From NCBI GenBank assembly GCA_012962735.1, contig DTXA01000509.1:1-36671 (forward strand): a DNA stretch of 36,671 nucleotides, written 5' to 3'. The stretch comes from Candidatus Latescibacterota bacterium (GTDB lineage Bacteria > Latescibacterota > 4484-107 > B68-G9). The notes under the pieces are model-generated. The model saw nothing but the letters and a program-made list of their open reading frames with translations. It was not told the DNA's origin and ran no database searches. Positions 1-36,671 of the stretch are shown here, one piece after another; position 1 is the first letter of the stretch, and every line of letters starts with the position of its first letter. Both the position numbers and the translations under genes were made by a program.

Positions 1-236
1 AGGTTAGCCCTGGGATTGCGCCTCCCGGTGAAGTCGAAGTCCCCCCGGACCGGTTCGTGCACGCTCCAGGGGATGTAAGAGGCCACCATGGCCATCTCGG
101 CTCCCCTGAAGAGGCGTCCCAAAATGTCGTCCCACCACCGGGGGTCCACCCTCCAGTAGTGGAACTCCCCGCATATGGGAAGCACCTTACTCCCGTCTAT
201 CCGGATGCCGTCCCTGCCGATTTGTACTCTCGACAT
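1..236 (-). CDS. glycoside hydrolase family 35 (beta-galactosidase-like), N-terminal 78 codons; gene continues beyond the left edge
   Basis: Absent from the ORF track because it is open at the window edge. My translation of the minus strand from ATG 236-234 is MSRVQIGRDGIRIDGSKVLPICGEFHYWRVDPRWWDDILGRLFRGAEMAMVASYIPWSVHEPVRGDFDFTGRRNPRANL. This fits the GH35 N-terminal pattern (G-E-x-H-Y-x-R ... W ... Y-x-x-W-x-x-H-E-P-x-x-G-x-F-D-F-x-G). A GGGAGGAAG Shine-Dalgarno lies just upstream. Confidence 0.7.
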   Translation of the reverse strand, partial: MSRVQIGRDGIRIDGSKVLPICGEFHYWRVDPRWWDDILGRLFRGAEMAMVASYIPWSVHEPVRGDFDFTGRRNPRAN

Positions 237-282
237 CGCTTCCTCCCGTTCTTCAGTTCGCTCGGGCTTCCTGAGAAACGAG

Positions 283-311
283 AATATACCCTCTTTTTCA
301 TCCCCTGTCAA
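283..311 (-). promoter_or_regulatory. sigma70-type promoter of the GH35 gene (TTGACA-N17-TATATT)
   Basis: On the minus strand, -35 TTGACA is the complement of 306-311 and -10 TATATT is the complement of 283-288, with an exact 17-nt spacer. It lies about 45 nt upstream of ATG 236. Confidence 0.6.
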
Positions 312-554
312 GCTCAGTCCTCTCGGGGGAAACATCGGAAGGTTAGGGAAAATCCTCGACAGGGGAGAAGGAATATCTCTATCTTTCGGACTGGTGTTTC
401 AACTCCGACAACGACAGAGCCATATAGAGAGGGACCATGTCAACCACTTCTTAGCCTAAATATTTGATACTTTTAATAACTCATCCTCCAAAATTAATAA
501 TAACCGTAGATGCGTTCTAAAACTTCTGTCTCCACAGAATCCACGGCAGGGCAA

Positions 555-896
555 TTAGACCCAAGCACAGAGCATCGCCTCCTTCGGAAACTTACCGGCA
601 GACTCTCGTACCAACCTTCCGATAGGACTGTATATCTTTATGTGTACCTCTACCTCTTCCGAGCACTTCATTCCCACCAATACCATCCCCCCGTCCGGAA
701 GCATAGCCCCCGACTGTCCAACCTTGTAAGGAGATATCAGCTCCCATACTTTAGAATGTGGAAAGCACGGCCTTCCCGGCAAGCACGAACCCCCATCGGA
801 CAAAGAAGCCATATAGTTGGCATAGGTGATACAGAATGTCTCTTCCGACGCCTCTCCAGGAAGATCTTTCCCAAAATATATCCTCAACCCCTCCAT
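555..896 (-). CDS. hypothetical small protein (113 aa as drawn; 85 aa if it starts at ATG 812); coding status uncertain
   Basis: This is the only protein-like ORF in the 237-1085 spacer. A weak hairpin plus U-run lies about 30 nt after its stop (complement of 517-539). Its A/T-ending codon usage differs from neighbouring genes. Its first ATG sits inside a consensus promoter (875-903). I recognise no family and see no clear SD. Confidence 0.3.
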   Translation of the reverse strand: MEGLRIYFGKDLPGEASEETFCITYANYMASLSDGGSCLPGRPCFPHSKVWELISPYKVGQSGAMLPDGGMVLVGMKCSEEVEVHIKIYSPIGRLVRESAGKFPKEAMLCAWV

Positions 897-903
897 ATGT
901 CAA
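875..903 (-). promoter_or_regulatory. orphan consensus sigma70 promoter TTGACA-N17-TATATT
   Basis: On the minus strand, -35 is the complement of 898-903 and -10 is the complement of 875-880, with a 17-nt spacer. The hexamers are identical to the GH35 and outer-membrane-operon promoters. A 12/12 match is not expected by chance in 36 kb. Confidence 0.55.
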
Positions 904-1036
904 GGGCGCCTGTGTCGTAACGACGTCTCTGCCAATAAGGCATATCCCCAAGGCTACAGCATCACTCCTGCTTACCGATGGACCATCGTAAAACACAGGC
1001 CGGCCTCCTGTCCCCCAGCCCAACATGGCACGGGAC

Positions 1037-1065
1037 TTGCTTACATAAATTGTGCATACCACAAT
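1037..1065 (+). promoter_or_regulatory. possible clpB promoter (TTGCTT-N17-CACAAT)
   Basis: The spacing is correct but both hexamers are weak. It would give a very short leader ahead of the AGAGG SD at 1073-1077. I saw no CIRCE or HAIR heat-shock operator. Confidence 0.25.
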
Positions 1066-1085
1066 CCGATAAAGAGGTGATGAAT

Positions 1086-3704
<2,619 letters not shown>

Positions 3705-3720
3705 ACTTTGATGCAAAGAT

Positions 3721-3750
3721 AAGGGGCAGTGCGAGGATGCACTGCCCCTT
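3721..3750. terminator. bidirectional intrinsic-terminator-like hairpin between convergent clpB and the lipoprotein gene
   Basis: Perfect 12-bp stem AAGGGGCAGTGC (3721-3732) / GCACTGCCCCTT (3739-3750) with a 6-nt loop. It is flanked by AAAGAT on one side, which gives AUCUUU on the minus-strand transcript. Confidence 0.6.
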
Positions 3751-3763
3751 AATTACACGACCT

Positions 3764-4174
3764 TCAAGGCCCTCCGATTACTTCGTACTCTATGGCCCCT
3801 GCGCTTCCGAACCCGATCGATTTTATCCACACGGTCATATTCCCGTTCACGGTCAGTTCGACTTCCACGGATGGCTGTATCCTTCCCGTGGGGTCTCCTC
3901 CGTACCCCACGGCCTTCTGGGAGGTGAGGGTGACGGTCACCTTGGTCCCCGCCTTGAGCACCTCCTGCGACACATCTTTGACCTCGCCCGGCTCCACCAC
4001 GGATTCGACCTCCCTCAGGTCCTCGGTCACGCATCTCACGTTGAAGGCCACATCCGTGCTGTTTCGCACGTATATCCTCCCATCCTCCGCAATCCGAGGC
4101 CCGGCACCGCCCCCTCCGCAGGCGAGGAACCATAGGAACGCACACAGAAACCCGAGTGAACGCAACTTAAACAT
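3764..4174 (-). CDS. small putative lipoprotein, unknown function
   Basis: 136-aa ORF. N-terminus MFKLRSLGFLCAFLWFLAC-GGGG is a signal peptide with a lipobox-like FLAC followed by a Gly-rich linker. GGGAGGTGA SD is present. It is the last gene of the ten-gene operon. Confidence 0.6.
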   Translation of the reverse strand: MFKLRSLGFLCAFLWFLACGGGGAGPRIAEDGRIYVRNSTDVAFNVRCVTEDLREVESVVEPGEVKDVSQEVLKAGTKVTVTLTSQKAVGYGGDPTGRIQPSVEVELTVNGNMTVWIKSIGFGSAGAIEYEVIGGP

Positions 4175-4213
4175 ATTACATCACCTCCCTGTGGCTACGT
4201 CCGGGAGAACACT

Positions 4214-6127
4214 TCACTCATTGTACGTGTGCCCCAGGGCCCTCTCCTTCTCAAAGGCCCCCTGAAGCCTCCTGTAGTTCCTCCTGAGCCTCTGTAGCTC
4301 TTTGAGCTTCACATCCGGGTCCTCTAACGCCTGGTAAAGGACCCCTCCCTCCGCATCTCTGGGGACAGGGAGCTCTGCCAGGTAGCATATCGTGGGCACG
4401 ATGTCCTCCAGCCTCACCGTCCTCTCCAACACCACACCTTTCTTCACCCCCGGCCCCGCCATCACGAAGAGCCCCCTGAGGTCCCCCAACCCGAACCTGG
4501 CAGCGGGCAGGTGCGGTCCGTGCTGCCCGCCGAAATCTGAGGTTATGGCGTACACCACGTCTCCCACTCTATCCCCGTATAACCCTATGATCCTAGCATC
4601 CTCCCGCTTGAGGGCGAGAGCTATGGGCTTCTTGCCGGTCTCGGTGTCTGTGTAATCGTACAGGGCCTTTATCACCGCCTCCCGCACCTCCTCGTATTCC
4701 TCCGGCTCAACTATCCCCTGCGGGTCCCTACCCTTCAGATTCACGTAGATGTAGCAGGAGCGCTGCTGCACCGCCTTGGTGCGGGACCAGTCCACAACCC
4801 GTTCCCCGTCCTCGGCTTCCCTGTAAGCCAAAAGCCCAGCCGCCTCCAGAACATCCGCCACACGGAACGTATAGGTAGTGGCCTTGGCCCCGTGGTCAGA
4901 GACCAGGATCACCAGGACGTCCTCCCCGCCAGCCTCCAGAATCCGGCCTATCATCCGATCAAGGCTCCTGTAGAAGCCCAACTCCACCTCCTGATAGAAC
5001 CTGGCCTCCTCTTCGCTTCCAGCTGTGAGGGGGTCCATCTTGGTGGCGAAGGCGTGGTAAGCGTGGTCCGGGCAGTGGGCGTGCATGAAGAATAGGTCCC
5101 AATCCTTGTGCCCGAGGAGGTACACAGCCGCATCCGCAAGCCAGACGTGAGCGAGGTCCACGATCTCCAAAAACGTCCCAGCATCGACCCACTCCAAGTT
5201 CAGCGCCTGGAAGCCTCCGTGGGGCATGGGTAGCCCGCCCTCGGACCTTATCTCCCCGGCCACCTCCTCGGGATAGGACCAACCGTCTAAGGCGCAGAGA
5301 GGGGAGACATAGAGACGAAGCGAGGACCCGTCCGGGGATAGCTCCAGCAGCTTACACCTGAAGACCGCCTCCTTCCTCCCCTCGGACGTCTCGAAGACCT
5401 GAACGATGTTCGGTGTCCACTCCCCAGGCCCGAGCCGGGCGAACGCCTTCCCGGCGTCCCTCCCCTCGCAGAGCAAGACCCTCCCGAAACCGTCCCCCTC
5501 GTCCAGGGCGAGAAGGTGCCATGTTCGGGGCTCTACCTCGTATCTGGCCATCCGATACATCAGCGACAGCTCCGACTCCAGCGCCCTCCGACATGGGGGC
5601 ATGTTCCTCCACCCCTGAGCGGACCTGAATTCTATCGTCGTGGCTAAGGGGTACTCATCGGTCGCAAACAACTGCTCCGCGGCCAAAGTGCACCTGAAGG
5701 GAGAAGGCTCCCTGTACCTCCACTCGTTGATGCTCAGTCCCGCCCCCCCGATCTGCACCCCTTCCCTGATCGTGGGCGGCCAGGTGGAGGGGTAGTTGAG
5801 GATTATGCTTCTCCTTCCAGCACGCTCGGCCGCCTGCCAGATATACTCGGCCCTGCAATCCGTCGTATCGAACCCTTGGTGCGTCAGGTCTAAGGGGTCC
5901 CCGGGGTTGTGCACATTAAAGCAGGTGATCCCGTGGGTCCCGAGCGAGGCCCCGGTCACTATGGTGGTCCAGTTCGGGGGCGTTATGGTCGGGAACGGCA
6001 CCAGGCAGTGCTCTGCGTATACCCCGTTCTCTATCAGCCTGGCTATGGCCGGCAGATGCCCCTCCCTGGCGTATCGGTATAGCCTGGGAGCTATAGGGGC
6101 GTCCAGTCCTATCACCATCACCTTCAT
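4214..6127 (-). CDS. alkaline-phosphatase-superfamily protein (type I phosphodiesterase/nucleotide pyrophosphatase-like)
   Basis: 637-aa ORF with AGGAGG SD. Motifs: VIGLDA (metal Asp), FPTITPPNWTTIVTG (NPP-type nucleophile Thr region), LVSDHG (metal His). Confidence 0.75.
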   Translation of the reverse strand: MKVMVIGLDAPIAPRLYRYAREGHLPAIARLIENGVYAEHCLVPFPTITPPNWTTIVTGASLGTHGITCFNVHNPGDPLDLTHQGFDTTDCRAEYIWQAAERAGRRSIILNYPSTWPPTIREGVQIGGAGLSINEWRYREPSPFRCTLAAEQLFATDEYPLATTIEFRSAQGWRNMPPCRRALESELSLMYRMARYEVEPRTWHLLALDEGDGFGRVLLCEGRDAGKAFARLGPGEWTPNIVQVFETSEGRKEAVFRCKLLELSPDGSSLRLYVSPLCALDGWSYPEEVAGEIRSEGGLPMPHGGFQALNLEWVDAGTFLEIVDLAHVWLADAAVYLLGHKDWDLFFMHAHCPDHAYHAFATKMDPLTAGSEEEARFYQEVELGFYRSLDRMIGRILEAGGEDVLVILVSDHGAKATTYTFRVADVLEAAGLLAYREAEDGERVVDWSRTKAVQQRSCYIYVNLKGRDPQGIVEPEEYEEVREAVIKALYDYTDTETGKKPIALALKREDARIIGLYGDRVGDVVYAITSDFGGQHGPHLPAARFGLGDLRGLFVMAGPGVKKGVVLERTVRLEDIVPTICYLAELPVPRDAEGGVLYQALEDPDVKLKELQRLRRNYRRLQGAFEKERALGHTYNE

Positions 6128-6142
6128 CGTCCGCCTCCTGGC

Positions 6143-6961
6143 TTAGAAAAATCGTTTAAGGTAATGTAGGCTCCTTTGTGCTATCGTCTCCGGTCCCGGG
6201 GAGAAATCGAACACCTCCACAGAAACGTACCCCTCGTACCCGACCTCCCGCAGGGTATCTGCTATCGGCCCGAAGTCCACCTTCCCCATTCCAGGTCCGA
6301 GGCAGTTTGCGTCGTTTGCGTGGACGTGTCTGAGGTGGGGGGCGACACTCCGGATAACCTCTGGCACTTCCTCCTTCTCCCCGAACCAGGCGCTGCGCAC
6401 GTCCACCATGATCTGGAGGTTGGGATGGGCTATATCCTGCACCAGCCGCATCGCCTCCTCCGTATCGGTCAGGAAATTGGTCTGATGCGGGTCCAGGGCC
6501 TCCAAGCACAGCGTAACCCTCAGGGCTTCGGCCTCTGGGAGGACCGCCTGGAGCACCTCCAACGTGCGCCTGTACGTGTCCCTGTAGGTTTGTCCCTCCA
6601 AGATGTTCCTCTGCTTGGGGGAGCCCACCACCATAACCCTCCCACCTAAGTCCCCGCAGAACTCTACCAGACGCAAGAGGTAATCCTGAGTGCGCAGGCG
6701 TATCGAATCGTCCGGATGGTTTATGTAAAGCCCTTCGGGCTTCACGAACAGCCAATGCAGACCCACGACCTCCACACCTGCCTCCTCCGCCGCCCTCCTC
6801 ATCTTCCACCTCTGGCTTTGAGTTATATCCTCCACCGAACCCGCCAGGGTGAACGGAGCTATCTCCACCCCATCGTACCCGAGCTCCGCAGCGTACCGGA
6901 ACACCCGCTCTATCTCCCACCCCTGGAACATCTCGTTGCATATCCCGAGTTTGATCGCCAT
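6143..6961 (-). CDS. sugar phosphate isomerase/epimerase (xylose-isomerase-like TIM barrel)
   Basis: ORF 6143..7057 trimmed to ATG 6961 (GGGGGGAG SD). The longer version would overlap the 3' end of the upstream gene. Motifs ELGYDGVEIAPF, LCLEAL, HLRHVHANDAN and YVSVEVFD are typical of the AP-endonuclease-2/xylose-isomerase-like fold. Confidence 0.75.
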   Translation of the reverse strand: MAIKLGICNEMFQGWEIERVFRYAAELGYDGVEIAPFTLAGSVEDITQSQRWKMRRAAEEAGVEVVGLHWLFVKPEGLYINHPDDSIRLRTQDYLLRLVEFCGDLGGRVMVVGSPKQRNILEGQTYRDTYRRTLEVLQAVLPEAEALRVTLCLEALDPHQTNFLTDTEEAMRLVQDIAHPNLQIMVDVRSAWFGEKEEVPEVIRSVAPHLRHVHANDANCLGPGMGKVDFGPIADTLREVGYEGYVSVEVFDFSPGPETIAQRSLHYLKRFF

Positions 6962-6972
6962 CTCCCCCCCTT

Positions 6973-9915
6973 TCAAAGTCCACCTAAGGCATCGATTCGG
7001 CGCTGCACTGCCCGCCTCAGCGGCCCCTCCACCCTGCGGGAGGCCAGGCGGTAGCACTGAAGTGCCTGGGAGAGGTCCCCCTGCCTTTCGTGCACCAGCC
7101 CCAGATAGTACAACACCGCCGGGGACTCCGGCTTGAGTGCCCTGGCCCGCTCTAAGGTTTCACGGGCCTTCCCGTACCGCCCCTCCGTATAATATAGGCT
7201 CCCTAAGTTGAAGTAAACTTCGAACTTACCCGGGTCCACCTCCAGCGCCCTCCGATAGGCCTCCTCCGCCTCCTTCCTCTTCCCCATCCGGGCGTACACA
7301 TTCCCCAAGTTCACCCATACCCGCACGTCCTTCGGATTAACCTCCAAGGACCTACGGTACGCCCGGACCGCTTCCCTGTATCGGCCCGCCCGTTCGTATA
7401 CCAACCCCACCCTCGCATAGGTATACGGCGATGTGTACGCGCCTTCACCCAGCTCGGCCATAAAACTCCTGGAATCCTTGTCCTCCGGCCAGAGCTCTAA
7501 AGCCCTCCTGTACGCCTCCACTGCCTCCTCGGGCATCCCCCCTCTACGGAAGATATTCCCCCGTATGCGCCAGGCCAAAGCCTCCAATGCCGCTCTGAGC
7601 TTGACCTCTTCCCCCGAGGACATCCCCACCACATAGGGCAGGGGCGACCCCCTGGCCTGGGCCACCGCGAACAGATTTGGCAGGCCCGCCCCCACCCCCC
7701 GCTGTCGGGGCTCCGAGAAGCTTATGTAGGGATGGTCGTCCGAGTTGATGGGCCCCTCTCCCACGAACGCCCTCACCTCCCTCTCACCCATCACCAGAGA
7801 GCTTACCAGCGCTACCGGGTCCTCGAGGTTCACCGAACTCAAGTCCTCCCGCACCACAGGTTCCTCCATACGGGCCTTCAACCTCACGAAGTCCACCCTC
7901 AAGGGGTCTGTCGTCCCCATCATCAAGGTATACTCGTTAAAGAGCCACAGGCTCGTGTGTGGAAAGACCGAGAGGAAAGTGCGCAGGAGAATCCGGTAGT
8001 CGAACTCCGAGAGCCCGTGCAAGGGGAGCCACTGGACCATAATCCCCCCCTCCTTCAGGCGCTCCAGGCAAAGCTCGTAGAACTCCCTTGTGTAAAGCAC
8101 CCAACTGTCGCTCGAGCCCGGGTGCGTGGCGTCTCCCGTTATCACATCGTACCTCCTCCCGCTCCGCAGCAGATAGTTCCTACCGTCGTCTACGATCAGC
8201 CTCACCGGGGCCTCACCCCGAGCCATCCGACCCAGAATCCCCTGGTTATACTCCGAGAACAAGTTCGCTGCCTCCACCACTCCCGGGACGATCTCCACGC
8301 ACTCGATCAGCTCCGCCTCGTACAGGGCCGCCGATCCCAAAGCGATCCCCCCTCCGAAGGCGATCACGAGGACTTCCCTGGGGTCCGGGTGCAGCAGGAG
8401 GGGAAGGTGCCCCAGCATCTTAAAGGTCTGGAGGGAGGCCAGGTCGGTGGGCACCTCTCCACCGCCGTTCACCTTCATCAACATCCTTCCGTCCGGGAAC
8501 TTATGCACTGTCACGGTCCCGGCCGCCTCGTCCCTCCAGAAGACCAGCTCGCTCCCCGGTTCCGACCTTTCGTACAGCCTCCTGATTGCATCCTCGTATG
8601 GACCCAGGATTCCTACTGAGGCCACAGCCACGACCCCCCCCACCAGTCCCCAACGCACCGGTGCCCTTATGTGGCTCCAGGCTAAAAGGCTCGCCCCCAA
8701 ACCCAAATTCCCCAAGGCCAGGGCCCGAACTGTCCCCCCAGCCCCCAAGAGGGGCATCAGCACAAACCCGGTCCCCGCTGCCCCCAACACCGCCCCCACG
8801 GTGTTGGCCGCATACGCGGTCCCCACCCCGCGACCCACCCCTCCTAAGCGCAGGGTGCAGATCCTCGCAACAACCGGCAGAACCCCTCCCAAAAGGAACG
8901 TCGGAAACAGCATTAAAGCGAAGGTGGCTAAGAATCGCCCCCCCGAGTACTCCCACCAAGACCCCCCCCCGACGGCCTGGACCACCTCCGGGAGCACACC
9001 GAACAGGAAGACCGAGCACAGCCCGAACGCGCCCACCCCCACCTCTAAGGCCCCGAAGGCCGCTACCGGGTCCCGCCACCTGTCCGCCCACCTCCCGAAG
9101 GCGGCTCCCCCCAAGGCCAGCCCCACCAGAAAGGCCGAAAGCATCGTCCCGAAGGCATAGGCCGTGTTGCTCTTCAGGGAGATCCCCAAAAGCCTCGTCC
9201 ACACCACCTCGTAGCCTAGGGCCGCGAACCCCGAAACCCCGAAGGCCACCAATACGGGGAAGACCTGAGAGGATATACCCCGCACGGGCTCCGGCCTCCA
9301 GGCCGGCACCTCCTCCATCTCAACGCTCAAAGCGAACGCAGCTCCACCCACCAACAGATTCACCGAGGCAGCTATGTACAGGGTCTCCCATACCCCCAGG
9401 TTCCCCATCGCGAAGAAGGTCGCAGCGAAACATCCTGCCACCGCTCCGGCGGTGTTCAAAGCATAAAGCCTCCCCACCCCCCATCCCACCTCCCCCCTGC
9501 TCCGTACCAGAAACTGGCTCACCGCCGGCAGCGTCCCCCCCATCAGCACAGTGGGGAAGGCTAAAAGCCCTAAACAGAGCCCGAACCGGGTGGCCAGGCT
9601 TCCCCCCCAGGCCGAATACACCTGCTCCACCAACCCCAAAAGGACCGGGAAGGCCAAGGCGAACGCGCCCACCCCCAACTCCAAGTACGCATACAGCCGT
9701 AGAGGGTTCCGATGTCGGTCCGCGAGCCTCCCGAAGAGGTAGCTCCCCAAGGCCATCCCACCCATAAAGGCCGAGAGCACAGTGCTGGCCGCCCACACCG
9801 TGGCCCCGAAGGCCACCACCAACATCCTCGTCCACACCACCTGGTACGCCAGCCCGCACGCCCCGGAGAGGAAGAAAAGCCCCGGCACCGACCACCTTAC
9901 TGTCTGCTCCCTCAT
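6973..9915 (-). CDS. fused polytopic membrane / spermidine-synthase-like / TPR-repeat protein
   Basis: ORF 6973..10050 trimmed to ATG 9915, which forms an ATGA overlap with the DUF362 stop. The N-terminal half is a run of hydrophobic helices. The middle has a spermidine-synthase-like Rossmann region (VLVIAFGGGIALGSA, IVDDGRNYL, DVITGDATHP, LYTREFYELCLERLKEGG). The C-terminal part carries TPR units (AVEAYRRALELWPED, AVRAYRRSLEVNPKD, AEEAYRRALEVDPGK, ...). Confidence 0.75.
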   Translation of the reverse strand: MREQTVRWSVPGLFFLSGACGLAYQVVWTRMLVVAFGATVWAASTVLSAFMGGMALGSYLFGRLADRHRNPLRLYAYLELGVGAFALAFPVLLGLVEQVYSAWGGSLATRFGLCLGLLAFPTVLMGGTLPAVSQFLVRSRGEVGWGVGRLYALNTAGAVAGCFAATFFAMGNLGVWETLYIAASVNLLVGGAAFALSVEMEEVPAWRPEPVRGISSQVFPVLVAFGVSGFAALGYEVVWTRLLGISLKSNTAYAFGTMLSAFLVGLALGGAAFGRWADRWRDPVAAFGALEVGVGAFGLCSVFLFGVLPEVVQAVGGGSWWEYSGGRFLATFALMLFPTFLLGGVLPVVARICTLRLGGVGRGVGTAYAANTVGAVLGAAGTGFVLMPLLGAGGTVRALALGNLGLGASLLAWSHIRAPVRWGLVGGVVAVASVGILGPYEDAIRRLYERSEPGSELVFWRDEAAGTVTVHKFPDGRMLMKVNGGGEVPTDLASLQTFKMLGHLPLLLHPDPREVLVIAFGGGIALGSAALYEAELIECVEIVPGVVEAANLFSEYNQGILGRMARGEAPVRLIVDDGRNYLLRSGRRYDVITGDATHPGSSDSWVLYTREFYELCLERLKEGGIMVQWLPLHGLSEFDYRILLRTFLSVFPHTSLWLFNEYTLMMGTTDPLRVDFVRLKARMEEPVVREDLSSVNLEDPVALVSSLVMGEREVRAFVGEGPINSDDHPYISFSEPRQRGVGAGLPNLFAVAQARGSPLPYVVGMSSGEEVKLRAALEALAWRIRGNIFRRGGMPEEAVEAYRRALELWPEDKDSRSFMAELGEGAYTSPYTYARVGLVYERAGRYREAVRAYRRSLEVNPKDVRVWVNLGNVYARMGKRKEAEEAYRRALEVDPGKFEVYFNLGSLYYTEGRYGKARETLERARALKPESPAVLYYLGLVHERQGDLSQALQCYRLASRRVEGPLRRAVQRRIDALGGL

Positions 9916-10898
9916 ACGGGCCCCATCGTGGTTATGACCTCGAAGCGCCCCTCGAGCCTTAGCTTCCGAAGGTCCCGGCAGGGCCGCAGCTCCCCCTCCT
10001 CCAGGGAGAACACCCGCAGCCTCTCCACCCGGACCTCCCCCAGCCCCCACTCCAAGGCGGCCCTAAGGTAAACGATATCCTCCGGAGCGAAGCCCATCAG
10101 GAAGCTGGCCACAGCATCCACTGCGACGGGATTCCTCCCGGCTATTGCCAGCCCGGCCGGGATGTTCCGCCCCCTGTGGAAGCCGGTCCCGTCCCGCCCC
10201 ACCACCCCCTCCACTACGTTAAGGGAGGGACGCACGACGGAGTTCAGGTCGCAAAGCCGCTCCGCCAGTCCCCACTGCCAGGCTATATGCTCCTGGGGGG
10301 TAAGCGACTCCCTGTCCCAGGCGGTCCGTGGCCATGACTGGCCGCAGAAGTTCCTCTCATGCGGCGCTACTGTACCCATCAAGTTCTTCATCGAAAGCGT
10401 CGTGATCGCAAGGTTGTGCGTCTTCATCTTGGGCACGTTGGCCAGGAACGTCCCTGGTCCGACAACTGTGCTGGCGATACCGATCTCCCGGAAGACCCGG
10501 CCTCCGGGCACCGGGAGCGTGACCATCCGGTCGCCCCGCAAGTTCACGAGCTGCACCCCCCAACGTCCAGCCAACTCCCGGTATCCCGACTCCTCCCAGG
10601 CCTGTTCGGGGTCACCTCCAGGGCCCTCGGCGATCGTCACGTCCTCGGGGGACACACCTACTTCCGAGAGGTAAGCCAGCATCCCCTCCACGAACCGATA
10701 GTGCGTCACGATCCCGGAGTCCGGCTCCGCGGGTACGGTCACGTTGGGCTTGAACACCATCTTCCTTCCCCCCGGGTGCACCCCCATCGCCTTCAGTAGG
10801 CGGTACCCCGCCTCCCAGAAGTCCTGCTCCTTTATTCGCCCGTCCAGGCCTACCCGGTACACGCACACCACATCCTCCGCCAGATAGGGTGTCCCCAT
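9912..10898 (-). CDS. DUF362 domain-containing protein
   Basis: ORF 9912..10901 (GTG start); I prefer ATG 10898 because GGAGG lies 5 nt upstream. Its start overlaps the upstream stop by 1 nt (TGATG). Motifs match my memory of DUF362: VFKPNVTVP, VTHYRFVEG, NVPKMKTHNLAITTLSMKNLMG. Confidence 0.7.
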   Translation of the reverse strand: MGTPYLAEDVVCVYRVGLDGRIKEQDFWEAGYRLLKAMGVHPGGRKMVFKPNVTVPAEPDSGIVTHYRFVEGMLAYLSEVGVSPEDVTIAEGPGGDPEQAWEESGYRELAGRWGVQLVNLRGDRMVTLPVPGGRVFREIGIASTVVGPGTFLANVPKMKTHNLAITTLSMKNLMGTVAPHERNFCGQSWPRTAWDRESLTPQEHIAWQWGLAERLCDLNSVVRPSLNVVEGVVGRDGTGFHRGRNIPAGLAIAGRNPVAVDAVASFLMGFAPEDIVYLRAALEWGLGEVRVERLRVFSLEEGELRPCRDLRKLRLEGRFEVITTMGPV

Positions 10899-12199
10899 CA
10901 CGTCCTCCCCGGATATTCCACTAACCCAGAAGTCCCCTGAAAGATGATCCCCTCGTGTCCCATATCCTCAGCGGACTCGACCGCATCCCGGATCACCGCC
11001 GGGGGCCAGAGCCTTCCTTTGACCACGGGGTATGAGACCCCGGAAATGAACGCCCGGGCCTTGTACAACTCCCGTACAAGGATGTCCTTGAGGGGCAAAC
11101 ACCTGTACTCCCCATCCGGCCCTCCCACCCCCAGGTCCTCTATCGCCTCAGGCAGGCCCGCCATGTCCCCATACCCGAACAGGCAGTACACCGATCTCAA
11201 TGCCTCCCTCTCCCCCAGCCCCGGGACCCAGGAGCACAAAAGGCCCGCATACGCCGCCCACGTCGAACTTATGAACACCTCCACGTGGGGAAGCAGGGGG
11301 CTGACGAAGTCCAGGCTCTCCCCCAGATCTCGGTATAGGTGGCCCACCAAGGGGGCGAAGGACGGCGGAAACGCATCCCCTCCGAAGAGCACCTTCCCCC
11401 CCGTAGCCCTGTGCACCGCATCCCGGAAGCGCCGCAGGTTCCGGGAGATCACCTCGGCCCGGAATCGGAACCAGTTCAAAACCCCCTCCTCCAGCACCTG
11501 CACCAGGTCCGTCCATCCCATCCCGGTCCGGGCCATATGTCGGACGGAACCGGCGTCCAGCCGCCTCAGTCCGTCTAAAAGCTGGGTCATCCCCCTCCGC
11601 ATCCCCTCGAAGTCGTACCCCATCTCCTCGGCCGCCTCCCGACACTTCGGGCATGCGCACCCGAAAAGCCCGTAGAAGAAAGCGGGAGCGGTGTACCGGT
11701 AGTGCGTCACGTCGATCCCCTCCACATCGTAACTCCGGGCCATATCCGAGAACGCGGCCTCGAACCATTCGTTCAGCTCCGGGTGGTTGGGACAGAACGT
11801 CAGCCAGTACTGCTCCACCGCATACGGGACCTCGGGCGTCTCGGAGACGGGCCTCCCCGAGAAATCCACCGAGACCATATCCGGGAATCGTTCCGCTCCG
11901 ATGTACTGCCATCCAGCACCCAAGAGCCAGACCCGGATCCCCCTTCTGTGCGCCTCTCGGATCGCCAGACGGAGAAGCGAATCGTCGTTCCCGTACTGCA
12001 CCCCCGGGGGCTCACCTCCGCCCCGCCTGGCCACGGGGTCCAGGGCCCGGACCTCCGGAGATAGGTTGTACCTCCCCCCCTTCAGGCCGGAGCCCAAGAT
12101 CACCAGGTTCAATCCTATCTCCCGCTGCAGCGCCTCTATGTACCTGGGGTCCCGGGCTACGACCTCGCTGTCGGTATACAACCCCACTAACTTACCCAT
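10898..12199 (-). CDS. hypothetical protein, possibly a glycoside-hydrolase-like (GHL) TIM barrel
   Basis: ORF 10898..12430 trimmed to ATG 12199 (MGKLVGLYTD...), which overlaps the aminotransferase stop by 1 nt (TGATG). The untrimmed 77 codons lie inside the upstream gene. Segments RGIRVWLLGAGW and VEGIDVTHYRYTAPAFFYGLFGCACPKCREAAEEMGYDF resemble GHL6/GHL10-type hypothetical glycosidases. The family call is tentative. Confidence 0.45.
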   Translation of the reverse strand: MGKLVGLYTDSEVVARDPRYIEALQREIGLNLVILGSGLKGGRYNLSPEVRALDPVARRGGGEPPGVQYGNDDSLLRLAIREAHRRGIRVWLLGAGWQYIGAERFPDMVSVDFSGRPVSETPEVPYAVEQYWLTFCPNHPELNEWFEAAFSDMARSYDVEGIDVTHYRYTAPAFFYGLFGCACPKCREAAEEMGYDFEGMRRGMTQLLDGLRRLDAGSVRHMARTGMGWTDLVQVLEEGVLNWFRFRAEVISRNLRRFRDAVHRATGGKVLFGGDAFPPSFAPLVGHLYRDLGESLDFVSPLLPHVEVFISSTWAAYAGLLCSWVPGLGEREALRSVYCLFGYGDMAGLPEAIEDLGVGGPDGEYRCLPLKDILVRELYKARAFISGVSYPVVKGRLWPPAVIRDAVESAEDMGHEGIIFQGTSGLVEYPGRT

Positions 12200-13416
12200 C
12201 ACAAGGCTCCTTCCTCTGCGAATACCCTGGTCGCGGCCGCGACCCCGGCCCCAGCCGGCACATTCACCCCCATCTCCTTCAAGGTCTGCTCTAAAGCGTA
12301 GATCGTGGGCAACACGTACTGGGGTCTGGCCACGAACCCCATAGTCCCGATCCTGTCCCCCCCAATGGCCACCCCGTACTTCTCCTGCATCAACTTCCCT
12401 AACTTCCCTACATCCAAGCCCTTGGGCCACACTACCTTAGTGCAAGATGGGGCGGCGATCTCCTCCCTCTTGGCCTTCACCCCGAGGCCCAACGCCCGCA
12501 CCGCCTCCCGGACCGCCTTAGATGCCACCTTATGCCTCCAGAAGACCCTCTCCGGTCCCTCATCGAAGACCTCGTCCAAGGCGGCTTTCAGTCCCTTTAT
12601 AAGCACGTAGGAGGGAGAAGGCCCATGCGCAGCCTTGCGCGCGGCCGCCACCGCCACATCCTGGACACCTCCCTCCCCCCGGGCGACCGCGTATGCCCTG
12701 CGCACTCCTTGATGGTACGCCCGCCACACTGTCAGGTCCATACAGAGGGAGCGGATCGGGGTCCTCCGCTCCTCCATCCGTCTCCACGCCCGTTCGCTCA
12801 CGGCCACTATGGCCGTCCCCTGGGGGGCGTTCAGGCTCTTCTGAGGACTGGTGCAGCAAAGGTCTATCCCCCAGTCGTCCACCCTCACCTCCATACATGC
12901 GAACGAACTCACCGCATCCACCATGTAGAGCACTCCCGGGAACTTCCGCACCACATCCCCTATCTCGTCCACCGGGTTCACCGTGCCCATGCTCGTCTCC
13001 ACATGCACCACCGCCACCATCTTCGCCTCGGGATGTTCCTCCAAAGCCTCTCGTATCATCTCCAGGGTCACAACGTCCCCGTCCTCCACCCTCACCGGCA
13101 CGGGTTCCGCCCCTATAACCGATGCGATGTCGTACAGAACCTGGCCGAAGATGCCGGATATGGCCGTGATGACCGTATCCCCCTCCTCCAAGGTGCTAAC
13201 CATAGCCGCCTCTTCTCCATACGTGGCACAGCCGTCCATAAGGATGACATCGTCTTTGGTATGTAACAATCGCTGGATCATCTCTACGGCCGCGACTTCT
13301 ATCTCCCAGTAGGGGGGGTAGTAGATGGGCGTGCCCAACTGTTTCCCCATCTCTTCCAATGCCTTAGGATATATATCCGTCTGGCCGCAGCTCATGTTGA
13401 TACGGGCCTGTCGCAT
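12199..13416 (-). CDS. class V pyridoxal-phosphate aminotransferase (alanine-glyoxylate / serine-pyruvate / AEP-transaminase family)
   Basis: ORF 12199..13419 (GTG); ATG 13416 has GGAGG 7 nt upstream. Motifs: VVHVETSMGTVNP, MVDAVSSF, and TSPQKSLNAPQG (PLP-binding Lys). Confidence 0.8.
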   Translation of the reverse strand: MRQARINMSCGQTDIYPKALEEMGKQLGTPIYYPPYWEIEVAAVEMIQRLLHTKDDVILMDGCATYGEEAAMVSTLEEGDTVITAISGIFGQVLYDIASVIGAEPVPVRVEDGDVVTLEMIREALEEHPEAKMVAVVHVETSMGTVNPVDEIGDVVRKFPGVLYMVDAVSSFACMEVRVDDWGIDLCCTSPQKSLNAPQGTAIVAVSERAWRRMEERRTPIRSLCMDLTVWRAYHQGVRRAYAVARGEGGVQDVAVAAARKAAHGPSPSYVLIKGLKAALDEVFDEGPERVFWRHKVASKAVREAVRALGLGVKAKREEIAAPSCTKVVWPKGLDVGKLGKLMQEKYGVAIGGDRIGTMGFVARPQYVLPTIYALEQTLKEMGVNVPAGAGVAAATRVFAEEGAL

Positions 13417-13446
13417 CACCTCACCTCCGTTTATCTTTATAGGGGC

Positions 13447-14301
13447 TTAGCCCTTGAGGGCCCCAACCGTGATCCCCTTGGTTATGCGCTCCTGCAAGAT
13501 GGCGTACCCGATTATCGTGGGCAACATCACTATCACCAGCCCAGCGAACAGCGAACCCCAGTCGGTCTTGTAGTGCTCCACCATCATCAGGTTCGCTATC
13601 CCCAGTGGCAAAGTCCTCAGGGCCGAAGACGATATCACCACAAGCGCTAGCACGTACTCGTTCCATATCGCTATGAAAGTGAATATCGCCACAGCTATGA
13701 GCCCCGGCTTGGCCAAAGGCAACATTATCCTCCAGAAAACTCCGAAGGGGGAACAACCATCTATGAGCCCGGCTTCCTCAAGTTCCTTGGGGATGGTCTT
13801 GAAGAAGGCGGTCAGCACGAAGACCGTAAACGGTATACCAGAGGCTATGTACACCGATATCAGCCCCGTATGGGTGTCCAAAAGCCCCAGGTCTTTCAGG
13901 AGGAAGAACATAGGCACTAACGCAAGGAATATCGGGAACATAAGCCCAGCCAAGAAGAAATAGTACAACAGTGAATTACCCCTGAACCTGTACCTGGCCA
14001 ACGCATAGCTCGCCATAGCGCCTATTATAAGCTGGATGGCCACCGTTGTCACGGTGACGAACACACTGTTGAAGAAAAAGCTCCCTATCTGAGCGTCCCT
14101 CCATGCGTTGATGTAGTTCTCAAAATGGAACTTCCTGGGAAGCGCCCATGCGTTGGCGAAGAGCTCCCTGCTCGACTTGAAGGAAGTATATGCCAGCCAC
14201 ACCATAGGGTATATCACCACGACGCTGTACGCGACGAAGATGACCTGCATAACCAACTTCCTGAGCAGTGCCCTCCAGTCCCGTCCTCTCACTTCCGGCA
14301 T
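13447..14301 (-). CDS. carbohydrate ABC transporter permease (MalG-like, CUT1)
   Basis: 284-aa polytopic ORF. EAA loop EEAGLIDGCSPFGVFWRIMLPLAKPG. GAGGGAGG SD. 10 nt after the upstream permease stop. Confidence 0.9.
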   Translation of the reverse strand: MPEVRGRDWRALLRKLVMQVIFVAYSVVVIYPMVWLAYTSFKSSRELFANAWALPRKFHFENYINAWRDAQIGSFFFNSVFVTVTTVAIQLIIGAMASYALARYRFRGNSLLYYFFLAGLMFPIFLALVPMFFLLKDLGLLDTHTGLISVYIASGIPFTVFVLTAFFKTIPKELEEAGLIDGCSPFGVFWRIMLPLAKPGLIAVAIFTFIAIWNEYVLALVVISSSALRTLPLGIANLMMVEHYKTDWGSLFAGLVIVMLPTIIGYAILQERITKGITVGALKG

Positions 14302-14311
14302 AGCCCCTCCC

Positions 14312-15190
14312 TCAGTACTGCACCGTCTCCCTCTTCTGAAGCCTTATGGACAACAGCGCAAGCACGAACGTTATCAGGAAAAGCGCAATGGCTATGGCTG
14401 TGGCATAGCCGAACTTTCCGAACTTGAATGCATTGTCGTAGAGGTACGTCGCCATGGTCTCCGTGCTCCGGTTCGGCCCACCGTCGGTCATTATCTTCAC
14501 AACCGCGAACGTCCCGAACCCGTTCAGGAGGAGGAACACAACCGTAACTTTCATAATCTCGCTCAAAAGTGGAAGCGTAACGTGCCAGAAAGCCTTCCAT
14601 TCGCTCGCACCGTCTATCTTCGCCGCATCATACAGGTCTGTGGGTATTCCCTCCAAGGCCGAAAGGTACAATATCATATAGAACCCCACGGCAGCCCAGA
14701 CCTTCACCGCCACTATGCACCAGGGAGCCGTCTTCACGCTCCCCAACCAGGCCGGCAGGCTCTTCATCCCCAAAATCCTCAGGAAATTGGTTAATATCCC
14801 GAAGTCCGGATTCAGCACGAAGGACCAAAGCACCGCAATGGCCACAACCGATATGAGATTGGGGAAGAAATACATGATCCTGAAGAACCTCGCCCCCCAA
14901 ACCAACCTCCGGGACATCACCACCGCGAAGAACAAAGCTATGACAGGTACGATCGTCCCGTTCGTCACTGTGAAGAACGAAGTGTTCTTCAGAGCGTTCC
15001 AGAAGTAGGGGTCGTGTAGCATAGTCCAGAAGTTCTCAAGCCCTATGAAAGACATCTGCGTGGAAACCCCACGCCAGTCGGTCAACCCGATGTAGAACGC
15101 CCTGATGTATGGGTACACCATAAATACCCCGTACATGATGAACGCGGGCATGATAAAAAGTGCTATCACCTTCCTCTGTCCCTTCCTCAT
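14312..15190 (-). CDS. carbohydrate ABC transporter permease (MalF-like, CUT1)
   Basis: 292-aa polytopic ORF. EAA loop YDAAKIDGASEWKAFWHVTLPLL. GGGAGGGA SD. Confidence 0.9.
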   Translation of the reverse strand: MRKGQRKVIALFIMPAFIMYGVFMVYPYIRAFYIGLTDWRGVSTQMSFIGLENFWTMLHDPYFWNALKNTSFFTVTNGTIVPVIALFFAVVMSRRLVWGARFFRIMYFFPNLISVVAIAVLWSFVLNPDFGILTNFLRILGMKSLPAWLGSVKTAPWCIVAVKVWAAVGFYMILYLSALEGIPTDLYDAAKIDGASEWKAFWHVTLPLLSEIMKVTVVFLLLNGFGTFAVVKIMTDGGPNRSTETMATYLYDNAFKFGKFGYATAIAIALFLITFVLALLSIRLQKRETVQY

Positions 15191-15235
15191 AATTCATCCC
15201 TCCCGCTCGGCCAGGTCCTTTCTATACCGAACTTC

Positions 15236-16588
15236 CTAACGAGAAGCCAATAGCTTAGGCGGTTCTCTGTGGTACTTACGGATGGTGGGATCCTTCCTTA
15301 TACGCTCTGCGATCCGCTCTATCCTATGGGCGAACTCCTCCGGGGGAATCCCCTCGTAAAGAAGCGCTGCTAAGGCGTTCTCGGCCCCATCCTCCATCTC
15401 CTCGTACCAGTCCGTGAACCTCATATAGAAAGTCTCGCCCTTTGCCGCCTTTACGGCATCTATAGCGCTTTGCAAGGCCTCTGGGATCTTTATTCCCTCT
15501 GTGGCCCCCTCGATCGGCATGAGGTCCCTGACCTTTCTGACGAAGTTCTGTGCCATCTTCTTGGAGAGTAGTATCCTCAAATACTCCATACCCAATTCTT
15601 TGTGCTTAGCCTGGGCCGGCACCCAGAGAGCTGCCCCGGCCGAGGCTTCTATAGCCTCCGCGCTCCCCTTCCCGCCCGGCACCGCCGGAAGGGGCATTAT
15701 CCTCATCCTGAACCCAGAGGGTATGGCCTCCTTCATCTCGTTCTCAAGCCACGTCCCGCAGGGGACCATCGCCGCCTTCCCCTGAAGCCATACCATCTGC
15801 GCTTCCGTATGGGTGAGGGCCGAGGACCCCTCCAAAACGTACCCCCTGTCTATCAGCTCCCTGCACATCCGCGCCGCCCTTACCACCTCAGGCCTCTCCC
15901 AGGCCCCCGGCACCAAGTTGTCCAAGTCTATCAGAAGTTCGTACCCTCCGATCTTGTACAACAGCGCGCGGAAGATGATGCTGTAGTACGAGGGATACCT
16001 TCCCTGGTGCACCAGGGGGGCTATGCCCATGGCCTCGATCTCCTCGCAAAGCTCGAGGAACTCATCCCATGTCTTGGGGGGCTTCCATCCGTACTTCTCG
16101 AACATATTCACATTATACCAAAGCCCCAGAACTGCGAAAGTGATCGGCAGGAAATACTGGTGTCCCTCGTACCTCCCCCGGTCCAGGGCCCCCGGCAGGA
16201 ACGTATCCTTGAACTTTATATGCTCCTGCCCGTACGCCGGCGCCTCCATAAGGGAGTCAAGGGGGGCCACCAGCCCTTCCTGTAGGTTCACCCATATATT
16301 TATGTTGTGTATCCCCCAGAAGACATCGGGGGGGTTGCCGGCCAAAAACCTCGTCCTGGTCTGGTCCCACACCCTCGGGTTCCCCCAGATGTAAGCTTTG
16401 TACCCCGGGTGTACCTTCTCGAACTCCCTTCCGGCGTCGTACAGCCACTCCATCCCGTACCCGCCCTGGAAGAAAGCGCCCTCCATCATCCGCTCGCCGA
16501 ACTCCCTTGTGCCCCCCCGTCCCTTGTACACGATGGAAAGCAGATACAAAGCTGCCAATAAGGCCAACCCTACCTTCTCCCTCAACAT
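15236..16588 (-). CDS. ABC transporter extracellular solute-binding protein (sugar family 1)
   Basis: 450-aa ORF with an N-terminal hydrophobic anchor (GLALLAALYLLSIV). Typical SBP_bac_1 features (FLAGNPPDVFW, WYNVNMFEKYGWKPPKTWDEFLELCE). GGAGG SD. First gene of the operon. Confidence 0.85.
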   Translation of the reverse strand: MLREKVGLALLAALYLLSIVYKGRGGTREFGERMMEGAFFQGGYGMEWLYDAGREFEKVHPGYKAYIWGNPRVWDQTRTRFLAGNPPDVFWGIHNINIWVNLQEGLVAPLDSLMEAPAYGQEHIKFKDTFLPGALDRGRYEGHQYFLPITFAVLGLWYNVNMFEKYGWKPPKTWDEFLELCEEIEAMGIAPLVHQGRYPSYYSIIFRALLYKIGGYELLIDLDNLVPGAWERPEVVRAARMCRELIDRGYVLEGSSALTHTEAQMVWLQGKAAMVPCGTWLENEMKEAIPSGFRMRIMPLPAVPGGKGSAEAIEASAGAALWVPAQAKHKELGMEYLRILLSKKMAQNFVRKVRDLMPIEGATEGIKIPEALQSAIDAVKAAKGETFYMRFTDWYEEMEDGAENALAALLYEGIPPEEFAHRIERIAERIRKDPTIRKYHREPPKLLASR

Positions 16589-16608
16589 AGGTCCTCCGGT
16601 AAAATGAT

Positions 16609-16647
16609 GGGCATACTACTTATACCGCAGGTATAAGTAGTATGCCC
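16609..16647 (-). terminator. perfect 17-bp-arm hairpin: terminator of the ExbBD operon and/or operator of the ABC operon
   Basis: GGGCATACTACTTATAC (16609-16625), loop CGCAG, GTATAAGTAGTATGCCC (16631-16647). On the minus strand it is followed by AUCAUUUU. It sits 32 nt after the stop at 16680 and 20 nt before ATG 16588. Confidence 0.5.
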
Positions 16648-16679
16648 CTTAGCAGTCCTTCCCGCATTACCTGGAAAGG

Positions 16680-17864
16680 CTACCGCATCGTATACTGGCT
16701 GATGTTGGCGATCCCACCCGGCTGGGTGAGCGCATACACGATCAGGTTCACCCCGAACTGCAGCCCCCGCTCCCGGCCGGCCTGGGCCTCCGGGCAGGGG
16801 TCCCCCCAGTACCAGCTTATGTTTAGGTCGCTGAACACCACCGCAAGCCGGCCTCGGATCTCTATCCCCTCGAGATAATCCACATTCCCGCCCGTGGCCC
16901 CGCCTAAAGGCGGGCCGTCGTCGAAATCGTAGAAGCTGTGGAACAAGGGATGGTCGTTCGGGATGCGGAAAAACTTCGCCTCAGCCCCTAACGCCCGTTT
17001 CAGGAGCGCCCGCATCTGAGAATCGAAGGCCGTCCCCTTCAGCCCTCGCTGGGGGTTTGGCTTCCACTCTTTCTCCGTGCCCGTCGGGGGGATCTGGGGA
17101 GCTATGTCGTCGCAGAAGAGGAACCCCCCGTTGCGAAGGTACTCCCCCAGGTTTTTGATCTCGGTGTCGCTGAGGTCCATTACTGCCGTGTACCCCGTCA
17201 TGTAGATGAACGGGGCCTCGAACAGCCTGGGGTCGCTGAGCTCTATCTTCGTCCCCTCGATTTTGGCCCGGAGCTTGGTGTTGTCGTTTATGTACCGGAT
17301 CAAGTTCGGTATGGCCATCGGGTAAGAGTCCACATCCGGGTCCTGGAATTTATAGGTCACCAGGGTCATATTGAAGAAGCCCCGGATATTCCTCTTATTC
17401 TCCGGATCGGGTATCACGATGGCCTTATACCGACCTATGTCTAAGTCCTCCACGCTTAAAAGTTCGGTCTTGAGGTCCACGGCCTCCTGGGTTAGCGTGG
17501 GGGACCCTCCGGTCACATCCACCACCTCGGCCACCTCAAGCTGCATCTCCTCGGGCTTGGCCCCGCTGTAAGCGCCCATAACCTCCCGCATCGTAGGGGA
17601 TATCGCCCCGATGAGGTCAGCCCCAAGGGCGCTGATATCGGCGACCACCGTCACATCGGCGAGCTGAGGAGCCTGAGTTTGGGCCAAGACGAACTCCATC
17701 TGGACCTCGGAGAGTTCAGGCCTCTTGGCCAGCTCGAAGCTCTTCTTCAGGATGGGCGGCGGAGCCACGAAGCGGATATGGAACATCTCCTCCTCGGCCA
17801 CCCCTTTGGCCAAGCGCATGGAGATGTAAAACACAGCCCCGTGCATAAGCACGGATATGAACAT
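16680..17864 (-). CDS. TonB/TolA-type membrane anchor fused to a DUF4159-like domain
   Basis: 394-aa ORF. The N-terminus FISVLMHGAVFYISM has the S-x3-H signal-anchor signature of TonB/TolA, followed by FVAPPP. The C-terminal part matches my memory of DUF4159: LFEAPFIYMTGY, LSDTEIKNLGEYLRNGGFLFCDD, NDHPLFHSFYDF, YLEGIEIRGRLAVVFSDLNISWYWG. The true start may lie upstream (see finding). Confidence 0.7.
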   Translation of the reverse strand: MFISVLMHGAVFYISMRLAKGVAEEEMFHIRFVAPPPILKKSFELAKRPELSEVQMEFVLAQTQAPQLADVTVVADISALGADLIGAISPTMREVMGAYSGAKPEEMQLEVAEVVDVTGGSPTLTQEAVDLKTELLSVEDLDIGRYKAIVIPDPENKRNIRGFFNMTLVTYKFQDPDVDSYPMAIPNLIRYINDNTKLRAKIEGTKIELSDPRLFEAPFIYMTGYTAVMDLSDTEIKNLGEYLRNGGFLFCDDIAPQIPPTGTEKEWKPNPQRGLKGTAFDSQMRALLKRALGAEAKFFRIPNDHPLFHSFYDFDDGPPLGGATGGNVDYLEGIEIRGRLAVVFSDLNISWYWGDPCPEAQAGRERGLQFGVNLIVYALTQPGGIANISQYTMR

Positions 17865-17926
17865 AGTGCCCAGAAGTCTGAGATGTTTCCGAATGGCTCA
17901 TCCCCCCTTTCTCGGAGAAAGGGCTC

Positions 17927-18352
17927 TCATCCTTTACCCTTCTCCTTGGGTGCTGTGGCCACGACGAGGTCAGTGCACCCCGCCTTCTTGGAGATGTCCA
18001 TCGCCTTCACCACCATGCCGTGGTAGGCCTTCTCATCCGCCTGGATGATGATCATCGTAGTGTTGTCCAACATCTTACGCTTCTTGATGATCTCTTCCTT
18101 CAGGTTGGCGAAAGTCACGCTCTTATGGTTGAGCTTAAGGTTCCCATCCTGGTCGATGGTGATGAACAGGTTCTCCTTCTCCGGGTTTTCAGCGGTCTCC
18201 GCCTCGGGGAGCTTAATATCCAACCCCGGAGTTATGGCGAACACTGCCGTCACCATAAAGAAGATCAGTAGCTGGAAGACCACATCTATCATCGGGGTCA
18301 TGTTCAGTCCTGCAGTTATCTCTCTACGCTCCTCAGTCTTACGCTGGATCAT
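17927..18352 (-). CDS. exbD: biopolymer transport protein ExbD/TolR
   Basis: 141-aa ORF. NMTPMIDVVFQLLIFFMVTA contains the conserved TM Asp. Periplasmic domain FITIDQDGNLKLNHKSV...IIIQADEKAYHGMVVKAMD. AAGGAGGTG SD. Confidence 0.9.
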   Translation of the reverse strand: MIQRKTEERREITAGLNMTPMIDVVFQLLIFFMVTAVFAITPGLDIKLPEAETAENPEKENLFITIDQDGNLKLNHKSVTFANLKEEIIKKRKMLDNTTMIIIQADEKAYHGMVVKAMDISKKAGCTDLVVATAPKEKGKG

Positions 18353-18367
18353 TTTCTGTTCACCTCC

Positions 18368-19024
18368 TTACGCCGCCTGCTTCATCCGGGTCAAGCGCCG
18401 CATCAGGGCATCTACAAAGAGGTGGCCATATGGCTCGAACTGGATGGCCTTGGTCGTGGCACGGCCATCGAAGACCGCATAGACCAACAGTGCGGGCACA
18501 GCTATAGAAAGCCCTGTCACCGTCGTGATCAAGGCCTCGGAAATACCCTTTGCCACGATCGTGGGCTCCCCCAATCCCTTCTCAGCTATCTGGGCGAACG
18601 CCACGATCATCCCCCTCACCGTCCCCAAAAGGCCCAGTAGCACCGATGTGCTGGCCAAAAAGCTCACCCAATCCAGGTACCTGCGCAGGTAACCCAGGGT
18701 CGCCCGCTCCACCGCCCCGTTTAGCTCAGCCCGTATCTCCTCTGAGGTGCGCTCCTCGGTGGAGAGGAACTGGAACCTCGCCACCCCCTCCGAGAGCACC
18801 TCCCCCTCAAGACGTCCCAGCCTTCTGCACGTCCGCTGGAGCTCATCTAAGGGGACGTCCCGGTTGATCATATCGATCACCTGGCCGGTCACCTTTCTGA
18901 TCTCCTCCACCTTGCGGGTGCGCAGGAAGGTGATCAACCTCTCCAAGAAGAACCCCACCACCATAATAGACCACAACAACAAGGGGTACATAAACGGGCC
19001 ACCTTTCTGGAAGAACTCTATCAT
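18368..19024 (-). CDS. exbB: MotA/TolQ/ExbB proton-channel family protein
   Basis: 218-aa ORF with three TM segments. C-terminal signature LLGLLGTVRGMIVAFAQIA...GISEALITTVTGLSIAVPAL. GGAGGGAGGTG SD. Confidence 0.9.
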   Translation of the reverse strand: MIEFFQKGGPFMYPLLLWSIMVVGFFLERLITFLRTRKVEEIRKVTGQVIDMINRDVPLDELQRTCRRLGRLEGEVLSEGVARFQFLSTEERTSEEIRAELNGAVERATLGYLRRYLDWVSFLASTSVLLGLLGTVRGMIVAFAQIAEKGLGEPTIVAKGISEALITTVTGLSIAVPALLVYAVFDGRATTKAIQFEPYGHLFVDALMRRLTRMKQAA

Positions 19025-19053
19025 CGCACCTCCCTCCTTTCGAAGTTGTTTTT

Positions 19054-22000
19054 TTACCTCATAGAGATCACACGGGCCTCTATGAGCGTCTTCAACTGTG
19101 TCTCAGCGAACTTCACCTGAGCCAATGCGTTGGGGTCGCTCCCGTATTCTTTGACGGCCCTCCGGTAGTACTCGGCCGCCTTCTCGAACTCCTCCATCGC
19201 CTGGTACGACGCCCCGATGTTCACCAGGGCGCTCGCCGAATACACGCTGCCGGGATATTTCTGCAGCACTTCTTCAAATATCTCTATAGCTTCCTTGTAA
19301 TTTTCTTGATCGAATAACACCTCGCCCTGGCTGTAGAGCTTATATGCGCTTATCTCCGCAAGGTTCGCCAACAGCATCTTGGCCCGCCGCACCCTCGGGT
19401 GGTCTGGGAAAAGCTCTATGAATTTCTCGTACGCTGCCTTAGCCTCGTCGTACCGCTCCTCCCCGTAGTAGTAGTCCCCAAGCGTGAACTGGGCCATCGG
19501 TCCGTAATCCCCCTCCCTGAAATCCGCTACAAGCCGCTCGAACAACGGCACAGCCTTCTCCTTCTCTCCCTTGCGTACAAAACACCACGCGCGGGAATAG
19601 ATGGAATCATCCACCCATCCGGACTTGGGGTACTCTCGCTCCACCCGCTCGAACAAGGCATAAGCTTCGTCCCACTGCTTCAGGTTGAACAGCGACTCCC
19701 CTGCTCTAAACAGTGCTTCCACCGCCTGGCGGCTCTTAGGGTACCTGCGCACCAAGGTCAAGAAGGTCTTAGATGCATCCTCCCACTTCCCCAGCCGGTA
19801 GTACCCCCAGGCTCCCAAGTATAGCGCTTGCAGAGCCTCCTTGCTCTCGGGGTACTTGCGGTAGTAATCTAAGAACGCCTTGGTGCTCATCAACACCGCT
19901 GCCTGTTTCTCTTCAGGCTTCCCTTTAAGCTCCTCTGAATAGTAGTAATATGCCGCGCCTATCTGGAAGAGTGCTCCCGGGGCCGCTAAGGTGGTCGGGT
20001 ACTCCTCCACCACCTTCTTGTACTGCGCCGCCGCATCGAGGTAACGCCCCATCTTCATATAGGCGTTCCCCGCAGTGTAGTACCCCGAGGCGATGCTCTC
20101 CTCTTTCTTGCTCACCTTGGTCAACCGCAGCGCTGTCTCTATGCTCTCCTGGTAGCGCCCGAGCTTGAAGTATACGTTCGCCAGCCGGGCCAACACTATG
20201 CTCCGCTCCATATCGTCCTGGGCCTGGGAGAGGAGCTCGTTGTAGATCCGGATGGCGTCCTCCAGGCTCTCCTTCTCAGCTAAGGCCACCAGCTGCACCC
20301 TGGCCGCCTGTGCCAGCGTGCGGTCCCGGCTCCGCGTCACATCCCGCAACAGCTCCTCCGCCTCCCGGCTCCGATCCACCGCCGAATACACCAACGCCAG
20401 GGCCAGCCTGGTCTTATCCAACATCTGAGGGTCGACCCCGGGCGCCTTTAAGAGGTACTGGTAATCCTCTATCGCCTTATCGAACTCCAACAACTTATGG
20501 TAGGCCTGCCCACGGCCGAAGTAGCTGTACACTATGTACTCGCTCTGAGGGAAACGTTCGATTACAGCCGTATAGTGCTGTACGGCCTTTTTGTAGTCCT
20601 CCAACTGCCCCAGGTACAGCTGGCCCAGTTGGAAGTGCATCAGGACTTCCAACTGGGGGTCACCGGATACCTTCCCCTCAAGCTCCTCCGATATCGCCTC
20701 GGCCTTCTGGGGCTTCTCCATTTCGGCATACAGCGAGGCCATAGCCAACTGAGCGCCCACGTAGCTCTGCCCGGCCGTCTCCGGCACTTTGGAGAACATC
20801 TCCAAGGCTCCGTCCTTCTCCCCTCTCTTGCGGAGCACCAAGCCCAGGTAATAGTATGCATCCCCGATCTCCGGGGCCTTCGAGTACCGCTTTATCATCT
20901 GCCGGCAGTACTGCTCCGCCTCGGCATACTTCCCACCGTCGTATGCTATTCTCCCCAACCGCAACATACATACCGGAGCGGACGGCGATCTCGGAAACCT
21001 CTCCACCACCTGTGCGTAGAACTTGACCGCCCTCTCCTTGTCCCCTAACTGCTCCGCAGACCATCCGGCGCTATATAAAGCCTGGGCCAAAAGCTTCGTA
21101 TCCGCATCGGGGTAGTTCTCCAGGACCGCCTGATATGCTTTTATGGCTTCTTCGTACTTCCCCTCGGCCTCCTCGTAATTTCCCGCACTTTCCTCGTATT
21201 TCCCCCAGTAATAGTACGCTTCCCCTATGTAGAACTGCGCCTGCGGCAGGTACGGGCTCTGGGGATAGTTCGTGATCACCCTTCGATACGCCTCTATCGC
21301 TTTATCGTACTTCCCCCACTTCTGGTAGTTATCCCCTATCAGCTTCTGGATTTTCGCCTTGGAATCGTACTCCTCCACGGTCTCCTGCGCCCGCACGTAG
21401 GTCTCGTAGGCCTTCTCGAAATCCCCCATCCGCTCCCTGTAGATATCCGCTATCTTCAAGAACGAACTGTTGAACAGAAGCAGGTAGTTCTCGAAATCCA
21501 CGTTCTTCCCTTCACGGAACGATGCCCGGAGGAGCTCGTACATTGTATCGTACAGATCTATCACTCTCTGGTACACCTCTATAGCCTTCTCGTACTGCCC
21601 TAAGGCCTCATAGCTGGTCGCCATAAGGTAAGAGGCGTCCGATATAGCCACGCTCTTGGGATACTTCTCCAACAGCTTCTGGGTCTCTTCTATGGCCTTC
21701 TCGTACTGCTCCTGCTCGTAGTGACAGCTCGCAATCCGGAATTGGGCGTCGGGTGCATACTTACTGTCCGGATACTTGGCCAGCATATCGGAGAATACCT
21801 CTATGGCCTTTCCATACTTCTTCGCCTTAAACAGACTGAAACCCTGGTAGAAATATGCTTTATCCACCAGGGCGGAGTTGGGGAACATCTGGACAAATCG
21901 GGCGTACTCTTCTGCGGCCTGCTCGTACTGTTGCTGATAAAATCTTGTATCCCCTATCTGATACTGCACCGTAGCACGGAACTCCTCAGGAACCTCGGGC

Positions 22001-22320
22001 TCATCGGTCACCTTCTGGAAGGAGGAGATGGCCTTCTCATAGTCCCCCAATTTCTTATAACTATTCCCGAGCTGATACCAAGCCGCTGCCCGGATAGGCA
22101 ACTTAAGTTCGTTGATCTCGACCGTGACCTTGTTTACATCCACCGCCTTGTGGTGGAACTTGACGATCTTATAGTACTCCTTAACAGCTAATTCATACTC
22201 CCCCAAAGCATAAAAAGACTGCCCATTTTCAAACCATGTCTTTAGGTTCTGGGGGACAGGCAAAAAAAGACTAACCCCCAGAGCCGCCAACAGTAGAGCC
22301 ACAACCCACTTGGTAGACAT
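19054..22320 (-). CDS. secreted giant TPR-repeat protein (YbgF/CpoB- and BamD-like repeats)
   Basis: 1088-aa ORF with N-terminal signal/anchor MSTKWVVALLLAALGVSLFL. Tandem units of the type Y..A...Y..F...YP.S......A.Y..G run along the whole length (for example FVQMFPNSALVDKAYFYQG, LAKYPDSKYAPDAQFRIASC, ITNYPQSPYLPQAQFYIGEA). Confidence 0.85.
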   Translation of the reverse strand: MSTKWVVALLLAALGVSLFLPVPQNLKTWFENGQSFYALGEYELAVKEYYKIVKFHHKAVDVNKVTVEINELKLPIRAAAWYQLGNSYKKLGDYEKAISSFQKVTDEPEVPEEFRATVQYQIGDTRFYQQQYEQAAEEYARFVQMFPNSALVDKAYFYQGFSLFKAKKYGKAIEVFSDMLAKYPDSKYAPDAQFRIASCHYEQEQYEKAIEETQKLLEKYPKSVAISDASYLMATSYEALGQYEKAIEVYQRVIDLYDTMYELLRASFREGKNVDFENYLLLFNSSFLKIADIYRERMGDFEKAYETYVRAQETVEEYDSKAKIQKLIGDNYQKWGKYDKAIEAYRRVITNYPQSPYLPQAQFYIGEAYYYWGKYEESAGNYEEAEGKYEEAIKAYQAVLENYPDADTKLLAQALYSAGWSAEQLGDKERAVKFYAQVVERFPRSPSAPVCMLRLGRIAYDGGKYAEAEQYCRQMIKRYSKAPEIGDAYYYLGLVLRKRGEKDGALEMFSKVPETAGQSYVGAQLAMASLYAEMEKPQKAEAISEELEGKVSGDPQLEVLMHFQLGQLYLGQLEDYKKAVQHYTAVIERFPQSEYIVYSYFGRGQAYHKLLEFDKAIEDYQYLLKAPGVDPQMLDKTRLALALVYSAVDRSREAEELLRDVTRSRDRTLAQAARVQLVALAEKESLEDAIRIYNELLSQAQDDMERSIVLARLANVYFKLGRYQESIETALRLTKVSKKEESIASGYYTAGNAYMKMGRYLDAAAQYKKVVEEYPTTLAAPGALFQIGAAYYYYSEELKGKPEEKQAAVLMSTKAFLDYYRKYPESKEALQALYLGAWGYYRLGKWEDASKTFLTLVRRYPKSRQAVEALFRAGESLFNLKQWDEAYALFERVEREYPKSGWVDDSIYSRAWCFVRKGEKEKAVPLFERLVADFREGDYGPMAQFTLGDYYYGEERYDEAKAAYEKFIELFPDHPRVRRAKMLLANLAEISAYKLYSQGEVLFDQENYKEAIEIFEEVLQKYPGSVYSASALVNIGASYQAMEEFEKAAEYYRRAVKEYGSDPNALAQVKFAETQLKTLIEARVISMR

Positions 22321-22342
22321 AGGTTATTTCACCCCCTTCCCT

Positions 22343-23227
22343 TTAAAACCTATACCCGAAGGAAATCCTATGCTCTCCTCCCACCGGCAGGTCCAAAAGG
22401 TACCTATACCCGTACTCCAAACGCATATTCCAAAGGGTGTACCCGACCCCCGCGTTCACCTTGGCGCTTCCCTTCCCCTTCTCTAAGAACTGTCCTCCGC
22501 CTAAATACACCGAGAAATTCTCCCCGAACCTCTGCTCCACGCCGCCGGAGAGGTCCATCACTCCGTCCTTGGAGGTAAGTTCGGCTGTCGCCAACATCCC
22601 GAGCCTCTCATAAGCCACCCCCACCCTGACCTCCATCGGGAGCTTGCCCCCCAAGTCGGTATTCTTGGCGATGCTGGGCTGGTTGATGTTCCGCAGGAAC
22701 GCCCCCACCCGCACCTTCCAGGGAGTCCTCCAGAACAATCCAGCGTCCAACCCGATCTTAAGGCCCGAGGAGACCGAACCCCCCAAGGGGTCGTTCAAAC
22801 CCGACAGGTCCGCCTTCCACATCATCCCCTTGAGGTTCACTCCCAAGCTCAAACCTCCCATAAGATAACGGGCATAGGAAAGGATAAAGGCGTCCTTGTT
22901 GAACCTATCCGCCATGAACATCTGAACTCCAAGCCCCAGAGTGCCCAGCCCCCCGGCAGGGAGCACAAGCCCGACCAAGCCCATACCGAGTTTATCCCCC
23001 TCGATCCCGGGGAAGAGCCTCGCCCCCATCACTGTAATCTCCATCCGATCCATCTGCACCAGACCGGCGGGGTTCAGGAATATCGCGTTAGGATCGTCCG
23101 CCACCGCCACGAAGCTCCCCCCGAGGCTAACGGGCCTTGCCCCCACACAGAGGTCGAGCTCATCCGCCCGCGCTGGGACCAACCAAGCCAACATCATCAG
23201 GACCCCGATCAGTGCTCCATACTTCAT
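22343..23227 (-). CDS. outer-membrane beta-barrel protein (FadL/PorV-like N-terminal signature)
   Basis: ORF 22343..23260 trimmed to ATG 23227 (GGGGTGA SD). This gives signal peptide MKYGALIGVLMMLAWLVPARA; ATG 23260 remains possible. Motif GARPVSLGGSFVAVADDPNAIFLNPAGL. Alternating beta-strand pattern and a C-terminal ...ISFGYRF ending in Phe. Confidence 0.75.
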   Translation of the reverse strand: MKYGALIGVLMMLAWLVPARADELDLCVGARPVSLGGSFVAVADDPNAIFLNPAGLVQMDRMEITVMGARLFPGIEGDKLGMGLVGLVLPAGGLGTLGLGVQMFMADRFNKDAFILSYARYLMGGLSLGVNLKGMMWKADLSGLNDPLGGSVSSGLKIGLDAGLFWRTPWKVRVGAFLRNINQPSIAKNTDLGGKLPMEVRVGVAYERLGMLATAELTSKDGVMDLSGGVEQRFGENFSVYLGGGQFLEKGKGSAKVNAGVGYTLWNMRLEYGYRYLLDLPVGGEHRISFGYRF

Positions 23228-23289
23228 AGCGCTCACCCCTTTCTCTTGAGAGACCCCCATTGCTCCTATCCCCTCTGTTTCTTTCAGAG

Positions 23290-23318
23290 AATATAAGCTA
23301 TATACAACTCCTTGTCAA
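23290..23318 (-). promoter_or_regulatory. sigma70 promoter of the barrel-TPR-exbB-exbD-DUF4159 operon (TTGACA-N17-TATATT)
   Basis: On the minus strand, -35 is the complement of 23313-23318 and -10 is the complement of 23290-23295, with a 17-nt spacer. It lies in the 65-nt gap after the pgk stop. Confidence 0.65.
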
Positions 23319-23325
23319 GGCCTTT

Positions 23326-24552
23326 TTACACTTCTTCCGACGTATCTTCCTTATCCGTAAGAGATTTTACTCCAGGAAGTTCCCTCCCCTCCACGAACTC
23401 CAAAGAGGCTCCCCCTCCCGTGGACGCATGGCTCACCCTTTCCTCCAACCCGGCCTTGCGCACCGCCGCAGCCGAATCCCCTCCTCCAACCACCGTTACA
23501 GCGCCCTTTTCTGTAGCCTCGGCCAAGGCCTTGGCCACCTCTTCGGTGCCCTTGGCGAACTCGTCTATCTCAAATACTCCCATAGGTCCGTTCCAGAAGA
23601 CCGTCTTGGCCCCCAGCACCTCCTCCCGGAACTCCCTCGCCGTCTCCGGTCCTATATCCACCCCCTCCCAGTCCGAGGGGATGCGGTCGCTGGGTACCAC
23701 TTGGGTCCTCCCGTACTTCCTCCCCTCGAAGTCCAGGAAATCCGTCACCACGTTATCGACAGGGAGCACCAGTCGGACCCCCTTCCGTCCGGCCTCTTCC
23801 ATAAGCTCGGAGGCCAAGGACACCTTATCCTCCTCCAAAAGAGACTTCCCCACCTCCCATCCCTTGGCCTTGAAGAAAGTGTACGCCATCCCCCCACCAA
23901 TCAAAAGTGCATCCACCTGCCCCAATAGGTTCCTTATCACCCCTATCTTGTCCGAGACCTTGGCTCCTCCCAATATCGCCACAAAGGGCCGTTTCGGGTT
24001 TTCCAAAACCATCCCCAAAAACTCCAACTCCTTCTCCATCAGGAACCCAGCAGCGCACTGGGAGAAGTAATGGGTCACCCCTTCGGTGGAGGCGTGCGCC
24101 CGGTGGGCCGTGCCGAACGCATCGTTCACATAGACATCCCCTAAGGACGCGAGCTTCCTGGAGAACTCGGGATCGTTCTTCTCCTCCTCGGGATGAAACC
24201 TCATGTTCTCCAACAACAAAACGTCCCCCTCCTTCAACTCCCCCACCATCTTCTCCACCTCAGGGCCCATGCAATCCGGAGCCATCCCCACCGGCCTCCC
24301 TAATAACTCTGAAAGACGCCCCGCCACGGGCTTCAGGCTCAGCTCCGGGACTACCTTCCCCTTCGGCCGTCCCAGATGCGACATCAGGATAAGCTTCCCC
24401 CCATGCTCCGTCACATACCGGATCGTGGGCAGTGACGCCCTTATTCGGGTGTCGTCCCGGACCTTCCCGTCCTCCAACGGCACGTTGAAGTCCACCCTCA
24501 TAAGGACCCTTTTCCCCTTAAGCTCCAAATCCCGCACCGTAAGTTTCGCCAT
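23326..24552 (-). CDS. pgk: phosphoglycerate kinase
   Basis: 408-aa [61 protein letters not shown]. Confidence 0.95.
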
Positions 24553-24584
24553 ACTTCCTCCCCCAAGAAATGATCGCTCACTTT

Positions 24585-24660
24585 AAAGAGGCCCCTCTTT
24601 CGGTCTAATACAAAGACCCCAAAAAGTATCCCGGCGAAGAGCTCTTTGAGGCTATAAAAG
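24585..24660. repeat. intergenic structured repeat, copy A (gap-pgk spacer)
   Basis: It shares an identical 20-mer CTCTTTCGGTCTAATACAAA (24595-24614) with copy B at 35907-35926. The adjacent hairpin AAAGAG-NNNN-CTCTTT and a second helix built on CCCCAAAAAG (24617-24626) / CTCTTTGAGG (24642-24651) are also shared. Confidence 0.7.
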
Positions 24661-24661
24661 C

Positions 24662-26721
<2,060 letters not shown>

Positions 26722-26768
26722 CCCGGTTCCCTCCTTTCGAACGTCCGATCACCCTGTTAACCTTGCCG

Positions 26769-26797
26769 AAGATAACATAGAATTTCACAGATGTCAA
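26769..26797 (-). promoter_or_regulatory. sigma70 promoter of pfk-gap-pgk (TTGACA-N17-TATCTT)
   Basis: On the minus strand, -35 is the complement of 26792-26797 and -10 is the complement of 26769-26774, with a 17-nt spacer. It lies about 48 nt upstream of ATG 26721. Confidence 0.6.
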
Positions 26798-26828
26798 GCA
26801 CTCTATATGTCCAAATAAATGTCGTTAG

Positions 26829-26859
26829 CCCCCAAAAAGTATCGAGGCGAAATCGCCTC
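26829..26859 (-). terminator. terminator-like hairpin plus U-run after rng; contains the 13-nt core motif (copy C)
   Basis: On the minus strand, GAGGCG-AUUU-CGCCUC overlaps the rng stop and is followed by GAUACUUUUUGGGGG. The core CCCCAAAAAGTAT is at 26830-26842 on the plus strand. Confidence 0.45.
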
Positions 26860-28372
26860 ACACCCGCCGGTACTGCTCCGTCAGGTCCTCTCTGATCTTC
26901 CCCGAGAGCACCCGGAACTCTTCTATGGAAAGGTCCTCGTCCTCCTCCAACTCTAACCTCACCTTGGCCGACTTCTGCAGGAGCTTAAGCCTTCTTTCTC
27001 TGTCCTCCCTAAGGTATTCGGCCACGCTCGGGTGCACCCTGAGGGCGAACTTCCGCTCCCTGGAGAACACCCTCGCCCTCTTCAAACACCGCTCTATCTT
27101 CGTAACCGTCGTATCCCGTCCCTGCACCCTTCCAACCCCCCCGCACACAGGGCATGGCTCGCTGAAGGTATACAACAAACTTGGCCGCATCCGCTGGCGT
27201 GTCATCTCCAAAAGTCCGAATTGGTTGATCGGCAATATGTTAGTCCTCGCCCTGTCCCTCCTCAGCGCCTCGGCAAGCTCATCCTCCACCCTCCTTCGGT
27301 TCTTCGGGGAGACCATATCTATGAAGTCTATCACCACGATCCCACCTATGTCCCTCAGCCGCAACTGCCTTGCTATCTCCCGGGCCGCCTCTAAGTTTAT
27401 CTTCAATACCGTATCCTCTTGGTTATACCGGCCCACGTACTTACCGGTATTCACATCTATGGCCACCAGGGCCTCGGTGTGATCTATAACCAGAAACCCC
27501 CCTGTCTTCAGCTCTACCCTCCTCTGGAGGGCCTCCTCGACTTGCTCTTCGATATGGAAGGCGTCGAATATCGGCAGCTCCCCCTCGTACAGCTCCACCT
27601 TCCCCCTTAGGTGGGGGGAGACCTCTTTGAGGTATGAGAGTATCCTCTTGTACTCCTTCTTCGAATCCACCACCACCCGATCCACATCCTCCGAGAACAG
27701 GTCCCGCACCAGGCTGGAAGTTATCCCCATCTCCCGGTGCAGCAGCGCCGGAGCCTTGGCCTTCTGGCTGGCCTTTAAGATATCCTCCCAGAGCTTCGAA
27801 AGCTTCTTTATATCCCCCTTAAGCTCCCTTCCCCCCTTCCTCTTGGCCACCGTGCGCACGATCACCCCACAGTGTTCGGGGCGGAGCGAGGCAGCCAACT
27901 TTCTGAGCCTCCTGCGTTCGTTTACATCCGTGATCTTCCGGGACACCCCCAACAGGTCCTCCTGCCCCGGAGCTAACACCATAAACCTCCCCGGCAGCGA
28001 TATCGCCGTCGTCACCCTAGGCCCCTTATCCCCTATGGCCTCCTTGGTGACTTGGACCAGGATCTCCTGCCCCCGCCGAAGCCGCTGCTGGATGGGGGTC
28101 TGTCTTGGACGCTCGCAGCGTTCTTCCTCAAGGTCGAAGAAGTCCAGATCCCAGACGTCCGATGCGTGTAAGAAGGCGTTCTTCCCGGTCCCGATGTCCA
28201 CAAACGCTGCCTGCATCCCGGGCAGGACGTTCTGCACCACCCCCTTGTATATATTTCCCACCATCCTTTCCTGCTCCGGTCGCTCCACCAACAATTCCAC
28301 CAGGCGGCCGTCCTCCAATATGGCGATCCTCGTCTCGTGTATAGCCGCATTGAGCACAATCTCCGTACGCAC
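26858..28372 (-). CDS. rng: Rne/Rng family ribonuclease (RNase G-like)
   Basis: 504-aa ORF with a GTG start and GAGAGGG SD. S1 domain GNIYKGVVQNVLPGMQAAFVDIG. Catalytic region GGIVVIDFIDM. Zn-link-like CPVCGG. Confidence 0.9.
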   Translation of the reverse strand: MRTEIVLNAAIHETRIAILEDGRLVELLVERPEQERMVGNIYKGVVQNVLPGMQAAFVDIGTGKNAFLHASDVWDLDFFDLEEERCERPRQTPIQQRLRRGQEILVQVTKEAIGDKGPRVTTAISLPGRFMVLAPGQEDLLGVSRKITDVNERRRLRKLAASLRPEHCGVIVRTVAKRKGGRELKGDIKKLSKLWEDILKASQKAKAPALLHREMGITSSLVRDLFSEDVDRVVVDSKKEYKRILSYLKEVSPHLRGKVELYEGELPIFDAFHIEEQVEEALQRRVELKTGGFLVIDHTEALVAIDVNTGKYVGRYNQEDTVLKINLEAAREIARQLRLRDIGGIVVIDFIDMVSPKNRRRVEDELAEALRRDRARTNILPINQFGLLEMTRQRMRPSLLYTFSEPCPVCGGVGRVQGRDTTVTKIERCLKRARVFSRERKFALRVHPSVAEYLREDRERRLKLLQKSAKVRLELEEDEDLSIEEFRVLSGKIREDLTEQYRRV

Positions 28373-28496
28373 GCTTGCCCTCTCCCCTCGCTTAGGGCGG
28401 ACTCAGCCGCTGGAGGGGACAGCAGAAGACCCTCCGCCCACCATGCGACGCTCATAAACCCTCCCTCACATCCCCTCCGGCGGTCCTGTCCGCACC

Positions 28497-31076
28497 TCAC
28501 CATACCTCCATAGGCGTCTTTACACGCCCCTCAAGCTCCACGAACAGCCCCGTCCGGACCACCCGAAGGAGCCGCACCCTCTCCTCGGGCCATCCCAAAA
28601 GGGCCTTCAATACCTCATAGGGCCGGGGGCTGTGTTCCCCTCCCACCGAAAGCCGCATCTCTAAGGCACGACCTTTCTCCGGGCTCAAAGCCCGCACCCC
28701 CGGCCTAATGTCCACCGTGCGCTCCTCTCCCTTAACGTTGCGCCGCACCGGAACCCGTTCTTGCTCCATAAATCGGGCGACCAGTTCCTCCAGCTCCATC
28801 TGTCCCTCAAACTCCACCCGATAGACCGCCAGGGAGATGGCAGAGTTCAGCGCCGGCGTCTTCCCGAACATCGGCTTGGCCTCCAAGGCACGGAACCCCT
28901 CAGGCAACACCCTGTTCAGGGCCACTACGATGTCCCTGGGATATGGCTCGGCTAAGCGGATATCTATGTACTCCGCGGTGCTCTCCATCCCCAACGGCAA
29001 AGGCGGACCGAACGAGAGCCTGGGCCTGGGGTGGAACCCCTGGGAGTACGCCACCGGTACCTTAGCCCTCCGCACGACCCTCTCGAAGGTCCTCACCGTA
29101 TCCAAGTGCCCCAAGAACCTGGCCATCCCCTCCTTCGCATATCTGACCCTGAGCATAGAGCGGGCGATGGGTTCCGAGGCGAAGCTCCTCCTCGGCCTCC
29201 GGCCGTAACGGGTGGCCTCTCCCGTCTCCTCGGATGGTCCGGCATCCGGCCTCAAAAGGAGCCCGGGCGAGCAGACCTCCCTGCCGCAACCGATGCATAC
29301 CCCACTCCGACAGTCCAGCGTGACTTCCCCACTGAAGGCCTTCTCCCTCTCCCGCCTCAAAAACTCTCTTTCAACCCAGGACCTTATGTGGTCCCAGGGC
29401 AGGGGAGCCTCTACCTCCCTCGGCCCGGCTTCCCGGTGCAGATCTACCCCTGCCTCCCTGAAGGCCTCGGCCCACCTGCGGAAATCGAAGAACTCCCCCC
29501 ACTCGTCGAACTTAGCCCCCCGCTCCCAGGCCCCCCTGACCACCTCCCAAAGCCTCCTGTCGCCCCTTGCCAAGGCCGTCTCTAAAAGCGTCACCTCCAG
29601 CCTCCTCCACCTCAAGACCACGTTCGGAATCCTCCTCAACCCCCTCTGGAGGTAAGACAACTTCCTCCGCAGGGAGGCCATATCCTCCATCCCCTCCCAC
29701 TGGAAAGGCGTGTGGGGCTTCGGGGAGAAGGGGGAGATGGACACGTGCAACCTCCGGTTCCTGCCGTGCTCCCTGGCCACTTGGGCTGCGCGGCGCACTA
29801 ACTGCACTATCCCCTCCACATCCTCCCATCCCTCCGTGGGCAGGCCGAGCATAAAGTACAACTTTACAGTGGTCCATCCCTTCCCGTAAGCTATCCGCAC
29901 CGCCCGGAGCAGGTCCTCGTCCTTAATATCTTTGTTTATCACGTTCCTCAGACGCTGCGTCCCGGCTTCCGGAGCGAATGTGATGCCTGCTCGCCTCACC
30001 TGGCTGGCCGCCTCCGCGAGCTCCTCGGTGAACGAGTCGGGCCGAAGCGAGGGTAGGGATAGTGCCACACGCTGGGGCACTAAGAACTCGTTCGCTCGTT
30101 CTAACAGGGGGTAAAGCCCGCCGTAGTCCGAGGTGGAAAGCGAAAGCAGGGAGATCTCCTCCCATCCCGCGGCCCCCACCCACCTTTTTATATCCTCCAA
30201 AACCTCGGCCACAGGCCGCTCCCTGACCGGACGGTACGTCATCCCGGCATTGCAGAACCTACACCCCCGGGTACAGCCCCGCATCAACTCCACCGGGATG
30301 TGGTCGTAAGCTATATCCACCAAGGGAACGATCGGCGAAGCCGGGTAGTGCTCAGGCCGGAGCCGGACCCATCTGGCCTCCACGACCTCCGGGATCCCAT
30401 CTTCCTTCGGGGATATCCCCGAAAACCTCCCGTCCTCGTACCGCACCTTGTAGAGCGAAGGAACGTACACCCCGGGGACCTGAGCCAAAGCCCGAAGCCT
30501 CTCCCTCCGGGGAGCTCCGGAACGCTTCAGCTCCTTCCACAGGTCCAATATCTCCCCTATGGCATCCTCCCCGTCCCCTACGACGATGGCGTCCAAGCAG
30601 GGTGCTAAAGGTTCGGGGTTGTACGCCCCTGCTCCTCCGGCTAAGATCAGGGGGTCCCCCTCCCTCCGTTCCTCCGAGAGCAGGGGAATTCCGGCGAGGT
30701 CCAACATATTCAATATGTTTGTGTAAGTCAATTCGTACGGGAGTGTAAACCCCACTATGTCGAACTCGCGCACGGGGCGCTTGCTCTCTAAGGAGAAAAG
30801 GGGTATCCCCCACCTCCGCATCTCCTCCTCCATATCGGGCCAGGGGGCGAATACCCGCTCGGCTAAAGCATCCTCCCTCCGGTTGATGAGATGATAGAGG
30901 ATGGCGAACCCCAGATAGTTCCCTCCCACATCGTAGGCGTCCGGAAAAGCCAACGCCACCTGAAGCTCCACATCCTCGGGACGCTTGCGCACCGTATGCC
31001 ATTCGTTCCCCAGATACCGTCCCGGCTTGGACACCAACGGCAGAAACCTCTCAACCTGCTCCCAAAGTCCCTTCAT
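28497..31076 (-). CDS. B12-binding-domain radical SAM protein (TIGR03960-like) fused to a DUF2344/TIGR03936-like C-terminal domain
   Basis: 859-aa ORF. N-terminus VSKPGRYLGNEWH...ALAFPDAYDVGGNYLGFAILYHLIN. Radical SAM cluster motif MRGCTRGCRFCNAG (CX3CX2C). The C-terminal ~230 aa (LRVRYAKEGMARFLGHLDTVRTFERVVRRAKVPVAYSQGFHPRPRLSFGPPLPLG) match the DUF2344 pattern. Its ATG overlaps the gamma-subunit stop (ATGA at 31073-31076). Confidence 0.85.
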   Translation of the reverse strand: MKGLWEQVERFLPLVSKPGRYLGNEWHTVRKRPEDVELQVALAFPDAYDVGGNYLGFAILYHLINRREDALAERVFAPWPDMEEEMRRWGIPLFSLESKRPVREFDIVGFTLPYELTYTNILNMLDLAGIPLLSEERREGDPLILAGGAGAYNPEPLAPCLDAIVVGDGEDAIGEILDLWKELKRSGAPRRERLRALAQVPGVYVPSLYKVRYEDGRFSGISPKEDGIPEVVEARWVRLRPEHYPASPIVPLVDIAYDHIPVELMRGCTRGCRFCNAGMTYRPVRERPVAEVLEDIKRWVGAAGWEEISLLSLSTSDYGGLYPLLERANEFLVPQRVALSLPSLRPDSFTEELAEAASQVRRAGITFAPEAGTQRLRNVINKDIKDEDLLRAVRIAYGKGWTTVKLYFMLGLPTEGWEDVEGIVQLVRRAAQVAREHGRNRRLHVSISPFSPKPHTPFQWEGMEDMASLRRKLSYLQRGLRRIPNVVLRWRRLEVTLLETALARGDRRLWEVVRGAWERGAKFDEWGEFFDFRRWAEAFREAGVDLHREAGPREVEAPLPWDHIRSWVEREFLRREREKAFSGEVTLDCRSGVCIGCGREVCSPGLLLRPDAGPSEETGEATRYGRRPRRSFASEPIARSMLRVRYAKEGMARFLGHLDTVRTFERVVRRAKVPVAYSQGFHPRPRLSFGPPLPLGMESTAEYIDIRLAEPYPRDIVVALNRVLPEGFRALEAKPMFGKTPALNSAISLAVYRVEFEGQMELEELVARFMEQERVPVRRNVKGEERTVDIRPGVRALSPEKGRALEMRLSVGGEHSPRPYEVLKALLGWPEERVRLLRVVRTGLFVELEGRVKTPMEVW

Positions 31077-31609
31077 AGCCCCTTCTCCCCTATCCAGTAT
31101 CCCAAGGCCAAAGCCTCCCGGTTGGCCTTCAACAGATCTCCCTTCTGGAGTCTGCCCAAAGCTTCTTGTAGGGACCTCAACCGCACTATTCCGGTCTTCC
31201 CCCCCACGACCCCCAACATGACCATGTTCGCAGATCTAACCGACCACCGCTCCATAGCAATTACCAAGGCCGGCACCGACACGCAGGTCCTGCCCTCGCC
31301 GTCGAAATCCTCTGGAAAGGCTTCGGCGCTGAGGAATATAGTCCCTCCGGGCTTTGCAGAGGGCCCGAACTGCTCCAAAAGCCCCGGGTCCATTAACACC
31401 AGCACGTCCGGCTCCTCCACGATCGGGGAGGCGATCTCCTGGTCCGAGAGCATCACCGAGCACTGGGTCAGCCCCCCCCGCACCTCCGCGCCGTACACCG
31501 GGAAGTAGCTCACCTCCCTTCCTTCCGTCATGGCCGCGTAGGCTAAAAGCGTCCCCATTACCAGCACCCCCTGCCCCCCTCGGCCGGCTATGAAAACCTC
31601 GGTGTACAC
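31073..31609 (-). CDS. 2-oxoacid:ferredoxin oxidoreductase, gamma subunit
   Basis: 178-aa ORF with a GTG start and GGAGGG SD. FIAGRGGQGVLVMGTLLA is the typical gamma-subunit N-terminus. Confidence 0.85.
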   Translation of the reverse strand: MYTEVFIAGRGGQGVLVMGTLLAYAAMTEGREVSYFPVYGAEVRGGLTQCSVMLSDQEIASPIVEEPDVLVLMDPGLLEQFGPSAKPGGTIFLSAEAFPEDFDGEGRTCVSVPALVIAMERWSVRSANMVMLGVVGGKTGIVRLRSLQEALGRLQKGDLLKANREALALGYWIGEKGL

Positions 31610-31618
31610 TCTACCCTC

Positions 31619-32356
31619 CTACGCTTTGATCTCCCCCAACCCATAAAACGGCACCATCTTCTCCTCCACCCATGCTATAGCCTCCCGGGGGTCTACATGC
31701 CAGTTCGACGGGCAGGGAGAGAGCACCTCCACCAGCGAAAACCCCTGGTCCTCCATTTGGGCCTGTATCGCCCTCCTTATGTACCGCTTCACCGTTCTCA
31801 CGTTCCCCGGAGAGGTCACGGTCCCCCGCGCTATGTACACCGCCCCATCCAATCCCTCCAACAACTCGCACACCCGCAAAGGGAACCCGTCCCGCCTCGG
31901 GTTCCGTCCTGAAGGGGTCGTCGTGGTCCTCTGACCTAAAAGCGTCGTAGGGGCCATCTGCCCCCTTGTCATCCCGTATACAGCGTTGTTCACGTACACC
32001 ACCGTGATCCTCTCCCCCCGGTTGGCCGCATGTAAGATCTCGGCAGCCCCTATGGCCGCGAGGTCTCCATCCCCCTGATAGACCAAGATGACGTGGTCCG
32101 GAAGGGCTCGCTTGAGCCCCGTCGCCACCGCCGGAGCCCTCCCGTGTGCCGCCCCTACCATATCGAAGTTGAAATACTCCTCTAAGAAGACTGCACACCC
32201 CACAGGTGCTATACCTACCGTCCTCTCCCTTATCCCGAGTTCGTCAACCACCTCGGCCACAAGCCGGGTGACGATGCCGTGTCCGCACCCCGGACAATAC
32301 CGGAATGGCACATCCGCCAGGCTCTCCGGCCTCCTGTAAGCTCTGAGCAGCTTCAT
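31619..32356 (-). CDS. 2-oxoacid:ferredoxin oxidoreductase, beta (TPP-binding) subunit
   Basis: 245-aa ORF. YCPGCGHG cluster motif, and GDGDLAAIG with NNAVYGMTRGQ (TPP/Mg binding). Confidence 0.9.
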   Translation of the reverse strand: MKLLRAYRRPESLADVPFRYCPGCGHGIVTRLVAEVVDELGIRERTVGIAPVGCAVFLEEYFNFDMVGAAHGRAPAVATGLKRALPDHVILVYQGDGDLAAIGAAEILHAANRGERITVVYVNNAVYGMTRGQMAPTTLLGQRTTTTPSGRNPRRDGFPLRVCELLEGLDGAVYIARGTVTSPGNVRTVKRYIRRAIQAQMEDQGFSLVEVLSPCPSNWHVDPREAIAWVEEKMVPFYGLGEIKA

Positions 32357-32363
32357 AATAACC

Positions 32364-33422
32364 TCACCCTCCCTCCGACATCTCCTCTACCCTCCCCAAC
32401 ACCTCCCTCGCCGTGGGTATCCCCCCTCCTGGCCTTCCATAAAGGCTCACCGGACACCTCCCGTCCACCGCAAGCCGCACGTCCTCCACCAACTGCCCCA
32501 GACTCATCTCCACCGCTAAAACCCCCCTGGCCCGCCCGGCGACCTCCATCAAAGCCCCGTAGGGGAAAGGCCAAAGCGTGATGGGCCTGAAAAGGCCGAC
32601 CTTCATCCCCCTTTCCCTCGCCCTACGCATCGCCCCGAGGCATACCCTCGCGCTTGTACCATATGCCACTAAGACCACCTCGGCGTCCTCCAGGCCCACC
32701 CCCTCCCACCGTGCCTCCTTCCGCTCTATCCCCTCGTACTTCTCCCGGAGGTGCAAGTTATGCTCCTCCAAAGCACCTGGAGATAGAAATAGCGATGTAA
32801 CAAGTCGTTTCTGCCTCCCTATCATATATCCCACGGCCCAATCCTTAGGTGGGAGGGGCGGAAAGTCCAGCTTTCGGAACTCTACCGGCTCCATCATCTG
32901 CCCCAGAACAGCATCTACGAGCACTATAACCGGGATGCGATACTTATCCGCTAAATAAAACGCCAACATCGTAAGGTCGGCCATCTCCTGTATCCTGTAC
33001 GGTGCCAGCACGAGCGTACGATAGTCCCCGTGCCCCCCTCCCCTCGTGGCCTGGAAGTAGTCCGCCTGTGAGGCCGCTATGTTCCCCAGCCCGGGTCCAC
33101 CCCTCATCACGTTCACGAGCACGCACGGAAGCTCCGCCCCGGCGAGGTACGAAATCCCCTCCTGCATCAGGCTGATGCCCGGCCCAGAGGAAGATGTCAT
33201 CGTCCGGACCCCAGCCGCCGAGGCCCCGTATATCATATTGATGGCCGCCACTTCGCTTTCGCTCTGCAGGAACACCCCCCCGACCTCGTCCATCCTCCGA
33301 GCCATATAGGCGGTGAGCTCGTTCTGTGGGGTTATTGGGTACCCAAAGTAGAACCGGCACCCTGCCCTGATGGCCGCCTCCCCCAAGGCCTCGTTCCCCT
33401 TCATCAGCACCCGCTCACCCAA
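32364..33422 (-). CDS. 2-oxoacid:ferredoxin oxidoreductase, alpha subunit
   Basis: 352-aa ORF with a TTG start at 33422 (overlaps the delta stop); ATG 33404 is the alternative. LMKGNEALGEAAIRAGCRFYFGYPITPQNE is the canonical alpha N-terminus. Confidence 0.9.
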   Translation of the reverse strand: MGERVLMKGNEALGEAAIRAGCRFYFGYPITPQNELTAYMARRMDEVGGVFLQSESEVAAINMIYGASAAGVRTMTSSSGPGISLMQEGISYLAGAELPCVLVNVMRGGPGLGNIAASQADYFQATRGGGHGDYRTLVLAPYRIQEMADLTMLAFYLADKYRIPVIVLVDAVLGQMMEPVEFRKLDFPPLPPKDWAVGYMIGRQKRLVTSLFLSPGALEEHNLHLREKYEGIERKEARWEGVGLEDAEVVLVAYGTSARVCLGAMRRARERGMKVGLFRPITLWPFPYGALMEVAGRARGVLAVEMSLGQLVEDVRLAVDGRCPVSLYGRPGGGIPTAREVLGRVEEMSEGG

Positions 33423-33645
33423 CCCGCTCCTCCTCGTACACCTCTATGGAGATCGCCGCGTCAGGACATATCGTCGCACAGTTGAAACATCCGATGCACC
33501 TGTCTACGTCCGCGGCACGGGCGTGGGGATATCCCGAATCCCCCACCTCATCCGAAAGCTCTAAGACCCCCACAGGACAGAACTCCACGCAGAATCCACA
33601 CCCCTTACATCGCCCTTCGTCTATATGGAGGTCCACCCTCCTCAT
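33415..33645 (-). CDS. 2-oxoacid:ferredoxin oxidoreductase delta subunit (2x[4Fe-4S] ferredoxin-like)
   Basis: ORF 33415..33657 (TTG) trimmed to ATG 33645 (GGGGG SD 5 nt upstream). Two cluster motifs: CKGCGFCVEFCP and CIGCFNCATICP. The D-A-B-G gene order resembles OorDABC-type enzymes; substrate cannot be decided from sequence alone. Confidence 0.85.
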   Translation of the reverse strand: MRRVDLHIDEGRCKGCGFCVEFCPVGVLELSDEVGDSGYPHARAADVDRCIGCFNCATICPDAAISIEVYEEERVG

Positions 33646-33650
33646 ATGGG

Positions 33651-33664
33651 CCCCCAAAAAGTAT
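33651..33664 (-). repeat. 13-nt core motif, copy D (lgt / oxidoreductase spacer)
   Basis: CCCCCAAAAAGTAT on the plus strand equals ATACTTTTTGGGGG on the coding strand. Here its G-run doubles as the SD of the delta-subunit gene. Confidence 0.5.
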
Positions 33665-33721
33665 TAAGTCCTATCCACGTGGTCTTCCCCGTGCCGTTAA
33701 GCCTCAGCCTCCCCAGAACTT

Positions 33722-34513
33722 TCATCTCCTCCTTCCCAAGTACACCTGCATCCCCAATCCCACCAGGAACAATCCAATGCTCACCACCTGGTTCACCGAG
33801 AGGACCGTCGCCCCTAAGTGTACCTGCATCCCCTCTTCATAGTACCGGGCGAAATCCACTGAGAACCTGGCTACTGCGTACAACATCACGAGAAGCCAAA
33901 ACATGAACCCATCCCACCTCCTAAACCGCTCCGCCCAGAGCAGCAGCCCGAAGATAGCAAGGCCGTACAGCGAGGAGTACAACTGTGTGGGATGTAATCT
34001 AATATCAGGAAACACATATCCTGCTGGGCTCCCGGAGGGGAAGGCCATCGCCCAGGGGAGGGCGGCCGGCCTTCCGAAGCAACACCCGTTCAGGAAACAC
34101 CCGATCCGGGCGAAGAATATCCCTAAGCCCACCGAAGGCGCTACCACATCTGCCGCTCTCCATATCTGGACCTTCTTTTCCCTAAGATATAGTATTCCCA
34201 CGACAACTGCAAGGAGCACTCCCCCGTACAGCGTCAGCCCAGCTATCCCTACCCGCCCACCCTGGAAGGGGTTGATCACATCCCAAGGATGTCCCCTGAA
34301 CTCCCCCCAGTGGAAGGCCGCATAGAAAAGCCTCGCCCCCAAGACCCCGGAGGCCATAACCCAGACCACCAGATTCCCCACCACCTCCCGGGACACTCCG
34401 AACCTCCGAGCCCTCCACAGGGCGAAGTAGACCCCGGCCGCGAATGCCGCGGCCAGCATCACCCCGTACGACCGTATCTCTAACGGGCCCAGCCGAAACA
34501 GCACCGGATACAT
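33722..34513 (-). CDS. lgt: prolipoprotein diacylglyceryl transferase
   Basis: 263-aa polytopic ORF. LGPLEIRSYGVMLAAAF N-terminus, FFARIGCFLNGCCFGRP signature region, and HPTQLYSSLYG. Confidence 0.9.
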   Translation of the reverse strand: MYPVLFRLGPLEIRSYGVMLAAAFAAGVYFALWRARRFGVSREVVGNLVVWVMASGVLGARLFYAAFHWGEFRGHPWDVINPFQGGRVGIAGLTLYGGVLLAVVVGILYLREKKVQIWRAADVVAPSVGLGIFFARIGCFLNGCCFGRPAALPWAMAFPSGSPAGYVFPDIRLHPTQLYSSLYGLAIFGLLLWAERFRRWDGFMFWLLVMLYAVARFSVDFARYYEEGMQVHLGATVLSVNQVVSIGLFLVGLGMQVYLGRRR

Positions 34514-34570
34514 ATATATTCCGATGTTGAAGCAGAGGGCTTAGGCGAGGCGACCTCCTCCAGCTCTCTT

Positions 34571-34599
34571 ATTGTACAGCATATTGGAAGGATTGTCAA
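34571..34599 (-). promoter_or_regulatory. sigma70 promoter of lgt and downstream genes (TTGACA-N17-TACAAT)
   Basis: On the minus strand, -35 is the complement of 34594-34599 and -10 is the complement of 34571-34576, with a 17-nt spacer. It lies about 58 nt upstream of ATG 34513. Confidence 0.6.
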
Positions 34600-34653
34600 T
34601 CCTTTTCCCTAAGCTTCAATGAAACAAAGACATCCATTGTAGGCAAAAGCCTG

Positions 34654-34682
34654 TTGACTTTGGAGAACTTTTTGTCTAAATT
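34654..34682 (+). promoter_or_regulatory. sigma70 promoter of the Zn-ribbon / ybbR-like / tsaD unit (TTGACT-N17-TAAATT)
   Basis: On the plus strand, -35 is 34654-34659 and -10 is 34677-34682, with a 17-nt spacer. It is divergent from the lgt promoter. Confidence 0.55.
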
Positions 34683-34730
34683 ATTTCTAAGTCGTGGGTG
34701 GGGCCCCTGTAGTTAGGGAAGGGGGGGAAG

Positions 34731-34925
34731 ATGATGGAATATGGGTTTCCCAAGTGCATCAAATGCCAGGCCGGTGTGTTGGTACCTTTATCGGACTATG
34801 GGAAGGAAGGATCTGAAATCCGGTATAAGGCATGGGTGTGTACAAATCCGGAGTGTGGGTTCAACCTGAGGATCGACAACGGAGAGATAAGCATCGGAAG
34901 GGAGATAGGCCGCTCCTTCAAATGA
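34731..34925 (+). CDS. small zinc-ribbon protein, unknown function
   Basis: 64-aa ORF with a G-rich SD (GGGGGGGAAG). Four Cys in two knuckles: CIKC ... CTNPEC. It is loosely reminiscent of YgiT/MqsA-type zinc fingers. Confidence 0.6.
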   Translation: MMEYGFPKCIKCQAGVLVPLSDYGKEGSEIRYKAWVCTNPECGFNLRIDNGEISIGREIGRSFK

Positions 34926-34968
34926 CCTCTTGGCCGCAGAAGGACGTTGGGGTAACTGGGCCCCATCC

Positions 34969-35880
34969 ATGACTGTACTAACTATGAAATTCCGAGGAAA
35001 CATAGGTATCAAGGCGGGGGCGCTGTTCCTCGCCGTTTTGTTATGGGCCCATGTGGCCACGGAGAAATACTACGAGGTCACTGTCTCCCTCCCCATAGTG
35101 GTACAGCTCCCCGAGCACATAGCCCTCTCCAGTTCCGTTCCCGAGGCTGCCCAGGTGAAGTTGTGGGGAAAGGGCAAACATCTGCTGCTGTTGCGTTACT
35201 CCGGGACCAAACTCTCCATACGGGCCAACCCAGGAAGTCCGGGGAAGGTGAGCCACGTGCCCTCCCCTATGGACGTGGATATACCCGAAGGCCTCGATGT
35301 CCGGGCCTTAGAGGTGCTCCAGCCGTCGGTCATGGAATTCAGGGTAGACCGCCGCATAGTACGGAAGGTCCCCGTACTTCCCGCCTTAAAGCTATCCCCG
35401 GCGCCCGGGTACATCGTACTTTCCCCTAAGGTCCATCCGGACTCAGTGACGATCTCCGGGCCCAAGGAAGTCGTCCGGAAAGTCCGCGTGCTCTACACGG
35501 ACTCCCTTAGGGCCTCCGCGCTGCGTCGGTCCCTGCGGGGGGAGCTCAGGGTGGCCATCCCATCTCCCTACATCGTCTGCACTCCTCCTACCATCTGGGT
35601 GGAGGTCGATGTACAGCCTATAGTGGAGAGTTGGCTGGAGGGAATACCGGTGCGGCTTATATACTCCCCTAAGGGGGCGTGGGTGGTGCCGAATCGGGTG
35701 GACATCGAGGTGAGAGGCCCTGCCGATGTCCTGGCCAAGCTCTCCCCCGAGGACGTCCAGGCGTACATAGACTACCGCAACGTCCGAGAGGGCAAACCTC
35801 CAGAGCCCTCCTTTCACCTTCCTCCAGGGGTGCAGTTCCTGAGGGCCAGACCATCCTCTTTCCGAGTCCAGCTGCCGTAG
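34969..35880 (+). CDS. YbbR-like (CdaR-type) domain protein
   Basis: ORF 34930..35880 (TTG); I prefer ATG 34969, and ATG 34984 is also possible. None has a clear SD. N-terminal anchor IKAGALFLAVLLWAHV is followed by repeated about 80-aa beta-rich units with the V.P..V.I.GP...V motif (VHPDSVTISGPKEVVRKV, RVDIEVRGPADVLAKL). Confidence 0.75.
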   Translation: MTVLTMKFRGNIGIKAGALFLAVLLWAHVATEKYYEVTVSLPIVVQLPEHIALSSSVPEAAQVKLWGKGKHLLLLRYSGTKLSIRANPGSPGKVSHVPSPMDVDIPEGLDVRALEVLQPSVMEFRVDRRIVRKVPVLPALKLSPAPGYIVLSPKVHPDSVTISGPKEVVRKVRVLYTDSLRASALRRSLRGELRVAIPSPYIVCTPPTIWVEVDVQPIVESWLEGIPVRLIYSPKGAWVVPNRVDIEVRGPADVLAKLSPEDVQAYIDYRNVREGKPPEPSFHLPPGVQFLRARPSSFRVQLP

Positions 35881-35896
35881 AGATATATCTCCAAGA

Positions 35897-35996
35897 AAAG
35901 AGGCTTCTCTTTCGGTCTAATACAAACCAACTGGAGACCTTAGGGGCTCCCAAAAAGATATGGGCGAAGCGAAGAACCTTTTGGGACTATATATAG
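35897..35996. repeat. intergenic structured repeat, copy B (ybbR-tsaD spacer)
   Basis: Same plus-strand orientation as copy A, although the flanking genes are on the opposite strand. Hairpin AAAGAG-GCTT-CTCTTT is at 35897-35912 and the identical 20-mer is at 35907-35926. A 19-nt insertion relative to A follows. The helix TCCCAAAAAG (35948-35957) / CCTTTTGGGA (35977-35986) is present. Confidence 0.7.
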
Positions 35997-36006
35997 AGGT
36001 GTAAAA

Positions 36007-36671
36007 ATGCGAGTGCTCGGCATCGAGACCTCCTGTGACGAGACCGCCGTAGCGGTCTGGGAGGACAATGTGGGGCTCCGCTCCAACATCGTCGCCTCCC
36101 AGGTCGAACATAGCGCATTCGGGGGGGTGGTCCCGGAGCTGGCCTCCCGGGCGCATATCCGCAAGATCATCCCTGTCATCCGCCATTCCCTCTCGGAAGC
36201 CGGTCTTTCCATAAAAGAGGTGGACGGCATAGCTGTCACATATGGCCCCGGACTTATAGGCTCCCTCGTAGTGGGCCTCTCGGTGGCCAAGGCCCTCGCC
36301 CTCGCCCTCAAGGTCCCCCTGATCGGGGTACACCATATAGAGGCCCATCTCTTTTCCTCCCTTATAGAAGCCCCAGACCTCCCCCTCCCCCTGATGGCCC
36401 TCGTGGCCTCCGGCGGGCACACCGAGCTTGTCCTGGTGAGGGATTGGGGAAACTATCGGGTGCTCGGCAGCACGAGGGACGACGCGGATGGCGAGGCCTT
36501 CGACAAAGTGGCGAAGATGCTCAGCTTAGGGTACCCCGGTGGTCCGGAGATAGACCGCCTGGCCCGAATGGGGAACCCTGAGGCGGTCCACTTCCCTCGA
36601 CCCCTTCCAGAGGGCTGGGACTTCAGCTTCAGCGGGCTCAAGACCGCGGTGCTGTATCACCTCGAGGGCCG
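36007..36671 (+). CDS. tsaD: tRNA N6-adenosine threonylcarbamoyltransferase TsaD, N-terminal 221 codons; continues beyond the right edge
   Basis: Absent from the ORF track because it is open at the edge. My translation from ATG 36007 (AGAGGTG SD) is [21 protein letters not shown]...[12 protein letters not shown]...GVHHIEAHL...ASGGHTEL...[29 protein letters not shown]. These are canonical TsaD/Kae1 motifs. Confidence 0.9.

Follow-up and report, generated by a model that had tools for sequence, protein, structure and literature searches.

A candidate modular carbohydrate-utilisation array behind an NgcE-like importer in Candidatus Latescibacterota

The MAG of an uncultured Candidatus Latescibacterota bacterium contains ten closely packed genes that begin with a sugar ABC importer and continue with an unusual set of enzymes, raising the question of whether they form one pathway. 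A sequence-only reading of the locus had proposed just that, suggesting a route for an amino- or phospho-substituted glycan or sugar. We analyzed the whole stretch of 36,671 nucleotides around these genes (the window), together with related loci in other genomes.

Packing and edges of the gene cluster

Ten minus-strand open reading frames span positions 3764-16588 (Table 1). Their junctions, read 5' to 3', measure 45, 10, 30, -1, -1, -4, 11, 15 and 39 nt, and among them are the overlaps on which the operon proposal was built: TGATG at 10898 and at 12199, and ATGA at 9912-9915 (DUF362/fusion junction). The short spacers and the operon-like look were thus borne out, but close same-strand packing does not set these genes apart. 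Every one of the 24 genes in the interval 3764-34513 is encoded on the minus strand, and the gaps separating them measure 7-136 nt apart from a single one of 299 nt; this run mixes glycolysis, RNase G, ExbBD and the ten-gene cluster. GC3 is uniform across the genes (0.74-0.82), indicating that no part is compositionally foreign.

The sole mark of the cluster's 5' limit is a 91-nt gap with an 18-bp hairpin, predicted to act as a terminator, an attenuator or a 5' stabilising hairpin. It occurs only once in the window, its region folds at z = -4.6, and it is kept in a sister lineage, where the positions of three transitions still pair on the sense strand, but only as G-U. No promoter was found in the gap between the DUF4159 and SBP genes, and the transcription unit may therefore extend further 5'. 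The hairpin at the 3' edge has a 13-bp stem, the inner 10 bp of which are all G-C/A-U (GGGGCAGUGC/GCACUGCCCC), followed by UUAUCUUU, and folds at z = -5.8. The earlier statement that the cluster lacks internal promoter-like elements is literally wrong, since three sigma-70-like matches lie on its minus strand, one scoring 11/12 at 14052-14024; their number is, however, at or below chance (4.7 +/- 2.2 expected).

Table 1. Genes and hairpins of the cluster, in minus-strand order. L107 is a sister-lineage locus.
Feature	Position	Strand	Length	Remarks
Perfect stem-loop	16609..16647	-	18-bp stem	Terminator-like site, 20 nt 5' of SBP start
CUT1 solute-binding protein (SBP), NgcE-like	15236..16588	-	450 aa	SBP_bac_1, 96.5 bits (Pfam)
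ABC permease 1	14312..15190	-	292 aa	BPD_transp_1; UgpA/MalF-like; 88% identity with L107
ABC permease 2	13447..14301	-	284 aa	BPD_transp_1; GlcU/MalG-like; 92% identity with L107
Class V (AGXT-family) aminotransferase	12199..13416	-	405 aa	Aminotran_5 (Pfam)
GH-like TIM-barrel protein (GHL-like), Cys4 site	10898..12199	-	433 aa	First gene of two-gene indel
DUF362 protein, LarA-like fold (model)	9912..10898	-	328 aa	PF04015, 135 bits; second gene of indel
Membrane fusion	6973..9915	-	980 aa	Duplicated MFS-like membrane region, spermidine-synthase-like domain, C-terminal TPRs
Xylose-isomerase-like (XI-like) TIM barrel, ketose/keto-acid epimerase-like	6143..6961	-	272 aa	AP_endonuc_2, 143.8 bits
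Alkaline-phosphatase-superfamily (AP-family, NPP-type) enzyme	4214..6127	-	637 aa	Large insert; Phosphodiest, 120 bits, two stretches
Predicted lipoprotein	3764..4174	-	136 aa	MFKLRSLGFLCAFLWFLAC...; signal peptide and lipobox-like FLAC read from sequence
Terminator-like hairpin	3723..3748	-		Between lipoprotein gene and convergent clpB; 3' edge

The importer and the enzymes encoded behind it

The domain assignments made earlier were all reproduced by Pfam and NCBIfam. The cluster products missed every NCBIfam equivalog cut-off tested, and we found no known pathway matching the ten-gene set, in keeping with the first impression that the combination is unfamiliar.

The SBP scored 380.6 bits against the chitin_NgcE model TIGR03851 (cut-off 399.65), with the next NCBIfam model at 164.5 bits. 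Its closest PDB match and best solved relative, 9h0n (E = 8e-40), has fucosylated Gal-beta-1,3-GlcNAc (lacto-N-biose) blocks as ligand, and its L107 orthologue is 89% identical. A Pfam domain search found no ABC ATPase gene anywhere in the window, extending what had been noticed for the cluster. In CUT1 importers of the NgcEFG kind, served by a shared MsiK-type ATPase, a missing ATPase gene is usual. The GlcNAc/chitobiose importer NgcEFG of Streptomyces olivaceoviridis, a CUT1 system with MsiK encoded elsewhere, has the same single binding protein and two permeases without a clustered ATPase gene. It differs in that the window SBP, whose ligand is putative, falls under the equivalog cut-off, and in that the enzymes encoded after the window importer are not of the NagA/NagB/NagK type.

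The aminotransferase, 88% identical in L107, carries the PLP-lysine motif SPQKSLNAPQG. Among NCBIfam models it scores highest on pyridoxamine-pyruvate transaminase (240 bits vs. a cut-off of 600), and it matches 2z9u in the PDB (E = 2e-47). Judged by these matches, it is AGXT-like, of the small-amine/amino-acid type and not of the amino-sugar aminotransferase type, which speaks against its proposed role as an amino-sugar enzyme.

The CxCxxC motif noticed in the GHL-like protein corresponds to C181-x-C183-x-x-C186 and is invariant, together with C136, in the close family. The protein belongs to an unannotated family of GH-like TIM barrels with a Cys4 (predicted metal) site; Pfam gave only sub-threshold GHL6 and GHL10 matches, while homologues numbered nine by word index and 788 representative clusters by HMM. 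The top Foldseek matches of its AF2 model (pLDDT 86) were PgaB-C, Cwp19 and GH156. The closest folds (E ~2e-9, TM ~0.5) are the C-terminal domain of PgaB (GH153) and Cwp19 (GHL10), both hydrolases of GlcNAc-containing polymers, and a distant member of the family links to GHL10, GHL13 and GH42 in Pfam. Compared with PgaB-C and Cwp19, however, the protein is only ~10% identical, misses all Pfam cut-offs, is cytoplasmic and has the Cys4 site. As the family shows no obvious conserved catalytic carboxylate pair, it may not be a hydrolase.

For the DUF362 protein (AF2 model pLDDT 91.6), the 16 best Foldseek matches were all LarA-family proteins (E 7e-6 to 8e-3), comprising nickel-pincer-nucleotide racemases and apo or uncharacterised homologues. 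DUF362 and LarA are placed in one Pfam clan (PMC11770544). The likeness to this superfamily of racemases/epimerases is one of fold and clan, with TM values of only 0.4-0.47 and 10-15% identity; the protein is shorter than LarA (328 vs. ~420 aa) and the window contains no larBCE genes.

The fusion protein passed the cut-off of the fused MFS/spermidine synthase model NF037959 (112.9 vs. 40 bits) and matched Spermine_synth and TPR families in Pfam. It departs from the NF037959 family, for which we know of no function, in two respects: it has additional C-terminal TPRs, and the GGGDG motif is without its dcSAM-selecting aspartate. In an alignment with T. maritima SpeE, the fusion shows FGGGIA where SpeE has GGGDGG, and DATHP where SpeE has DSTDP. 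In five further assemblies of this strain the sequence is broken inside this gene; we consider the join sound because the reading frame is continuous and the L107 orthologue (979 aa, 78% identical) is colinear.

The XI-like protein scored 118.7 bits against an IolO-like NCBIfam model (cut-off 300), its top PDB match being TM_0416. The E. coli ycjM-V operon, with its CUT1 importer, epimerase YcjR and Gfo/Idh/MocA dehydrogenases, shows the same pairing of a sugar ABC importer with a xylose-isomerase-like TIM barrel. YcjR (6wn6) is a detectable relative (E = 4e-10), but the XI-like protein is nearer to TM_0416/IolO, and the window cluster lacks an ATPase gene and any ycj-type dehydrogenase, phosphorylase or mutase.

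More than 1200 homologues of the AP-family enzyme were found at 50-85% identity. We found no characterised member of this COG3379-like family. From the invariance of D9, T47/T49, N52, D354, H358, D411, H412 and H536, the enzyme is predicted to keep a complete NPP-type active site. The Phosphodiest domain links it to the NPP enzymes of the alkaline phosphatase superfamily, PhnA among them, and the threonine motif PTITPPNW is invariant, as are six metal ligands; but it has a ~200-aa insert, and PDB relatives align only over the first ~115 residues. The lipoprotein had no Pfam or NCBIfam match, and its homologues are confined to clusters at 90% identity or more.

Conservation of the neighbourhood

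From GAPDH to the AP-family gene, the window is colinear with three sister loci (L107, L108 and L109), whose proteins are 77-94% identical. These loci carry SBP-permease-permease-aminotransferase-fusion-XI-AP; the GHL-like and DUF362 genes are absent from all three, and the stop codon of the aminotransferase gene directly overlaps the start of the fusion gene (GTGA overlap). The XI-like and AP-family proteins are 81% and 85% identical, respectively, in both L107 and L027. DNA similarity to the sister lineage ends at the AP stop, where an unrelated 266-aa gene takes the place of the lipoprotein gene, suggesting that the latter is lineage-specific too.

Once AP identity falls to 77% or below, the neighbouring genes are wholly different. 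Among 80 more distant AP loci, none had a homologue of the aminotransferase, GHL-like or DUF362 gene; neighbours included XI-like TIM barrels (~10), CUT1 transporters (9), Gfo/Idh/MocA oxidoreductases (7) and sulfatases (6). The contexts of DUF362 and GHL homologues are varied and mostly carbohydrate-related, and GHL and AP homologues lie repeatedly beside sugar transporters and CAZyme-type genes. TARA loci show the order permease-permease-GHL, and L020 has a Gfo/Idh/MocA gene and one for a GlmA-type GH35/42 protein ~5 kb past the 3' end. GHL and DUF362 genes co-occur again in L001, which holds the closest relative of the window DUF362 protein (54% identity over the 106 C-terminal residues that the contig contains). 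Since the core is conserved only where flanking housekeeping genes are also syntenic, its conservation says little about functional coupling.

A layered array and competing explanations

We put the probability at about one half that the cluster is a lineage-specific modular carbohydrate-utilisation array in Latescibacterota and not a conserved ten-gene pathway. Its first layer would be the seven-gene core common to the sister lineage (the three genes of the NgcE-like CUT1 importer, the aminotransferase, fusion, XI-like and AP-family genes), its second the two-gene indel, whose edges coincide with the stop of the aminotransferase gene and the start of the fusion gene, and its third the lipoprotein gene at the synteny breakpoint. 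The substrate is probably a GlcNAc-containing oligosaccharide, a function suggested by the NgcE score, the 9h0n ligand, the PgaB-C/Cwp19 fold matches and the sugar-related genes in L020. The carbohydrate/amino-sugar theme of the sequence-only reading gains support from the SBP and GHL matches and from the recurring sugar-transporter and CAZyme-type neighbours. Against an array stand the SBP score below the NgcE cut-off, an aminotransferase of a type not known for amino sugars, a GHL family with no evident carboxylate pair, the failure to find a promoter, the limited reach of the core's conservation and the wholly different surroundings of more distant AP homologues; the roles of the fusion, DUF362 and lipoprotein genes are left unexplained.

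A single dedicated route for all ten products would account for the translational coupling from the aminotransferase through GHL and DUF362 to the fusion, for an amino-sugar-type binding protein, for a phosphoesterase predicted to be catalytically complete, and for the failure of any known pathway to explain the gene set. We consider it improbable, because the sister locus lacks GHL and DUF362 and ends in a different gene, none of the 80 AP loci has an aminotransferase, GHL or DUF362 homologue, the DUF362 contexts have nothing in common with the window, and members are independently shuffled at greater distance, largely the outcome that the sequence-only reading had itself named as telling against it. 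Rather less unlikely, although still doubtful, is that the genes are co-transcribed yet functionally unrelated, the importer serving sugar uptake, the fusion, lipoprotein and perhaps the aminotransferase having envelope/polyamine-type roles, and adjacency reflecting a compact co-directional genome. The mixed 24-gene run, the lack of a promoter between DUF4159 and the SBP gene, a fusion family with no known carbohydrate link and the unconserved distant neighbourhoods are all consistent with this. Two observations argue against it: the GHL, AP and XI-like families turn up elsewhere alongside CAZyme-type genes and sugar transporters, and in both lineages the stop codon of the aminotransferase gene overlaps the start of the gene that follows.

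A biosynthetic or envelope-modifying system, in which the fusion would act as a transferase, adding an aminoalkyl or methyl group to a glycan or lipid of the cell surface from precursors that neighbouring enzymes supply, appears quite improbable. In its favour, the fusion is part of the conserved core and, in the sister lineage, shows translational coupling with the aminotransferase; it also contains TPRs and neighbours a lipoprotein, and in Mesorhizobium a distant AP homologue (25% identity) lies with genes for a transketolase, a DegT aminotransferase and a radical SAM protein. Against it, the cluster opens with a binding-protein-dependent ABC system of the import type, the GGGDG aspartate is absent from the SpdSyn-like domain, and glycosyltransferase and nucleotide-sugar genes are missing. 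We give scarcely any credence to a 2-aminoethylphosphonate-type route on phosphonate-decorated glycans, which would equate the aminotransferase with PhnW and the AP-family enzyme with the phosphonoacetate hydrolase PhnA. The matches are weak (94-110 bits to PhnW-type models; 29 bits to PhnA, in the N-terminal region only) and far under the cut-offs (360-400 and 407, respectively), AGXT and pyridoxamine-pyruvate models fit the aminotransferase much better, the AP family is 230 aa longer than PhnA, and no PhnY, PhnX or phosphonate-transporter signature was found.

If the modular array is the correct reading, all ten genes would be carried on a single transcript, with its end at the hairpin preceding clpB and its start possibly 5' of the SBP gene. 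The importer, energised by an ATPase encoded elsewhere, would bring in a GlcNAc-containing oligosaccharide, which the cytoplasmic GH-like enzyme, where encoded, would cleave or otherwise process. The products would then be converted by the two epimerase-type proteins (DUF362 and XI-like), the phosphoesterase and the aminotransferase.

Anatomy of the cluster and its surroundings

The ten minus-strand genes lie where the sequence-only reading had placed them, and all of its domain calls were reproduced with Pfam and NCBIfam. From the gene for the binding protein (SBP) to that for the small lipoprotein, successive junctions measure 45, 10, 30, -1, -1, -4, 11, 15 and 39 nt (negative values being overlaps), and every start codon either has a purine-rich ribosome-binding site ahead of it or overlaps the preceding stop. 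The cluster is built like an operon: its genes run in one direction, closely spaced or overlapping, and no strong terminator interrupts them; the terminator-like sites within it are short and occur at chance level (10 observed vs. 10.9 expected). The earlier claim that it holds no internal promoter-like element is literally incorrect, since three sigma-70-like matches lie on its coding strand (one of them 11/12, at 14052-14024), although this number does not exceed chance. Tight co-directional packing, also proposed as a mark of the cluster, is indeed present (gaps of -4 to 45 nt), but it is not special, the whole region being packed: 24 consecutive genes (3764-34513) are all on the minus strand, with gaps of 7-136 nt and one of 299 nt. 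The remaining genes of this array have housekeeping roles (GAPDH, PGK, PFK, RNase G, 2-oxoacid:ferredoxin oxidoreductase, Lgt and ExbB/ExbD), and the overlaps joining the aminotransferase, GHL-like, DUF362 and fusion genes are the sole feature that distinguishes the cluster from the surrounding genes. GC skew is strongly negative throughout this long array, which mixes glycolysis, RNA processing, ExbBD/TPR functions and the cluster.

A hairpin lies at each edge of the cluster (see table). The upstream one stops 20 nt short of the SBP start, leaving no space for a promoter between hairpin and gene; none was recognised ahead of the SBP gene, and transcription may read through from the TPR-ExbBD-DUF4159 genes. 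A sister lineage keeps the hairpin with three transitions, after which the changed bases can still pair only as G-U and only on the sense strand. An element acting in the RNA, such as a partial terminator or a stabiliser of the 5′ end, is therefore favoured over an operator bound by a protein. A repeated operator was rejected: the palindrome occurs once in the window, and the sister substitutions fit RNA pairing and not a symmetric DNA site. No known RNA or riboswitch was matched in Rfam within the window.

Proteins that match those of the window at 90% identity or more carry the name Candidatus Latescibacterota in NCBI MAGs, and samples with this organism include ERZ23486261, SRR8626289 and ERZ27236675. 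The same strain is present in five other, independent assemblies (99.95-99.97% identity), all of which break inside the fusion gene, their left contigs ending at 8945-9141 and their right contigs starting at 8923-8929, with ends that overlap by 23-34 nt. These overlaps, the continuous ORF and a colinear 979-aa orthologue in the sister lineage (L107) indicate that the window's join across the gene is right, and rule out a chimeric assembly. K-mers shared with the sister lineage do not explain the five breaks. The membrane half of the fusion gene reflects an old duplication within the gene, its repeats now diverged and ~570-750 nt apart. GC3 is uniform across all window genes (0.74-0.82), so the lower GC at the permease genes comes from amino-acid composition; that the enzyme block had recently been acquired by horizontal transfer, as the dip might have signalled, was rejected.

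A seven-gene core and a two-gene indel

We compared the window with three sister-lineage loci (L107, on a 58-kb contig; L108, from GCA_012961755.1; and L109), whose proteins are 77-94% identical to those of the window. Both lineages have the gene order GAPDH, PGK, 1090-aa TPR protein, ExbB, ExbD, DUF4159, SBP, both permeases, aminotransferase, fusion, xylose-isomerase-like (XI-like) and alkaline-phosphatase-family (AP-family). The GHL-like and DUF362 genes are absent from all three sister loci, where the stop codon of the aminotransferase gene and the GTG start of the fusion gene share the sequence GTGA; the same GTGA is found at the aminotransferase/GHL-like junction of the window. DNA similarity stops at the AP stop codon, beyond which the sister has a gene for an unrelated 266-aa protein and a pyruvate kinase gene in convergent orientation, and the window the lipoprotein gene and clpB. 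The sister protein (266-272 aa) has no match in Pfam or NCBIfam, and no relatives of the lipoprotein were found outside its own lineage. The ten genes thus fall into three parts: seven core genes, an indel of 2.3 kb that contains two genes, and a terminal gene specific to the lineage.

AP genes whose products are 74-77% identical to that of the window already sit among unrelated genes, e.g. sulfatases, DUF6785 and AXE1, and at two loci (L025 and L026) the gene adjoins DUF6785 membrane proteins and sulfatases. In a survey of 80 metagenome loci, none contained an aminotransferase, GHL-like or DUF362 homologue; the commonest neighbours were XI-like TIM barrels (~10, in two clusters of 5 each) and CUT1 transporters (9), followed by Gfo/Idh/MocA proteins (7) and by sulfatases, URO-D-like proteins and AXE1-type esterases (6 each). 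Matches in the plasmid collection reached only 25% identity, in an unrelated Mesorhizobium cluster (L110); the DegT-type aminotransferase, transketolase and radical SAM genes of that cluster suggest that a remote branch of the family is used in biosynthesis.

Apart from one locus (L001), DUF362 homologues, at 41-51% identity, lie in contexts with nothing in common with the window. At L001, the closest relative of the window's DUF362 protein (54% over the 106 C-terminal residues present on the contig) is separated from a GHL gene by a PNPOx-like flavoprotein, an unknown 569-aa protein and a metallo-beta-lactamase-fold protein; the pair thus co-occurs twice independently, in differing orders. 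A 436-aa gene without a Pfam match that follows DUF362 at another locus (L012) was considered as a GHL homologue and proved to encode a HEAT-repeat protein. GHL-like genes on TARA contigs neighbour two CUT1 permeases and a PHP protein, and elsewhere a sodium:solute symporter, a BNR sialidase-like protein with an amidohydrolase, or a CBM9-like protein with UxuA. The wider neighbourhoods have a carbohydrate-processing theme and no fixed partnership. Further glycan genes lie near the cluster past clpB, beyond window position 1, in another assembly of the same strain (L020).

Coordinates of the features (window positions unless a locus is named)
Feature	Position	Description
SBP gene	15236-16588	NgcE-like binding protein
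GHL-like gene	10898-12199	433-aa GH-like TIM barrel
Two-gene indel	9912-12199	GHL-like and DUF362 genes
Fusion gene	6973-9915	980-aa MFS-like/spermidine-synthase-like/TPR membrane protein
XI-like gene	6143-6961	xylose-isomerase-like protein
AP-family gene	4214-6127	637-aa alkaline-phosphatase-superfamily enzyme
Upstream hairpin	16647-16609; L107 ~8577-8615	perfect 18-bp
Downstream hairpin	between lipoprotein stop and convergent clpB	13-bp stem then UUAUCUUU; fold z = -5.8
Gene after AP in sister lineage	L107 18666-19466; L027 3040-3858	conserved 266-272-aa protein; replaces the window's lipoprotein gene
DUF362/GHL locus	L001 2-6638	DUF362-PNPOx-unknown-MBL-GHL-GH2/42-like-MFS
Glycan genes past clpB	L020 8694-11840	698-aa GH35/GH42 protein with GlmA second domain (exo-beta-glucosaminidase-like); Gfo/Idh/MocA oxidoreductase
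Distant full-length AP homologue (25%)	L110, Mesorhizobium huakuii pMHb 427651-433996	neighbours: DegT-type aminotransferase, transketolase, radical SAM

Transporter and enzyme families

The SBP (PF01547, 96.5 bits) and the two permeases (PF00528, 69.1 and 81.4 bits), encoded together, constitute a CUT1 importer. As the sequence-only reading had noted, no ATPase gene accompanies them, and no ABC_tran gene of the MalK/MsiK type is found anywhere in the 36.7-kb window; CUT1 systems use a shared ATPase. Against TIGR03851, the model for the GlcNAc/diacetylchitobiose-binding protein NgcE, the SBP reaches 380.6 bits, under the equivalog cut-off of 399.65 (the next model scoring 164.5), and its nearest solved relative is 9h0n from Bifidobacterium, which binds fucosylated lacto-N-biose blocks. 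By analogy, the importer may work like NgcEFG, its SBP lying below the NgcE cut-off.

The aminotransferase belongs to the AGXT family by its PDB matches, has its PLP lysine in SPQKSLNAPQG, and is far under every equivalog cut-off, including that of the pyridoxamine-pyruvate transaminase NF046070 (240.4 bits vs. 600). The XI-like protein is nearest to TM_0416/IolO and the ketose 3-epimerases but misses the cut-off of the IolO (5-keto-L-gluconate epimerase) model NF041099 (118.7 vs. 300 bits). The pairing of importer and XI-like epimerase resembles the E. coli ycj operon, whose dehydrogenases the cluster lacks. The fusion protein passes a fused MFS/spermidine-synthase model, on which the literature yielded nothing useful, and matches PF01564 (51 bits); aligned to T. 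maritima SpeE, it has FGGGIA for GGGDG, the aspartate being missing, and DATHP for DSTDP.

The AP-family enzyme is of NPP type (Phosphodiest, 120.3 bits), with a PTITPPNW threonine motif and all metal ligands kept. Residues D9, T47/T49, N52, D354, H358, D411, H412 and H536 are identical in all 17 sequences compared, and we assign them to the NPP active site by its known motifs. The family is large and strikingly conserved, with >1200 matches at 50-85% identity from the Archaea (Bathyarchaeota, Thermoprotei) and from several bacterial phyla (among them Chloroflexi and Armatimonadota); no characterised member was found, and the COG3379 literature yielded nothing useful.

The DUF362 protein passes PF04015 (135.1 bits vs. 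a gathering score of 24), and its predicted model (pLDDT 91.6) has a LarA-like fold: the best 16 Foldseek matches are all LarA-family (E 7e-6 to 8e-3), in agreement with the Pfam clan that holds both DUF362 and LarA (PMC11770544). A PDB sequence search gave no significant match. Across the subfamily, K157, K159, H161, K171 and H66 do not vary. One report describes DUF362-CBM9 fusions in lignocellulose enrichments (PMC5742341).

The GHL-like protein falls under the Pfam gathering scores of GHL6 (24.2 bits, 35 needed) and GHL10 (16.4 bits, 27.9 needed) and has no significant match in a PDB sequence search. Its predicted model (pLDDT 86, pTM 0.90) is a GH-like TIM barrel closest to PgaB-C (GH153), Cwp19 (GHL10) and a GH156 sialidase (TM ~0.5). 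The family (proteins P0250-P0396), most members of which have no Pfam match, is rare: a word-index search of 5.8 billion proteins returned 9 clusters, 185,579 species genomes gave 5 loci, and no homologue occurs in the plasmid collection. An HMM reached 788 representative clusters, 117 of them at E 1e-30 or better, and through one distant member the family connects to GHL10, DUF4015, GHL6, GH42 and GHL13. C136, C181, C183 and C186 come or go as a set, co-occurring in ~70/99 members, a pattern that presumably resembles the GH42 zinc site. Kinship with the nearby GH35/42 GlmA-like protein was rejected (hhalign probability 0.2%). The best-conserved residues are H166, R168, W243 and R247, ahead of any acidic residue, and no conserved carboxylate pair stands out.

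Readings of the cluster

The arrangement belongs to the sugar-importer-linked utilisation operons, with members of uncharacterised families. We propose that it is a modular carbohydrate array, in which the importer would take in a GlcNAc-containing oligosaccharide with the help of a shared ATPase, cytoplasmic enzymes would then process it, and the GHL-like and DUF362 proteins would be an optional add-on. No signal peptide was found in the cluster's enzymes, as judged from their N-termini. We put the probability of this reading as a whole at about 0.5, and give any single chemical step much lower confidence; what is shown is the anatomy of the cluster, its history as a set of modules, and the families and folds to which its products were assigned.

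The sequence-only reading had proposed one dedicated ten-gene pathway of uptake and conversion. The ten genes do form an operon-like unit, and its view that the set matches no known pathway was upheld, no enzyme attaining the curated cut-off for a named function; the neighbourhood comparison nonetheless went against a co-conserved set, the sister having another terminal gene and neither GHL-like nor DUF362, with differing AP and DUF362 contexts, and we consider such a pathway unlikely. That the genes are co-transcribed with unrelated functions is a doubtful reading, though one with an appreciable chance; the packing shared with housekeeping genes is in keeping with it, and on the other side stand the carbohydrate theme of the neighbourhoods and the overlapping stop and start codons that tie the aminotransferase gene to the next one in both lineages. 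An envelope-modifying system could draw on the membrane-bound fusion protein and the lipoprotein; we regard it as quite improbable. Least credible is a phosphonate route, for which the aminotransferase and the AP-family enzyme would be the candidates and to which we give hardly any weight: the PhnW models score 109.9, 95.9 and 93.9 bits against cut-offs of 360.8, 400.8 and 296, and the PhnA model 29.2 against 407.55.

A bolder version of the modular array, which we consider improbable, is that GHL-like and DUF362 form a portable two-enzyme module that plugs into a conserved importer operon and widens its substrate range. The GHL-like protein would be the founder of a new GH-like family with a Cys4 metal site, its conserved His and Arg residues suiting an anionic sugar, and the DUF362 protein a LarA-fold enzyme that epimerises a sugar or sugar acid via a pincer-type cofactor. 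If true, nickel-pincer chemistry would reach glycan catabolism, beyond 2-hydroxy acids.

Three outcomes are useful: an indel of two genes that cleanly separates co-occurring lineages, a GH-like family that had no annotation, and the AP-family enzyme, very conserved, uncharacterised and recurrent in glycan-degradation loci of sediment microbes. They bring no new principle; they are of value for finding enzymes in an uncultured phylum of polysaccharide degraders. Two co-occurring Latescibacterota lineages that differ by this indel in an otherwise identical sugar-importer operon provide a testable natural experiment, and their comparison could give function to the GH-like family and to the DUF362 subfamily.
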